Shown here: positions 1 through 50,351 of the stretch, in pieces | Position numbering within the stretch: position 1 is the first letter of the stretch | How the letters are laid out: each line of letters starts with the position of its first letter | Origin: Candidatus Heimdallarchaeota archaeon | Lineage (GTDB): Archaea; Asgardarchaeota; Heimdallarchaeia; JABLTI01 | Assembly (NCBI GenBank): GCA_019058275.1 | Contig: JAHLVW010000105.1 | Location: 1-50,351, forward strand | Reading direction: 5' to 3' | Length of the DNA stretch: 50,351 nt | Notes under the pieces: model-generated | What the model was told of the DNA's origin: nothing | The model's database searches: none | What the model saw: only the letters and a program-made list of their open reading frames with translations | Position numbers and translations under genes: made by a program

Positions 1-101
1 AGTCTATATAGCATTTCAATTGAACCTGTTTTAACTATTGGTCTCAAAATCGATAGTTTTTCAAACAATTTTTTCTCAAAGTCCATGTCTATATCAATCA
101 T
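1..101 (-). CDS. N-terminus of a hypothetical protein, partial (runs off window start)
   Basis: Manual translation from ATG at 101: MIDIDMDFEKKLFEKLSILRPIVKTGSIEMLYR..., open to position 1. Confidence 0.4.
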   Translation of the reverse strand, partial: MIDIDMDFEKKLFEKLSILRPIVKTGSIEMLYR

Positions 102-323
102 CGCTAATAGTTTGTATCGTTTTCTTCTACAAAAATTATTGTATTAAATTCGCAAAAATTAGCAAATATGTTAATAACAACTGAAAGATTTTGTCTAAGA
201 AATCATTTGAACATATAAGCACCCCGTTTTTGTGGTGTTTAAAAATTGATTTTTGTACATATTTGTCGAAGTAAGGGAATAGCAATTATGAATTAGTGTA
301 TACTTGATTAAAATAGAAAAAAT

Positions 324-497
324 TGGTCCGGTCCCGGAGATTTGAATTCCGGGATGAAGTCACGAATGACAACATCGCTCCGGACATCTCGGTGTCCTGC
401 CTTCGCAGCGAACACTGGCTGACTCCAAATCATCACGTCTTCATTGGAGCGACAAAGTCTACAGCCGAGCACTCTAGCCAGGCTGAGTTAGGACCGG
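324..497 (-). tRNA. tRNA-Tyr(GTA) with two introns: 37/38 (394-458, 65 nt) and 53/54 (347-377, 31 nt); CCA encoded
   Basis: Acceptor CCGGTCC/GGACCGG + ACCA; D arm ACTC/GAGT; anticodon stem CTCGG/CCGAG with loop CT-GTA-G|A; T stem CGGAG/CTCCG with TTCAAAT loop. The cloverleaf is restored only after both inserts are removed. Confidence 0.92.
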
Positions 498-591
498 CTA
501 ATTGTGTATTCCTTTTTTTGCTATTTTAAAGATTTCCGTCTAATACAATATTTCCAATTACTTATCAAAAACAGATTCTTTTAAGCCAGTT

Positions 592-1029
592 TTAACCGAA
601 AATATTCTTTGCTCGGTTTGCAGGTTTCAAGCAAAGATCTTTCAATTCTTTGTCTATTATATTTTTAATTTGTTTTATTTCGCTGGTCATTACTGGTGTA
701 TCAAGAATTACTCTAGTTAAATTCAGCTTTTTCTCTAAATTTGCTAATCTCCTTTGTATCTCTGATATATCTGTTCCTCTTTCAGCTATCGTATAAAGGA
801 GGAGTTGCTTATTTGTTCCTAGATCAAGATCCTTTATAACTAACGAATATTTCTTAAGTTGCATTTCTTTAGCTTCGTCACTAAATGCTTTAGATGCAAA
901 AGTCTGTATAGCTGTTAATAATCCTGTTCTTATAAACGGATCCACTTCCATTTCGCTCGGATAGTATTCACTACGAATTAGTGGTATGCCATTAACGATT
1001 AATCCAGCTTCAATTACAGCCATCATCAA
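592..1029 (-). CDS. Longin/roadblock-like small protein (Asgard type)
   Basis: About 143 aa; beta-beta-alpha pattern with NGIPLIRSEY...DPFIRTGLLTAIQTFA, resembling Asgard longin-like domains. Fold is inferred. Confidence 0.5.
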   Translation of the reverse strand: MMMAVIEAGLIVNGIPLIRSEYYPSEMEVDPFIRTGLLTAIQTFASKAFSDEAKEMQLKKYSLVIKDLDLGTNKQLLLYTIAERGTDISEIQRRLANLEKKLNLTRVILDTPVMTSEIKQIKNIIDKELKDLCLKPANRAKNIFG

Positions 1030-1171
1030 TTTGTCCTTGGATTATTGAATATCTTTGTTTTGACAATAATTATTAGTCAAAAAATTATATGTATTTTGTT
1101 ATAAATACCCGTTAACATTAAAACTATTGCTATATAAAGAATAAAAATGTGAAGGACCAATTAGAAGCGTC

Positions 1172-1438
1172 CTATTTTGGTAGCTCTTTATGGCATATCC
1201 ACCAATCATAACACTCATATTCTTTTGGTCTCTTCTTAGCTGTTTCTACATCACTTCCAGGAGGGATAATTACTCTATCTTTAAGTAGTTCATTGTTAGG
1301 CCAATTCGTTGGCATAGCAACAACATGTTTATCTGCAATTTGAAATGCCTTTATAATTCGTACAATCTCATACATATTTCGTCCCATTTCAGGAGGATAG
1401 TAAATCTTTGCGTGTATTATTCCTTCAGAAGGCATCAA
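1172..1438 (-). pseudogene. Peroxiredoxin (archaeal Prx6 type), C-terminal fragment
   Basis: EGIIHAKIYYPPEMGRN...MPTNWP...YECYDWWICHK matches the C-terminal half of archaeal Prx6; the peroxidatic Cys region is absent. Confidence 0.85.
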
Positions 1439-1606
1439 ACTTTGTTACTAAAAACCCTTTTTCTAAAGACTTAATTGAATATAATTATGGTTTCGAAGAA
1501 ATATTTTGGGATAGAAAAGTTGTTTTTTATCATGATTATATGAGTGGCACTGTAAGAAATAAGTATTTTAGGACAAAAGTAATTTAGTTTTAATGGTGTT
1601 TAATAA

Positions 1607-2059
1607 ATGAAAGATTTTGTTTTTTTTCTTGTGAAAGCAAAAAAGAACACGTACGCAAGCGACGGAGAAGGAGGAGAAACTATAACAAGTGATGGCGCAA
1701 GAAAATTAAGTCATGAAGAAAAAGAATTCAATTACCAAGACAAATATTACGGAACAAATCCCTTCATCGGACAAGAAATAGTATGCAAACAAGGAATTCC
1801 TTTTTGGGGTATGAATTATAAAGGACAAACAATAGGAGGTATTAATCCGAAATTAATTTATGAATTTCTTAAAGAATGCTTATCAAAAGTAAGTGAAGAA
1901 CTTCCTTATAGAGGTCCAAAAGAATATTCAAAAAACGATTTTAAATACAAAAACAATGTTGAAGGCAGTGTTGAATCATTTAAAGGAACTGAAATCATTT
2001 ATTACGAAAACAAAAAAGTTTACGAATTAAATTACCATGGAGGTACTATCAAAGAATAA
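1607..2059 (+). CDS. DUF5680-like protein inserted within the peroxiredoxin gene
   Basis: [11 protein letters not shown]...YQDKYYG...FIGQEIV...WGMNY...PYRGP...F.G.E.I...VYELNYHGG motif pattern. Confidence 0.7.
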
Positions 2060-2079
2060 AACCTTAAATATTTGTAATG

Positions 2080-2355
2080 TTTTTCTTTAATCCATTCTAC
2101 ACACTTAATGTGATTATATACTTGATCTATACTTAACCCAATTAACTTTGCATTTAGTTTATCAAATTCAGGCTTTTTTTTCTGGAAAGTATGAAATTCA
2201 GTGGTGCAAACAGGTGTAAAATCTGCTGGATGTGAGAATAAGACAACTCATGAACCCTTAAAGTCATCTGGAAATGAAACTTCTCCATGTGTAGTTTTTG
2301 CTGTAAAGCTAGGTGCTTTATCACCTATTAGAGGTAATGAATATTCTTTTTCCAT
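2080..2355 (-). pseudogene. Peroxiredoxin N-terminal fragment with an internal TGA (not in ORF track)
   Basis: Manual translation MEKEYSLPLIGDKAPSFTAKTTHG...[22 protein letters not shown]...LIGLSIDQ...EWIKEK; TGA at 2250-2248 occupies the conserved Trp position; homology ends near 2080. Confidence 0.9.
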
Positions 2356-2507
2356 TGTTATATCTCCAATTCATTTGGATTGTTTGGTTTGCCCAACTCT
2401 TTTGTTTTTATAAAATTATGCTTTCTTAGAAAATAAAAAAACTAACCATCAATAACTTATTAAATAAAAATAAGTTTACGAAATAAGAAGAAACTTGGTG
2501 GATAACA

Positions 2508-2804
2508 ATGAACTTTCGTAAAATCCTCCTAGCTGCTTGGGGTCCCATAAAAACGATTTTCATTATATGGGGATTTTTGCTAATGATATTCACATTCATT
2601 TATTTCCTATTCTTTGCTCCTGATGGGTTACTGAACTTTCAGGCTAATTATCCATTAACATTTAATGTTTTAAGCGCGATTGTTTCAGGTTTATTATTTT
2701 TATATTGGTTAGTTGTATGGAATACATTAATCAAAGCATTTTTCAAAGAAGATTTGCGATATCTTGAGAAGAATGGTATAAAGTTGGAAGGAATCAATGC
2801 CTAA
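2508..2804 (+). CDS. Small membrane protein (2 TM)
   Basis: Two hydrophobic segments; overlaps the next gene by 8 nt. Confidence 0.6.
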   Translation: MNFRKILLAAWGPIKTIFIIWGFLLMIFTFIYFLFFAPDGLLNFQANYPLTFNVLSAIVSGLLFLYWLVVWNTLIKAFFKEDLRYLEKNGIKLEGINA

Positions 2805-3882
2805 AAGTAAAGTTATTTGGTTTGAGGTTTTAACTCCTAAGCAAGCTATGCTTTTCTTATCTATTGGTGAGAAGCTAAAGAAGTTTGGAATTGAATCTCT
2901 ATATACCACAAGAAATCATGATTATATTCATGACATATTTAGTAATTATGAAACCGAACCAATCTCTCTTGGTGAGTATGGAGGAAAAACATTAGAGGGT
3001 AAATTAATAGCAAGTGCTAAAAGAGTCGTTAAATTAGCAGAGTATATAATAAAACTTGAAGACAAACCAATTGCTACAATTTCATTATCTTCGCCTGATG
3101 CTTCACGTGTAGCTTTTGGATTAGGTATACCTTTAATTTTATTCAATGATACTACACATTCGATCCCAGTAGCTAAACTTACATTGTCATTAGCTAGGTT
3201 CTTGATAACTCCTTCTTGTATAAATAAAGAGGATTTCATTAAATTAGGAGCTAATCCAAGTACAATATACACATATGAAGGAGTAGATGAAGTGGAATAC
3301 ATTTCAGGGGAAGGTTATGAAAAGTACAAAAAATTATCGGAGAACGAAGACAAAAAGGAAAGTTATTTAGTTTTCAGACCTGAAGAGAGCTTTGCTGCTT
3401 ATATGAAAGATAGAGACGAGAATCCATATATGGAAATATTAGAAGAAGCATTTACACATTATGATGGGAAAATAGTTATTCTACCAAGATACGAAAAGCA
3501 AAAAGAAACCATTAAACAAAGATTTGAAGATAGAGCTCTCATTCTGGATAAAGGTAGATATTTTCTAGATTTACTCTCAAAAGCAGATGCAGTAATTACT
3601 GGCGGAGGAACGATGGCACGAGAAGCAGCATTATTAGGCATTCCTTCAATTACGTATTTCTGGCGTCAGCTAGAACCACAAAGCTTTATTGAGCATAAAG
3701 GTTTTCCAAGTTATTCCGTACAAACTCTTCAAGATACAAAAAAAATAATTAAGAAAATTTGTTCAAATCCTAAGCAATATAAAATTGACACAAGTCAAAA
3801 ATTAAAAGATCTTCAAAAACCAAGTGACAAATTATTCCATATAATGAAAAAAGATGATAAATTTAAACAGTATTTTAACTAA
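2797..3882 (+). CDS. DUF354 family GT-B glycosyltransferase-like protein
   Basis: IWFEVLTPKQ, GEYGG, SPDASRVAFGLGIP, FRPEESFAAY, GGGTMAREAALLGIP motifs. Confidence 0.85.
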   Translation: MPKSKVIWFEVLTPKQAMLFLSIGEKLKKFGIESLYTTRNHDYIHDIFSNYETEPISLGEYGGKTLEGKLIASAKRVVKLAEYIIKLEDKPIATISLSSPDASRVAFGLGIPLILFNDTTHSIPVAKLTLSLARFLITPSCINKEDFIKLGANPSTIYTYEGVDEVEYISGEGYEKYKKLSENEDKKESYLVFRPEESFAAYMKDRDENPYMEILEEAFTHYDGKIVILPRYEKQKETIKQRFEDRALILDKGRYFLDLLSKADAVITGGGTMAREAALLGIPSITYFWRQLEPQSFIEHKGFPSYSVQTLQDTKKIIKKICSNPKQYKIDTSQKLKDLQKPSDKLFHIMKKDDKFKQYFN

Positions 3883-4622
3883 TCATTATTTTCTTCTTCA
3901 AGATTATTTTTAGAACTGCTCTTTCTTTTAGGTATTCTTATCTTTTTATATGGGACGGGTCTTTCTTTTCTCTTTTTTATAGCTCTACTGTAGCGCTTAA
4001 ATTTCGAAAGAAACAATGGATGTCGCTTACCAACAGGTATAGTTTCTTTCTTCAATATGAGAGAAATGACATCTTGCCAGCTATGTGGTTCAGTTAAGAA
4101 ATCAGTCCAAGCTATTCCGATTTCATCAATTGAATGCCCATCGCTGCCAGCAACCATTGGTAAATCGAGCTCTATAGCAGCTTGATAGGCTTTTTTGTTG
4201 AAATAGCTAAAAGTTATACACCCATTAATTACCTCGAGAGCATCAGCCTTTATATTATATATCTCATTCTTTATTCCTAATCTTATAGAATCAAAGGGAT
4301 GAGCTGGCACAGCTATGCTACCACTTCTGTGAATTACATCAACTGTTTCTTTTGGAGTTAAACCAATTTCAAACTCTCCATCTGTTACTCCATATGCTAT
4401 AATATGACCTTTGCAAGTAGAAATTTCAATGCCTGGTACGATAATCAAATCAGTCTCAATTTCCAAAGCTTCATGAAGACCTTCAAATGTATCATGGTCA
4501 GTAATTCCTATACCATCTAAACCAATCTTTTCAGCATGTCTGATAAGCTCTTCTGCTGAATCAGTTCCATCGGAGTAGTTTGTGTGAGTATGTAAATCAA
4601 TTCTGACCATTGAAACCAACAT
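3879..4622 (-). CDS. PHP-domain metal-dependent phosphoesterase
   Basis: DLHTHT.YSDG, ITDHD, PGIEIS, AHPF, GSDGH motifs; true start probably 4610. Confidence 0.9.
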   Translation of the reverse strand: MLVSMVRIDLHTHTNYSDGTDSAEELIRHAEKIGLDGIGITDHDTFEGLHEALEIETDLIIVPGIEISTCKGHIIAYGVTDGEFEIGLTPKETVDVIHRSGSIAVPAHPFDSIRLGIKNEIYNIKADALEVINGCITFSYFNKKAYQAAIELDLPMVAGSDGHSIDEIGIAWTDFLTEPHSWQDVISLILKKETIPVGKRHPLFLSKFKRYSRAIKKRKERPVPYKKIRIPKRKSSSKNNLEEENND

Positions 4623-4667
4623 TCGAAGTTTAGTTATATTATCACCTTAATGATTTTAAGCTATCCA

Positions 4668-5951
4668 TTATACTAATGAACCAATTAATCTTGTTTTACG
4701 TGCATCCACAATTTCAACATTATACCATTTGCCTAGTTCAAGAGTTGAATCATTTATTGCAATCAATTTATAGAATTTATTTCTTAATAATGTCTGATTA
4801 GGATCTTTGTCTCTTCTTAATGCTAATGCTGACCCTTTCCATCCAACCCATTTTTTATTTCTTTCCAAAGTCATTTTGCTAACTTGTACTGTTAGTTTAC
4901 TTGAACGTTCTTTAACTACTTCTGTAGGTAATTTATCTTTAGATTTGCTTGCAACTGTTCCTTTACGATCACCATATTTGGAAATATTAACAATATCAAA
5001 CTGTAATTCATCTAGAAGTTTTGTAGTTTGAATAAAATCTTCTTCTGTTTCTCCTGGGAATCCAGTGATTATATCAGTAGATAAGGTCAGGTTAACTGAA
5101 TTCCGTAGCTCATTAATCAATTTTCGAAATTCATTAATAGTATATTTTCTCTTCATTTTTTCCAAAACTTGATCACTACCAGATTGTAGTGGTATATGTA
5201 GGAAAGTGTACACTTTGGGATTCTGAAGTAATGATTTTAATTTTTTAATAATAGGTAAAGCATAATCTGCATTCAACATACCTATTCTAACCATGAAATC
5301 TCCTTCTAGATTAGTAATTTCATCTACAATTTCAGGTAAGCTTGAATTGATATCAACTCCATAAGATGCTGTATCTTGTGCTGTTACCCAAAGCTCCTTA
5401 CAACCTTCCAATATTGCTAATTGAGCTTCCTTGGTGATTTGTTCCTTGGATTTTGAGATAAGTAATCCTTTAGCAATTCTAACGATACAGTAAGCACATT
5501 GACCAGTGCACCCTTTAGAAATTTCAATAATTCCAGTTAATCTTCTATCTCTAATTCGATGTGCTTCCAAACAGAAATTCTTGTCTCGAGAAAGAGACTC
5601 AAAATATTCGTTTGCTAAAACACTTTTAGCTGCTAAACAAACATCTCCAAAATGATCAACACCAATTAGAGCAGCTTCTGGGATATTCTTGGTACACCAT
5701 TCATCAAGAACTTGAGGTAAGCAACCTGCAACAATTAATGGTTTTTTCTGATAAGTTTTCACTAATTGGTCTTTTATCTTATTTTCAGTTGGTGCTTTAA
5801 CTATGCAAGTATTTATCAAAACAAAATCTGCATCATGTAAATCAGATACTTTTTCATATCCACATTCGTTTAGTAAATAATTCATCAATTCTGTAGCAGA
5901 AGTATTTGCTGTACATCCGAATGTTTCAACGTAAAATTTCTGCAAAATCAT
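4668..5951 (-). CDS. tRNA t6A37 methylthiotransferase (archaeal e-MtaB/CDKAL1-like radical SAM)
   Basis: UPF0004 Cys motifs (ETFGC, NTCIVK, VAGC); CxxxCxxC (CTGQCAYC); HIPLQSGS; DIITGFPGETEEDF; C-terminal TRAM domain. Confidence 0.88.
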   Translation of the reverse strand: MILQKFYVETFGCTANTSATELMNYLLNECGYEKVSDLHDADFVLINTCIVKAPTENKIKDQLVKTYQKKPLIVAGCLPQVLDEWCTKNIPEAALIGVDHFGDVCLAAKSVLANEYFESLSRDKNFCLEAHRIRDRRLTGIIEISKGCTGQCAYCIVRIAKGLLISKSKEQITKEAQLAILEGCKELWVTAQDTASYGVDINSSLPEIVDEITNLEGDFMVRIGMLNADYALPIIKKLKSLLQNPKVYTFLHIPLQSGSDQVLEKMKRKYTINEFRKLINELRNSVNLTLSTDIITGFPGETEEDFIQTTKLLDELQFDIVNISKYGDRKGTVASKSKDKLPTEVVKERSSKLTVQVSKMTLERNKKWVGWKGSALALRRDKDPNQTLLRNKFYKLIAINDSTLELGKWYNVEIVDARKTRLIGSLV

Positions 5952-6100
5952 TCATCCTTAGATTTGCTCATATGAGGGTCTTTTTTAAGGATTTCATTTC
6001 ATACCATAATCATAATTCTCTAGAAATAAGCTTAAATCTTGCTTTTCCGCCTTTCCGTAGAATTAAAATATGTTAACACTTTTTCCATAAGTGAACTTAA

Positions 6101-6409
6101 ATGAAAGCTGAAAGAATTTTTTCCATAGCAAGTATCATCACATTTTTTGCATTACTTCCTGCTTTAATTATCATGGAAATTCGAGTTTTAAGAGAGATGC
6201 CAGATATTGCATACTTATTTATTATTGCTGATGTTCTTTTAGTTGGTTTCATTGTTGCAGAAATTTTCTTAGTTGTAAGAAAATGGAGAAAAGAAAAGAG
6301 TGAAGACGAAGCTGGGGAAGAACCTGAATCAGGTGAGGATATAGATCAAGAATGGGGAGAGGAAGAAAACACAAACGAAACAAATACTGGCAGTGAAACA
6401 AATGACTGA
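6101..6409 (+). CDS. Hypothetical membrane protein with acidic tail
   Basis: Two TM segments followed by an E/D-rich tail; overlaps the next gene. Confidence 0.6.
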   Translation: MKAERIFSIASIITFFALLPALIIMEIRVLREMPDIAYLFIIADVLLVGFIVAEIFLVVRKWRKEKSEDEAGEEPESGEDIDQEWGEEENTNETNTGSETND

Positions 6410-6989
6410 AGAAAGAAAAAATGTACGAATTCACCCAACTGCGATAGTTGAAGATGGTGCAAAGATAGGGGAAGGAACAAGTGTATGGCATCATGCTCAT
6501 GTCCGAAAAGATTCTGAGTTAGGGAAAAATTGCATTCTTGGAAAAGGTGTCTATATTGACGCTGGTGTAAAAATAGGGCATGGAGTAAAGATTCAGAATA
6601 GGGTATCTGTTTATCACGGAGTTACTGTAGGGAATAATGTGTTCTTAGGACCACATATGGTATTTACTAATGATTCGTATCCACGTGCTTTTAATCCTGA
6701 ATGGAAAACTGTGGAAACAATAGTTGAGGATGGAGTGTCAATTGGAGCAAATGCAGTAATCATCTGTGGTTTAACATTAGGTAAATTTAGTATGATTGGT
6801 TCTGGTAGTGTAGTAACTAAAGATGTTCCTCCACATGCTTTAGTATTTGGGAATCCAGCTTGTTTAAGAGGTTATGTTTGTAAATGTGGGTTAAAACGTT
6901 TCCCAGTACCAGAGAAAAGGGAGACTATTGATACTTCGAAATTTGTTTGTGAGAATTGTGATAGAATTATGAAAGGTTGGGTAAAATAG
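6393..6989 (+). CDS. WbpD/WlbB-like hexapeptide-repeat sugar N-acetyltransferase with C-terminal Zn ribbon
   Basis: IHPTAIVE, VWHHAHV, KIQNRVSVY, GPHMVFTND.YPR, GNPA; CKCG...CENC; start probably 6402. Confidence 0.88.
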   Translation: MKQMTEERKNVRIHPTAIVEDGAKIGEGTSVWHHAHVRKDSELGKNCILGKGVYIDAGVKIGHGVKIQNRVSVYHGVTVGNNVFLGPHMVFTNDSYPRAFNPEWKTVETIVEDGVSIGANAVIICGLTLGKFSMIGSGSVVTKDVPPHALVFGNPACLRGYVCKCGLKRFPVPEKRETIDTSKFVCENCDRIMKGWVK

Positions 6990-7055
6990 AGAACTATGTA
7001 AACCCAATCTCATTATCTATTTTGAAATAAGAAAAAGAAGAAAAAAGAAGAGAAT

Positions 7056-9092
7056 TTAAGATTCGCTTGTTTCATGCTCAATTAAGAGCCTTAAATTAAT
7101 GATTTCCTTATCAATATCTCTTTCAAATCGTTCAATTTGGTTTTGATAATCTTTAAGGATTTTGAGATAAGCATCTTTTGAAATCTGTTTCTCTCGGATG
7201 TATCTGACTCTTAGTTCTTGGGTGCTTCGTTCTATGCTTGATCGTTTTTCTTCGGTGATTTCTATTTTCTGAATAGAGTCGGAATATTTCTTACCTTTTT
7301 CTTTAAGATTTCTTTTTATTGTATCAAGATTTTTGATTAATTCACGCATCTTGCTTTCTAGAATCTTCCTTTGATAATCATATTCCTTAGCTTTAATTTT
7401 CTTCTTCCTTCGCTTTAGATCGAGTTCAGAAATTCGTAATTGCAAAGCAGTTTTTTCTTCATATGATTCAACGAATTTTTGGATTAATTCAATTGGAACT
7501 TCTTCTCGAGATTCAGGAGTTATGAGGATTTTTTCTATTATATCCTTTCTCAATATTCTTAATCCAACATAACACAAACAAGCAATGAAAATAATTAATG
7601 CAAATATAAGTGGTTGAATAAAGTAGGATAAATCATTCATGGTATAACTTGCGCTTATTTGCAAATTATCATATCTTGTAATATTTACCATAGAGAGGGA
7701 TACAGTTTGTCTTCGTCCGATATTTAAAAATACACCTGTGTACCCAGTTATATATTCAGTTGGTTGGTTGCCAAATGTTAGGTATTGGAATCTTGCACCT
7801 TGTGGGAAAACAATATCTAAATCGAAATTCGCTACATGGAAGTCGACCTTAGGTAAGCCCAGAGTTTTCAGAACATATTCGGTTTTTTCATACTCAAGTA
7901 CTTCTTCTAGTTTCAATTTGTAATCAATAGTAAAGCTCTTGATTTCTCCACCGATAATGGGTCCTCGTAGAAAGATATTGATACGATTAAGCTGAGCTAT
8001 CTCTGATCCCTGTTTTGGTACTAATTTTCCTAGTTCATCGTAAACAACAACGTCTTGAGCATTATCAATGTAAAGATGCAACTCTTGCATAGCAAACGAT
8101 ATCCAAATTTCTTTTTTGAGTAAATCCCATAGCATACTATCAGGACTAACTCCTAAGCATTGCATAGTAATTTCTTCACGAATATGAGCATAATACCAAT
8201 TATCTAAGGTGATTGTTCGTTTGTAGCTTATTGCTTCTGCTGGTGGACTTTTTGTTAAAAAGCAACCTATTTGGGCATAGTATTTGTAATTACGATCATT
8301 TGGATCATGAGATGTTGAGAAGTTAAATGCAGGAATATCATATAAATCTCCGAAAATCACTGATGCAGTCTCTACTGTTGCATTTACTGGATAAACAAAT
8401 TCAGTAAGGATATTTCCTTCCTCTGGAGTATTGAATGCTGTTCTACACATAGCTATATCATGAGAAATTAATGGTACTTGACTGAAATTAAAAGCAATGC
8501 CATTTACCATGATGTTTGTAATTTCTCCTTCCATATAAACCCACTCAAAAATTGAATAAGGTCTAAGGAATGTTGCTTGAACATTTATTTTATAATCAGA
8601 ACTGTTCTCAAGTGCTGGGATCAAATTCATAGCATAAAATGAATAGTATTCTGTGTCATATTCTTTGAATACTTCAGTATCATTTAGTGGAACATCTTCT
8701 GCATCATACATTGATTTGCCTTTGATACTAACTAAATTGATACCCCAGCTTTTTGGATAAGCAAATCGGAATATAGGCAATGTAATATTATCATTTTTAT
8801 TGATAACATAGGTATCATTTATTGTTAAATAACCAAATTCATGCAATTTAACTGCACGAGTTACATTTATATCAAGATCCCATAATGATAAGTTTGGATA
8901 ATCGGATCCTGCACTATTGGGCACAAATGGACTGGTGTCCCCAATATTTGTTTCTTCCACATAAGACGGAAGAATTGTATCATTTTCTATTTGATTATTC
9001 ATAATACCGTTTACTTGAAACAAAGTAATCATGTTCAATGTAATTATTGCTAGTGCAAAAACTAACAACACTTTGTTTTTCCGACCTGACAT
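7056..9092 (-). CDS. Ribophorin I (oligosaccharyltransferase RPN1/OST1) homologue
   Basis: Signal peptide; two beta-sandwich repeats (VTRAVKLHEFG..I.DTY and YKRTITLDNW...REEI); LRGPIIGGEIKSFTIDY matching the RPN1 RxPLxGGWxxxFxxGY motif; single TM; cytosolic helical bundle. Confidence 0.75.
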   Translation of the reverse strand: MSGRKNKVLLVFALAIITLNMITLFQVNGIMNNQIENDTILPSYVEETNIGDTSPFVPNSAGSDYPNLSLWDLDINVTRAVKLHEFGYLTINDTYVINKNDNITLPIFRFAYPKSWGINLVSIKGKSMYDAEDVPLNDTEVFKEYDTEYYSFYAMNLIPALENSSDYKINVQATFLRPYSIFEWVYMEGEITNIMVNGIAFNFSQVPLISHDIAMCRTAFNTPEEGNILTEFVYPVNATVETASVIFGDLYDIPAFNFSTSHDPNDRNYKYYAQIGCFLTKSPPAEAISYKRTITLDNWYYAHIREEITMQCLGVSPDSMLWDLLKKEIWISFAMQELHLYIDNAQDVVVYDELGKLVPKQGSEIAQLNRINIFLRGPIIGGEIKSFTIDYKLKLEEVLEYEKTEYVLKTLGLPKVDFHVANFDLDIVFPQGARFQYLTFGNQPTEYITGYTGVFLNIGRRQTVSLSMVNITRYDNLQISASYTMNDLSYFIQPLIFALIIFIACLCYVGLRILRKDIIEKILITPESREEVPIELIQKFVESYEEKTALQLRISELDLKRRKKKIKAKEYDYQRKILESKMRELIKNLDTIKRNLKEKGKKYSDSIQKIEITEEKRSSIERSTQELRVRYIREKQISKDAYLKILKDYQNQIERFERDIDKEIINLRLLIEHETSES

Positions 9093-9112
9093 GGTTATAA
9101 CCTTTTACTAGT

Positions 9113-9140
9113 TAATGTTGACATTAGCGATAAATCGCTA
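9113..9140. promoter_or_regulatory. Tandem palindromes upstream of the ribophorin I gene (candidate regulator sites)
   Basis: TAATGT-TG-ACATTA (9113-9126) and TAGCGAT-AA-ATCGCTA (9125-9140), 20-50 nt before the start codon. Confidence 0.3.
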
Positions 9141-9308
9141 TTTTTATCTTTTTATGTCTCTTTGTTTCTTTTGTTTCAAGTTTATGCCATTAAAACCTTT
9201 TTGGTGATGTGGAATTTTCTAAAATCAAGTCTTCGAATAAAAAACATATGAGCTGGAAAAACACTACAAAGAATGAAAATTAAAGAAAGAAAGGAAATGG
9301 AAGAGAAA

Positions 9309-9824
9309 TCATCCAGCGAATCGTCGAATGAGATTTTGTCTCTTGGAAAACTTTGATTTTGCTGCAATGGTTCTCTTATAAGCATCTAAACATTTTGAAT
9401 TTGATAGGGATGAAGTTTTTTGTGCCATACCTTTCAGAAGTTTAGTCATTTTGACTATGTTAGGAACTAAGTTGGATATTTTGGCATTTCTTTCCAAAAC
9501 AACTGCAAAGATTTTATCAGTTCCTATTTTTGAAACACCAACGAGAATATCTTCAGGAGCAATAAATTGAACATTTGCTTCTGGTGGTAAGATATAATCG
9601 ATTTGATTACCAACTAATCCTAAGAGAGATCTAAAAGCAGTAAGGCCCATGTCACCATTTGTATCTTTGGAACTTGTAAACAGTGTATTCCCAAATATAT
9701 TATAAATACCAATTCCTAGAACACCGTCATTAAGACCCATAAATTGCCCTAGGTTCGAGCTTAGATCAGATTCACCGGTAATACTATCTAGCTCTTTGTC
9801 TAAACTTTCCAATAGTTTGTTCAC
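9309..9824 (-). CDS. Roadblock/LC7 (profilin-like fold) domain protein
   Basis: Helix, then GVLGIGIYNIFGNTLFTS beta-hairpin, helix, three strands (QFIAPEDILVGVSKIGTDKIFAVVL) and a helix; typical roadblock topology. Confidence 0.55.
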   Translation of the reverse strand: MNKLLESLDKELDSITGESDLSSNLGQFMGLNDGVLGIGIYNIFGNTLFTSSKDTNGDMGLTAFRSLLGLVGNQIDYILPPEANVQFIAPEDILVGVSKIGTDKIFAVVLERNAKISNLVPNIVKMTKLLKGMAQKTSSLSNSKCLDAYKRTIAAKSKFSKRQNLIRRFAG

Positions 9825-10082
9825 CTCAGCAATCTCCGAACTAATTATTTGCCAATTACTAGTTTGGATTAGAGACCTTTTAATTAACTGAATATACCAA
9901 CACTATCTAGGTATTACCTCAAAGACCTTGCAACAGTTTATTGGTAAGTGTAAATTATCATTAAAAATCTTCTGGGGATAGTATTTTTCGCTAAATTTTG
10001 CGATTTTAACATTAAATATGATGCGAAAGCCTTTTTTCATTTTGAAAGATAGTATAGATGATAATAATAGTAGGGGATAAGA

Positions 10083-11748
10083 ATGAATAAAAGAAAAGTA
10101 TTCCTCATTTTATTCTGTTTAATGATAATTATTCCAATATGTACTACTGATAAAGCTAGATCGGATTCCATAAAATAAATTGACAATATCACAAAGACTT
10201 TGGATAATAAGGGTATTTGGATTTATGATATTACAGGAGGAAGTGGAATAATTTTAGATGGTGATTTAACTGATTGGGAAGTTGAAGGTGTTCCTCATGA
10301 CATATTCAATGGTGTTGATGTTTATTTAGCATATGATGCTTCTACAATTTATGTGGCTGCACAGTGATCAGATATGACAGAAAATAATACTGTAAGTCAT
10401 TGGAATAAGACTGAAATGTTAAATTCAACGCATGCAAACTGGGGGCAATTTGGAGGAGAAGATGATGTGTTAAATGTCGGATTCTCAGATGGAACTGAAA
10501 CTGATCTCTGGGTTTGAACAAATTCAATTAGAACTGGTCCATCTGAATATGAAATGGACTTGTTAGGTAATCCTGATGGAGGGGATAAACCCTTTATTAG
10601 AAACATTGATGGTTCAGGGTACAATGCCAATACTTGATAACACAACTCCACCCATTACCAACCATTTAGTTTTGCTGCTTGGTACAATCTATGTTGGTTG
10701 GTTTTTGAATCCACCATCAAGTAGTCAGACAGATGTAACCATAGCAAGTGACTTTAATACAACTGAAACATTTAACTATACTGTTGAATTCTCAAGACCA
10801 TTAAATACAGGTTTTGCTGATGATATCGTTCTAGATTTTTCCAATTTAGAAGATCTTTCATTTTTTGTTGGTGCAGTAAATAGTGATGACGCAGAAGATA
10901 TTATTATTGGTGTTGAAGAGTTTTCATTAGCATCAGGAAATGATCCTATGGAATTTTCTTGGAATTCATTTACGAATCCAGTAACTAGTGCAATCGTGGT
11001 AACAGGAACCTGCTATGATGATTATGTAAATTTTGATTTCAGAATAAGATTATCTGGATGGGAAAACTCCTATGATCTTGATTATGGGTATGAATTCTGG
11101 GATAACCCTGACGTGAATCAATTTACTGGCGATTGAGGTTATCTTCTGCAATTTAATGATAGAGATATGCCACTTGGTGATCATAACATTACTATTGTTT
11201 TTGACCCAAAGTATGAAGCGCCATTCATTCAATATCAAAACATTTCTATTGATGACTTTTTAGCACCACTAATTCTTGGTATAGTCGATATGAATGAAAG
11301 ATAACCAACTGGTGTACCTAATGACACTGATTATGTTACAGTAACAGTTGGTGTTTACGATAACTATGATGCTTTAGATGACCTAACAGTTCAATTGTAC
11401 TACTACAAGGATGATGACATTGCTATAATACTCCCAATGACACAATTCGCATCTGGTGGAACAACCTTCCTTGCAAACATCACATTAACTGGTACATACG
11501 ATATAAATGCAGCAAATAACTTCACATACTTTGTACAAACATTTGATACAAGCAATAACAAGGAACAATCAGATTATTACTGGTTTATAATTGGTGAATC
11601 TTCAGAACCAAGCTCTACGCCCACCGATACTACAGAAATACCAACAATAACAGTTGGTTATCAATTCATTAGTGTAATATCCTTAGGATTAGTTATATTT
11701 TCAATGTTAGCTTTCATTTCTTTCAAAAGAATTAGAAAGAATAAATAA
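10083..11748 (+). pseudogene. Degraded secreted, C-terminally anchored surface protein with DOMON/EB_dh-like domain
   Basis: One reading frame can be rebuilt through stops TAA 10176, TGA 10365, TGA 10515, a frameshift near 10618, TGA 11134 and TAA 11302. It has a signal peptide, LDGDLTDW, IYVAAQ(W)SD, DLWV(W), YTVEFSRPLNTG..DD, a Thr/Pro linker, a TM helix and a basic tail. Confidence 0.8.
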
Positions 11749-11833
11749 GATTTTCTCATTTTTTTTTCTATTTTGTTTAGTCTGAACACATAAATCTGTT
11801 TAGGGTTTATTGGTTATACATGAGATTAGAAAA

Positions 11834-12409
11834 TTATTTTATTATTATTAGTTGGGATCGTGTTTTTAACCTCCCAAAATTATTTATGTAATGATAAGTA
11901 ATCTCAATTTCATTTCTATTGTAGATAGATAAAATCATTACACCAGTATTTACTGTCCAAGAAGATCCACCTGAAGCACCTGTAGATGTTCCAGGATTAA
12001 GAAGAATATGTTCATTATCAATATGAAACAGAATTAAATGAGAATGACCAGTAAATAAAATTCTAACATTCTTTTCTTTGGCAACTTCTTTCAATTGCTT
12101 AATATCTCCTCGTGGATGAATACCAGTTCCATGAAAAACTCCAAACCGTATCCCAGAAACATCAAAAGTCGGGTATACAGGTAAAGGAATTAGATCCATA
12201 TTTCCACGACAAACAATCAGATTTTCAGGTTTTATAACATGCTCTTTGAAATAATGAAGAACATTTGGTTGTGTTAAATCACCTGTTAAAACAATATAAT
12301 CCCATTTTTTACTCCTTAAAATCTCATCAAATTTAGGATGAAACATAGATGCTCTTGATGGAATATGCAAATCTCCTGCAATGAAAATAGCTATTGTTTT
12401 ATTAGTCAT
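11834..12409 (-). CDS. Vps29/MJ0936-family metallophosphoesterase
   Basis: GDLHIPSR, TGDL, RGNMD, FHG...PRGD, GHSH, NPGTSTGA. Confidence 0.88.
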   Translation of the reverse strand: MTNKTIAIFIAGDLHIPSRASMFHPKFDEILRSKKWDYIVLTGDLTQPNVLHYFKEHVIKPENLIVCRGNMDLIPLPVYPTFDVSGIRFGVFHGTGIHPRGDIKQLKEVAKEKNVRILFTGHSHLILFHIDNEHILLNPGTSTGASGGSSWTVNTGVMILSIYNRNEIEITYHYINNFGRLKTRSQLIIIK

Positions 12410-12434
12410 CTGAGATCACTTGAAGAGGTTAAAA

Positions 12435-12510
12435 TGGTAGGCCCGGGAGGATTCGAACCTCCGTCTACAATTCCAAAGACTGTAAGAATTGACCACTATC
12501 CTACGGGCCT
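12435..12510 (-). tRNA. tRNA-Gln(TTG), intronless, CCA encoded
   Basis: AGGCCCG/CGGGCCT acceptor + ACCA; anticodon arm ACAGT-CTTTGGA-ATTGT; T arm GGAGG-TTCGAAT-CCTCC. Confidence 0.95.
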
Positions 12511-12588
12511 AAAAATACTTCTAGGCAAAAAAAGACTCTTGGATCCTTTTTAAAAGGATTTCTTTTGGTTTAGTTTAGAAATTCTTCT

Positions 12589-13887
12589 CTAATCCAAGCC
12601 TTTACTGATTCCAAGTTCATCCCAGAATTCTGATGTTTTCTCTTTTTGTATTATTTTCTCTGGAGTTTCTTTCCGTTCTTTTGTAGTTTCTTTCAATTTT
12701 CTTCGCAAGTCTCTTAGATTTGGTTTTGTATCTTTCCTCAACCAATTCTCTTTTTCTCTCTGTGGTCTAATTTGTCCTATTGTACTTTGACCAGCGACAA
12801 CATCATATGGAGGTGTTAAATATGTTGCTGGTCTTTTATGCATACTCATTATTTGCTCGCTTTCAACTCCAGAGATAACGATTATTATTCGAAGAACATC
12901 ACCCAATTCATGGTCTACTTTTGTTCCCCAGATTACTTCTGCATCAGGTTGAATCTTTTCTCGTATTATCTCCACAACACTACTTGCTTCCTTCAAAGAC
13001 ATTGTAGATCCACCTGTTACATGTATTAGTGCAGCGTTTCCCAAGTTGTAGTTGATATTCACCAATGGGTTCTCGAGTGCTTTTTGGACTGCTTTTACTG
13101 CTCTATCTTCACCCTGTGCTTCGCCTACTCCACAAACAGTTACACCACCTTTGGCTATAATTGACTTAAGATCTGCAAAATCAACATTGATTAAACCGGG
13201 TTGTGAAACTGTTGAGATAATTGAATAAATATAGTTAGCAAGAACTTCATCTGCTACGCTAAATGCTTCTTCTATTGGTAAGTCTGGAACAAGCTCCAAA
13301 AGCATATCATTTTCAATTATCACAACTGTATCAGAATTCTTCTGCAAAGTATCTAGACCTGTAAAAGCCTTTTCTTTTCGAGACCCTTCAATACTAAAAG
13401 GAATTGTTACCACACTAATTACAATTGCTCCGGCATTCTTTGCAATTTCAGCAATGATAGGCATTGCTCCTGTACCTGTTCCCCCGCCTAAGCCACAGGT
13501 TAAGAAAATAATATCTGCATCCGAGATGGTTCTTTGTATGTCAGAATAAGATTCTTCGGCTGCTGCCTTGCCTAACTCTGGTTTTCCTCCACTGCCTAAC
13601 CCACGAGTAGTTTTCTTTCCAATTAGCAAGGTTGAGTCACATTTTACTGATTCTAAATGTTGAAGGTCTGTATTTATACAAATGCAGAAAGCGTCTTTAA
13701 TTCCTGTTGACATTAGTCTGTTTATGGTGTTATTTCCCCCACCACCAACACCGATAACATAGCAGTTTGTTTTTCCGAGTGGTTTCTTTACTGGTTTGTG
13801 CATTGGTTTTCTTTGTTGTTTGCTTACGTAATCTCTTAATGCTGATTTTTCATTAGCATACTTATTGTTTAATACAGATCTTTCCAA
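12589..13887 (-). CDS. ftsZ: Cell division GTPase FtsZ
   Basis: GVGGGGNN, NTDLQHL, GLGGGTGTG signature, PFSIEG, T7 loop GLINVDFAD. Confidence 0.97.
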   Translation of the reverse strand: MERSVLNNKYANEKSALRDYVSKQQRKPMHKPVKKPLGKTNCYVIGVGGGGNNTINRLMSTGIKDAFCICINTDLQHLESVKCDSTLLIGKKTTRGLGSGGKPELGKAAAEESYSDIQRTISDADIIFLTCGLGGGTGTGAMPIIAEIAKNAGAIVISVVTIPFSIEGSRKEKAFTGLDTLQKNSDTVVIIENDMLLELVPDLPIEEAFSVADEVLANYIYSIISTVSQPGLINVDFADLKSIIAKGGVTVCGVGEAQGEDRAVKAVQKALENPLVNINYNLGNAALIHVTGGSTMSLKEASSVVEIIREKIQPDAEVIWGTKVDHELGDVLRIIIVISGVESEQIMSMHKRPATYLTPPYDVVAGQSTIGQIRPQREKENWLRKDTKPNLRDLRRKLKETTKERKETPEKIIQKEKTSEFWDELGISKGLD

Positions 13888-14080
13888 AGCGGTAGCACCA
13901 TTTCTCTAATTTTTTATTTATAGCTATTCTTTTTGGACTATTTGTGGATATGATCATAACAATTTTTTCGAACTAATCTTCCACTTACAATAAATATCAG
14001 TTTTTTAAATTCAAAAGTCAATGTGTTATCCTTGTTATATCTTGGTAATACATTAGTAAGAAAAGAAATGTGAAGAAAAA

Positions 14081-16108
14081 TCACATTCTATTTGGAGATT
14101 TTATTCCAAGAAGTTCTAAACCACTTTTAAGAACTAATCCAGTTACATAAGTAAGAGCAAGACGTGCAGTTATCAATTCTTTAGATGAAGCATCCAATAC
14201 TCGGTGATTATCATAGAATTTATTGAATAATGTAGCTATATCAAAAAGATAATTGCAAATTAACTCTGGTTTTATTTGCTCAGCTGCTGTATGAACTATA
14301 CCAGATAAATTAGTTAATGCTAAAATCAGTAACCACTCTTCCTCTTCTTGTAAGGTCATTAGTGAATTGGAATTTTCTTTTTTCCATTTGAAATCAGTTT
14401 TTACTAAAATGTTTTGTGAACGAGCATAGGCATATTGGATAAATGGAGAGGTATTATTAGTTAATGAAACCACTTCTTGAGGATCGAAGATTAATTGCTT
14501 CATTAGTCCAACTGCTATTATAGAATATTTAATGGCTCCAACTGCTACAATCTTTGCTATTTCCTCTTTTTCTTTTAAAGGATAATCGCGATCTTTCAAG
14601 AATGAATCCAAAACAGCTTGTTTTGTTAATTCAAATAATTCCAAAGGAGTTATATATTGTAGTCTTCGAGCACTCATTCTAATAAGCGCTCCCCGTAGTT
14701 CAATGTATTCATAATTTAGATGCCAAGTTTTGTCTGCAACATCTGATCTACCAACAGCTCGTAAAGCTAGATTTAGTTGTTTTTGAGTGAGTTCTTGAGG
14801 TTTACCAATTACATTGAAAACTTTGTCTGCTTTAAAAACATCAATTTTATCAAGAGAATAGGCAATATCCCTTAATAAATAGAGAGTATCACCCGCTGAA
14901 GTTATTAAAAGTGCATTTGGGACTTCGTAAGATTTCTTAAGCTTCAAATAATCACGAGCACCCTTTAAATCAGCTGCTTTATTAGCATCAAAGATTCTTG
15001 CTTTATTATCTTCGATAATGAAACCATTTTCGTTCAATTTACTAAGTGCTGTAGAAACTTTTCCAGCCCATTGCAGATCTGATTCCCAGTCGTATTGGTC
15101 ATGAGTTATTCCCAATAAAGAAAGCTCCTCTCGTTGACCGTTTAAAACATCCCCACAAGTAGCTCGAACAATTTTCACGGCCTCTTTTTCTTGCTCCATA
15201 TATCTTCTATTCAAATCAAGAACAGCTACTGGTAAATCAATCTGTTCTTTCTCGAGGCATTTTTTCAAAGATTCATATTGATTTTTGAATCTCTTATAGA
15301 CATTATTCTGAACATCAACAAGGAATTTGAACTGTTTCTTAAACTCTTTATACTCTTCTTCTGGAATCTTAGCTTTAGCAATTTTTGATACTAGTGTTTT
15401 TTCATCCTCTTCATTAAGCCAAAATTGATCCTTTCCCAAAGAAACATCGTATTTTTCTAATTCTTGCTTTAGTTTTTGGATATCATACATTGTATGAGTT
15501 ATTCCATAAATTTGCCCAATGAAATGATCCTTCTTAATTTTTGTAGAGACCTTATTGTATTTCTTTAACAATTCGTAACCAATAACTGCAACAGGTACCT
15601 GGTGACCAAGATCATCAACATAGAAGTGAGTTATAACATCAGCTCCAACTACTTTCAAAATCCTTGCATAAGTATCACCGATTATTGAACCTCGAAAATT
15701 CCCAATATGAATTGGTCCATTTGGATTTGCAGATGTATGTTCGACAATAATTTTCATATTTTTGTAGATGTTATTGTAAAAGAATTTCTTGTTGGATAGA
15801 ATAAAGTCTAAAAATAATTTTGAACATTGAGCTCGATTTAATGAATAATTAACAAATCCACCTTCTGAAGAAACATTTTTGATAAGTTCATTTTCTGGAA
15901 AATTATCAGCAATCTCCTTTGCTAATTCATTAGGATTTCTTTTGTTAGCTTTACCAAGTTGAAAGACTGGAGTGCATAAATCACCAAAGCTTGATTTCTT
16001 AGATGTCTCTTTGACAAGCACTTTACCTTTTATATTGAGTTTCTTCAAAATCTCTTTTAAACTAAGGAGTATTTTGTCTTCAATGAAAGCTTTGGGATTT
16101 TTTGCCAA
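14081..16108 (-). CDS. argS: Arginine--tRNA ligase
   Basis: EHTSANPNGPIHIGN, YLLRDIAY, MSARR, PFIQYAYAR, C-terminal PNRM. Confidence 0.96.
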   Translation of the reverse strand: MAKNPKAFIEDKILLSLKEILKKLNIKGKVLVKETSKKSSFGDLCTPVFQLGKANKRNPNELAKEIADNFPENELIKNVSSEGGFVNYSLNRAQCSKLFLDFILSNKKFFYNNIYKNMKIIVEHTSANPNGPIHIGNFRGSIIGDTYARILKVVGADVITHFYVDDLGHQVPVAVIGYELLKKYNKVSTKIKKDHFIGQIYGITHTMYDIQKLKQELEKYDVSLGKDQFWLNEEDEKTLVSKIAKAKIPEEEYKEFKKQFKFLVDVQNNVYKRFKNQYESLKKCLEKEQIDLPVAVLDLNRRYMEQEKEAVKIVRATCGDVLNGQREELSLLGITHDQYDWESDLQWAGKVSTALSKLNENGFIIEDNKARIFDANKAADLKGARDYLKLKKSYEVPNALLITSAGDTLYLLRDIAYSLDKIDVFKADKVFNVIGKPQELTQKQLNLALRAVGRSDVADKTWHLNYEYIELRGALIRMSARRLQYITPLELFELTKQAVLDSFLKDRDYPLKEKEEIAKIVAVGAIKYSIIAVGLMKQLIFDPQEVVSLTNNTSPFIQYAYARSQNILVKTDFKWKKENSNSLMTLQEEEEWLLILALTNLSGIVHTAAEQIKPELICNYLFDIATLFNKFYDNHRVLDASSKELITARLALTYVTGLVLKSGLELLGIKSPNRM

Positions 16109-16231
16109 ATTAATTTCACCGCTTAATTGATAAGCATATTATTTCTTTTAAGAACATTACGTAAATAAACGATTTATTAAGTAAGTAGCTTAAGCAAAGA
16201 TTGAGAATAAGAATTGATGAAGTTTTTCAAT

Positions 16232-17470
16232 TTACTTGCTAGTTAAATTAATAATAGAAACATAAAGTTTAGACCATGATTCTTTAGAGCCAGTCGCTAA
16301 AGACATTCTAATAAAAATCCTAACTTCTTCTCCTTTAAAATTGATACTGCTGAACTCCTCTTCATAAAATGGTTCTTTTGATAACATGAATTTTGGGAGA
16401 CTGAGAAATAATTCTTTATTTTTCATAATAAATTCAACATCAATAAACATAGGTATATCTTCTCTTGATTCCGCACCCATTAACTCAAAGGCAACTTTAT
16501 TCATTTCATCAATTTTAATTGCCTTTGTAATCTTTGTCAATGACACTAGATTATCTTCTAAGTATTTTATTACATCATTTACCCCTGAATTTACTAGATC
16601 TTCGATTTGTGTTTTCATTTCAAACAAATTTAGATGAAATAATGCTATTGGTGATTCTTCGAACAGTAATCTGTATCTAAGTTCATTCTCTTTGAGTGAT
16701 TCTATTGCTTGTGTAAGCTCAGAAATGTCTCGAGATACAGATAAAACACATAATTCACCTTCTATATCAATTAGAGTTGCAGATATTAAGACAGGGATTT
16801 ATCTTGCATCTTTAATTAATAAAATGGTTTCAAAGTCATTCACTTCCCCCGTTTCAAGAACTTGTTTTTTATAATGTTCATAATTTTCCTTCTTTGCCCA
16901 AAGCATTAGTTCATAAGAAGTTTTGCCAATGACTTCATCTCGAGAGTAATTTAACATTTGTAAGAAATTGTCATTTACATCTAAGAATTCTGTATCACTT
17001 CTTCTATTTATTGCTATACTATTGAAACTATATTGAAATGCTTTGAAAAATTTCTCTTCACTTTTTCTTAAAGCAATTTCAGCTTTTTTCTTATCTATTG
17101 ATTTGTTTATCAGGTTAATTAGCTCATGAAAATGACTTTGCACATCTCCCCCTTTTTGTAAGTAGTAATCTGCTCCTAAATTTAAAGCTTGAATTACTAC
17201 CTCTTCTCTTCCTCGACCTGTAAAAATAATAAAAGGTATATCATATCCCAACTCATGTATTCTTTCTAAAAAAGCTAATCCGTTAATTTCAGCCATTTGA
17301 TAATCTGAAATTATAACATCAATAGGTTCCTTTTCTAATAAATCCAAAGCATCATTCGCACAAGTAGCTGTATAAATATGAAAATTCTTTTCGATGTTCT
17401 CTAAATATATCTTTGATGATTCAAGTAGATCTTGTTCATCATCAACTAACAATACTCTAATTGTTTGCAA
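16232..17470 (-). pseudogene. Response regulator REC-PAS-PAS protein interrupted by one in-frame TAA
   Basis: LLVDDE, SDYQM, FTGRG, QKGG (REC); the TAA at 16801-16799 is followed in frame by IPVLISATLIDIEGELCVLSVSRDISE (PAC) and RYRLLFEESPI, joining ORF 16232-16627. Confidence 0.8.
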
Positions 17471-17652
17471 AATTTAAACACTCTATTTTGAAATGGCTTC
17501 TAATTGAGTTTCAACAATTCTAACAAAGTATAGCTTATGTAATGCAACACTTGTGAATTCACTATTTCTTTTTCATAACTCTAACTAAACAATGTTTATA
17601 CTGTTTTTTGAATCTTATTAATTATAATGCAAATTAAAAAGCCATCTTTTTC

Positions 17653-18660
17653 TTAATTTCTAATCAACTTTTTTTCAAAATCAGCAAGATTCGGAGGAAC
17701 TCCATTTGCTTTCTCAATTTTTGAAAATTCGAGTGCAGTTGTTCCCATCATAAATTCTCTATTTGATTCATGTGTTTTTAGGAAGATGAATCTACCGTTA
17801 GGTATTTTTTTTGTCATTATAGGATAATTTCTCTGATCATGAACTTTATCAGTTGTTCCATTTACTACAAAAACCTCTTCTTGTATTTGATGGAGTTTTC
17901 CCAATACTTCAAAATCCTTTGATGCTAAAGCAGCTTTACGCCACTTCCAGGGAACAGCTGCAGCAATTAATGTTTCAAGTCTTTGACGTTGCACCTTTTC
18001 TTTCATGCCACGCAAAGCGAAGAATTTCAAAATAGGTCTCAAAATGTAAAATGTAAATGTAGGTAAAAATCGTATAAGATACTTGATTATGAAATTATTA
18101 TACCAGAAATAATGCATTGGATCAAAAACAATCAATGTTGGAGCCTTAATTGTTTTTTCCAATAAACCTTGCAAAATTATTGATCCACCCCAACAAGCAC
18201 CTAATAATACAAAATCATTTGAAGCTAAATCTAAATAATCTATAACTCTTTGAACATCTTTTGCTTTCTGACTAATCGACATATCAGCTTTGAATCTTTG
18301 TAGTTTACTAGTTTCCTTCTCTCTTGTTTCAACATAGAAAAATTCAAGTCTATTATGTACTATTTTATAAAAATCTTGAAAAGTTACTGGGGTGCTTCCC
18401 CATCCTGAAACGAAAACTACTGGTCTTTTACTTATTGGTTTATCGGGTTTTATATGAAGCACTCTTATTGTTCCATTATCAACAGAAACGTCAATTGGGA
18501 TTATGTTTTTATTATTCTCATGCCAAGGATAAGGAACTTCTTGTTTTAATGAGGTTATTATCTCTTCTACTTTATTTTGAAGTTCTTCAGACATTTCAAG
18601 CTCAGGAACAATTTCGTCAAAATTATCTTTCTTTTTAACCAAATAAACCACACTCAACAA
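17653..18660 (-). CDS. Alpha/beta hydrolase fold protein (Cys at the nucleophile elbow)
   Basis: VVFVSGWG oxyanion loop, LLGACWGG elbow, VNGTTDKVH. Confidence 0.75.
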   Translation of the reverse strand: MLSVVYLVKKKDNFDEIVPELEMSEELQNKVEEIITSLKQEVPYPWHENNKNIIPIDVSVDNGTIRVLHIKPDKPISKRPVVFVSGWGSTPVTFQDFYKIVHNRLEFFYVETREKETSKLQRFKADMSISQKAKDVQRVIDYLDLASNDFVLLGACWGGSIILQGLLEKTIKAPTLIVFDPMHYFWYNNFIIKYLIRFLPTFTFYILRPILKFFALRGMKEKVQRQRLETLIAAAVPWKWRKAALASKDFEVLGKLHQIQEEVFVVNGTTDKVHDQRNYPIMTKKIPNGRFIFLKTHESNREFMMGTTALEFSKIEKANGVPPNLADFEKKLIRN

Positions 18661-18784
18661 GTCTTATTTCCAATCATAGTTGCCAAACCTTAGATTTCTT
18701 ACAAATACTACCTTTTTAATTTTCCTTCACTCGTTCTTTTAGATAAAATTAACATATTACTACTGAATTAACAATATAGAGAGT

Positions 18785-19474
18785 ATGAATATAATGGTAA
18801 ATTATGATATTCTTGCTTATTACATAGGTTCGAACATTCTTGTATATATGTTGATTCATATTCCTTTAGATTTGATTACTTACAGAAGAAAAACAGAAGG
18901 ATACAAGGAAGATGCTAAGGATTATCCAGCATGGGAGGATCAGAATTTTACAAAAATAATAACAGTCATAACTAGTTTAGTTTTTTGGGTTTTTGTAATT
19001 TTTTGGCCAATATTGCATATATTTGATATAGATGATTTCATTCTCTTCTTTAATTTCGCAATACTATATGTAGATGAAGTTTTCCAAATAATCGGTTTAG
19101 TTTTAGTTGGACTTGGTACCTTTATTGCATCCATTGGTAGAATATCTCGAAGTACAAAAGCTATCTCTTGGGGAGTTCCAAAAGAGCTTACAAAAAAATG
19201 GGGATTTAGAATTGTACGACACCCACTTTATGCATCATATTGTTACTATTTTATAGGTATACCATTAGCTATGCTAAATTATCTCCTTATACCATTAATC
19301 TTAGGGATTTTTGGATATTATTTAACAGCTGTTTATGAGGAGAAAATACTTGTTCGAGAATTTGGTGAAGAATATATTGAATACCAAAAAAAAGTTGGTA
19401 TGCTAGTTCCATTCATTGGAAGACGTAAAGCAGTAACACCAAAAGAGATAAATGGCGGATCTGGCCGGATTTGA
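18785..19474 (+). CDS. Isoprenylcysteine carboxyl methyltransferase/PEMT family membrane protein
   Basis: Multiple TMs; FRIVRHPLY; EEKILVREFGEEYIEYQKKV. Confidence 0.85.
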   Translation: MNIMVNYDILAYYIGSNILVYMLIHIPLDLITYRRKTEGYKEDAKDYPAWEDQNFTKIITVITSLVFWVFVIFWPILHIFDIDDFILFFNFAILYVDEVFQIIGLVLVGLGTFIASIGRISRSTKAISWGVPKELTKKWGFRIVRHPLYASYCYYFIGIPLAMLNYLLIPLILGIFGYYLTAVYEEKILVREFGEEYIEYQKKVGMLVPFIGRRKAVTPKEINGGSGRI

Positions 19475-19559
19475 ACCGGCGACCTTCTGCTATCTCCTGT
19501 TTTTTTTATTTTTGTTCCATTAGGAGGCAGATGCGCTGTCCAAACTGCGCTACAGATCC
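19453..19559 (-). tRNA. tRNA-Arg(CCT) with a 29-nt intron at 37/38 (19492-19520)
   Basis: GGATCTG/CAGATCC + GCCA; anticodon arm TCTGC-CTCCTA|A-GCAGA; BHB central helix CTCC/GGAG; T arm GCCGG-TTCAAAT-CCGGC. Confidence 0.95.
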
Positions 19560-19625
19560 CATCCACAGTTTGAAAATAATCGCTTAAAATACTTTTTCGT
19601 TGACTTCATTTAAATAGAAAACATC

Positions 19626-21146
19626 TCATGAATCAACGTCATTTAACTTGATTGATAGTTCTTTAGCTCGTCTACTGTACCAATGAAGTAATTCACCTAA
19701 ATCTTCTGGTAGAAAGAGTTCCCCACCACACAAATCACTAATTTCCACTAATTCTTTCTTATTTACATAAGGACCTAAACCAACAGCATGTAAGACAATA
19801 TTCTCCTTATTAGCATAATTACTTATTACAACTTCTTTGACTCTTTGACTTGTATCGAAACCATCAGTTAGTAAGATAATCATTAATGGTTTCTTCCTTT
19901 TCGATCTAGGTAGATTTTTAATTATTTCATCACAGAGCTCTAAAGCAGAAGCCATATTTGTTCCTGCGCCCATTTTCTCCTCAAGATCTTCAAACATTTG
20001 CTCAACAAGTAAATTGAATGCTGTTTTTGATCTTTGATCAGCTATTACATATGGTTTGTTATCTACTTTTAGAATTTCAGCACTATCCGCAAAAACTATT
20101 AGACTGACTGTTTCACCAATACCTATTCTTGCTTTTTCACTCAAATAAAGCAAGCCGGCAAAGATAGCACCGGATTTTCTTTTAACATTATTACCGTCTT
20201 TAAATTCTTTCAGAAAATCATCAAGTCCTTCATATGTGAATGCCTTTTGTATACTCTCTACTGATGGAATAACATTTTTGACTTCTAAATCTCTACCATT
20301 CATTGATTTGGAAATGTCCATTATCAGAATGGTATTAAATTCCAATGCACCATCTGGTTTAATTGACAATACTCGAGGTTTCGTAAAATCAAAAGTTGCC
20401 ATCTCTTTTGGAGCTATTTGAGGAGATATGTTAGTTATTTTTATTGATGCATTTCTCTCTTTCCATTTAATAACAAGTCCTTCTTTTACTACATAGTTTT
20501 CTAGGATTTTCTTTAGTTTTGCAATGCTCTTTCTTAATGACCCAACAACATGAAAAATATCATTACCAGCTATTGGACTTACTGCCAAAGTAACATTGTC
20601 AACTTTAATTGGTTCCTCTTGATAAAGTCTAATTGAGACTTTTTCTTTAATATTGTAAGATGAAATGATGTTTCTGTTTATTTGAATCATACCTTCTTCG
20701 AGTTCAAGTTTAACTTGAAACTTGACTGCAATAGAATTATTGTTATTTGAATCTTCTAATATTAAAATCCCTGAATTCAAATCGGTTATTTTTCTTGCAT
20801 CTAGTTCCGAAATCAAAGCTACTCCATCTAGCAAGTCATCTTTTAATTCAACATTCAAAAAGAGCTTACGTAATTCTTTTGGCACAGGTGGAATCGGTGG
20901 AGCAGGTCGCACTACAGTTTGTTGTCCAAAGATTCTTCTTCCAATTTCACTTTTGAAATCAGGTAGTTCTGCTTCTTCTGCTTGAACACCAATGATTTCT
21001 TGAGTTTTATCAATTTGCTCAAGTAATTCGTCAGGCAACTCAGGTACAGATGGCGGAACCAGAATATTCTCATTATCGTCTGAACTAGAATTATTATCAA
21101 ATTTCTCTAGTTTGCTAGAGTCAGATATTTGTTCCTTTTCAGACAT
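19626..21146 (-). CDS. VWA-domain protein with N-terminal Pro-rich region and CDC48-N-like domains
   Basis: MIDAS DISKS...GTN...LLTDG and HAVGLG; the middle region resembles a double-psi barrel plus CDC48 domain 2 (inferred). Confidence 0.75.
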   Translation of the reverse strand: MSEKEQISDSSKLEKFDNNSSSDDNENILVPPSVPELPDELLEQIDKTQEIIGVQAEEAELPDFKSEIGRRIFGQQTVVRPAPPIPPVPKELRKLFLNVELKDDLLDGVALISELDARKITDLNSGILILEDSNNNNSIAVKFQVKLELEEGMIQINRNIISSYNIKEKVSIRLYQEEPIKVDNVTLAVSPIAGNDIFHVVGSLRKSIAKLKKILENYVVKEGLVIKWKERNASIKITNISPQIAPKEMATFDFTKPRVLSIKPDGALEFNTILIMDISKSMNGRDLEVKNVIPSVESIQKAFTYEGLDDFLKEFKDGNNVKRKSGAIFAGLLYLSEKARIGIGETVSLIVFADSAEILKVDNKPYVIADQRSKTAFNLLVEQMFEDLEEKMGAGTNMASALELCDEIIKNLPRSKRKKPLMIILLTDGFDTSQRVKEVVISNYANKENIVLHAVGLGPYVNKKELVEISDLCGGELFLPEDLGELLHWYSRRAKELSIKLNDVDS

Positions 21147-21263
21147 ATTACCCCATTCCTAAATTGATTTTTTTTATCAATATATTGTTATTAGCTTTAC
21201 ACTTAATTTTGTTTCTCTATTTTACGGAATAACGTCTAGAAAAATCATTATTCTCTTAGGTCA

Positions 21264-21998
21264 CTAATTTGATCCTAAAAATAAATAATTAGGTGATGTT
21301 AAGTATGTCTGCTTTTTTGATCCAAAGAAGTGAAATTTAACATATGGAATCTTGTTCTTTTTTAGAATTCTCTCAGCTTGTTTGATTGTATCTTGTTCAC
21401 CCTTTCTTGCAGCATCATCAAAAACAATTATGAAATCTTTTTCATTAATAATTTTAGGTATGTAATTTAATATACCAATTCTTGAATATCTATAAGAGCC
21501 AAATGGACCATCAATAATTACCAAATCATATTTGATATCTTCTTCCTCCAAAATCTTTGTTGAGTACCAAGAGCATTTGTGTTTTTGAAATTTCATTGCT
21601 TCTAGTGGAGAACAGATAAATCGACATCTTTCACTTATAGCGATTGTAGGTTTTACTATTTCAAACCATTCTTCACAATCTTCCAAAATTAGTGCTCTTT
21701 TTTTGGTATTTTCTTTGATATATCTTGAAGTAAGTTTTGTAGATTGACCCGAGCCCAATTCGAGTATTGACTTTGGTTTAACTTTTAGCAATACTTTAAG
21801 GATGTGATAAAGAAAAGATGCATCAGCTGCAAAACCATCTGGGAAAAGACTAATATCATCCCATCCAATTACCTTTAAATTGTAATATAAACTTGTCAAA
21901 TACTGTTGTTCTTTTACTATCCTCCCATAAAGCATTCGAAATGAAAGATGATTCAAAATTGTTCTTGGATGACGTTTTGGGTGTTTAACAGAACTCAT
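21264..21998 (-). CDS. Class I SAM-dependent methyltransferase
   Basis: ILELGSGQST, YDLVIIDGP, FDDAARKGE. Confidence 0.8.
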   Translation of the reverse strand: MSSVKHPKRHPRTILNHLSFRMLYGRIVKEQQYLTSLYYNLKVIGWDDISLFPDGFAADASFLYHILKVLLKVKPKSILELGSGQSTKLTSRYIKENTKKRALILEDCEEWFEIVKPTIAISERCRFICSPLEAMKFQKHKCSWYSTKILEEEDIKYDLVIIDGPFGSYRYSRIGILNYIPKIINEKDFIIVFDDAARKGEQDTIKQAERILKKNKIPYVKFHFFGSKKQTYLTSPNYLFLGSN

Positions 21999-22162
21999 TT
22001 AAATCGCATCAAAAAGGTAATAAGAAAAAACATTCTTTGTTTTATTTAATGTTTTCTGAAGTGTAAATGATAATAAAATTCAATAAACAGCTCTTTAAGA
22101 AAACTTATTTCAAGGTAAAATAATAATTTTTGAAGTAAAGATATTCAAGTTAGAAGGATAAA

Positions 22163-23842
22163 TTGATGCACAAACTAAACAGACTTTCCTCATTTCATGG
22201 ACGTTCCGGACCACTACTACTAATAATTATAGATGGTATTGGTTTGGGAGAGGAAAATGATGGAAATGCTGTGTTTCTAGCTAAACCAAAAACTCTTATA
22301 CGTTTAACTAAAGAATGTCAAAAGAAGAACCTTTATTGTACTTTGAAAAGTCATGGAATTGCTGTTGGGTTAGTTTCAGATGATGATATGGGAAATAGTG
22401 AAGTTGGACATAATACATTAGGTGCAGGAAAGATATATGATCAAGGTGCAAAATTGGTTGATATATCAATTAAGAATGGTTCTTTGTTTAGATCTGAAAT
22501 CTGGATGAAGCTTATTAATAAGGTCAAAGATGCTGGTAGTACCGTTCATTTGTTGGGATTATTATCTGACGGGAATGTTCACAGCAATTTAACTCAAATA
22601 GTTAGAATAATAGAAAACCTAGCTGAAGTTGGTGTCATCAAAGTAAGAATTCATGTATTAACAGATGGCAGAGATGTTCCTGCAAGATCAGCATTAAATT
22701 ATATTGACTTTCTTGAATTAAGATTGAAAGAGATAATGTTTAATTTCTCAATTAGAGATTATGACTATAAAATAGCATCTGGCGGGGGGAGGATGGTTGT
22801 AACTATGGACCGTTATGAGTCTGATTGGAATATTGTAAGAAGAGGATGGTATGCACATGTTCTTGGGAGAATAGATGAAGAGGAATTAAAGAATGGGTAT
22901 AGAGGTTATTATCAATCTGCAAGAGAAGCAATAAATCATGCTCAAGAATGCTTCCCAGAAAAGAATGATCAATATCTACCTCCTTTTGTGATTACTGATA
23001 AAAACAACAAACCAGTAGGAAAAATAGTTGATAATGATTTAGTTATTAATTTTAATTTCCGAGGAGATAGAGCAATACAAATTAGTAAAGCATTTGAGGA
23101 TGAAAATTTTGACAAGTTTGATAGAATTGTATTTCCAAAAATAGAATATGCAGGCTTAGTTCAATATGATGAAGATGAACATATTCCAAAACAATATTTA
23201 GTTCCTCACCCTGATATAAGGAATATTCTATCTGATTATTGCTGTGCAAATAACATTACTTCATTTGCTATTGCTGAAACGCATAAATATGGTCATGTAA
23301 CGTACTTTTGGAATGGTAATCGATCTGGTTATATTTGTCTTGATAAGGAGAAGTATATGAAAATTGAATCAGAACCAAACGAAATGATAGCAATTCGACC
23401 TCAGATGATGATTAAAGAAGTATGCAATAAGACCATTGAAACATTACAAAGTGGCGAATACAAATTTGTCAGAGTGAATCTAGCTAATGGTGATATGGTA
23501 GGTCACACAGGTAACATTGGATCATCTGTTAAAGCTGTGCAAGTAGTAGATAATTGTGTGAAACAGATGATTGAAACTGTTAACAAGCTAAATGGTATTA
23601 CTATCGTTACTGCAGATCATGGAAATTGTGAAGAAATGAAATTCCCTGATGGCAAGATTAAAACATCTCATTCATTGAATCCTGTTGGATTTTGGATAGT
23701 TGACAAAAAATGTAAAAATAATTATCAAATAAATCTTGATGTAGACGAGCCAGGATTAAGTAATGTTGCTGCAACAATCCTGAATTTGTTGGGTTTTGAA
23801 AAACCAGAAGGTTATAGAGATAGTCTAATCAAATTTAATTAG
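22163..23842 (+). CDS. gpmI: 2,3-bisphosphoglycerate-independent phosphoglycerate mutase
   Basis: IIDGIG, MGNSEVGH, SDGNVHS, DGRDV, MDRY, FNFRGDR, NGDMVGHTG, TADHGN. Confidence 0.96.
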   Translation: MMHKLNRLSSFHGRSGPLLLIIIDGIGLGEENDGNAVFLAKPKTLIRLTKECQKKNLYCTLKSHGIAVGLVSDDDMGNSEVGHNTLGAGKIYDQGAKLVDISIKNGSLFRSEIWMKLINKVKDAGSTVHLLGLLSDGNVHSNLTQIVRIIENLAEVGVIKVRIHVLTDGRDVPARSALNYIDFLELRLKEIMFNFSIRDYDYKIASGGGRMVVTMDRYESDWNIVRRGWYAHVLGRIDEEELKNGYRGYYQSAREAINHAQECFPEKNDQYLPPFVITDKNNKPVGKIVDNDLVINFNFRGDRAIQISKAFEDENFDKFDRIVFPKIEYAGLVQYDEDEHIPKQYLVPHPDIRNILSDYCCANNITSFAIAETHKYGHVTYFWNGNRSGYICLDKEKYMKIESEPNEMIAIRPQMMIKEVCNKTIETLQSGEYKFVRVNLANGDMVGHTGNIGSSVKAVQVVDNCVKQMIETVNKLNGITIVTADHGNCEEMKFPDGKIKTSHSLNPVGFWIVDKKCKNNYQINLDVDEPGLSNVAATILNLLGFEKPEGYRDSLIKFN

Positions 23843-23845
23843 ATC

Positions 23846-25429
23846 TTACAGTTTTTTTGCCATATAAGGCAATAATTTCTCAAACCCTCTTTTCTGATAA
23901 TATTCTCTTACTCCAATACCACTTGTAACTAATAACAATTCACTACCAACTTCATCTTTTGAGATTGCAATTGCTTCATCAATTAATTTAGCGCCATAAC
24001 CCTTATGCTGCCAATCAATTGTTTTTTCAGCAAGGTTCCCAATTCCCACAACAGATCCATAAATATGAATCTCTCTTATTATCGAAAATGGAGTGTCATT
24101 TACTGAGGTAATTAGCTTATCATTTGATGGATGGCGTAATCTGAGAAATCCAAAAATAATATCTTGCGAAGTATCTTCAAATGAAAGAAAAACTTCTTTC
24201 CCATTTGAAGCATCATAATCTTTTCTAACTAATTCAATGTCTTTTTCTGAAATGATTTTTCCTTTCTGTTGTTGGTGTCCAACTTCACGACATCGAATGC
24301 ATTTACACTGTCGACCTGAATCTTCTAAGTATTTTTGTGCATATTGTCTAAGATCACTCTTTTTTGGACCAGCAAAAATTCTTGGAGCAGGGATGTCACG
24401 TAATATTCGTTTAATTCTTACACTTGGCAATGTATTTGCTTTATATTCTGCAACTTGTTTTACAGTCTCGTCAAATGTTAATGGTTGGTAATCACCTGCA
24501 AGGTATTCCTCATATAGTTTAGTATTTTCCATTAACATTAGAGGGTAAATTTTAACTTCATCAGGAATGAAGCTGGAATCATTCATCATTGTTTTATAAC
24601 TGGTCAATTCTTCTTCCCAAGAAATTCCTGGTAAGCCAACCATCATATGAGCTGTTACTTTTAACCCTAAATCCCTGAGTCTTTTGAAGGCAATAGTAAC
24701 ATCATTAACAGTATGACCTCTATTTATTCTTTCATAGACTAGATCATTTATTATCTGAACTCCCAGTTCTACTCGAGTAACTCCCCAATTTAGTAACTGA
24801 TTAAGATTCTCTAGTGTACAAGTGTCTGGTCTAGTTTCTACAGTTATTCCAACACATCTTCGTTTGCTTTTCTCCGCATTAACTATTGCTTCTTCAATTG
24901 TAGATGAATCTTTATTGGTTATTCCATCTAAACATCCCTTGATAAATGACTCTTGATATTCTAAAGGTACAGCTGGCAAAGTTCCTCCCATTAGAATTAA
25001 ATCAATTTTGCTTGTGTTATGACCAATAACTTCAAGCTGGTTTATTCTCTCAACAACTTGCTCTTTAGAATTGTAATCGTGCCTTTTACCTCTCATTGCT
25101 GCAGGTTCAAACCCGGTATAAGATTGTGGACTTTCCTGTTCGGGACCGCCTGGACACATGGTACACTTTCCGTGCGGACAAGGCATAGGTTCACTCATTA
25201 CTGCCACAACAGCCACTCCAGACATAGTACGACTTGGTTTTTTCAGAAGATATGGTAAAACTATTGCCCTTTCTTCTTCAGTTGCTACTTGTAAAATATC
25301 ACTATTTCTTGGAAATGCATTAAGTGAGTATTTTTTGCAGATTTCTCTTTTGATTTTTGCTAGATCCTTTCTTTTTTTTGGAGGATCATCAATTATTCGT
25401 TCAATAATTTCTCTAAGGGCAATTTCCAA
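23846..25429 (-). CDS. elp3: Elp3 tRNA U34 acetyltransferase (radical SAM + GNAT)
   Basis: SGVAVVAVM..P.PCPHGKCTMCPGG, PQSYTG.EPA, ETRPD, REIHIYG, WQHKGYG, SGIGVREYY. Confidence 0.95.
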   Translation of the reverse strand: MEIALREIIERIIDDPPKKRKDLAKIKREICKKYSLNAFPRNSDILQVATEEERAIVLPYLLKKPSRTMSGVAVVAVMSEPMPCPHGKCTMCPGGPEQESPQSYTGFEPAAMRGKRHDYNSKEQVVERINQLEVIGHNTSKIDLILMGGTLPAVPLEYQESFIKGCLDGITNKDSSTIEEAIVNAEKSKRRCVGITVETRPDTCTLENLNQLLNWGVTRVELGVQIINDLVYERINRGHTVNDVTIAFKRLRDLGLKVTAHMMVGLPGISWEEELTSYKTMMNDSSFIPDEVKIYPLMLMENTKLYEEYLAGDYQPLTFDETVKQVAEYKANTLPSVRIKRILRDIPAPRIFAGPKKSDLRQYAQKYLEDSGRQCKCIRCREVGHQQQKGKIISEKDIELVRKDYDASNGKEVFLSFEDTSQDIIFGFLRLRHPSNDKLITSVNDTPFSIIREIHIYGSVVGIGNLAEKTIDWQHKGYGAKLIDEAIAISKDEVGSELLLVTSGIGVREYYQKRGFEKLLPYMAKKL

Positions 25430-25570
25430 GAATTCATTCTTCCTATCTTACATATTCAAATTAATTTGCTATTAGTTAACCTAAAAAATCTAGTGATAAT
25501 GATTTTAAATTGAAAATTTGAAACGAAATTAAAGAGTAAAAACTAGAAGATCTAAGCATATTCTTTCAAA

Positions 25571-25750
25571 TTATCTTTTTCTTCTTCTTTTCTTACTTGA
25601 AGGTTGGCCTATTGGTATACCTTTAACATATCGTTTGTTGTAGAGATGTTTGTTTCTTAACCTGGGACTTCTTGAAAGGTGAGGTTTTTGTTCTACTTTT
25701 GGAGTTTGATTACGAACTTTACCGGCTTTTTGGACTGAACCGTGTGTCAT
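25571..25750 (-). CDS. rps30e: 30S ribosomal protein S30e (59 aa; not in ORF track)
   Basis: Manual translation MTHGSVQKAGKVRNQTPKV...PRLRNKHLYNKRY... Confidence 0.93.
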   Translation of the reverse strand: MTHGSVQKAGKVRNQTPKVEQKPHLSRSPRLRNKHLYNKRYVKGIPIGQPSSKKRRRKR

Positions 25751-25868
25751 GCTTTCATTCCTCTAATTTCATTCATGAGCTAATTGCTTTTGAGTCTTTT
25801 GATTGACATTATATTAAAAATCTTTTTACATAATTGGATTCATATCAAATATTTGTTTTAATTGTAAA

Positions 25869-26159
25869 TTACTCTTCAATTGTGATATCCATGGATTTTA
25901 TAGATAAAATTCCAGTCTCTATCCAACGTAAATAAGAACCCAGCATTGCTCTTAGTGATATAAAATCTGATGCGTAAAAATCCATAATTAGAGTATTTTT
26001 GTCTTTGATTATAATCTCAGCTTTTCCTCTTGGAGTTAGCATAACAGTTGTCTCAGGTTTTATTGCATTATATGCAGCTTCTATTGCTCTTTCATCAGTT
26101 GATTTAATTACTAATTTTGATGAAAATTGCATAGAATTAGCATACTCATTGTTTGTCAT
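25869..26159 (-). CDS. pcc1: KEOPS complex subunit Pcc1
   Basis: AYNAIKPE...R...ASDFISLRAMLGSYLRWI; conserved position after Brix. Confidence 0.85.
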   Translation of the reverse strand: MTNNEYANSMQFSSKLVIKSTDERAIEAAYNAIKPETTVMLTPRGKAEIIIKDKNTLIMDFYASDFISLRAMLGSYLRWIETGILSIKSMDITIEE

Positions 26160-26175
26160 TTCAGACAATCCCTTA

Positions 26176-26838
26176 TTATGATCTCTCTTGGCTTCTTCTC
26201 TCTCTTCTTCTTCCAATTCCTATTATATTCATTAATGAGCGGATTGCTTCTCCTTTTTTCCCCAAAAAAACATCAGAAATAGTAAATCTTGGACCAATCA
26301 TTTTACAGGTTTCAATTTGCTGAAAATCTAATTTTATTAGGTCTTCTTTTGAATCTGAAAAGAAAATAACAATTCCTTTTAGATTAGCGTCTTTTTGAAG
26401 CTCTCTTGAACGTTCAAAATTAAAGAATAATGATAACATAGTATAAAGCTGTTCACCAAAATTAGACTTGCATTGATTTATAACACGCAATTTTGATTCA
26501 GCAGTAAAAACCGATCGTCCTCTATTCAATTCTCGAGCTAAACTTATTCCTTTAATACGAACACGATAATCTCTTTCCTCTAGTTTACCATCTACCGATT
26601 TATAGAACTTCACTAAACTAGGATTACCTTTTTTCTCATGAAGAATAAGTAATCTGTTTATACCTAAAATAGCTAGTTCATCAGCCAAATCATTTAAGCT
26701 ACGTGAACCTCGGGTAAAGTGAAAAGACCAAGGGATAACCCTCACCAAATCACGAGTAAATGATCGGGTTCTTTGGCTAGGTTTCCTTGAAGTCGTTAAC
26801 ACAAATTTCTCATATGGTGCTATGTCTCTTTCGGTCAT
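26176..26838 (-). CDS. Brix-domain rRNA maturation protein (Imp4-like)
   Basis: LTTSRKPSQRTRSF, TRG..SL, EKKGNP, IGPRF. Confidence 0.9.
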   Translation of the reverse strand: MTERDIAPYEKFVLTTSRKPSQRTRSFTRDLVRVIPWSFHFTRGSRSLNDLADELAILGINRLLILHEKKGNPSLVKFYKSVDGKLEERDYRVRIKGISLARELNRGRSVFTAESKLRVINQCKSNFGEQLYTMLSLFFNFERSRELQKDANLKGIVIFFSDSKEDLIKLDFQQIETCKMIGPRFTISDVFLGKKGEAIRSLMNIIGIGRRRERRSQERS

Positions 26839-27125
26839 TTCCTAGACTTCTCTAGTCGTTGTTCTTCTAAACTCAATGTTGTTCTAGCTGCAGTTCTTCC
26901 TGAAGGAGTTACTGGTATCCATGCTCCACCTGCAAAACTCAAATAGCATTTTTTACATTGCCAAATACCAACGGATTTTCTCCTGACTTTTGGACTTGCA
27001 CAATTTGGACATTTGTGTGTTGCACGCATACTATTCTCTACTTTTAGGAAACGTTTCTTCAACTGAGAACCATAACGAGGACCAAAACGACCTGTAGAAC
27101 CGACTTTCTTAGTTTTTCTTGTCAT
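26835..27125 (-). CDS. rpl37ae: 50S ribosomal protein L37ae
   Basis: RKTKKVGSTGRFGPRYG, CPNC, GIWQCKKC, FAGGAW. Confidence 0.97.
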   Translation of the reverse strand: MTRKTKKVGSTGRFGPRYGSQLKKRFLKVENSMRATHKCPNCASPKVRRKSVGIWQCKKCYLSFAGGAWIPVTPSGRTAARTTLSLEEQRLEKSRK

Positions 27126-27154
27126 TGATTTTATCCTCACGTTCTATTCTTTGT

Positions 27155-28015
27155 TTAACTTGTATGGTCATCCGACCAAGGATTACCCTTTGGGTCTGTT
27201 ATGGAATCGAGTTTGCTTCTTATTTCTTTCGTTCTTTCTGAAGCAATATCAATGCATTTCTTGATCTCATCTAGTGAAAAACTTCCAGATTCACCCTTTT
27301 GAGTTGCACATATTTTGTTCTCCTCTGTAAAGGCTAAAGTTATTCTTGCATCTTGAATGCTTTCTTCCTTTAAGATTGGATCAACAATTATATTCTTGCC
27401 AATTTTAGCAAAAGTACAGCTAACAGGGATATGATCCATTACTATTGGATGAGTTGTTTCAAGTAATTCAACATCCTCTGGATTACCTTCAGCATCGTTA
27501 ATGATCTTAACATCAGGTATTTGGGCATTCCTTAATGCAGCAACAGCAGCTAATGTACAAGCATCAAATAGATTTCCATCATAATCAAGAACATATAAGT
27601 CAATGAATATTACCCAAACTTTCTTGCCTGGGATTATGACTAATGATTTGGGATTTACTGCTTTTGACTCTCTAATAGCTCTATCAGTTACTCTTGCTAT
27701 CTCAATAGCTCTTGCTCTTGGAGGTCCTGATTCAAAATCTGGTGAAGCTATTGGCACTAACTCTACAGTAGTTGTAACTACACCAGCTTCAGGAGTGTCA
27801 GGGAATGGATTGCCAATTTGGGCTTTCACTCCAGCAAGTACTTTTGATTTCCCAAGTTTTGCCATGGCAGAACCTTCAGCTTTTTGAATATAACTAGAAA
27901 CAATTGCTATTTTTCTGAATTCTTCAAACAATCTACCATCTGTTCTTTTACCATGATCTAATAAAGATTGTATATGTTCACGTTCTACTAAACTAATTAA
28001 TCCTGCATTTGTCAT
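27155..28015 (-). CDS. rrp42: Exosome complex component Rrp42
   Basis: GKRTDGR..EEFR, KAEGSA, PFPDTP, FESGPP, LDYDGNLFDA, QKG. Confidence 0.95.
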   Translation of the reverse strand: MTNAGLISLVEREHIQSLLDHGKRTDGRLFEEFRKIAIVSSYIQKAEGSAMAKLGKSKVLAGVKAQIGNPFPDTPEAGVVTTTVELVPIASPDFESGPPRARAIEIARVTDRAIRESKAVNPKSLVIIPGKKVWVIFIDLYVLDYDGNLFDACTLAAVAALRNAQIPDVKIINDAEGNPEDVELLETTHPIVMDHIPVSCTFAKIGKNIIVDPILKEESIQDARITLAFTEENKICATQKGESGSFSLDEIKKCIDIASERTKEIRSKLDSITDPKGNPWSDDHTS

Positions 28016-28031
28016 TTTTTTTTCACCTATC

Positions 28032-28991
28032 TTATTTCTTATCATCTTTCTCTTTTTTAGCAGAGGATTTCTTTTCGTCATCTATTTTTTTGTCAGATTT
28101 TTTGGAAAACTTTTTCTTCTTAGCTGCCTTTTCGCCAGGCTTTTCTTTCTTGTCGTCTGTTTTTTTCTTAGCTTCCTTCTTGCCATCCTTTGCAGGTTTT
28201 GCTGGTTCCTTTTTAGCTTTTTCTTTTGATTTAGCTTCCTTTCCTGAAGCATCAGCAACCTCTTCTGTTATTTGAGAATACTTTGATTTAAGAGCATCTC
28301 TTTGTAGCTTGTAGATTTTCTTACATGCTGGAATTAGCATGTCTAAAGCTGTTTTATATAGATCAGGTGAAAATACACCATCTGATTGTAATAGAACTAT
28401 TTCATCAATATGAGGTAAATAGGCTAATGGCATATCACCTTGACCTTCTTTGTCTTCTACATCATCAAGATCTAGAACAGCTTGATCATATAAATTGCCA
28501 GCAGCGCACCCTACAACTAAATCTTTCAGTGGTATTCCAGCATCAGCTAATGCTAATGAAGCCACAGCTATTGCTGCACATCTTGTTCCACCATCTGCTT
28601 GTAAAACATTGATGTATACATCGATAACAGATCTTGGGTATAAGTAATTAAAGATAGAAGGTTCTAAAGCTTCTGCAAGGATTTTAGAAATTTCTCTTTC
28701 TCTTCTCTTTGGAGCAGGGCTCTTTCTATCAGGAACTGAGAATGTTGCCATACGATATTCGCATCTTATTAAAGCTCTATCAGGAAGAGCCATATGTTTT
28801 GGATGGAGTTCTCTTGGACCATATACAGCAGCTAAAATTTTATTTCTACCCCAAGTAATAAGTGCAGAACCATCTGCACGATCTAAAACACCTACTTGAA
28901 ATGAAATATCTCTCAAGTCATCTTTTTTACGACCATCATGTCGTATTCCATCTTTAGTTATTAAAACTACTTCTTCTTTTTCTTTCGCCAT
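28032..28991 (-). CDS. rrp41: Exosome complex exonuclease Rrp41 with Lys-rich C-terminal extension
   Basis: RHDGRK.DDLR, ADGSA, AAVYGPRE, RREREIS, QADGGTR, EDKEGQGDMP. Confidence 0.96.
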   Translation of the reverse strand: MAKEKEEVVLITKDGIRHDGRKKDDLRDISFQVGVLDRADGSALITWGRNKILAAVYGPRELHPKHMALPDRALIRCEYRMATFSVPDRKSPAPKRREREISKILAEALEPSIFNYLYPRSVIDVYINVLQADGGTRCAAIAVASLALADAGIPLKDLVVGCAAGNLYDQAVLDLDDVEDKEGQGDMPLAYLPHIDEIVLLQSDGVFSPDLYKTALDMLIPACKKIYKLQRDALKSKYSQITEEVADASGKEAKSKEKAKKEPAKPAKDGKKEAKKKTDDKKEKPGEKAAKKKKFSKKSDKKIDDEKKSSAKKEKDDKK

Positions 28992-29027
28992 TTTTTTCAC
29001 CGAAATAATCATTATTGTTTATTATAC

Positions 29028-29807
29028 TTACTTTTTTGTAACATCTTTCTTTTCTGTTGGTTTCTCTGCTTTGGCTTTATCTGAATTCTTTTTCAAATTC
29101 TTCACAGCAACTTCCAAGAATTCTTTAACCCTATCAGTTAATCCTGTAGTATGAGCTTCTCGGTCAATTTTTTCTATTGCTTGCAAAACCAAATATTCTT
29201 CTTCAAAGGTATTACCCTTGAACCATACACGACCATTTTGTCCAACTATCATTCGACTATTTGTGTATTGTTTGATTGTTGAAATCATGCTACCTCTTCT
29301 ACCGATTAGTCGTGGTATTTTAGAAGGACTTACGTCAATAATCCTTCCTCCAGATAGTTTCCCCAGATAAGGTCCACCACTACCAGAACGATTATCATTT
29401 CTGAGAGTTAAACTGGGATCACGGGTTCTATCAAAAGTGAAGACTTTTGCGACAATCACATCTCCAACATCAAAGATTTTTCTTGTTTGATCTTTTAATG
29501 GATCAAACCTTCTATCAAGTGAACTTGAAGGTCTTAAAATACCCGGATATGGGCTTGAAATATCAACTGTCCAAGAATTTAGTGACACATCAGTTATTTT
29601 TCCAACTACCAAATCACCGACTCTAGGAATATACTTTCCTTTTAGTGATACAACACTAATTTGATTATCTTTTACAGTTACAAGTCCTATCACTTGTGAA
29701 ACTATTTTTTTATCTTGCCAATAGACATTCGAACCTAAATGATATTCACCTTCAGCGATAACTTCACCGGGTGTTACCATTGATCTATCTTGTATTAGAA
29801 TTGTCAT
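29028..29807 (-). CDS. rrp4: Exosome RNA-binding cap protein Rrp4
   Basis: VTPGE, YIPRVGDLVVG (S1), KIPRLIGRRGSM and VGQNGRVW (KH), EAHTTGLTDR. Confidence 0.96.
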   Translation of the reverse strand: MTILIQDRSMVTPGEVIAEGEYHLGSNVYWQDKKIVSQVIGLVTVKDNQISVVSLKGKYIPRVGDLVVGKITDVSLNSWTVDISSPYPGILRPSSSLDRRFDPLKDQTRKIFDVGDVIVAKVFTFDRTRDPSLTLRNDNRSGSGGPYLGKLSGGRIIDVSPSKIPRLIGRRGSMISTIKQYTNSRMIVGQNGRVWFKGNTFEEEYLVLQAIEKIDREAHTTGLTDRVKEFLEVAVKNLKKNSDKAKAEKPTEKKDVTKK

Positions 29808-29832
29808 TTATTAATTCTCCATTATCTTAATT

Positions 29833-30582
29833 TTATTCGCTTTTTCTTTCAACTATTTTAACTTCAGCTTTTCCTTTTGTTAGCTGATTGATTTTATCTA
29901 GAAAATCAGCTTGTTTCCCAGAAGGCATTTCTACTTTTGCGTACCATGTTCCATCATTACCCCATTGATCTTCTATTAAATCACCTGCTGAAGAAACAAT
30001 GCCAAATCCAGGACCTGTGAAATCAGGTGTAATTTTAACTGCAAGAACAACAGATTCCAATCGAATTGGTATAATTGCTTGAATCTCTTTTATGACATCC
30101 TTTGCTTGTTTATCTGCGGGTAGAACATAGTCGATATTTACACCAGCTTCATCCATAGCTGATTCAATTCTTGTCTTTGGATGGGGTTTATTTGTTTGAG
30201 GATTTATACAGTGAATATGTATGAAATCTATGATTTCATCTATCTTGTCTTTTAATAACCTCTTTCTTTGTGATTGAGTTAATTGTAATGCACCCTTTTG
30301 TAAAATAATCTTAACAATTTCCTCTTTATTAGATGTTTCAAAAGTTTGTTCTAAAATCACTTCTGAAGCTTTTGAACCTTTTGTTGCATTGTGAAAAATA
30401 ACATATCCTTCCACAATATCATTTATAGGAACATCTTTGCCTTTTTTGTAATCCAAGGCGGTTTCAGGATCAACAATGATTTCAAATTTTTGATTCCTAT
30501 ATGTATATCTAACAAGAGCTTTTTTCTCGAGATCTATATATTGACGTCTCTCACCAGAATCATGAGACATAGTTTTCACCAT
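29833..30582 (-). CDS. Ribosome maturation protein SBDS/Sdo1
   Basis: KFEIIVDP, KGSKAS, QLTQSQR, INPQTNKPHP.TRIE.AM, LTKG. Confidence 0.95.
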   Translation of the reverse strand: MVKTMSHDSGERRQYIDLEKKALVRYTYRNQKFEIIVDPETALDYKKGKDVPINDIVEGYVIFHNATKGSKASEVILEQTFETSNKEEIVKIILQKGALQLTQSQRKRLLKDKIDEIIDFIHIHCINPQTNKPHPKTRIESAMDEAGVNIDYVLPADKQAKDVIKEIQAIIPIRLESVVLAVKITPDFTGPGFGIVSSAGDLIEDQWGNDGTWYAKVEMPSGKQADFLDKINQLTKGKAEVKIVERKSE

Positions 30583-30680
30583 TTATTTTTTATTTCGCTT
30601 TTTCTTTGGTTTAAGTGAAAACAAAAAATTCCATTTTTTTCCCGAATTCTTTCCAATGAAAAGACATTACTCATACTATG

Positions 30681-30801
30681 AACCAAAAAGGTGTTGATTC
30701 AGACTCATGAGTTTGTAGGGACTCGGTCAATCGAAAGAGTAAATTATTAGATTAGCAAAGCCAATCTAAGGACATTTTTGTGAGGACCGAACTTTATGGT
30801 T
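30681..30801. ncRNA. Candidate structured RNA or leader element upstream of the exosome operon
   Basis: Nested inverted repeats AACCAAAAAG/CTTTATGGTT, TCGGTC/GACCGA and TTAGATTAGC-AAA-GCCAATCTAA in an ORF-free intergenic gap; a T-tract follows on +. Confidence 0.35.
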
Positions 30802-30954
30802 TTTTTTGCCTTACATGCTTTTTGAAATTCTTTGAGTAATTAAATTTTACCTAAAGAGTGATTAGAAAAGTATCATTTTTATCTATTATGAAGTTATAAT
30901 TTAATTCTGACAATTGAAAAATAAGAAAAGAAAAATGTAAGAAAGAAATTCTTA

Positions 30955-31383
30955 CTATGATTTTGTGGTAGCTTCTTCTCTAGGTGTTGTTGTCATTATG
31001 AACCATAGAGTAATCAGAATTACTCCTAGTGTTGTTCCACCAAAAACTATCCAACTTGTTGGGAAATTACCTTGATTTCCTATGAAAATAGCTGGAAGTA
31101 GTATTATAATCATACAAATAATAACTTCTGTCCATCCTGGAAGAGCATTCATTTTTTCTCGGATGCTGCCAACTAATAGTAACATGCAGAAATAGAGCAC
31201 CCAGAAGAGTAAGATAACAAATATATATAAAACATAAACATTGAACAGCCAATTTAAACCTGCTATGGGATTTCCCTCAATATCGTAAAATGACATGAAA
31301 ATTATAACTGCCAATGAAAGAACAAAGAATATTGAAGAGATCAGTATTGTTCTATTGGTTTTATCTCGCCATAAAGTGGACAT
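30955..31383 (-). CDS. Hypothetical membrane protein (4 TM)
   Basis: Four hydrophobic segments. Confidence 0.7.
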   Translation of the reverse strand: MSTLWRDKTNRTILISSIFFVLSLAVIIFMSFYDIEGNPIAGLNWLFNVYVLYIFVILLFWVLYFCMLLLVGSIREKMNALPGWTEVIICMIIILLPAIFIGNQGNFPTSWIVFGGTTLGVILITLWFIMTTTPREEATTKS

Positions 31384-31638
31384 GTTTTCTAAGCAACTCC
31401 GAATTTATTTTTTCATTTTCAGGATTAATTTTTGATTTTCTCCTTGCTTTAAAATTGTTATCATTTATTTAAGTATTATTCAAACTTCAAAGTTTCAGAG
31501 TAATTATCCATTGTTATGCATTATTATTAATAAATCAAATTTTCTTACAATGATTGAATAAGATTAATGGTTTTTTAACCAAAAAATGTATTAAAGATTT
31601 ATCTTATTTTGTTATCAGTTGTATTTACTGGTGAATTG

Positions 31639-31846
31639 TATGTCTAAAAAAACTAAAGGTAAAGAAACAACAGATGTATGGAGACCAGATGTATATATCT
31701 GTAATGAATGCAATCACCGATTCGCTAAGGCTGAATATATCACTAAAGAAGAAGATGGATTAATGTTTCAAAGAACAGTCTGTCCTAATTGTAAAAGTGA
31801 GCATATTAGACTTTCCTCATGGTCAGAAGAAGATTTCAAAAAATAA
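31639..31846 (+). CDS. Small zinc-ribbon protein
   Basis: YICNECNHRF...CPNCKSEHI; ATG at 31639. Confidence 0.65.
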
Positions 31847-31875
31847 TGTATTGTATCTCTTGTTTTGCCAGTTTT

Positions 31876-32163
31876 TTAATCTACTTTTTCAAAACCCAAT
31901 ATAACAGTTAACAGAAAGATAATAACTCCAGCAAAAGCAATCCAAAATCCAACGTTTTCTCTAATAACAGTAGGATTTTTATAAAAAAGTATCAAACCAA
32001 TTATCATTAAAGCTAAGGAAATTACTACAAAAGTTATTGTAAATCCACTAAATTTAATAAATGATTTCCAATTAACCTTAGGTTTAGATTCAGGAAAATC
32101 ACTAATTTGTACATCTAAATTTTGGATATCATCATTTGTCTGTGGATTATCAATATCTGGCAT
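31876..32163 (-). CDS. Hypothetical membrane protein (2 TM)
   Basis: Acidic N-terminus and two TM segments. Confidence 0.6.
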   Translation of the reverse strand: MPDIDNPQTNDDIQNLDVQISDFPESKPKVNWKSFIKFSGFTITFVVISLALMIIGLILFYKNPTVIRENVGFWIAFAGVIIFLLTVILGFEKVD

Positions 32164-32338
32164 AAACTAAATTATAGTTTATTTCATTTGATAACCATTT
32201 CGGAAAAAACGAAATAAAAAAGAAAAAACTGGAAAACTATGCCATCAAAAAACCTATAAAGCTGTTAAAGATTTTTCGAGAATTAGTAAGAAAGCATGTT
32301 TAGAAATCTTTTATTTAAAAAAAAAGAGGTCAAAATAA

Positions 32339-35300
32339 ATGGCTATTTTCAAAGAAGTTGAAACCTTTGTTCAATTGCCGAAGATTGAAAAGAAAATCCT
32401 GAAATTCTGGGAAAAAGAAGATGTGTATTATAGATTTAGAGATGAAAGAAAGGATTTGAAAAAATATATCTTCTTAGAAGGTCCACCAACTGCAAATGGT
32501 TTACCACACGTTGGGCATGTATTAACCAGATGTTTGAAAGACCTATATATTAGGTATAAAATGATGAATGGATTCTTTGTTTCTCCATTAATTGGTGGAT
32601 GGGATTGTCATGGTTTACCTGTTGAAATTGAAGTTGAAAAGCAGTTGGGTTTGAACTCAAAACCAGAAATCTTAGAATTTGGCGTTAAAGAATTTAACAA
32701 AATGTGTAGAAAATCAGCTTTAAAATATATCAATGACTGGGAAGAAATGACCAAACGAGTTGGTTTTTGGATTGATTTAGATAAGGCCTACATTACAATG
32801 GAAGATTATTATATTGAATCAGTTTGGTGGAGTTTAAAACAGTTATATGATAAAGAGCTTTTAGTTAAAGGATATAAAGTAATTCCATCTTGTCCAAGAT
32901 GTGAAGTTACACTTAGTAGTCATGAGTATTCTCAAGGTTTGAAAGAAACTGATGATCCATCAATAACAGTAAAATTCTCAGTTGAAGGTGAACCAAATAC
33001 TTACTTCTTGGCATGGACAACAACTCCTTGGACCTTGGTCTCAAATGTTGGTTTAGCAGTTGGTTCAAAGATCAAATATGTCAAAATCAAACGTGAAAAT
33101 GAAATTTACTATTTAGCGGAAGATTTAGTTTCAGCAGTTTTCCCTGATAAAGATTATGAAATATTAGAAAAAATGAAAGGTAAAGACCTTGAGGAAATGA
33201 GATATGAGCAATTAATCCCATATGCGAAAGTTTCTGTTAAAGATAAAAAGAATGCATTTCGAGTAGTTACTGCTGATTTTGTTAATACAGAGGAAGGAAC
33301 TGGAATTGTTCATACTGCACCAGCTTTTGGTCCAGATGATTATGAATTATCTTTACAAAAGAATTTACCATTTTTACAACCTGTAAATACTGATGGCACC
33401 TTTAAGGAGGAGATCACTCCCTGGGCTGGTGTATTCATTAAAGATGCTGATAAAGATATAATGCGAACACTTAGAAAAGAGAACAGATTTGTTACAGATA
33501 AGGTGGAAAAACATACAAGCGGTTTCTGTTGGCGATGTAATACACCAACAATGTACTATGCTCGAGAAGCTTGGTTAATTAGAATGAGTACATTACGGGA
33601 AAATATTCTAGCAACTAATGAACAAATAAATTGGGTTCCTGAACATTTGAAACATGGAAGATTTGGTGATTTCTTAGATAATATTGTTGATTGGGCATTA
33701 AGCAGAGAAAGATTCTGGGGTTCACCATTACCTATTTGGATTTGTTCTTGTGGGAACACAGTTTGTATTGGTGGAATAGAAGAGCTTAAAACATACATGA
33801 AAAAGGATCTGCCAAAGGATTTTGAATTGCATCAACCTTGGATAGATGAAATTGCGTTTTATTGTCCAAAGTGCAACAAGAAAATGAAACGAGAACCTTT
33901 TGTTATTGATTGTTGGTATGAGTCAGGATCAGCCTTCTTTGCACAATGGCATTATCCTTTTGATAATAAAGAGGAATTTGAAAACCATTTCCCAATTGAC
34001 TTTATTACAGAAGCAATCGATCAAACTCGAGGATGGTTCTATACACTTCTAGCTATAAGTACAGCATTGTTCGACAAGCCAGCATACTTGAATTGTCTTA
34101 CAATGGGACATGTATTGGATAAAAAAGGAGTAAAAATGAGCAAGCATTTAGGCAATATTGTAAAACCATCATCTGTCTATAACAAAATTGGAACTGATCC
34201 AATGCGTTGGTATTTCTTCTCCACACCTGTTTGGAATCCAACAAGATTCTCAGCTGATGTAATCAAACAAGCTAGACGAATTTTCTTTGATACTCTTTGG
34301 AATGTTTACTCATTTTTTGTAACAAACATTAACATTGACAATATTAATCCTCTCAAAATAGAGAGCAAATTAGAAGAACGCTCAGAACTTGATAGATGGT
34401 TAATCTCAAAACTAAACTCTCTTATAATCATCGTTAGTAAAAACTTGGATGAATTTCAATCTCATAAAGCTGCTGAAGCTATTAAGAGATTTGTTGTTGA
34501 TTATTTAAGTAACTGGTATGTAAGAAGATCTCGCAGGAGGTTTTGGAGTTCTGAGATTGCAAAGGATAAAACTGATGCACTAAGTACTCTTTATGAGACA
34601 TTAGTTACTCTAACCAAATTATTAGCACCATTCATTCCTTTCATAGCTGAAGATATGTACCAAAATCTTGTACGAAAGTTATTGAAAGGAGATGAAAAGA
34701 ATGAAAAACTCAGTATTCATTATGAATCTTATCCAGAGAAGAACATTAAAGCAATAGATATCCATTTAGAGGAAGCTATGGATTATGCAATATCCATAGT
34801 GGAAGCTGGAAGAGCTGCAAGATCAGATGCTGATATTAAAAATCGAATCCCATTACAAGAACTAATTATCGTATGTCCAGAACCGCAACAAAAGATGACT
34901 GAGAAATTCTTAGTGGAAATAAAAGAGGAGCTAAATGTCAAAACGGTGAATTTCCAAACTGAATTTGAAGAAATGGTTGATTATCAGTTCAAACCAAAAT
35001 TCCGATTGCTTGGACCTACATTCAAACAAGAAGCACCAATTATAGGTAAGGCTATAAAAAATCTTGCTGGAGAAAAAGCAAATGAAGCAGTTATGGAACT
35101 AAAGAAGAACTATAAATTCAAACTTGAAACCGAAAATGGTGTTTTTGAAATTGATGAAGAACTTTTAGAGGTTATCTCGAGTGGTAAAGAAGGATACGCA
35201 GATGCTGCTTTTAGCGGAGGTCAAGTGTTTATCAGAACTGAATTAACGCCTGAACTTATTCAAGAAGGATTAGTAAGGGACATCATAAGAAGAATTCAAT

Positions 35301-35524
35301 CGATGAGAAAAGAAGCAAACCTAGAATATACACAAAATATCAAACTTTTTTACAAAGGTGATGAAGATATTAAAACAACCTTTGAAAAATGGAGTGACTA
35401 CATCAAAACTGAAACATTGACTGCAGCAATTAAAATAGGAACCTCAAAAGAGGGAATTTCTTCAGAATGGATAATTAACGATAAGAAAATTGTTCTAACA
35501 ATTATTCCAATAGATGAAAAATGA
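32339..35524 (+). CDS. ileS: Isoleucine--tRNA ligase (type 2)
   Basis: EGPPTANGLPHVGH, GWDCHGLP, WTTTPWTL, GTGIVH, DQTRGWFY, KMSKH. Confidence 0.97.
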   Translation: MAIFKEVETFVQLPKIEKKILKFWEKEDVYYRFRDERKDLKKYIFLEGPPTANGLPHVGHVLTRCLKDLYIRYKMMNGFFVSPLIGGWDCHGLPVEIEVEKQLGLNSKPEILEFGVKEFNKMCRKSALKYINDWEEMTKRVGFWIDLDKAYITMEDYYIESVWWSLKQLYDKELLVKGYKVIPSCPRCEVTLSSHEYSQGLKETDDPSITVKFSVEGEPNTYFLAWTTTPWTLVSNVGLAVGSKIKYVKIKRENEIYYLAEDLVSAVFPDKDYEILEKMKGKDLEEMRYEQLIPYAKVSVKDKKNAFRVVTADFVNTEEGTGIVHTAPAFGPDDYELSLQKNLPFLQPVNTDGTFKEEITPWAGVFIKDADKDIMRTLRKENRFVTDKVEKHTSGFCWRCNTPTMYYAREAWLIRMSTLRENILATNEQINWVPEHLKHGRFGDFLDNIVDWALSRERFWGSPLPIWICSCGNTVCIGGIEELKTYMKKDLPKDFELHQPWIDEIAFYCPKCNKKMKREPFVIDCWYESGSAFFAQWHYPFDNKEEFENHFPIDFITEAIDQTRGWFYTLLAISTALFDKPAYLNCLTMGHVLDKKGVKMSKHLGNIVKPSSVYNKIGTDPMRWYFFSTPVWNPTRFSADVIKQARRIFFDTLWNVYSFFVTNINIDNINPLKIESKLEERSELDRWLISKLNSLIIIVSKNLDEFQSHKAAEAIKRFVVDYLSNWYVRRSRRRFWSSEIAKDKTDALSTLYETLVTLTKLLAPFIPFIAEDMYQNLVRKLLKGDEKNEKLSIHYESYPEKNIKAIDIHLEEAMDYAISIVEAGRAARSDADIKNRIPLQELIIVCPEPQQKMTEKFLVEIKEELNVKTVNFQTEFEEMVDYQFKPKFRLLGPTFKQEAPIIGKAIKNLAGEKANEAVMELKKNYKFKLETENGVFEIDEELLEVISSGKEGYADAAFSGGQVFIRTELTPELIQEGLVRDIIRRIQSMRKEANLEYTQNIKLFYKGDEDIKTTFEKWSDYIKTETLTAAIKIGTSKEGISSEWIINDKKIVLTIIPIDEK

Positions 35525-35610
35525 CTAATGCAAAGAATATTAAGCATTCACAATACGACCGCTATTAAGAAAAAACAAATATAACAGTATAAATTTGTTA
35601 AAAAAAAGAG

Positions 35611-35886
35611 ATGAAAAAATTGGCAAGAATTGTCGGTACTTATAAAATTTTACCAGAAGATCCATCTATTGAACCAGCAACAATTAAAGAACGAGTAGAA
35701 AAGGCTCTCCCAGAAGATATGAAAGTGACTGCAAGTGGAGAACGACCAATAGCTTTCGGTTTGAAAGCTCTCGTTGTTGACATCAATTTTGCTGAACAAG
35801 ATGGATTACAAGATGAACTTGAAGCAATCTTGGAAAAAATTGAAGGTGTTAGTGAAATAGAAGCCTTACAATTATTTAGATTATAA
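35611..35886 (+). CDS. ef1b: Translation elongation factor 1-beta
   Basis: KILPED...PIAFGLKAL...IEGVS. Confidence 0.92.
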   Translation: MKKLARIVGTYKILPEDPSIEPATIKERVEKALPEDMKVTASGERPIAFGLKALVVDINFAEQDGLQDELEAILEKIEGVSEIEALQLFRL

Positions 35887-35935
35887 TTTCGTTTAGATAG
35901 CTAGTAGATATACCTACTACTACTAAATCACCTTT

Positions 35936-36997
35936 TCATTCTTCTAGTAGGATTATAGAACCAATTGGGATTGTAATAAAAACATCTTCACCTTTTATGA
36001 ACATTTTTTGAACTTGTGAGCTAGGTTCTTGTACATCCATTTTTGTATCATTTAATTCAACTATTATATCGATATATGGACCACCAAAAGAGGATTTTAG
36101 AATTTTAGCTGGAAACTCATTTTGTACGTTCTTTTTTTCTTTTGAAATAAAAATATGCTCAGGAAATATTGCTATACTTTCTACTTTAAATTCTTTATTT
36201 ATTGGTGATGGCAGTTCTAAGACCCCAAAAGAGGTTTTTAAAAGAATCGTTTCTTTCTTTTGAGTTATTTCCCCAGATAAAATATTTGAAATGCCTAAGA
36301 AATCTGCTGTAAACTGCTTTTTAGGATGCAAGTAAAGGTGCTGTGGTGTTCCAGATTCAACAACTTGTCCATTGTTGAGTAGGATGATTCTATCGGAAAT
36401 CTCCATAGCTTCTTTTTGATCATGAGTCACATAGATTGTTGAAACTTTCACTTTTTGCTGAATTTCCCTAATAGCAACTCTAAGAGATTCCTTTAGAGTC
36501 ATATCTAAAGCGGAGAGTGGTTCATCTAATAATAGTAAATCAGGATTTGGAGATAATGCTCTAGCAAGAGCAACTCGAGATTTCTCACCTCCACTTAATT
36601 CCCTTGGATATCTCTTACCTTTACCTTGGAGTCCTACTAACTCTAACATTTCTTTTACACGTTCAATTTTCTTTTCCTTTCCCCATTTTCTGGTTTCCAA
36701 ACCAAAAGCAATATTCTCTATAACAGTTAGATGAGGAAATAATGCATATGATTGAAAAACAAAGCCTATATTTCTTTCTTCAGTAGGAACAGCTGAGACA
36801 TCATTTCCATTAAATAAAACCTCACCGGAATCTAATTCGATTAATCCAGCTATTAATCTAAGAATGGTTGTTTTTCCACTACCACTAGGACCTAGTAAAG
36901 TTATGAGCTCTCCATCTTGTAATTTAAAACTAATATCTGTAATTGCTATTGAATCTTCAAATGCTTTACTAATATTCTTCACTTCTATTGATGGCAT
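35936..36997 (-). CDS. ABC transporter ATP-binding subunit (PotA/ThiQ/FbpC type, TOBE domain)
   Basis: GPSGSGKT, FQSYALFPHL, LSGGE, LLLDEP, VTHDQ. Confidence 0.92.
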   Translation of the reverse strand: MPSIEVKNISKAFEDSIAITDISFKLQDGELITLLGPSGSGKTTILRLIAGLIELDSGEVLFNGNDVSAVPTEERNIGFVFQSYALFPHLTVIENIAFGLETRKWGKEKKIERVKEMLELVGLQGKGKRYPRELSGGEKSRVALARALSPNPDLLLLDEPLSALDMTLKESLRVAIREIQQKVKVSTIYVTHDQKEAMEISDRIILLNNGQVVESGTPQHLYLHPKKQFTADFLGISNILSGEITQKKETILLKTSFGVLELPSPINKEFKVESIAIFPEHIFISKEKKNVQNEFPAKILKSSFGGPYIDIIVELNDTKMDVQEPSSQVQKMFIKGEDVFITIPIGSIILLEE

Positions 36998-37167
36998 TAC
37001 TCAAACCTTTACTTCTTGCATTTTTTTGATTCTAGTAGTGTTACTAGATATATTCAGTATTAATAAACTAATATGGAAAGATTAGATTATTATTTATCTT
37101 ATATGTACCTTAAATTTATAATCCCTAAATATTATTGGATCATATCAATTACTCATGGTAATAGACA

Positions 37168-38820
37168 ATGGCGACTAAACAAATCGGAAAAAAGACTTTA
37201 ACTATTGTAGGTCTATTAACTCCGATTTTACTGATAGCATTATTTTTGCTATTTCCAGTTTTCTCAGTTCTTATTTCAAGTGTAGTTGATGATTCTGGTT
37301 TTACTTTTTCATATCTTGCAAGTGTCTTTGCAGACCCTTTCTATTACAAGCTCTTTGCATTTACACTATCTCAAGCAATTTTAAGTACAGCTATTTCTCT
37401 TCTCATTGGTATCCCTATTGGTTATTTATTTGGAAAGTATGAGTTCAAAGGTAGAAAATTCTTGTTAACGATTTTCACAGTACCTTTTGTTTTACCATCA
37501 GTTTTGGTTGGTATGGGATTTTTGGGTATTTTTGGTGAGCAGAATGCATTAGGTAGCCAACTATTCATAATTGTTTTAGCTCATGCCTTTTACAACATAC
37601 CACTAGTCGTCCATTATTTATCCGCATACTATCAGAACTTCGATAGAGAGATAATAGATGCAGCTAAAACATCTGGTAGTAAAGGTTTACATCTTTTTCT
37701 CAGAGTATATTTACCATTATTCTTACCACCAATTTTAACTGCTTCATTGCTAACATTTATTTTCTGTTTTCTGAGCTTTGGGATTATCATAATCATTGGT
37801 AACTTTAGAACATTGGAAACACAAATTTTTGCTGAGTTTAGAAGTGGTGAAACAAATATAGCAGCAGCTTTAGCAGTTTTGCAATTATTAGTTATACTTG
37901 CAATAATATTCGTTTACCTGTTTAACATTAGAAAACGAACACAAGAAGAAAAAACAATGACTACTAGTAGTAAACCAAGAGAGAAATTTCTCATCAAACA
38001 ATTTTTCTCTAAAAAAGCAAACCTATTAATAGCATTTGCTTTCATCTTTGGAATTGTTTTGGAAATTGCTCCGTTAATTAGCATACTTGTGAGATCCTTC
38101 TGGGATCCTCAAAATTCCATTTTTACGCTTAATAATTTTAAAACGATATTTTTACTTGAAACTAACAACTATGTTGGTGTTTCAATTCCAAGGACATTGT
38201 TAAATACATTACTTTTTGCGTTAGGAGCAACATTGCTTGCAACCTTTCTTGCAGTAATCACTGTTGCTGCTTTAGGAAGACAAAGATATCAGAAACGGAC
38301 AATATCCTATGAATTAATGACTTATATCCCAATTTCAATTTCTTCTCTTACGCTTTCATTAGGGATTTTACAAACTTTCATAAATTCAAGCTTTTTCAGC
38401 AATTACCCGTGGATATTTATCATTATAAGTCAAGGTTTGCTTGGATATCCATTTGTAACAAGAGCTCTTCTAAATGGTTTGAGTACTATTGATCCTGAAC
38501 TTATAGATTCTGCAAAAACCTTAGGAGCAAATTGGTTTTATAAACTTAAGAAAATCTATTTACCTCTATTATTACCAGCATTTGTTGCTGGTGTAGCATT
38601 TGCTTTTGGATTGAGCATTGGGGAGTTTACAACTGCAAATTTCTTTTACTTGAACAATAGCTCAATAGCAACATTGACTGTAGCTCTCTATCAATTACGA
38701 TCAGTAAGGCAATTTGGTCCATCAAATGCTGTTGGAGCACTACTTCTGATTATATCATATGCAGCGTTCTTTATTTTGGAAACCTTAGGTGCTCGAGAGA
38801 AAACTTCAACCAAAATTTAG
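37168..38820 (+). CDS. ABC transporter permease, duplicated (ThiP/FbpB type)
   Basis: Two EAA-like loops (IIDAAKTSG, LIDSAKTLGA); PFVLP, LAHAFYNIP, FIFCFLSFG as in ThiP. Confidence 0.88.
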   Translation: MATKQIGKKTLTIVGLLTPILLIALFLLFPVFSVLISSVVDDSGFTFSYLASVFADPFYYKLFAFTLSQAILSTAISLLIGIPIGYLFGKYEFKGRKFLLTIFTVPFVLPSVLVGMGFLGIFGEQNALGSQLFIIVLAHAFYNIPLVVHYLSAYYQNFDREIIDAAKTSGSKGLHLFLRVYLPLFLPPILTASLLTFIFCFLSFGIIIIIGNFRTLETQIFAEFRSGETNIAAALAVLQLLVILAIIFVYLFNIRKRTQEEKTMTTSSKPREKFLIKQFFSKKANLLIAFAFIFGIVLEIAPLISILVRSFWDPQNSIFTLNNFKTIFLLETNNYVGVSIPRTLLNTLLFALGATLLATFLAVITVAALGRQRYQKRTISYELMTYIPISISSLTLSLGILQTFINSSFFSNYPWIFIIISQGLLGYPFVTRALLNGLSTIDPELIDSAKTLGANWFYKLKKIYLPLLLPAFVAGVAFAFGLSIGEFTTANFFYLNNSSIATLTVALYQLRSVRQFGPSNAVGALLLIISYAAFFILETLGAREKTSTKI

Positions 38821-38821
38821 T

Positions 38822-39811
38822 TTAACAAAAAGGTGATTGGCGTTTTAGAACTCTTTTCTTTGCTTTTGTTCTATCAACTTTTCGAAGGCCATATTTCCAA
38901 CCTTCAGGGATAATTATATTAACAGCATCTGGGATATACTGTATTTCCATTCTTTTTGATTTTCTTGAAGGTATTTCTCCTTCGCTTTCCCAGGTATGAG
39001 GTTCTTCACTCTCAACTACAACATGTTTTCCTCGTAGAACTTCAATATATTTACCAAATTTTCTATGATTAATATGTTTGCCATTAGTAGCTTTAAGAAT
39101 AACTCTCACAAGTTTCAAACCTTTCAAATCTCGTAAAATGAAAATTGCGAAATCACCTAAACGGGGATTATTCAAAGGAAGAATTTCAAAATCACTAATA
39201 ACATCTGTTAAGGAAACTGCTACTGCTGAGGCATTTACTTCTCTTACAATTTCATTGTCAATAGTTATTTTAGTTGGTATCGGAGAATATTCAAGTGCTA
39301 TTCTAATTGCAGCATAAGCATATCCAAGCTCACCATGAGCCCATTCAAAACGATCAAAAAGAGATTCAGAAGCTTTGCCAATTAATCCTCCATTGATCAT
39401 TTCAATGAAATACCTTTCAGAATCGCCTTTAGCAAACCCTACAGGGAATTTCTCAGAATATCCTTCACTAATTATTTCAAAAGCTCTATCAAAATCACGA
39501 GGGATTCCATGTGTTTTGTGTGAATCACAAGCGCTTCCACCTGCGACCAATCCAACTTTAACATCAGTTTTTGCAGCAACATTGATGAGCTCATTAAGAG
39601 TACCATCACCACCAACTGCAATGAGGGTTTTGTAACCATCTTCTAAAGCTTTTTTACTTATAGGTATGCCATCACCTATATTTCTGGTAAATTCATAGTG
39701 GAAATCACTGAAGATTCGTTTAGCTGAATTTAGAATTATATCTGTTTTTTTTCCTAAACGCTTATTGTCAGCATTTGGATTAATAATTAGAAATGGAGTA
39801 TTGTCTGCCAT
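38822..39811 (-). CDS. Diacylglycerol kinase family (DAGK/YegS) kinase, divergent motifs
   Basis: IINPNA, AVGGDGTLNE; GSACD in place of GTxND; EGE in place of DGE. Confidence 0.82.
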   Translation of the reverse strand: MADNTPFLIINPNADNKRLGKKTDIILNSAKRIFSDFHYEFTRNIGDGIPISKKALEDGYKTLIAVGGDGTLNELINVAAKTDVKVGLVAGGSACDSHKTHGIPRDFDRAFEIISEGYSEKFPVGFAKGDSERYFIEMINGGLIGKASESLFDRFEWAHGELGYAYAAIRIALEYSPIPTKITIDNEIVREVNASAVAVSLTDVISDFEILPLNNPRLGDFAIFILRDLKGLKLVRVILKATNGKHINHRKFGKYIEVLRGKHVVVESEEPHTWESEGEIPSRKSKRMEIQYIPDAVNIIIPEGWKYGLRKVDRTKAKKRVLKRQSPFC

Positions 39812-39925
39812 TTGACTTAAATCTCCTGAGCAATGGGATTAATTTTTTGTTCGTTTAGTTATTTATAATTGTGTCGCTGTAGATTTCTTTTTGATTGCAA
39901 ATTAATGTTGCAAGTTCTATATTGA

Positions 39926-41275
39926 TTACAAATCAAAAGCCCGGTGAATTCGTATTAATTTATCTGAATTCGGATTGCGTTGCGGAGATTCAAATCTAAC
40001 TTCTACTGATGGTATTTGACAATTATAGGAAGAAAACACTTCTTCTATTTTCAAATGTATGTTCTTGAAAACCTTTTCTTCATCACAATCTTTTGTTTTC
40101 AAGAGAATACGAACTAAAACATTGTTGTAATCTTTCTGAATTGCTTGATATTCATCGATTTCCTCTGAACTAGAGATAATAGCTCTACGAATGTAATCAG
40201 GAAATATATACTGTAACTCCTCAGTACCATCTCGGTGAGCCCAAAATAAATCATCTGCTCTACCCATTATTTGCTCAATAACTCGAAAAGATGAACCACA
40301 TTTACATTTTTCAGGTGAAATCGTTATAATATCATTCAATTCAAAGCGAATGATTGGTTGTGATTTTTTATTGAGATCTGTCACAATCATTCTGAAGCAA
40401 GGTTTACCTGGTGGTGTTTGATTGCCATTCTGATCCAGGGTTTGTACATACATTAAATCTTCATTGATATGTAATGAGCCATGTTTACAAGTCATGGCGA
40501 TAGCTCCTTCACTACCTTGATAAATTTGATGAACCCTGGTATTGAATACTTGTTCAATCTCTTTTTTAATATCAGGATGAAGTACTTCTGCATAGGAAAC
40601 AAGTCGTTTAGGTCTAATATCTAATCGTCCTTCATTTACTTCTTTTACTAATATCTTCAACATAGACGGCGGAGCTGAAAGGATATTTGGTTGGAATTTT
40701 TGGAGTTTATTTCTAATCTTCTCGAGAGTAAAAAGTAAACTTATGTGAGTTAGCCTTTGACCAAATCTGTTAACTTGAAAAGCTGGTGTTGTTATTCGTA
40801 GAAGAAAAGCCCATTTTATTCTAAGAATCTTGGGAAAATTAAATCGCGCAAAAAGTGCTGCTGCTAAGTATTTTTCTTCAGCTGGACTCGTAATAACAAT
40901 ACCTTTACTACCACTAGTTCCTGAGGACATAGCAATATTATAACCACGAAATCTTTCTGAGTAGTTTTGCTCTTGCTCAATTCTGGTTGTAAAATCAATT
41001 AACTCCTTTTTTGTGAAGCTAACGGTATTATAATCAGTCAAATTACCCATCATAATTTTCTTATTAGTTAAGGGTAAATCCCAAACATTATTGAGATCAT
41101 GATCTTTGTAATGATTTTTGAAGAATGGAGCATTCGCAACTGCAAATTTTACAACTTCCTGTCCTTTTAATAATTGATATTTTTGCAGTTTTTCTTCAGA
41201 CATTCTCTTGAATCGTCTTTTACAACCCAAAAAGAATCGTATAAAAGAATCAGTTTCAGTCATTTTTCTCAACAA
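39926..41275 (-). CDS. Adenylate-forming enzyme (PaaK/F390 synthetase-like, ANL superfamily)
   Basis: SSGTSG (A3), YQGSEG (A5), RFELND (A7), GRADD (A8), terminal K motif. Confidence 0.85.
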   Translation of the reverse strand: MLRKMTETDSFIRFFLGCKRRFKRMSEEKLQKYQLLKGQEVVKFAVANAPFFKNHYKDHDLNNVWDLPLTNKKIMMGNLTDYNTVSFTKKELIDFTTRIEQEQNYSERFRGYNIAMSSGTSGSKGIVITSPAEEKYLAAALFARFNFPKILRIKWAFLLRITTPAFQVNRFGQRLTHISLLFTLEKIRNKLQKFQPNILSAPPSMLKILVKEVNEGRLDIRPKRLVSYAEVLHPDIKKEIEQVFNTRVHQIYQGSEGAIAMTCKHGSLHINEDLMYVQTLDQNGNQTPPGKPCFRMIVTDLNKKSQPIIRFELNDIITISPEKCKCGSSFRVIEQIMGRADDLFWAHRDGTEELQYIFPDYIRRAIISSSEEIDEYQAIQKDYNNVLVRILLKTKDCDEEKVFKNIHLKIEEVFSSYNCQIPSVEVRFESPQRNPNSDKLIRIHRAFDL

Positions 41276-41290
41276 ACTATTTTTCAGCTT

Positions 41291-42532
41291 TTAGCTTAAT
41301 AATTCATCAAGGATTTTTTTAGAAATTTGTCTTTTTAATTTGAGAGGAACTTCTATGCTTTTTTTGCTTTTCTGTACAATTATAACCTCATTTGTTTCAC
41401 TAGCAAACCCTTGCTCTGTTTTATCCAGATAATTAGCAACAACCATATCGATTTTATGTTCCATCAAACTTTTTTGAGCTCTTTTCTCAAGTTCATCTTT
41501 TGTAACATCAACTTCTGCTTTAAAACCAACAATACGAGCTTTTGGGAATTTCTCTTTAACATAATCAATAATTTTCGGAGTTTGTTTCAATTCCAATGAC
41601 AGTGTTTTCTGTTTTGAAGGAATTTTACCTTTTTGCTTTTCAGGTTGATAATCTCCAATTGCTGCTGCGGAGATAAAAATATCAATTGCTTTAATTTTAT
41701 TAATTGAATTAATAATATCTTGTGGAGTTTCAATATGAATGGTGTAGATGTCTGTTGATGGAACTTCTAAACTAGTTGGTCCTAATAAAAGAGTTACTTC
41801 AGCACCACGGCTTACAGCTTCTAAAGCAAGATTGATTCCCATTTTTCCTGTACTTGGGTTACTAATGAATCGAACTTCATCTAACCAAATTCTAGTTGGA
41901 CCGGCTGTTACGAGAACTTTTTTTTTTGCTAAATCATCTGGCGTAAGCATTCCTATAATTTCTTGGAGTATTTCTTCATTTTTAGCGATTTTTGCTTTTC
42001 CTTCTTCCTTTCTTGGACCTATAAATCTAACACCATTTTTCTTTAGCTTCTTAATGTTCTCAACAACCATCGGATTATCATACATTGTCGCATGCATAGC
42101 TGGGACAATAGCTATTGGTATACCTGTTCCAAAAGCTGTAGTAGCAAAAGTAGTTACAACAGTATCATCAATTCCATTAGCAATTTTACCAATTGTATTA
42201 GCGGTCGAGGGGGCAATTAAAAGTAGATCAGCTTTATCGGGATGTTTTCCACAGAGATGAACATGTTCGATTTGTCCGGTTAATTTTGTAATAACAGGAT
42301 TTCCAACTGCCCATTCAACTAAATCAGGTTGAATTAAATCCATTGCTGCAGCAGACATAGCAACATAAATCTCAGCACCATTCCTCATTAACAAACGGGC
42401 AAGATGAACGATTTCTAAAACTGCAACACTTCCAGTCATTCCAATGACTATTTTTTTACCAGCTAATAAATCAGATTTTATACCTGTTATTTCTAATTTT
42501 GATGAATGGTCAGATGGTCTAAATCTTGTCAT
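41291..42532 (-). CDS. coaBC: Phosphopantothenoylcysteine decarboxylase/synthetase (archaeal type)
   Basis: GMTGSVA, IEHV, APSTANTIGK..GIDD, PAMH..M, EEGKAK (archaeal Cys-less clamp), TAGPT, RFISNPSTGKMG, GFKAE, VAN. Confidence 0.96.
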   Translation of the reverse strand: MTRFRPSDHSSKLEITGIKSDLLAGKKIVIGMTGSVAVLEIVHLARLLMRNGAEIYVAMSAAAMDLIQPDLVEWAVGNPVITKLTGQIEHVHLCGKHPDKADLLLIAPSTANTIGKIANGIDDTVVTTFATTAFGTGIPIAIVPAMHATMYDNPMVVENIKKLKKNGVRFIGPRKEEGKAKIAKNEEILQEIIGMLTPDDLAKKKVLVTAGPTRIWLDEVRFISNPSTGKMGINLALEAVSRGAEVTLLLGPTSLEVPSTDIYTIHIETPQDIINSINKIKAIDIFISAAAIGDYQPEKQKGKIPSKQKTLSLELKQTPKIIDYVKEKFPKARIVGFKAEVDVTKDELEKRAQKSLMEHKIDMVVANYLDKTEQGFASETNEVIIVQKSKKSIEVPLKLKRQISKKILDELLS

Positions 42533-42535
42533 TAT

Positions 42536-43738
42536 TCAATCTCCTAGTAATAATATTTCAAGATCTTTTATGAAATTGTCAATCGTTTCTTTTGTTACAT
42601 GTGGCATAACTACAATTCTTATCCAGTTTGAGTATATAGATAGATGCCATCCTTTCTTTTCTAATTCCTTAACTAAATCGACATTTTGCATTTTTGTATT
42701 TGTAAATCCAACAATATTTATCGTTGGATCAAATACTAGCTCTATCTTCTGAGTAACCTTTAATTTTTGAACCAAGTATTGTGTTACTTCTAAAGATTCT
42801 CTAATACGTTCAAGAATATAAGATTCGCCCATTTTCTGGAGTAAAACCCAAGAAGCTACAACAGAAGTACCTGGTCGAGTTCCTGTTATTGTGAATTGTT
42901 TAGTTGATGAATCTGATAAATATGAAATATTTTTTGAAATGGTTTCAACTATTTCTTTTGAACGAAGTATGATAGAACCACCAGGAATTAAGCTCCCTAG
43001 AATTTTATGTGTATCCAAAGAAACACTCATTACACCTTCATTTTCAAAACCGAATGAAGGTGAATTATAACCTAATTTATCAAGATATGGAAAAATTGTC
43101 CCTCCATAAGCAGCATCTACATGTAGGAATAATTCATGATCAATAGCTAAATCACTTAATGCTTTGATATCATCACATATACCTATTCCAGTTGTACCTG
43201 CAATACCAACTATTCCAACTGTATTCTCATCAATTGATTGCTTTACTGCTTCAATGTCAACTTGATAATCTTCTGTTAATGAAACCCAATCAGAATTTAA
43301 GTTTAGAATGTCTGCAGCTTTTTCAAAAGAAACATGAGCTGATTTTGGGAAAATTATCTTGCCATTATTAATACCCTTGACTTTTCTGCTCCAATTGCGT
43401 GCAGCCCAACAACCTATTAAATTGGATTCACTACCACCTGATGTAATCGTTCCACTCCAATTAACTGGCGCATTAACTAACTTCGATAGATGATTAAGAA
43501 CTTCTTTTTCTAGTTGTACGGTTTGAGGAAATAATCCTGGATCTCCTAAATTTATTGCTGCATATTTAGATGCAATCTCTCTGGCAATATCTGGTGGCAG
43601 AGTACACATCGAGCTTAAAACTTGATTATATGATGCTTCCTCACCTAGTAGTACTCTAAGTTCTTTAAACAAATCAGCTATAGTTTGAACCTCTTTTAAG
43701 TAACTCATTTTTCTTGCACCTAAATTAATTTCATTCAA
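42536..43738 (-). CDS. mfnA: PLP-dependent L-aspartate/L-tyrosine decarboxylase (MfnA; beta-alanine supply)
   Basis: LSSMCT.P, NLGDPGLFP, TSGGSESN, AHVSFEKA, HVDAAYGG, DTHK (PLP Lys), GTRPG; start may be 43708. Confidence 0.9.
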   Translation of the reverse strand: MNEINLGARKMSYLKEVQTIADLFKELRVLLGEEASYNQVLSSMCTLPPDIAREIASKYAAINLGDPGLFPQTVQLEKEVLNHLSKLVNAPVNWSGTITSGGSESNLIGCWAARNWSRKVKGINNGKIIFPKSAHVSFEKAADILNLNSDWVSLTEDYQVDIEAVKQSIDENTVGIVGIAGTTGIGICDDIKALSDLAIDHELFLHVDAAYGGTIFPYLDKLGYNSPSFGFENEGVMSVSLDTHKILGSLIPGGSIILRSKEIVETISKNISYLSDSSTKQFTITGTRPGTSVVASWVLLQKMGESYILERIRESLEVTQYLVQKLKVTQKIELVFDPTINIVGFTNTKMQNVDLVKELEKKGWHLSIYSNWIRIVVMPHVTKETIDNFIKDLEILLLGD

Positions 43739-44681
43739 GAAACGATTTTTCCAATGATAAAATTTCGTTGTAAATCTCTTGATTATGGACTACTTTAATA
43801 TTATGTTCTAAACCTAGTGTTACTATTCGTCCATTAATATAGTCAATTTCTGTCTTTCGTTTATTTCGAATGTCAGATAACATAGAACTATAATTTTCAC
43901 CTGTTTTCTTAATGATTTCAAATGTGTATTCTATTGGATTTTCAGTTGTCAATTTAACATTTAATTTTTTGGTAACATTCCAAGCCTCTTGTGCCAATAA
44001 TGTAGCTTTTTCTCTTAGAGGTTTTTGATTGTAGATTTCAAAATTCTTTACATTGTGAATTGCTGTCAAAGGATTTAATGCACAATTAACAATTGTTTTA
44101 GTAAAGACAGCCCCCAAAATATTATCTTCGAGAAAAGAATTAACATCAGATTCTTTCAAAATAGATAAAAGTCTTTCCGCTGGAATTCTTTCTTCTGACG
44201 AATTATATCCAATAAGTGTTTTTCCATCACCTGTAAAATCAACGACTCCATGTTCAGGTCGACAAACACCAATAGACGTTACTACTCTTAAAACAATATT
44301 TTTACTGAAAATTCCTTTTAAAATATCCTCAGTTCCAAGACCATTTTGTATTGAAACAATCGTAGTTTCAGGAAGTATGAGATTCTGTATCTGTTTCGCA
44401 GCTCTTTCAATTTGATGTGCTTTAGTTGTAAATAATACAAACTCTAGAGATTTTTCTGATTCTAACAGATATTGTTGTACTTTTTCTACCTTGTCAAAAG
44501 CAGCGATTTTAACCTCTCGATTTATTAAACCCTGAATTCTTAGAGAATTATTATTTATTTTATCAACATGAGCTTTTCTACCAAATAGTATTATATCATG
44601 ATTTTTGGCAGCTACCAAACCACCAAAAAGACTGCCTACACTACCACTCCCCATTACTAAAATCAAAAATTCAACCCCCAT
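43731..44681 (-). CDS. panE: 2-dehydropantoate 2-reductase
   Basis: GSGSVG, TTKA, IQNGLG, K.IVNCALNPLTA, SSMLSD...KTEIDYING. Confidence 0.93.
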   Translation of the reverse strand: MGVEFLILVMGSGSVGSLFGGLVAAKNHDIILFGRKAHVDKINNNSLRIQGLINREVKIAAFDKVEKVQQYLLESEKSLEFVLFTTKAHQIERAAKQIQNLILPETTIVSIQNGLGTEDILKGIFSKNIVLRVVTSIGVCRPEHGVVDFTGDGKTLIGYNSSEERIPAERLLSILKESDVNSFLEDNILGAVFTKTIVNCALNPLTAIHNVKNFEIYNQKPLREKATLLAQEAWNVTKKLNVKLTTENPIEYTFEIIKKTGENYSSMLSDIRNKRKTEIDYINGRIVTLGLEHNIKVVHNQEIYNEILSLEKSFLE

Positions 44682-45486
44682 AAGAATATTCTAATGTGGG
44701 ATATTCACCTTCCTCAACTTCCTTAGCATAATCTTTAGCTGCTTTTAAAATAGTCTTGCGAAGGTTGGCGTATGTCTTTACAAATTTAGGTTTATGTCCA
44801 GTAGTGCAACCAAGCATGTCATAGCAAACTAAAACTTGACCATCACAATGTGGACCAGCTCCAATGCCTATTGTTGGAATTTTTAAAGCGTTGGTTATCT
44901 TTTTTGCAACATCATGGGGTATTGCTTCTAATATAATTGAAAAACAACCAGCTTCTTCTAAGCTTTTTGCTTGTTGGATTAATTCATCTTCAGTATAGAA
45001 AGATTCAGGTTTTCCTTGAACTTTGTAACCACCTAATTTGTATGCAGATTGTGGGATCAATCCAATATGCCCTTGTACGGGGATTCCAATATCAACTATT
45101 GCTCGGATTTCTTTTAACCGTGTTTCACTTGCACCCTCTAATTTCACAGCTTCAGCATGACCTTGTTTTATTAATTTACCAGCATTTGCTACTGTTTCAT
45201 CAATTGTCAACCCATAGCTTAAGAAAGGCATATCACCAATAACCAAACTATAATTCTTAGCACCCCTAGTAACTGCTTGACAATGACGAATAGACATATC
45301 TAATGTTACTTCTAAAGTTGTATCAGCACCATAAATGGTTTGACCCATTGTATCACCAACAAGTAATACATCTATTTTTGCTTCGTCAAATATTGTTGCC
45401 AAGCTATAATCATAAGCAGTCAACATGGAGATTTTTTTACCAGTTTTTTTCATTTTTTGTATATCAAATGCTGTTATTTTTGCCAT
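44671..45486 (-). CDS. panB: 3-methyl-2-oxobutanoate hydroxymethyltransferase
   Basis: MLTAYD, LLVGD, DMPFLSY, VKLEG, GHIGLIPQ, TIGIGAG, CDGQVLV. Confidence 0.97.
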   Translation of the reverse strand: MAKITAFDIQKMKKTGKKISMLTAYDYSLATIFDEAKIDVLLVGDTMGQTIYGADTTLEVTLDMSIRHCQAVTRGAKNYSLVIGDMPFLSYGLTIDETVANAGKLIKQGHAEAVKLEGASETRLKEIRAIVDIGIPVQGHIGLIPQSAYKLGGYKVQGKPESFYTEDELIQQAKSLEEAGCFSIILEAIPHDVAKKITNALKIPTIGIGAGPHCDGQVLVCYDMLGCTTGHKPKFVKTYANLRKTILKAAKDYAKEVEEGEYPTLEYSYGG

Positions 45487-45488
45487 GA

Positions 45489-46280
45489 CTATCCTTCCTT
45501 GAGCTGTTTCTGAGCTAATTTGATTAGTCTATCAGACATAAATCTAAGGCTATCTTGAAGTAAATTATTGTTATCATATTTATCAATAATGGTTATTAGT
45601 TCTTCTTTGGATTTCTTTGTCAAATCATCAGCTATATCGAGCATCTCTCGAGTAGCTCTTCTTACATGATTCACTATTGTCACATTACTCCAAACAGATG
45701 TTCTTGACATTGGATTTAAATCAACACTTATGACTTTTTTTCCCATTTTCCTTAGAACCATTGTTCTGTCACCATCTTCCAATGGAACAAAAACAACATC
45801 AGCCAGGAAAATCCCATTCAGATCTACTATTCTTCTTTTATGGGTTATTTCAGGGATGCTTTTAGCTCGATCACCTAAATGTACTCCAAGAACTTCTTTA
45901 GCACCAGCATCCTTTAAAACAGATTCAATATTTTTCTCTCGCTCTTTAGTACGGTAAAAAAGATTTACTTCTAATTTTGCTGAGGTTTTTTCTGCAAGCT
46001 GAACTAATTCTTTAGGACATAAAACAGCTACATTACCATTTACAGAAATTACTGGATGTTCAGCTAATAGAAGTATAGCAACTGCAGCTTCTTCTTGAAT
46101 CAAAGCGTATGCAGGAGTTTCTTCACCCAGAATATAATCGAATGCTTCCCCTCTTCCATGAGCAATTAAACCTGCCTCAGCAACAATCTTTTGATGCATA
46201 CCATCAATTATTGCATGTCGCTCTTTCAATGATAAATATCGAGGATGATCTTCTGGTACTTCAGTCAAAAATCTCACCAT
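45489..46280 (-). CDS. 4-phosphopantoate--beta-alanine ligase (phosphopantothenate synthetase, PPS)
   Basis: VPEDHPRYLSL, GLIAHGRGEAFDYILGE, SVNGN, EVNLFYRT, VPLEDGDR, DLNPMSRT. Confidence 0.95.
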   Translation of the reverse strand: MVRFLTEVPEDHPRYLSLKERHAIIDGMHQKIVAEAGLIAHGRGEAFDYILGEETPAYALIQEEAAVAILLLAEHPVISVNGNVAVLCPKELVQLAEKTSAKLEVNLFYRTKEREKNIESVLKDAGAKEVLGVHLGDRAKSIPEITHKRRIVDLNGIFLADVVFVPLEDGDRTMVLRKMGKKVISVDLNPMSRTSVWSNVTIVNHVRRATREMLDIADDLTKKSKEELITIIDKYDNNNLLQDSLRFMSDRLIKLAQKQLKEG

Positions 46281-46293
46281 AATTCAAGTGGAA

Positions 46294-47208
46294 TTACCAA
46301 ACTGCTACTTTTATTGGACCTACATTAGCTAAAGCATCAATCCAAATTTTAGCATTTGGGTCATAATTATCAATGATGTTACTGCATTCTTCCAAATCGT
46401 AAATATCCCCGATTACGAATAATGATTCACCTAACATAACCATGTTTGCTCGAAATTCATCCTCTCTTAGATATTCGATTAATTCTTTTAACTTACCAGT
46501 CATTAACCCCGTTTTATTTGCGAACTCATAACTAACTCTTAGAAATTCATCTAAAGTTGGATTTTGTTCTAAATCAGCTAAAAGCTTTTCAGAATTAGTA
46601 TTTATTCTGTTTATCATTTCTTCATTAGTAATTATTTCTTTGGTTGAAAGCTTACCCAAAGTGGCCGTTAATATCATTTCCTCTTTTGGCCAATCAAGTA
46701 GTTTTATTACACCAATTCCTGGTGCTCCAGGTTTTAGTCGAATTTCTGCGTTCCCTAACATTTGTGCTATTACATCACCAAGACCAGTTCTACAGGAAAC
46801 CTCAGCAACATGAGCCATTTGACCTAATTCTTGATTTGATTTCTTAGTATCAAAAATCTCATTTAATGCCAAAGCTGTTCCAATAGCACCTGCACCACTT
46901 GTTCCATAACCGGCTTGAATTGGAAAATCGCTCTTATGATTAATTATTAGGGATGATTTTTCGAAATACTTCCCAAAATTATTTGCAACAGCTTTACTTA
47001 CTTTACCATCAATCTCTTGATCATTGTAGAGAACTCTAATCTGCTTCTTTGAAGATTCATCATATTTTACAAGTGTTCTAATACGATTAGAGAGAGAAAA
47101 TCCAGCACCACGTGAACCCATCAATAAAGGATTTTCATGTTCAAATATTTGAAATACGCCAGTGATGTGTGCTGGTACAGCCCATATGCTCGATTTTCTT
47201 ATTGCCAT
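46294..47208 (-). CDS. Pantoate kinase (GHMP family, PoK)
   Basis: PAHITGVF, GSRGAG, PIQAGYGTSGA, AHVAEV...TGLGDV, PGAPG, MVMLGES. Confidence 0.93.
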   Translation of the reverse strand: MAIRKSSIWAVPAHITGVFQIFEHENPLLMGSRGAGFSLSNRIRTLVKYDESSKKQIRVLYNDQEIDGKVSKAVANNFGKYFEKSSLIINHKSDFPIQAGYGTSGAGAIGTALALNEIFDTKKSNQELGQMAHVAEVSCRTGLGDVIAQMLGNAEIRLKPGAPGIGVIKLLDWPKEEMILTATLGKLSTKEIITNEEMINRINTNSEKLLADLEQNPTLDEFLRVSYEFANKTGLMTGKLKELIEYLREDEFRANMVMLGESLFVIGDIYDLEECSNIIDNYDPNAKIWIDALANVGPIKVAVW

Positions 47209-47367
47209 AATTTTTCTATTGTTCTGAAATGTATTTAGATTTAAGAAATTACTTCTAAATCTTTTTAACTAGAAAATTTTTTTAACATCTATATGCTTGT
47301 AGTGAAAGAATAATTGTTTCTATTCCTAATGATTAGTGATTAAACTCAAACAGGAGAGTAGTCAACA

Positions 47368-47720
47368 ATGGCAGAAATAACAACTATAGAAGAATCTAGT
47401 AAGTATAATTTTGGAAAGTTTCTGATAGCATTAGCTCTTGTTATATTTGCTTATGCTGTAGCAATTGGAGCAGCTTTTGGTATTGGTTATGGATTAACCA
47501 TTTAGCTTGGTACCCACTGTGGATTACCTTAGTAGCCGATGTTGGTGCTACATTAGTAATTTTCATTTTCAGTGTTATTTTCAATAATGTTAGTTTTTAT
47601 GATCCATACTGGAGTATTCAACCCATTGTAATTGCTGTATATTGGATGTTCCTCCCCCAAGCAGCAAGTGCAAATCCTATAAGACAGATGATTATTATTG
47701 GTTGTGTCGCCTTTTGGGGT
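47368..47720 (+). pseudogene. DUF1295 (steroid 5-alpha reductase-like) membrane protein, frameshifted and truncated
   Basis: Fragments in different frames: ...ADVGATLVIFIFSVIFNNVSFYDPYWSIQP...FWG; homology stops at the GGGG tract at 47716-47719. Confidence 0.8.
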
Positions 47721-47756
47721 CGCAACTGTTGCCCTAAAATATGGACAAATAGGACA
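47716..47756 (+). repeat. 41-bp imperfect direct repeat, copy 1 (putative IS607-type element end)
   Basis: GGGGT-CGCA-ACTGTTGC-N7-TATGGACAA-A-TAGGACA; GGACA motifs 9 bp apart. Confidence 0.75.
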
Positions 47757-47870
47757 TCATAGGTTTTAGGTGGGCAAGGGTAATATGCTAAGGGAATTAT
47801 TGAGAAAGACTAACTAGTAAGAAGGGTTTCATTAGCTGGCATGAAATTATCAGAGTGGGCACAACAAAAA

Positions 47871-47911
47871 GGGGTTGTGACTGTTGCTGTTTTTTATGGA
47901 CAATTAGGGCA
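47871..47911 (+). repeat. 41-bp imperfect direct repeat, copy 2
   Basis: GGGGT-TGTG-ACTGTTGC-N7-TATGGACAA-T-TAGGGCA; GGACA/GGGCA motifs 9 bp apart. Confidence 0.75.
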
Positions 47912-48107
47912 GAGTTAGAAATCATTCATTTAGTAATTTAATAGAAATTTTTTACAAGAATATTTTGAGAATTAAAAGAAGGAGGCAGTTTGGATAGCAA
48001 AGATCGATCGGCAATAGGTGAATACAATGAGAGTTTGGGATATTTTGCTATTGCAAACCAATTAGTGACATATTATAATCTATCAATTGTTTTTTTTGAG
48101 ATTGTAG

Positions 48108-50351
48108 TTATTTTCGTATTTTCTTTTCATCTTTTACATAATTCTTCAACCTCAAAGTGTCCATGGTTTCTGTGGGAGTTATAACCAAAACACACTTCTG
48201 GTCATATCTTTTCCCTTTCTTTGTCCAGTGACCTAATCCATAGACTCTCTCTTTTTCGTTATAGAATCGTTTATGAAAGTGCCCAATTACCAGATGAGTT
48301 TCTTGAGTAATCTTTTTTGGCAACCTACTGCGACCATCACTAATTAGTTTCCTTTTTGCGATTATTGTTGCCCCCTCCTCATTTGTTCGCTTCACTTCTT
48401 TTGGATCTATTCCAATCTTATTGCCATGGACAATCAGCACTTCTCCTGCAGCTGTTTCTAGCCATGCATAGTCTTGCTGTAGGATATTAGCAAAATATGC
48501 CAACGTAGCATCATGGATGGTCGAGCTTCTTATTAGCACCAGCTTCGACCAAAAACCTTCACTGATAGCTACTTGCAATAATTTCTTTACTGATTCTTCA
48601 CCTGCCTTACCTTCCTTATCCAACAAATCACCATTAATGATCACAATATCTGCTTGAGCACTTAGATCACTCAATGCTTCAAAGAATTCTTTTTCAAAGC
48701 TATACTCACCTCCAAGGTGTATATCTGATAATGCAACGATTTTTCCTTCACAATAATTTGGTTGTATAGTTATTTGCTCTTCGAGTTGTTCGTACCAATC
48801 AGTTTCTGCTAGCTTCTCCAAATCTTGCGCTAAAAGCACCAATTTCTCTTTAGAGCCTTGAGGGAATTCACCTATTAATTCCCCGTAGCATTTCTTACAG
48901 CCCTCTGCACATGAGCAATCCACTAATCTCTTTCTCAATTGTTCTACCACTTCTTTCAAATGCTTGTAGAGATAGCCAGCATTTCCTTTTCCTCTCCCCT
49001 TATCATATAATGCTAATTGCTTGTTGTTGCTTATTAGCCCTAGCTCTGTTGAAGGTACTCCTAGCACCACCTCAGTTTCAATCAGGAGCAATCTTCCAAA
49101 CAATTTTAGCATTCCTTTATTCGTTCTCCCTTTTGCTTTCAGTGATTCTATCCTCAAATCAAGAATTATTCCTTCGACTCTCTCTCTGATGCTATATTCT
49201 TGGGCTTCGTCTTCGGTTAATTCCTGCCAGCAGTAGCCACCTGCTTCTTCGTTGCTTGTTTCTAAAATCCTCCTTTTTGGGTTGGCATTGACTATTGCTT
49301 TTGGTCTGCGTTCAATATTAAGCTGTCCAAAATGAATGTTAACAAGCGCAGGTCCTTGTGAGACTTTTGGTAAAATTCCCATTGAGATGCTCGGGTCAGA
49401 CAAGCTATTGAAAGGCAATTTAGTGAATTCCTCCCCTTTAGCTAGATGCTTCTTAACCAGAACACTTCTTTCGCTATGGTCAATGTCCACTACTAGATAC
49501 TTCTGCCTATTTCGAGTCAGAATGTTCCCAGGCAAGCCTTTCCTCAAAACATCTCTTGTAGCTATTTTCCCAACAAGCATCCCCTCAGCTTGACTTGTTG
49601 TATCATATCTCAGCAGCTGGTTGATCGTCCAGCCTCTATCGATGGCTCGTATAGAGAGTGGCACTAACCCTTTCTTTTCCGAGAGGAGTTCTTCACCATG
49701 ACTAGTGAATAGCAGTTTACCACTATCCTTTTTCAAGATCATTTGAGTGACTAAACGTGCATATTGCTGTCGAGCTAGCTCATGAGCGACTGTTCCTTCC
49801 TTGAGAAAGAAAGTCATAATATCTCGAAAGTCAGTAATTCCATAACGCAACAACAAAATCAGTAATCCAGCGAAAACCTTGGCGTTCCTCTTTGGATAGA
49901 GGATAGGGTTACAAGCATTTGTCTCGAGAATCTTTTGAAGTATTTCCTTGTGCTCCCAATAAAATCTATCTCGAGCATTTCCTAAATCGAAGATGAAGGT
50001 ATTTACTCTTCGCTCTCCTGGCTTGGAGCGATTCCGAGCCATCCTTTGGACGATACCATCTTTCTGAGTGATAGGAATGCCGATGTTAATGACAGTCTGG
50101 ATGTTTTGGATGTTCACTCCCAACTCAAGAACAGATGAGGAGATCACTATTCGGATAATGTTTTGCTCTCCCTTTTGCAGTTCATCCAAGACTTTTTTTC
50201 TGTGCATGTAAGGCATGTCTGCATGGATAACTACCACTGTTTGTTCATCAAAGAATTCGTTCTTTTGTTTGAGAGCAAAACATAACAGTTCGGCAAGCAA
50301 TTCAATGTCCTCTTTTGAATCAGCAAAGACAAGGCAGGCTCTCCCAGGTAT
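48108..50351 (-). CDS. YprA/Hrq1-like SF2 helicase (C-terminal RecA domain) + DUF1998 Zn domain + C-terminal metallophosphoesterase; 5'-partial
   Basis: Frame open to the window edge (IPGRACLVFADSKEDIE, motif IV); SSSVLELGVNI (V); QRMARNR (degenerate VI); LYD...GNAG...CSCAEGCKKC (DUF1998); SDIHLG, NGDLLD, HD, VHG, GHFH (MPP). Confidence 0.82.
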   Translation of the reverse strand: MPGRACLVFADSKEDIELLAELLCFALKQKNEFFDEQTVVVIHADMPYMHRKKVLDELQKGEQNIIRIVISSSVLELGVNIQNIQTVINIGIPITQKDGIVQRMARNRSKPGERRVNTFIFDLGNARDRFYWEHKEILQKILETNACNPILYPKRNAKVFAGLLILLLRYGITDFRDIMTFFLKEGTVAHELARQQYARLVTQMILKKDSGKLLFTSHGEELLSEKKGLVPLSIRAIDRGWTINQLLRYDTTSQAEGMLVGKIATRDVLRKGLPGNILTRNRQKYLVVDIDHSERSVLVKKHLAKGEEFTKLPFNSLSDPSISMGILPKVSQGPALVNIHFGQLNIERRPKAIVNANPKRRILETSNEEAGGYCWQELTEDEAQEYSIRERVEGIILDLRIESLKAKGRTNKGMLKLFGRLLLIETEVVLGVPSTELGLISNNKQLALYDKGRGKGNAGYLYKHLKEVVEQLRKRLVDCSCAEGCKKCYGELIGEFPQGSKEKLVLLAQDLEKLAETDWYEQLEEQITIQPNYCEGKIVALSDIHLGGEYSFEKEFFEALSDLSAQADIVIINGDLLDKEGKAGEESVKKLLQVAISEGFWSKLVLIRSSTIHDATLAYFANILQQDYAWLETAAGEVLIVHGNKIGIDPKEVKRTNEEGATIIAKRKLISDGRSRLPKKITQETHLVIGHFHKRFYNEKERVYGLGHWTKKGKRYDQKCVLVITPTETMDTLRLKNYVKDEKKIRK

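Follow-up and report, generated by a model that had tools for sequence, protein, structure and literature searches.

Trans-acting H/ACA guides for the formation of pseudouridine 35 (Psi35) have been described in the Sulfolobales and in Aeropyrum, where they are known as Sso1, Sto1, Sac1, Mse2 and Ape7, together with sR115 of S. islandicus (PMC2651775, PMC11077068). It was shown that Sso1 and sR115 make Psi35 in vitro, and for sR115 the same was established in vivo by deletion (PMC2651775, PMC11077068). A further group of guides is H/ACA-like and atypical, and includes sR203-sR210 of Pyrobaculum and sR109, sR136, sR148 and sR563 of S. islandicus (PMC4652768, PMC11077068). Atypical guides lacking a lower stem or an ACA box were found to be functional, also with the proteins of P. 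furiosus, and it was demonstrated that Cbf5 can act on them in cis, modifying a uridine of the 5' flank by means of a short 3'-guide duplex (PMC11077068). According to Toffano-Nioche et al., the GA stem measures 10 bp in every crystal structure of an H/ACA RNP and also in the productive guides (PMC4652768).

In this work a stretch of 50,351 nucleotides from Candidatus Heimdallarchaeota archaeon (GCA_019058275.1 JAHLVW010000105.1:1-50351; the window, at its full length) was analysed. We propose that the first intron of its tRNA-Tyr gene is probably a cis-acting, atypical H/ACA-type guide module carried in the pre-tRNA and directed at Psi35. From the architecture described below we infer that the module would bind L7Ae and Cbf5, that Psi35 would be formed, that the action would be in cis, and that modification would come before splicing.

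The tRNA-Tyr gene and the anatomy of its first intron

A tRNA-Tyr(GUA) gene with an encoded CCA and two introns was read by hand on the minus strand of the window at positions 324..497, and all parts of it given here are on that strand. The exons lie at 497-459, 393-378 and 346-324. Intron 1 (394..458, 65 nt), at position 37/38, holds the hairpin module and separate bulge-helix-bulge (BHB) elements, and intron 2 (347..377, 31 nt) is inserted at position 53/54, between G53 and U54. The gene was missed by ARAGORN and by Rfam at its gathering score, which is of practical importance, as standard tRNA finders pass over the locus at 324..497. The genome has 4.1 Mb and 32% G+C, and its assembly is 93% complete. 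In the assembly, covariance model R1 matched at 324..497 alone, and neither a further tRNA-Tyr gene nor a tRNA-Tyr anticodon arm uninterrupted by an intron was found; therefore all tRNA-Tyr in this 93%-complete assembly passes through an intron-bearing precursor. ARAGORN, with introns allowed, recovered only 27 tRNAs in the genome, 10 of them with introns, and tRNAs with several or non-canonical introns, such as tRNA-Tyr, escape the standard finders. A second intron-bearing tRNA, at 19456-19559 (minus) of the window, was detected by Rfam and missed by ARAGORN; its intron is A-rich, about 30 nt long, and has no K-loop.

The module is built around a K-loop hairpin that spans 450-422. The 5' strand of its GA stem (GCUCCAAUGA, 441..450, read as GCUCCAA-U-GA) has 10 layers and ends in the G2n-A1n of the K-loop; it is followed by the K-loop itself (AGACGUGAU, 432..440), in which the last nucleotide is a U and the penultimate one a purine, and by the 3' strand (GAUUUGGAGU, 422..431, read as GA-U-UUGGAGU), which begins with G1b-A2b. 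The order of the stem is G.U, six Watson-Crick pairs, U443.U429, and then the sheared G442.A430 and A441.G431, the sheared pairs being contributed by UGA (443-441) and GA (431-430). Counted from the closing pair up to and including the second G.A, the stem has exactly ten layers, in accordance with the GA-stem rule of H/ACA guides. Directly downstream lies the 3' guide strand, CAGCC (417..421), which is complementary to exon residues G30-G34 (GGCUG, 462..466), with 5 bp in register and 0 bp at offsets of +-1 and +-2. In the 5' flank, GUC pairs with G37 and intron nucleotides 1-2, giving a mini-hairpin (451..459) made of G37-A-C, a UUU loop and the 5' guide strand G-U-C. U35 and A36 (460..461) are the sole unpaired nucleotides at the resulting three-way junction, U35 being the proposed target and A36 its 'N'. 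The RNAfold minimum free energy structure of nucleotides 27-112 is this three-way junction, with U35-A36 unpaired.

On this basis the following course of events may be envisaged. In the unspliced precursor the anticodon arm would open, its 5' half leaving the normal partner to pair with the 3' guide (CAGCC with G30-G34), and G37 together with the first intron nucleotides would form a duplex with the 5' guide strand (GAC with GUC). The 10-layer stem, capped by the K-loop, would then stand between the two duplexes, so forming a three-way junction with U35 and A36 as its sole free nucleotides, which is the geometry in which H/ACA RNPs, with L7Ae on the K-loop, Nop10, Cbf5 and Gar1, hold their target U. 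Cbf5 would turn U35 into pseudouridine, whereupon the RNA would refold to the BHB conformer and both introns would be removed.

The intron thus has the K-loop on an upper stem, a GA stem of 10 layers, and a guide in two parts that spares the target U and its 3' neighbour, all of which characterize H/ACA guides. The lower stem of 5-9 bp is absent, the 5' guide being joined to the target by a loop of 3-6 nt with no partner strand, and so is an ACA or ANA box at 14-15 nt 3' of the closing pair of the GA stem, the only ACA of the gene lying at 27-29 nt, at the end of the intron. A canonical H/ACA sRNA is ruled out by these two absences, and it is because of them that the module is classed as atypical. 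The intron-end ACA (GGACA|CC) was considered as a box and rejected, since an ANA at that place is no more than the 3' bulge followed by A38, and in relatives it is found anywhere between 7 and 27 nt from the pocket. The anatomy is that of the atypical guides, namely a single K-loop hairpin with ten layers in its GA stem, guides in the flanks, and no lower stem. It departs from them in that the module is not an independent sRNA acting in trans, as it is part of a tRNA intron whose beginning is matched by the 5' guide. Tandem sheared G.A pairs and a loop ending in U, as in known K-turns and K-loops, make the hairpin a predicted L7Ae site. The 5' duplex is short, with 2-4 bp closed by a loop of 3-6 nt, and we know of no solved RNP with a 5' duplex of such topology. 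Genes for Cbf5 (on C89) and Nop10 (on C36) are present in the genome, and a match to Gar1 (on C102) is weak, below the Pfam cut-off.

Register, covariation and distribution of the module

The tRNA-Tyr genes of related genomes were gathered blind to the intron, by a pattern for the 5' half and then by BLAST with a relative. Within the class, families f1-f4 and f7 yielded complete tRNA-Tyr genes and f5 and f6 yielded none; the module was found in the 37/38 intron of every complete class gene recovered, with sequences that differ from one another. Layers of the GA stem were counted from the closing pair through the second G.A, and a sequence was scored as in register when its 3' flank gave at least 4 bp opposite G34 and its 5' flank at least 2 bp opposite G37. 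Among the first 34 distinct class tRNA-Tyr genes, both flanks were in register in 30 with a GA stem of 10 layers, and in 0, 2, 1 and 0 with stems of 8, 9, 11 and 12 layers, respectively. At offsets of +-1 and +-2 most sequences gave 0 bp, and the in-register ones no more than 1-2 bp. The addition of g7 orthologues brought the set to 53 distinct in-register sequences. Four members of family f4 (L030, L031, L033 and L034) were missed by the automatic parser and fit the module after hand adjustment only, and K-turn forms with a 5' strand of 9 nt were assigned manually or by another parser.

In a script count, exon positions 31-34 were paired in 53/53 sequences, and U35-A36 were unpaired in all 53 as well. 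Exon positions 28 and 29 covary with the intron guide strand; at position 28 the pair types were U.G in 24 sequences, C-G in 8, G-C, G.U and U-A in 3 each, and A-U in 1. Stem layers 4-10 were paired in 51-53 of the 53 sequences, with 3-5 pair types at layers 4, 5, 6, 8 and 10 and a nearly or fully invariant C-G at layers 7 and 9. The two last nucleotides of the K-loop, which the parser did not impose, were AU in 43/53 and GU in 10/53; the tandem G.A pairs were demanded by the parser on both strands, and their presence is therefore not a result. The 3b.3n position varies (U.U, G.A, C.A, U.A) as in known K-turns, and the K-loop is between 5 and 29 nt long in the class. In other lineages the 3' guide reaches 8-9 bp, as in L046 (CAGCCGAU) and L038 (UAGUUGGGG).

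The second pair of the 5' duplex, which joins intron nucleotide 1 to the guide, was A-U in 25 of the 53 sequences, U-A in 20, G-C in 7 and C-G in 1, and was never unpaired; in the 69-row alignment the corresponding counts were 34, 20, 9 and 2. This pair bears on a further suggestion, namely that the intron, once excised and perhaps circularized, survives as a stable sRNA and serves as a trans-acting guide for other copies of pre-tRNA-Tyr or for a different RNA. It is known that archaeal tRNA-Trp and tRNA-Met introns yield stable C/D sRNAs (PMC3491384), and atypical H/ACA guides do work in trans. Nevertheless, guiding in trans appears quite improbable to us here: the 5' guide is complementary to, and covaries with, the first nucleotides of its own intron, so that the target must be the unspliced precursor, and only 2-4 bp would hold the 5' side.

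Covariation was also assessed over 69 distinct rows in alignment A2, which was fitted to model R1 and so favours the structure, and whose sequences are phylogenetically related and not independent. Standard pairs made up 91.0% of the cells in this R1 alignment and 77.3% after shuffling, and the covariation score was 0.404, as compared to 0.156 for shuffled alignments, a value reached by 0 of 500 shuffles; slid controls scored 0.03-0.08. All 7 Watson-Crick stem pairs change on both sides in the 69 rows, and each of the three helices has compensatory changes. R1 models only 2 pairs of the 5' duplex, the remaining ones having been counted by script, and the MAFFT alignment A1 misplaces pairs 3-4 of the 5' duplex and the sequence L046. 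The hairpin motif alone is not rare, with a background of about 1.2 per kb under a loose score; the evidence for the module is therefore the joint register and covariation, and not the hairpin.

The hairpin was looked for in the introns of the nine other intron-bearing tRNAs of the genome, none of which has a K-loop hairpin. In Loki-related genomes of the same phylum the module contains a true K-turn and a short C-stem hairpin, and a C-stem K-turn substitutes for the loop in the Loki/Thor, DPANN and TACK forms. Families f10, f16 and f21 of the phylum have different tRNA-Tyr introns, from which the module is absent; those of L064 (f10), L074 (f16) and L075-L078 (f21) are long and without a K-turn, and in f21 there is a 9-bp hairpin that starts at G37. 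A scan of 185,579 species genomes, with a pattern that fixed the exon, UGA and GUCAGC only and is biased to the GUCAGC type, matched at least 120 records, which is a lower bound on the distribution. The matches listed include Heimdall, Hod, Loki, Thor, Hermod and Odin genomes, Woese- and Nanoarchaeota, and several Thermoproteota. As a check that the pattern did not impose, we asked whether the 5' strand was complementary and had an RA dinucleotide (GA or AA) after it. Among the matches listed, this was so in 27/28 of Loki/Thor type (Loki, Thor, Hermod and Odin), in 40/41 from DPANN and in 7/8 Thermoproteota MAGs, as well as in 1/6 that are labelled bacterial, the sequence of that single match being identical with one of Loki type.

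The second and third introns of tRNA-Tyr genes were seen to come and go among close relatives, and intron 1 with its module stays constant. Extra introns were found in the variable region (L005/L006), in the D-arm (L084/L087/L108), in the T-loop (L012/L013/L036/L094/L096), and at 53/54 in L008 and in the window (377-347). In one genome a truncated second tRNA-Tyr 5' half with a guide hairpin and no recognisable 3' exon (L043; G033:C52, about 122277-122400, plus strand) sits 2.5 kb from the intact gene L012, of a related family, and may be an orphan half or a remnant of integration.

Box C/D features, splicing and the role of Pus7

Box C/D guides have a terminal K-turn formed by boxes C (RUGAUGA) and D (CUGA), and a guide of 10-12 nt upstream of D or D'. 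In a preliminary description of the locus, intron 1 was seen as a guide or switch of C/D-like character, whereby UGUCGCUCC (454-446) acts on the 5' splice site of intron 2, targets or masks G53, and orders splicing. The sequence elements on which that model drew are present. AUGA (444-441) and GUGAUGA (436-430) lie 4 nt apart on the minus strand, both within the hairpin formed by CUCCAA (449-444) and UUGGAG (428-423). UGUCGCUCC pairs with GGAGCGAUG (381-373), which is the proposed target GGAG|CGAUG (373..381, minus), through 7 Watson-Crick and 2 GU pairs, at -13.6 kcal/mol by duplexfold; the fifth nucleotide upstream of AUGA does pair with G53, and the 9-bp duplex appears in the minimum free energy structure of the whole precursor. 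The K-loop geometry that was suggested is real and strongly conserved, in a register other than the one that had been assigned to it: with G442.A430 and A441.G431 as its sheared pairs, the K-loop uses the second GA of the supposed box C and not the box-C register. An internal K-loop of C'/D' type is thus found, and as this is common to H/ACA K-loops, it does not discriminate between the two classes.

Comparison with orthologues does not bear out the remainder of that model. GTGATGA occurs 7 times in the window against an expected 6.6, as by chance, and the heptamer is absent from 9/11 orthologues of the same family, UGAUGA being found only in L001 and L004. Only this genome has the 9-bp pairing to intron 2, which falls to 0-5 bp in 10 orthologues; the match is thus real here and not conserved, and G53 with the intron-2 splice site loses its standing as a target. 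An intron at 53/54 is absent in 8/10 family orthologues, L005/L006 have another intron, placed in the variable region, and L008, the sole orthologue with a 53/54 intron, has 4 contiguous bp at -6.2 kcal/mol, as compared to -13.6 here. Where the T-stem changes (to GAGAG, CCGAG or CUGAG), intron 1 does not change with it. Orthologues that lack intron 2 retain intron 1 with its hairpin, which speaks against a role in ordering the splicing of intron 2; this second intron is a lineage-specific gain that lies outside the guide module.

The C/D class, and with it 2'-O-methylation, fails as well. There is no terminal pair of boxes C and D, CUGA being absent from intron 1, as the preliminary description had itself cautioned, and there is no free guide of 10-12 nt that obeys the N+5 rule; a box C/D guide was rejected on these grounds. 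The segment before AUGA that was taken for a guide belongs to the covarying stem, of which it forms one strand, and therefore is not free to pair as a guide, and the 9-mer is held constant by its part in that stem and in the 5' guide. A search of the Rfam C/D families over positions 300-520 of the window, at a permissive E-value, gave only sub-threshold noise. With the K-loop and the duplex in this genome on one side and the orthologues on the other, we consider that model extremely improbable. Of the broader idea that intron 1 is a guide or an L7Ae-dependent switch on its own precursor, the L7Ae-type K-loop stands and a guide acting on its own precursor is indicated, and the C/D class and the intron-2 target do not stand. 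What a C/D-type intron looks like in the same genome is illustrated outside the window by tRNA-Trp(CCA) (G000:C36:26639-26780, plus strand), whose 67-nt intron contains CUGA, 8 nt, and GAUGAUG, an arrangement that resembles a D'/C' K-loop. Among Asgard archaea, this intron may correspond to the C/D guide intron of euryarchaeal tRNA-Trp.

The archaeal BHB has a central helix of 4 bp flanked by 3-nt bulges on opposite strands, with cleavage after the second nucleotide of the bulge, and both introns of the gene conform to it. For intron 1 the elements, read by hand, lie at 393..417 and in their pairing partners upstream: a small hairpin (417-406), an h' helix in which CGAAG (405-401) pairs with CUUUG (457-453), a central helix of GCAG (400-397) with CUGU (464-461), and the bulges AG|A and GAC|A (396-393), the latter relaxed, with 4 nt. 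Intron 2 has a CCGG/CCGG central helix, bulges AG|C and AA|U, an h' helix of GAUG with CAUC, and an inner hairpin (GUCA..UGAC). When the two conformers of intron 1 were evaluated explicitly, the pocket fold gave -45.1 kcal/mol and the BHB fold -49.7 kcal/mol, and the two are mutually exclusive. In the pocket fold the G37|A junction is inside a helix, and therefore that fold cannot be the substrate for splicing. The calculated energies are consistent with a refolding that would follow the departure of the RNP.

These features also bear on whether the conserved pairings are merely part of the splicing architecture. In the short introns of L025, L027 and L028 no candidate for the central helix exists apart from the CAG of the 3' guide, as this explanation would have it. 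The pocket conformer, on the contrary, places G37|A in a helix and not in a 3-nt bulge, and the gene in the window has separate BHB elements (GCAG, CGAAG) downstream. A BHB, moreover, needs neither a K-loop nor a stem of exactly 10 layers, and nine other introns of the genome do without either. An origin of the pairings in splicing alone is in our judgement very improbable.

A protein-only route to Psi35 has to be weighed as well. In the Sulfolobales Pus7 is deficient; a deficiency of that kind was looked for here and not found, apart from a change of R/H to S in motif II. The Pus7/TruD homologue (G000:C61:54657-55856, minus strand, 423 aa) is apparently intact and keeps the catalytic Asp and the Arg of motif IIIa. 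Its motif II reads GTKDKSA, against GTKDKRA in M. mazei TruD, the second basic residue having become Ser; this basic pair was discussed by Muller et al. 2009. As Pus7 is seemingly intact, Psi35 could be made without a guide, and the guide is not obviously needed. The hairpin might accordingly be an L7Ae-bound scaffold that dispenses with Cbf5 and presents U35-A36 to Pus7 or to another enzyme of the anticodon loop, or that times splicing. Such a role would fit a Pus7 that looks, by its residues, catalytically competent, the lack of an ACA box and of a lower stem for the PUA domain of Cbf5, and the intron dependence of Psi35 formation by Pus7 in yeast and plants (cited in PMC2651775). It would leave unexplained the fixed distance of 10 layers from the junction to the G.A pairs, which is a constraint of L7Ae-Nop10-Cbf5 (PMC4652768) and not of Pus7, and a bipartite guide that spares exactly U-N is a hallmark of H/ACA RNAs; in addition, the Pus7 of P. 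abyssi works without an intron (PMC2651775). We regard the scaffold as unlikely, and hold to the H/ACA-type guide acting in cis as the preferred reading.

Comparison with known guides and introns

The closest functional likeness is to the guides of the Sulfolobales and Aeropyrum. These also target U35 of the unspliced tRNA-Tyr(GUA), carry a K-turn on the upper stem, and place the 3' guide on the anticodon arm up to G34 and the 5' guide on G37 and the intron, leaving U35 and A36 free. They are stand-alone RNAs, whereas the module described here lies within the intron of its own target and has no lower stem and no ACA at a fixed place. To the atypical guides the module is linked by its anatomy, with a single K-turn or K-loop hairpin, a 10-layer GA stem, an ACA that is not obligatory, and guides in the flanks. 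Those guides are, in contrast, stand-alone sRNAs, mostly for rRNA, in which modification in cis is a side activity; here the cis arrangement would be a conserved design, set in a tRNA intron. To our knowledge, atypical H/ACA guides have so far been known from Crenarchaeota only, and if our proposal is correct their range would extend to Asgard archaea, DPANN and other lineages.

Guide RNAs in tRNA introns are themselves known from the C/D introns of euryarchaeal tRNA-Trp and of Nanoarchaeum tRNA-Met, which similarly bear an L7Ae-binding guide for their own precursor (PMC3491384). The tRNA-Trp type differs in that it works through a fibrillarin/Nop5 RNP, directs 2'-O-methylation, and has boxes C, D', C' and D and free guides of 10-12 nt, none of which applies to the present intron. 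No description of an intron-borne H/ACA guide was found in the literature searched, relevant reviews included, a kind of search by which absence cannot be proved. If true, the reading proposed here would make this the first H/ACA-type guide inside a tRNA intron that acts on its own precursor, and thereby the pseudouridine counterpart of the tRNA-Trp C/D intron.

The proposal would also explain in functional terms why the tRNA-Tyr intron persists. Tentatively, and as a possibility that we rate as less than even, we suggest that this intron has been kept across Asgard, DPANN and TACK archaea as a self-contained Psi35 guide, that its mutually exclusive folds amount to a checkpoint by which the RNA is modified and then spliced, and that the near-universal eukaryotic tRNA-Tyr intron linked to Psi35 is a relic of such an archaeal guide, kept after Pus7 had taken over catalysis. 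Eukaryotic pre-tRNA-Tyr and Pus7 (cited in PMC2651775; PMC11408192) are alike in having an intron that is required for, or dedicated to, the modification of U35 before splicing, and unlike in that the enzyme there is protein-only and the introns are short and have no K-turn. If the proposal holds, the intron of Asgard archaea would form a bridge to the long-known and unexplained intron dependence of Psi35 in eukaryotes.

Follow-up and report, generated by a model that had tools for sequence, protein, structure and literature searches.

Near one end of a contig from a Candidatus Heimdallarchaeota archaeon, two related 41-bp repeats each coincide with the truncated end of a gene, which raises the question of what kind of mobile DNA they delimit, in which order the two breaks arose and which enzyme made them. 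The preliminary description of this DNA had proposed nested ends of the IS607 type, i.e. that one IS607-type element had inserted into a host gene and that a second element with a related end had then inserted into its tnpA. The window analysed here (50,351 nt) is the whole contig C101 of an assembly, G000, that comprises 4.12 Mb in 118 contigs and is 93% complete. The features on which the following argument relies are listed below, with LE and RE denoting left and right end, respectively.

47368 to 47720, plus strand: 5' fragment (pseudogene) of a gene for a DUF1295 membrane protein (Pfam PF06966), ending ...FWG, as aligned to the intact orthologue of G004 (317-aa frame)
47716 to 47756, plus strand: LE1, the outer left end (repeat copy 1) and boundary of the composite; the same boundary stands beside a different flank in G004:C104, and an inverted copy lies at the RE on C27
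47716 to 47720, no strand assigned: exchange site GGGGT, of which GGT alone recurs at both junctions (right junction, C27 7363-7361) and in the empty site
47740 to 47757, plus strand: two tandem 9-bp units of LE1, TATGGACAA and ATAGGACAT; the 17-mer recurs at the left end belonging to the intact tnpA copy on C117 and at the RE on C27
47757 to 47840, plus strand: leader from LE1 to the tnpA start codon, which aligns with the LE-to-tnpA regions of C117 and C11
47841 to 47875, plus strand: stub of an IS607-family tnpA, 11 codons (MKLSEWAQQKG) plus GT, broken at GGGG; near-identical to the tnpA start of C11 until GGGGT and divergent thereafter
47871 to 47911, plus strand: LE2, the inner left end (repeat copy 2), i.e. 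the left end of a tnpA-less cargo element; the DNA downstream is collinear with the C50 paralogue and with the elements G010:C17 and G008:C9
47990 to 48184, plus strand: 64-aa open reading frame with a strong ribosome-binding site and no Pfam match, just inside LE2 and overlapping the convergent helicase gene at its 3' end; possibly not a true gene
48108 to 50351, minus strand: 3' part (747 codons) of a cargo gene for a DEAD/DEAH helicase with an MrfA Zn-binding domain and a calcineurin-like phosphoesterase (Pfam), which continues on C27

The repeats themselves are real. A repeat search of the window returns exactly these two 41-nt copies, which are 73% identical and lie 155 bp apart from start to start, and the degenerate pattern by which they had originally been described matches, with up to three mismatches allowed, at these two places only in the window and not once in 100 dinucleotide shuffles. 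The GG(A/G)CA words reported at 9-bp spacing are likewise present, two per copy (47743 and 47752 in copy 1, 47898 and 47907 in copy 2). Hereby, each left end consists of an outer-edge GG, a short spacer, the conserved box AAC-N-GTTGC, a second spacer (A/T) and the pair of tandem 9-bp units, and both the box and the units reappear in inverted orientation at the right end, directly after tnpB. The two tandem units occur in each end and are kept across copies and genomes, making them candidate TnpA sites; by analogy, those of LE1 are presumed to be the motifs bound by the HTH domain of TnpA. The possibility that the 41-mers represent conserved coding sequence, considered on account of the similar peptides encoded by both, was dropped, since copies are also found in non-coding and unrelated contexts.

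To establish what the outer repeat interrupts, we compared the locus with the sister genome G004, which is 95-97% identical here and in which the DUF1295 gene is uninterrupted and reads ...FWG VRL.... Homology of this empty site to the window stops at 47720 and homology to contig C27 begins at 7363, the overlap being GGT only, so that copy 1 indeed sits at the break of the DUF1295 gene as had been claimed. In line with this, positions 2-51 of PF06966 match window 47562-47720, while positions 50-235 match C27 from 7366 down to 6824 on the minus strand. The distal DUF1295 part, which had been expected beyond the window, is thus present on C27, directly after tnpB and the inverted motif that forms the right end. 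These alignments indicate a precise insertion at GG(T) with no duplication beyond GG(T), where the absence of duplication has to be read with the limit that sequence cannot separate a conservative GG exchange from a 2-bp duplication at GG targets. A second empty site was obtained for the tnpA-less element G010:C17, which, compared to G000:C33, represents a GG^T insertion in the last codons of a gene, again with no duplication. For the MITE on G010:C3 no empty site was found, only a tRNA-like segment of its flank having matches elsewhere.

Two further observations concern the flanks of these insertions. Relative to G004, the DUF1295 5' fragment carries a 1-nt deletion in a T run (47495-47505, near 47500) that creates a TAG stop at 47503-47505; either post-insertion decay or an assembly error could account for it. 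At G010:C17, a 12-bp word to the left of the element (~1690-1706) is found again, inverted, ~25 bp to the right of the element (~12900-12915), and may represent a hairpin of the target rather than a part of the element.

The inserted DNA amounts to ~11,424 bp and has a G+C content of 38-39%, compared to 32.5% for the genome. Contigs C101 and C27, by sequence comparison, adjoin, because the C50 paralogue is collinear across the gap and a single G004 contig spans the join (4-bp overlap). From left to right the insert consists of LE1, an 84-bp leader, 11 tnpA codons, LE2, the helicase-phosphoesterase gene (minus strand), a gene for a 1367-aa Cas1-like fusion protein (minus), a WhiA-like gene (minus), tnpB (plus) and the RE. 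The N-terminal 306 aa of the helicase-phosphoesterase are encoded at the end of C27, which beyond the helicase encodes the 1367-aa protein, a 540-aa LAGLIDADG+HTH (WhiA-like) protein and, divergently, a TnpB of 543 aa. The latter scores 70.6 bits against PF07282 (cut-off 26.3) and 93 bits against NF040570, slightly below the cut-off of 100; its gene ends 37 bp before the right junction, and the inverted motif lies inside these 37 bp. Neither a tnpA remainder before tnpB nor a second right end was found on C27, and an Rfam search of the tnpB 3'/RE region and the window junction region returned no family at E up to 1. With tnpA reduced to 11 codons, the window element lacks its own transposase gene and is therefore non-autonomous.

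The portion from LE2 to the RE corresponds to a complete tnpA-less element type known elsewhere in these genomes, with the order LE, helicase (minus), Cas1-like (minus), WhiA-like (minus), tnpB (plus) and RE. A paralogue is located on C50, and complete 11.1-kb units that start with the same kind of end are found at G010:C17 and G008:C9. Rather than a small IS, the second element of the preliminary description represents an 11.3-kb tnpA-less cargo element. That LE2 is instead an internal site brought in by inversion was considered and rejected, since complete tnpA-less elements elsewhere start with the same end. A second element type (C11, C17 and part of C117) contains tnpA, two extra genes (one Rad51-like) and the same set of cargo genes in opposite orientation. 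Homologues of the 312-aa and Rad51-like genes of this tnpA-bearing type run off the other end of C27 (136-1253), and a further element therefore lies just ~5 kb from the DUF1295 remainder. Among the cargo genes, the WhiA-like LAGLIDADG+HTH gene is far commoner in G000 than the Cas1-like or helicase genes, with >25 homologues on >20 contigs (tblastn), often head to head with tnpB.

The assignment of the repeats to the IS607 type, as initially suggested, is corroborated by the genes that follow them in other copies. The left-end motif is located 75-90 bp upstream of tnpA on C117 and C11 (on C117 ~85 bp before an intact 189-aa gene), and it is likewise found in compact IS607s of other Heimdall genera. 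The C117 TnpA reaches 186 bits (cut-off 110) against NF033518, the NCBIfam IS607 transposase model, across model positions 2-187; among PDB entries it is best matched by the TnpA of IS1535 (E 4e-37). G000 contains one intact tnpA (C117), one frameshifted tnpA (C11) and no others. In the C11 copy (76118-76671), part of a 13-kb element that otherwise looks complete, the frame is lost at a T run after ~30 codons, which may represent a genuine frameshift or a mistake in the assembly. With 53-58% identity, the nearest homologues of TnpA belong to Cas1-free, compact tnpA-tnpB IS607s of other Heimdall genera; the left ends of those elements have the same G tract as well as a comparable box and two comparable 9-bp units directly adjoining the start codon.

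According to the literature, ends of the IS607 family are characterized by GG at the termini and in the target, a preference for (G)GG and the lack of a target duplication (PMC6188088, PMC4058570). In place of a true terminal inverted repeat, they possess a subterminal one that is imperfect and whose two halves lie at different distances from the element ends, and the sites of IS1535 TnpA are helically phased 9-bp direct repeats (PMC6188088). Judged from the alignments, the end architecture described here is that of the published IS607 ends, with every sequence-level item of Chen et al. found in it. As in IS607, IS1535 and ISC1926, termini and target are GG, the inverted repeat is subterminal and imperfect, and duplication is absent; moreover, two 9-bp repeats are present at the RE as in IS1535, tnpB stands beside the RE and, in sister copies, a tnpA with an N-terminal HTH and a serine catalytic domain is placed next to the left end. 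Unlike these family members, which measure ~2 kb (compact ones ~1.7-2.5 kb, with tnpA and tnpB only), the present element measures 11.4 kb and carries four large cargo genes. It further differs in that the window copy has 11 tnpA codons only and two tandem left ends, in that each end has two clear 9-bp units compared to four to five in the left end of IS1535, and in that all right junctions seen read T after the exchange GG.

A genome-wide search for the 41-mer, which had been proposed as a check, shows that the window copies belong to a larger set. G000 contains about 11-12 similar left ends, all of which face element DNA and nearly all of which are preceded by GG, along with eight right-end copies that all end in GG then T, beyond which no similarity is left between the flanks. 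An identical 17-mer and the AAC-N-GTT box are shared by the core of the LE and the inverted core of the RE, whereas the GG is placed differently: at the LE it lies ~8 nt to the outside of the box, at the RE within it. The 17-mer core is present in 25 copies in G008, 7 in G010, 4 in G004 and 12 in G017, a member of another family, compared to 0-2 per genome for a reversed control pattern. The GG rule also holds in G008, for no fewer than 11 left and no fewer than 9 right ends whose flanks are distinct. Among GTDB species representatives, the RE 22-mer is restricted to Candidatus Heimdallarchaeota MAGs (same-genus genomes) apart from one match in a Bacillota MAG, which we discarded as chance-like given that no homologous genes are nearby.

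Short derivatives and isolated ends were also encountered. Two nearly identical MITEs of ~350 bp in G000 (C117 ~50577-50933 and C45 ~13189-13545) consist of an LE, the last tnpB codons and an RE; the C117 MITE has AG, not GG, at its left junction (~50933). G008 shows a recent burst of near-identical ~300-bp MITEs with these ends, which break the assembly at many contig ends. On C89 (~73638-73678, minus strand) a solo left end is located 35 bp downstream of a tRNA gene, and within the stretch looked at the usual element genes are absent from the DNA behind it. The Aloposons of Heimdallarchaeum, with their giant Otus/Ephialtes genes and integration at tRNAs, are unrelated.

Taken together, we regard it as likely that both repeats represent left ends within a single lineage of IS607-family-type transposons, and that the composite formed by joining at GG and then moved as a unit. 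In such a history, the LE of a tnpA-less element would have been joined by GG exchange to the GGGG of tnpA codon 11 of an IS607-type element. The outer LE1 and the RE of the inner element would then have been used as a pair of ends, and the composite would have moved as a unit into GG sites including the one in DUF1295. The catalyst would be an IS607-family serine transposase acting in trans (an intact copy is present on C117) that binds the 9-bp units and exchanges strands at GG; within this overall reading, TnpA in trans is the probable mover, a part we hold with less assurance. The guide of TnpB would derive from the DNA that directly flanks the RE on its outer side (DUF1295 sequence in this case), and TnpB would cut unoccupied alleles, an activity that has been published for TnpB.

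IS607 TnpA and the Cas1-like protein both come into question as the enzyme that moves these elements. It is unlikely, in our estimate, that the ends are used by the element's own aCas1, with the IS607 TnpA being dispensable or ancestral and the doubled left end a relic of a transposase change; several observations nevertheless speak for this explanation. aCas1 has been put forward as a transposase for related Asgard loci (PMC10691335). When the C-terminal part of the 1367-aa protein was modelled (mean pLDDT 66), the top Foldseek matches were all Cas1 or casposase structures (4n06, E 5e-7; 6opm), and an E, an H and D residues are invariant in six paralogues, while searches against Pfam, NCBIfam and PDB, with the single sequence and with a six-sequence profile, detected no Cas1 in this protein. 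Moreover, the elements without tnpA occur as complete and conserved units. Of the ten other genomes of the genus, eight have several copies of the Cas1-like gene, and G008 has the MITE burst; in none of these ten genomes (MAGs 64-90% complete) was an IS607 TnpA or resolvase domain found. A supply of TnpA in trans is hence conjectural for the other genomes, because they lack a detectable serine recombinase and yet most of them harbor elements and, in G008, the MITE burst. This absence is in turn weak evidence, because the genomes are MAGs of 64-90% completeness and multicopy or extrachromosomal DNA is frequently missing from MAGs. Against a role of aCas1 stands that known integration by Cas1 or casposase leaves long duplications, whereas the two independent empty sites found here show none beyond GG. 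The GG rule, the subterminal inverted repeat and the 9-bp units constitute the signature of IS607 TnpA, and the same motifs are present upstream of tnpA in compact, Cas1-free IS607s. As read from the aligned junctions, this signature argues for a serine transposase and against Cas1-type integration, and it does so for the tnpA-less G010:C17 as well.

A variant of this explanation, which we consider improbable, retains the IS607-like exchange and replaces the enzyme. Here, tnpA-less Cas1/TnpB elements and MITEs of this Heimdall genus would spread by GG-specific, duplication-free exchange in cells that have no serine recombinase. The IS607 ends would have been taken over by a cargo protein, be it the Cas1-like fusion or the WhiA-like HTH protein in concert with a partner nuclease, and the tandem left ends around the tnpA stub would be the fossil of this hand-over.

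Returning to the two left ends of an IS607-type lineage, the inner break can be traced as closely as the outer one. The 155 bp between the copies correspond to the leader plus 11 codons and are near-identical to the tnpA start of C11, the similarity stopping at the GGGGT of copy 2. Copy 2 had been placed at the truncation of a TnpA-like start, and the 11 codons from 47841 do match C11 almost base for base before the two diverge. With that, the assertion that both breaks fall at G tracts is confirmed. In G004, contig C104 carries the same composite of LE1, stub, LE2 and cargo, 97-99% identical, next to an unrelated left flank that ends in a G run. We infer from this comparison that the composite existed before one of the two insertions and moves as a unit with LE1 as its left boundary. 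The nesting would predate the DUF1295 insertion because the same composite is found at another site in G004, where DUF1295 is intact; this order of events is based on two genomes and on a G004 composite whose right end is not connected to its left end (C104). In terms of the alignments, LE1 is therewith marked as the functional boundary of the composite element. Thus, the nested insertion as first proposed is upheld in that both breaks lie at GG tracts and are of the IS607 type, but not in its order: the nesting probably came first, no distal tnpA remainder is present and there is one right end only.

The originally proposed order could be rescued by assuming that an IS607 element inserted into DUF1295, that the second element inserted in situ into its tnpA, and that the tnpA remainder, tnpB and one RE were later lost by a precise deletion between REs or by recombination between tnpB genes. 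Such a course would leave junctions at both G tracts as well as a single right end, just as found, and directly repeated right ends or tnpB genes could allow the deletion. It needs three events, however, one of them a precise deletion, and the identical composite junction at another G004 locus with intact DUF1295 demands at least one movement as a unit in any case; we therefore deem it very unlikely. That the repeats are a dispersed host repeat or the attachment site of an integrase island, overlapping the gene breaks by accident, is extremely unlikely. The C89 copy 35 bp after a tRNA gene speaks for it; against it, copies always face inwards to element genes and have an inverted partner at a distance of 0.35 or 11 kb, similarity between flanks ends precisely at the GG, the empty sites are exact, a tyrosine integrase is not involved and shuffles give no matches.

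The joint itself appears to fall at a particular site. A MITE on G004:C70 consists of an LE and 11 tnpA codons and is broken at the same GGGG. Because this independent derivative is broken there too, the GGGG in codon 11 of tnpA seems to be prone to exchange. Breakage at codon 11 may be a consequence of TnpA acting near its own left end. In having one element inside another and in using the outer end together with the far end of the inner element, the composite resembles nested or composite transposons of other IS families, and the short gene-less derivatives that retain both ends (~350 bp here) resemble the MITEs of such families. It differs from known nested and composite transposons in that both left ends point in the same direction and in that the joint lies at a specific GGGG of the transposase gene, which recurs in an independent MITE.

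Elements of this kind have already been published. Asgard aCas1-TnpB loci (Cas1H-Asgard-1/-2) were described with aCas1 as the suggested transposase and with no empty sites given, and a serine-recombinase-linked TnpB (Ser-3) with helicase and WhiA/meganuclease-like cargo was mentioned (PMC10691335). The present element shares with these loci the Asgard host, the flanking repeats, a cargo of helicase and WhiA-like genes and the proximity of a giant Cas1-like protein to a large TnpB; it differs in that its ends and two empty sites carry the exchange signature of IS607. The word GTTCACTCA, reported as conserved and as bounding a hypervariable stretch downstream of tnpB (PMC10691335), is absent from the 200 bp after the tnpB stop on C27. 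Casposons are similar insofar as a Cas1-fold protein resides inside a mobile element with inverted repeats. Compared to these, the 14-15-bp target duplication is lacking here, the inverted repeats are subterminal and insertion is GG-specific; no PolB is among the genes annotated in the insert. While the kind of element is thus known (PMC10691335), the doubled left end (recognized as LE, tnpA stub and LE), the shared RE, the unit-wise movement and the recurrent break at codon 11 are particular to the present case.

In conclusion, the exact boundaries, the target (GG then T) and the empty site are now fixed for a large Asgard Cas1/TnpB element, and these junctions bear directly on the published proposal that aCas1 moves such elements (PMC10691335). 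The doubled left end, unchanged at two loci in two genomes, shows how transposase-less cargo can be joined to an IS607 end and subsequently travel with it. Breakage of the GGGG of tnpA codon 11 in two independent derivatives suggests a built-in weak point at which autonomous elements become non-autonomous. LE1, LE2 and the RE constitute defined substrates on which TnpA can be tested against aCas1.

Follow-up and report, generated by a model that had tools for sequence, protein, structure and literature searches.

A TnpB-bearing Asgard transposon with IS607-type ends and helicase-nuclease and Cas1-fold cargo, probably moved in trans by a serine transposase

What lies at the end of this contig? 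The window (the whole stretch of 50,351 nucleotides analysed, contig C101 of genome G000, a Heimdall-group Asgard archaeon MAG) runs out inside a helicase gene behind two copies of a repeat, and a sequence-only reading had taken the part from the second copy onwards for a cargo element mobilised through IS607-type ends. Our analysis indicates with good probability that the window end is the left end of a discrete transposon, inserted at a GG in a DUF1295 gene and devoid of a working transposase of its own, which would be moved in trans by an IS607 serine transposase and whose cargo would aid break processing or integration. The features concerned are, in window coordinates:

47369-47719, plus strand: 5' fragment of a gene for a DUF1295-family membrane protein (Pfam DUF1295, 3.5e-5)
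47718-47720, no strand: left junction, placed by aligning both junctions of the element (the right one on contig C27) with the empty site in genome G004
47720-47757, plus strand: outer left end (copy 1), with an 11-nt palindrome (47722-47732) and the 18-nt block TATGGACAAATAGGACAT (47740-47757)
47842-47874, plus strand: start of an IS607-family tnpA, reduced to a stump of 11 codons (MKLSEWAQQKG) that breaks off at GG; 91% identity over 35 nt to the start of tnpA on C11, aligned with the C11 and C117 starts
47876-47912, plus strand: inner left end (copy 2), nested in the tnpA stump and matching the left-end consensus
47913-48107, no strand: non-coding spacer separating the inner left end from the stop codon of the helicase gene, with no notable ORF, 98% conserved in the G004 copy
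48108-50351, minus strand: SF2 DExH helicase with a four-cysteine MZB domain and a metallophosphoesterase (Pfam), 3' 747 of 1,052 codons, the first ~306 codons lying on C27:15242-16160; approximate domain spans are 50034-50345 (Helicase_C), 48888-49073 (MZB) and 48243-48743 (phosphoesterase)

The DUF1295 gene locates the insertion. Besides its truncation, the 5' fragment carries a 1-nt deletion (frameshift) near 47500, within a T run, as judged by alignment to G004, where the intact ortholog encodes 317 aa (Pfam 3e-48). Up to 47720 the G004 sequence follows the window, and after that it follows C27 from 7363 downwards, its DUF1295 gene being unbroken, and in G000 the 3' half of the gene (C27:7363-6791) abuts the right end of the element, beyond which the sequence is plain host DNA. 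The transposon between the two halves measures 11,424 bp; the window holds its left 2.6 kb (47720-50351) and the remainder runs on C27 from 16160 down to 7364, which is where the far boundary, whose search had been advised, was located. C27 and C101 were joined on the basis of a 4-nt overlap and of the contiguous G004 copy (G004:C104), and the last 21-127 nt of the window showed no exact overlap with any other contig. The sequence-only reading was thus right to see a mobile unit but placed its start too far inwards, at copy 2 (47871), whereas the inserted DNA begins at copy 1 (47718-47720).

The two junctions have GGT in common and the empty site holds it a single time, which is as finely as the break can be placed, and the crossover dinucleotide is likely the GG at 47718-47719. 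A second filled/empty pair was provided by the G004 copy, which occupies another site (C104, C286) that is empty in G000 (C69), and GG was found at all four junctions of the two pairs and once per empty site. The element is a discrete unit whose location differs between two sister genomes, each insertion being bordered by GG on either side and its counterpart site cleanly empty. Its copies in G000 and G004 share 98-99% identity, against only 94-96% for the host DNA. In the G008 subfamily GG ends the left flank and T starts the right flank, leaving only GG in common; since these copies have no GGT on the left, a 3-bp GGT target duplication was dropped as a model, although a 2-bp duplication of GG would also fit the junctions. 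The left flanks of the copies read RGGG.

Consistently with the G+C enrichment over the host flank that had been suggested from two lines of sequence, 47871-50351 had a G+C of 0.395 against 0.324 ± 0.023 in genome windows of equal length (z = 3.1, top 0.4%). Codon and tetranucleotide checks agreed: third-codon G+C was 0.38 in the helicase gene and 0.17-0.24 in the 11 host genes of the window, and the tetranucleotide distance from the genome reached z = 2.4 in the part inside the window and z = 4.8 when the complete element was taken, a value surpassed by none of 300 random windows. We counted this foreign composition in favour of a transposon.

The two repeat copies (47717-47762 and 47872-47917) have the same orientation and are identical at 30 of 46 positions without gaps, the identity lying in conserved blocks, and both fit a family of left ends that occurs at least ten times in G000. 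Ends of the outer type precede an intact IS607 tnpA on C117 and a tnpA on C11, the left end lying ~120 nt ahead of tnpA in the sister copies, and the C117 TnpA (189 aa) scored 186 bits on the IS607 family transposase model NF033518 (cut-off 110). Here, of the serine transposase with N-terminal HTH (TnpA_S) that marks an IS607 member, only codons 1-11 are present. Since sister elements with the same left end encode TnpA, we regard this one as a derivative without its own transposase gene, not as an autonomous member. Left ends of the inner type were found directly behind the helicase stop codon, with no tnpA, on C50, G008:C9 and G010:C17, and by this sequence comparison the inner end is the one native to the cargo element without tnpA; the nesting would have arisen when such an element inserted into the tnpA of an autonomous one, whose distal part was then lost. 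The 18-nt block of the outer left end has a perfect inverted copy near the right end (C27:7375-7392), and the resulting subterminal inverted repeat (18 nt perfect, 22 nt in relatives) is set back by 20 nt from the left junction and by 11 nt from the right one. Rfam gave no match at the left end, including the spacer, or at the right end. In G008, a dozen near-identical ends were located at contig ends.

In window orientation, the element runs from the outer left end through the 11-codon tnpA stump and the inner left end to the helicase-MZB-phosphoesterase (minus strand), a Cas1-fold giant (minus), a LAGLIDADG-HTH protein (minus), TnpB (plus), a guide-RNA scaffold and the right end. The same gene order was found in contiguous copies of G008 and G010, with proteins 35-67% identical, and tnpA-bearing relatives also carry RadA and a partner protein. 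When related loci were sought with one element protein, only the G004 contig (a Candidatus Heimdallarchaeota MAG) was returned.

As had been claimed from the sequence, no transposase follows repeat copy 2, the only ORF of at least 100 aa there being the convergent helicase gene, which is open at the contig end and matches Pfam Helicase_C, MZB and Metallophos; in the helicase as a whole DEAD, Helicase_C and MZB were all matched. YprA (6znp) was among its best PDB sequence matches, and its closest solved relatives include YprA/MrfA, Cas3 and a 2,108-aa DEAD/DEAH box helicase (chain 9tu7_Y). With an SF2 DExH core, Helicase_C and a C-terminal four-cysteine MZB domain, it belongs with the MrfA/YprA (DUF1998/MZB) helicases. 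The fold of its C-terminal 353 aa matched best Mre11, SbcD, LpxH and the PolD small subunit; neither the metal ligands nor the four cysteines varied in 22 homologs, and the third phosphoesterase motif is a variant. In bacterial operons of Lhr-core helicase and MPE phosphoesterase, a helicase is likewise paired with a nuclease-type partner; here, unlike in these and in MrfA/YprA, the helicase is fused to its partner, an Mre11-like phosphoesterase, and a transposon encodes the fusion. In 5.8 billion proteins the fused form makes up ~30 clusters, nearly all from Heimdall-group MAGs.

The giant protein has 1,367 residues, and an AlphaFold model of residues 840-1167 (pLDDT 87) retrieved casposase and Cas1 chains with probability 1.0, the best structural match being the casposase 6opm; the Cas1 fold keeps the invariant E, H and D residues. 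Among PDB sequences, Cas1 was not found with a profile built from five sequences of the giant, the fold search alone detecting it, and HMM evidence for Cas1 was limited to the C11 paralog. Distant Cas1-like giants also occur in G077, with neither helicase nor TnpB nearby. The third cargo protein is WhiA-like (LAGLIDADG-HTH), and TnpB, with its stop codon 37 nt short of the right end, keeps the RuvC D, E and D residues and a zinc ribbon. Covarying helices fill the last ~150 nt ahead of the right end, with nine pairs showing double-sided compensatory changes among eight copies, so that, as in IS607 members, TnpB is accompanied by a guide-RNA scaffold ending at the right end. Miniature copies of ~375 bp, composed of left end, RNA scaffold and right end with no gene, also exist; in these the ends alone suffice, which is neutral as to whether an IS607 or a Cas1 enzyme is the mover. 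C5 has 368 bp that G004 lacks, and these are not a miniature copy of this family.

How does this element relate to known ones? IS607-family insertion sequences, with the serine transposase TnpA and TnpB, were reportedly described by Kersulyte in 2000, and are usually regarded as two-gene insertion sequences of about 2 kb. By its junctions the element belongs with them: two filled/empty pairs show GG on both sides, no target duplication and a scarless empty site, the target flank is RGGG, TnpB and RNA scaffold abut the right end, and the TnpA of a sister copy passes the NCBIfam IS607 model. The proposal of a larger cargo element with IS607-type ends is thus borne out: it exceeds an IS607, lacks a transposase gene, has the ends that stand before an IS607-family transposase gene and carries repair-like cargo. 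In contrast to IS607, it spans 11.4 kb, has four large genes between its ends and contains a second left end, nested in the 11 codons that are left of tnpA. In a measured IS607 element TGGG serves as target and TAM, and IS607 has been described as having no inverted repeats, yet short inverted motifs are needed for TnpA binding (10.1101/2023.11.20.567912). The subterminal inverted repeat of 18-22 bp found here therefore departs from IS607 and counts against an IS607 assignment, although the difference may be one of degree only.

An undescribed Asgard class, as had been suggested, it is not, since elements of this kind are already in print. In passing, Altae-Tran et al. 2023 (PMC10691335) mention TnpB 'Ser-3' loci, with a serine recombinase, HTH, an ATP-dependent helicase and WhiA/meganuclease-like cargo, as well as Asgard Cas1-TnpB loci (Cas1H-Asgard-1/-2), and propose Asgard Cas1 as a transposase; one paragraph and a figure are devoted to such loci, and ends, target, empty sites and cargo folds are not reported, whereas here the exact ends and the empty sites can be seen. 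Asgard Cas1 homologs are also treated by Makarova et al. 2020, as cited in PMC8730458. Judged by the published descriptions of both types of loci, our element resembles them in its Asgard host, TnpB with a serine recombinase in relatives, helicase, LAGLIDADG-HTH protein, large proteins with no sequence-level matches, Cas1-family domain and flanking repeats, and, as in the Cas1-TnpB loci, a repeat-flanked Cas1-family protein stands beside TnpB in an Asgard genome. It differs in that the Cas1-type and serine-recombinase-type associations are joined in one element family. The hypervariable region that, downstream of tnpB, is reported to be followed by a conserved 9-nt GTTCACTCA-like motif (PMC10691335) was not found in our element; of the motif the element and its 300-nt flanks contain no exact match, and elsewhere there were just chance one-mismatch hits. 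Aloposons of Heimdallarchaeum (PMC8813620), like it, are large Asgard-specific transposons with very large proteins, but their tRNA-gene integration, tandem 3,000-6,000-aa proteins and ParA-like ATPase are all absent here, and identity with them was rejected.

Movement in trans by a serine transposase of the C117 type is the most likely mechanism, because the left-end type precedes tnpA on C117 and C11 and the C117 TnpA belongs to the IS607 family. This enzyme would excise the element as a double-stranded circle, the GG of which would then be recombined with a target GG. TnpB, with an RNA reading past the right end into the flank, would cut vacated sites beside the RGGG motif, and recombination at the cut would copy the element back. 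Helicase, Mre11-like nuclease and Cas1-like protein, together with RadA in tnpA-bearing relatives, would most likely serve break processing or integration, not host defence.

Casposons are driven by Cas1 and self-synthesising, with a family B DNA polymerase, terminal inverted repeats and a 14-15-bp target duplication. Could the Cas1-family giant, perhaps with the helicase-nuclease, be the real transposase here, the tnpA stump and tnpA-bearing relatives being secondary? The 11-kb form would then be autonomous, and the giant with helicase and nuclease would integrate it or feed DNA to TnpB-triggered repair. Every complete 11-kb copy seen lacks tnpA, in every genome, which counts against movement by an IS607 transposase, and no serine recombinase was detected in the ten other genomes of the genus with the Pfam resolvase model and the C117 protein, including G004, G008 and G010, which have full elements, and despite apparently recent miniature copies; this absence is weak counter-evidence, because these MAGs are 64-90% complete and repeats assemble badly. 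The invariant E, H and D residues, the transposase role suggested for Asgard Cas1 (PMC10691335) and the inverted repeats near the termini, as in casposons, point the same way. We nevertheless consider a Cas1 mover improbable. Cas1 integrases and casposases leave long staggered duplications, and the junctions share GG only; the same end type stands in canonical position ahead of an IS607-family tnpA; and the RGGG target is that of IS607. Compared with casposons, the element has no family B polymerase among its four genes, its Cas1 domain is embedded in a much larger protein, and it combines TnpB with IS607-type ends. Were it true nonetheless, this would be a Cas1-driven, TnpB-guarded transposon class apart from casposons, and a living case of cooperation, within a single mobile element, between Cas1 and an ancestor of Cas12.

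For the cargo alone, a role as anti-virus defence that benefits the host and hitch-hikes in the transposon is similarly doubtful. Mobile elements often carry defence genes, Cas3 and 9tu7_Y are among the closest solved helicases, and PADLOC gave weak helicase-level matches to SngC, BrxH, Cas3 and DruE; PADLOC 2.0 yielded no system model, however, only generic helicase and TnpB/Cas12-level matches, with none for the Cas1-like and LAGLIDADG proteins. The fixed order with TnpB inside the ends, kept across copies as divergent as 35-67% identity, suits core functions better than swappable cargo, and the RadA and partner protein of tnpA-bearing relatives are recombination machinery. That there is no mobile element at all, the helicase being native to the CoA operon, the contig chimeric or misbinned, or the region a tRNA island with a tyrosine integrase, has almost no probability left, even though the contig stops inside the helicase gene and the estimated contamination of the G000 MAG is 6.8%. 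The break falls exactly inside an otherwise conserved gene whose other half abuts the matching right end, and a single G004 contig joins C101 and C27. At the locus, three relatives show pantoate kinase, intact DUF1295 and genes of 155 and 608 aa; a helicase is missing there, so that it is not syntenic with the CoA operon. Neither boundary has a tRNA gene in its vicinity, and a tyrosine integrase is absent and would find no space among the element's four large genes.

We thus retain the reading of an IS607 type grown to an 11-14-kb transposon, which lives in the archaea most closely related to eukaryotes and has a conserved kit: a Cas1-fold protein, a fusion of helicase and Mre11-like nuclease, a WhiA-like protein and, in some copies, RadA. 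Many of the contig breaks in these MAGs are also explained by the element. The two reciprocal filled/empty pairs supply exact substrates (ends, donor joint, probable TAM and guide), which bear on whether an IS607 transposase or the Cas1-like protein is the mover, on the role of Asgard 'solo' Cas1, and on transposon-borne break repair supporting TnpB homing.

The window lies in a Candidatus Heimdallarchaeota MAG (G000; 4.12 Mb, 118 contigs, G+C 32.5%) and constitutes the whole of contig C101, whose end at 50351 interrupts a gene. Its right part contains the following features:

39926-47208, minus strand: coenzyme A operon (Pfam)
next after the operon, plus strand: short fragment of a DUF1295 gene (Pfam)
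47717-47762 and 47872-47917, same orientation: two co-oriented repeats, copy 1 and copy 2, identical at 30/46 positions
47842-47874: tnpA stump of 11 codons, broken at GG, with 91% DNA identity to the tnpA gene of contig C11
48108-50351, convergent: helicase ORF with Helicase_C, MZB and Metallophos (Pfam)

According to Pfam, the operon encodes a GHMP kinase (in our reading, the archaeal-pathway pantoate kinase), phosphopantothenate synthetase, ketopantoate hydroxymethyltransferase and ketopantoate reductase, as well as a PLP-dependent decarboxylase and Dfp. The sequence-only reading had placed a candidate cargo-carrying, IS607-ended transposon or island at 47871-50351, G+C-rich and with no transposase after copy 2. 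The analysis bears out these features: the helicase is the sole large ORF after the repeats, and the G+C content of this stretch is 0.395 compared with 0.324 +/- 0.023 for windows of the same size (z = 3.1, top 0.4%), in agreement with third-codon G+C (0.38 in the helicase vs 0.17-0.24 in host genes) and with tetranucleotide distance. At the other end of the window, positions 1-106 are identical to the final 106 nt of C31 (3495-3600), which probably joins there.

Comparison with genomes of the same genus delimited the insertion. G004 matches window 42960-47720 at ~95% identity, beyond which it runs into G000 contig C27, from 7363 downwards, without the helicase; its DUF1295 gene is whole (317 aa), and the 3' half of the G000 gene lies on C27. 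Gene order is the same in G008 and G009, and examination of helicase synteny with the coenzyme A operon thus found no helicase at this locus in any of the three relatives. The helicase N-terminal 306 codons are at the end of C27, and one contiguous G004 contig reveals a 4-nt overlap between the C101 and C27 ends. This overlap, together with G004 collinearity, defines an insert made of window 47720-50351 plus C27 16160-7364 (11,424 bp in total), which supplies the far boundary sought beyond the contig end. Within the DUF1295 5' fragment, a T run (47495-47505) has one T fewer than in G004, which shifts the reading frame and creates a TAG stop at 47504, through either post-insertion decay or a homopolymer error.

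G004 carries a 98-99% identical element, complete with the stump and the two left-end copies, at another site, which is uninterrupted in G000 (C69), whereas host DNA is only 94-96% identical between the two genomes. The element moves as a unit. GG(T) is found at each junction and once per empty site in both filled/empty pairs; in a high-copy G008 subfamily GG closes the left flank and T opens the right flank, so that the junctions have only GG in common. Left flanks read RGGG throughout, resembling what was measured for an IS607 element, namely a strict GG and a TGGG target/TAM (10.1101/2023.11.20.567912). Three G008 left junctions near contig ends read GA, not GG.

G000 and G004 differ a second time ~5 kb past the right end (G000:C5:45970-46628 and G000:C27:1-2204). 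C5 terminates in a TnpB 3' part and a right end precisely where G004 is continuous, and C27 starts with a RadA paralog and a 304-aa gene adjoining an unrelated repeat family common to C24, C39, C49 and the C117 end; the difference probably reflects a further element or a rearrangement. A further 2.2 kb with three small ORFs (253, 196 and 66 aa; G000:C27:2205-4366) is absent at the matching G004 site.

Copy 1 is a left end: a short palindrome and a T run are accompanied by an 18-nt block, of which a perfect inverted copy lies 11 nt inside the right end. This left-end type occurs at least ten times in G000, and precedes a tnpA gene by ~120 nt on both C117 and C11; the C117 product (189 aa) scores 186 bits on the NCBIfam IS607 transposase model (cut-off 110). 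The C11 gene (G000:C11:76118-76240) is split just after the HTH, where an A run differs by 1 nt from the intact C117 gene, and may be a pseudogene or need a frameshift. Copy 2 directly follows the stump and is a second left end; in C50, G008:C9 and G010:C17 an end of this type stands right behind the helicase stop, without tnpA. The simplest history would be that a cargo element without tnpA landed in the tnpA gene of an autonomous relative and that the distal part was afterwards lost, possibly by recombination between the two right ends, leaving a composite that would now use the outer left end.

In window orientation, the ends are followed by genes for the helicase, a 1,367-residue protein, a 540-residue LAGLIDADG + HTH protein and TnpB. 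The helicase combines a Walker A motif (GKS) and a DEIH box with an MZB domain of four cysteines and, at its C terminus, a phosphoesterase, and its matches among PDB sequences include YprA/MrfA and Cas3. A model of its final 353 residues (pLDDT 79) best matched Mre11, SbcD, LpxH and the PolD small subunit; the metal ligands of the phosphoesterase do not vary among 22 homologs, and its third motif is a variant one. The 1,367-residue protein has no family match at sequence level; its residues 840-1167 have a confidently predicted Cas1/casposase fold (pLDDT 87, pTM 0.87), and Cas1 HMMs reach the C11 paralog only. TnpB (543 residues) retains the RuvC D, E and D residues and a zinc ribbon. Helices supported by compensatory changes across eight copies occupy the final ~150 nt before the right end, as expected of the guide-RNA scaffold. 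Around 25 paralogs of the LAGLIDADG-HTH protein occur genome-wide in G000, several divergently paired with TnpB and with no helicase nearby, a combination that may be mobile in its own right.

About ten helicase-phosphoesterase loci exist in G000, many at contig ends and most linked to Cas1-like, LAGLIDADG and TnpB genes; the tnpA-bearing version (C11, C117) additionally encodes a RadA paralog and a protein of 304 aa. G008 and G010 hold complete tnpA-less copies (~11.2 kb, same gene order, 35-67% protein identity). Miniature copies of ~375 bp comprise left end, RNA scaffold and right end; two gene-free ones in G000 (C117:50554-50929 and C45:13188-13541) are 97% identical. A dozen near-identical left ends and ~8 right ends lie within 100-400 nt of G008 contig ends, a pattern suggestive of recent amplification of ~320-bp miniature copies in this genome, where no serine recombinase was detected. 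The C50 and C17 copies are probably decaying, with an in-frame TAG in the Cas1-like gene (G000:C50:3653-7750) and two in-frame TGA codons in the helicase (G000:C17:6090-9092). A scrambled, stop-ridden left-region remnant (spacer and helicase 3' end; 57% aa, 71-76% nt identity) is located at the end of a 6.8-kb contig (G000:C108:5811-6717). The close family is present in 7/9 sampled genus genomes, and among 301 genomes sampled four other Asgard families contain Cas1-like relatives at greater distance, one of them again with helicase, phosphoesterase and LAGLIDADG genes nearby. Among 5.8 billion proteins the fused helicase accounts for ~30 clusters, and nearly all of the few with a source name are labelled Heimdallarchaeota.

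Junction chemistry, target motif and the link between this end type and IS607 tnpA together argue that a serine transposase would mobilise the element in trans, and TnpB could guide its homing, as demonstrated for IS605/IS607 (10.1101/2023.11.20.567912). This reading is weakest in one respect: no serine recombinase was found in the ten other genus genomes, despite full elements and the apparently recent G008 miniature copies. MAG incompleteness may explain the absence, which nevertheless sustains the published suggestion that Asgard Cas1 is itself the transposase. Against that suggestion, Cas1-type integration should produce a long duplication, and the junctions show no such duplication. As for the cargo, for which defence or repair had been proposed, its gene order is fixed in divergent copies and the tnpA-bearing version carries recombination genes, which makes a function in break processing or integration of the element itself more probable than host defence, for which PADLOC gave no system-level match.

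The finding is real, and the sequence-only reading was right in substance about a larger element with IS607-type ends, but not about an undescribed class, as elements of this kind have already been noted in print. Altae-Tran et al. 2023 (PMC10691335) reported serine-recombinase-associated TnpB branches, some with an HTH protein, an ATP-dependent helicase, a WhiA/meganuclease-like protein (a label whose counterpart here is the LAGLIDADG-HTH protein) and proteins without known domains, as well as TnpB associated with Asgard Cas1 homologs; a review noted that new mobile elements may include some of these homologs. Aloposons are distinct from this element. Our literature search found no description of the ends, target or empty sites of such elements. 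Relative to this literature, the analysis contributes exact ends, a pair of reciprocal empty sites, the nested left end with its tnpA stump, and the predicted Cas1-like and Mre11-like domain folds.
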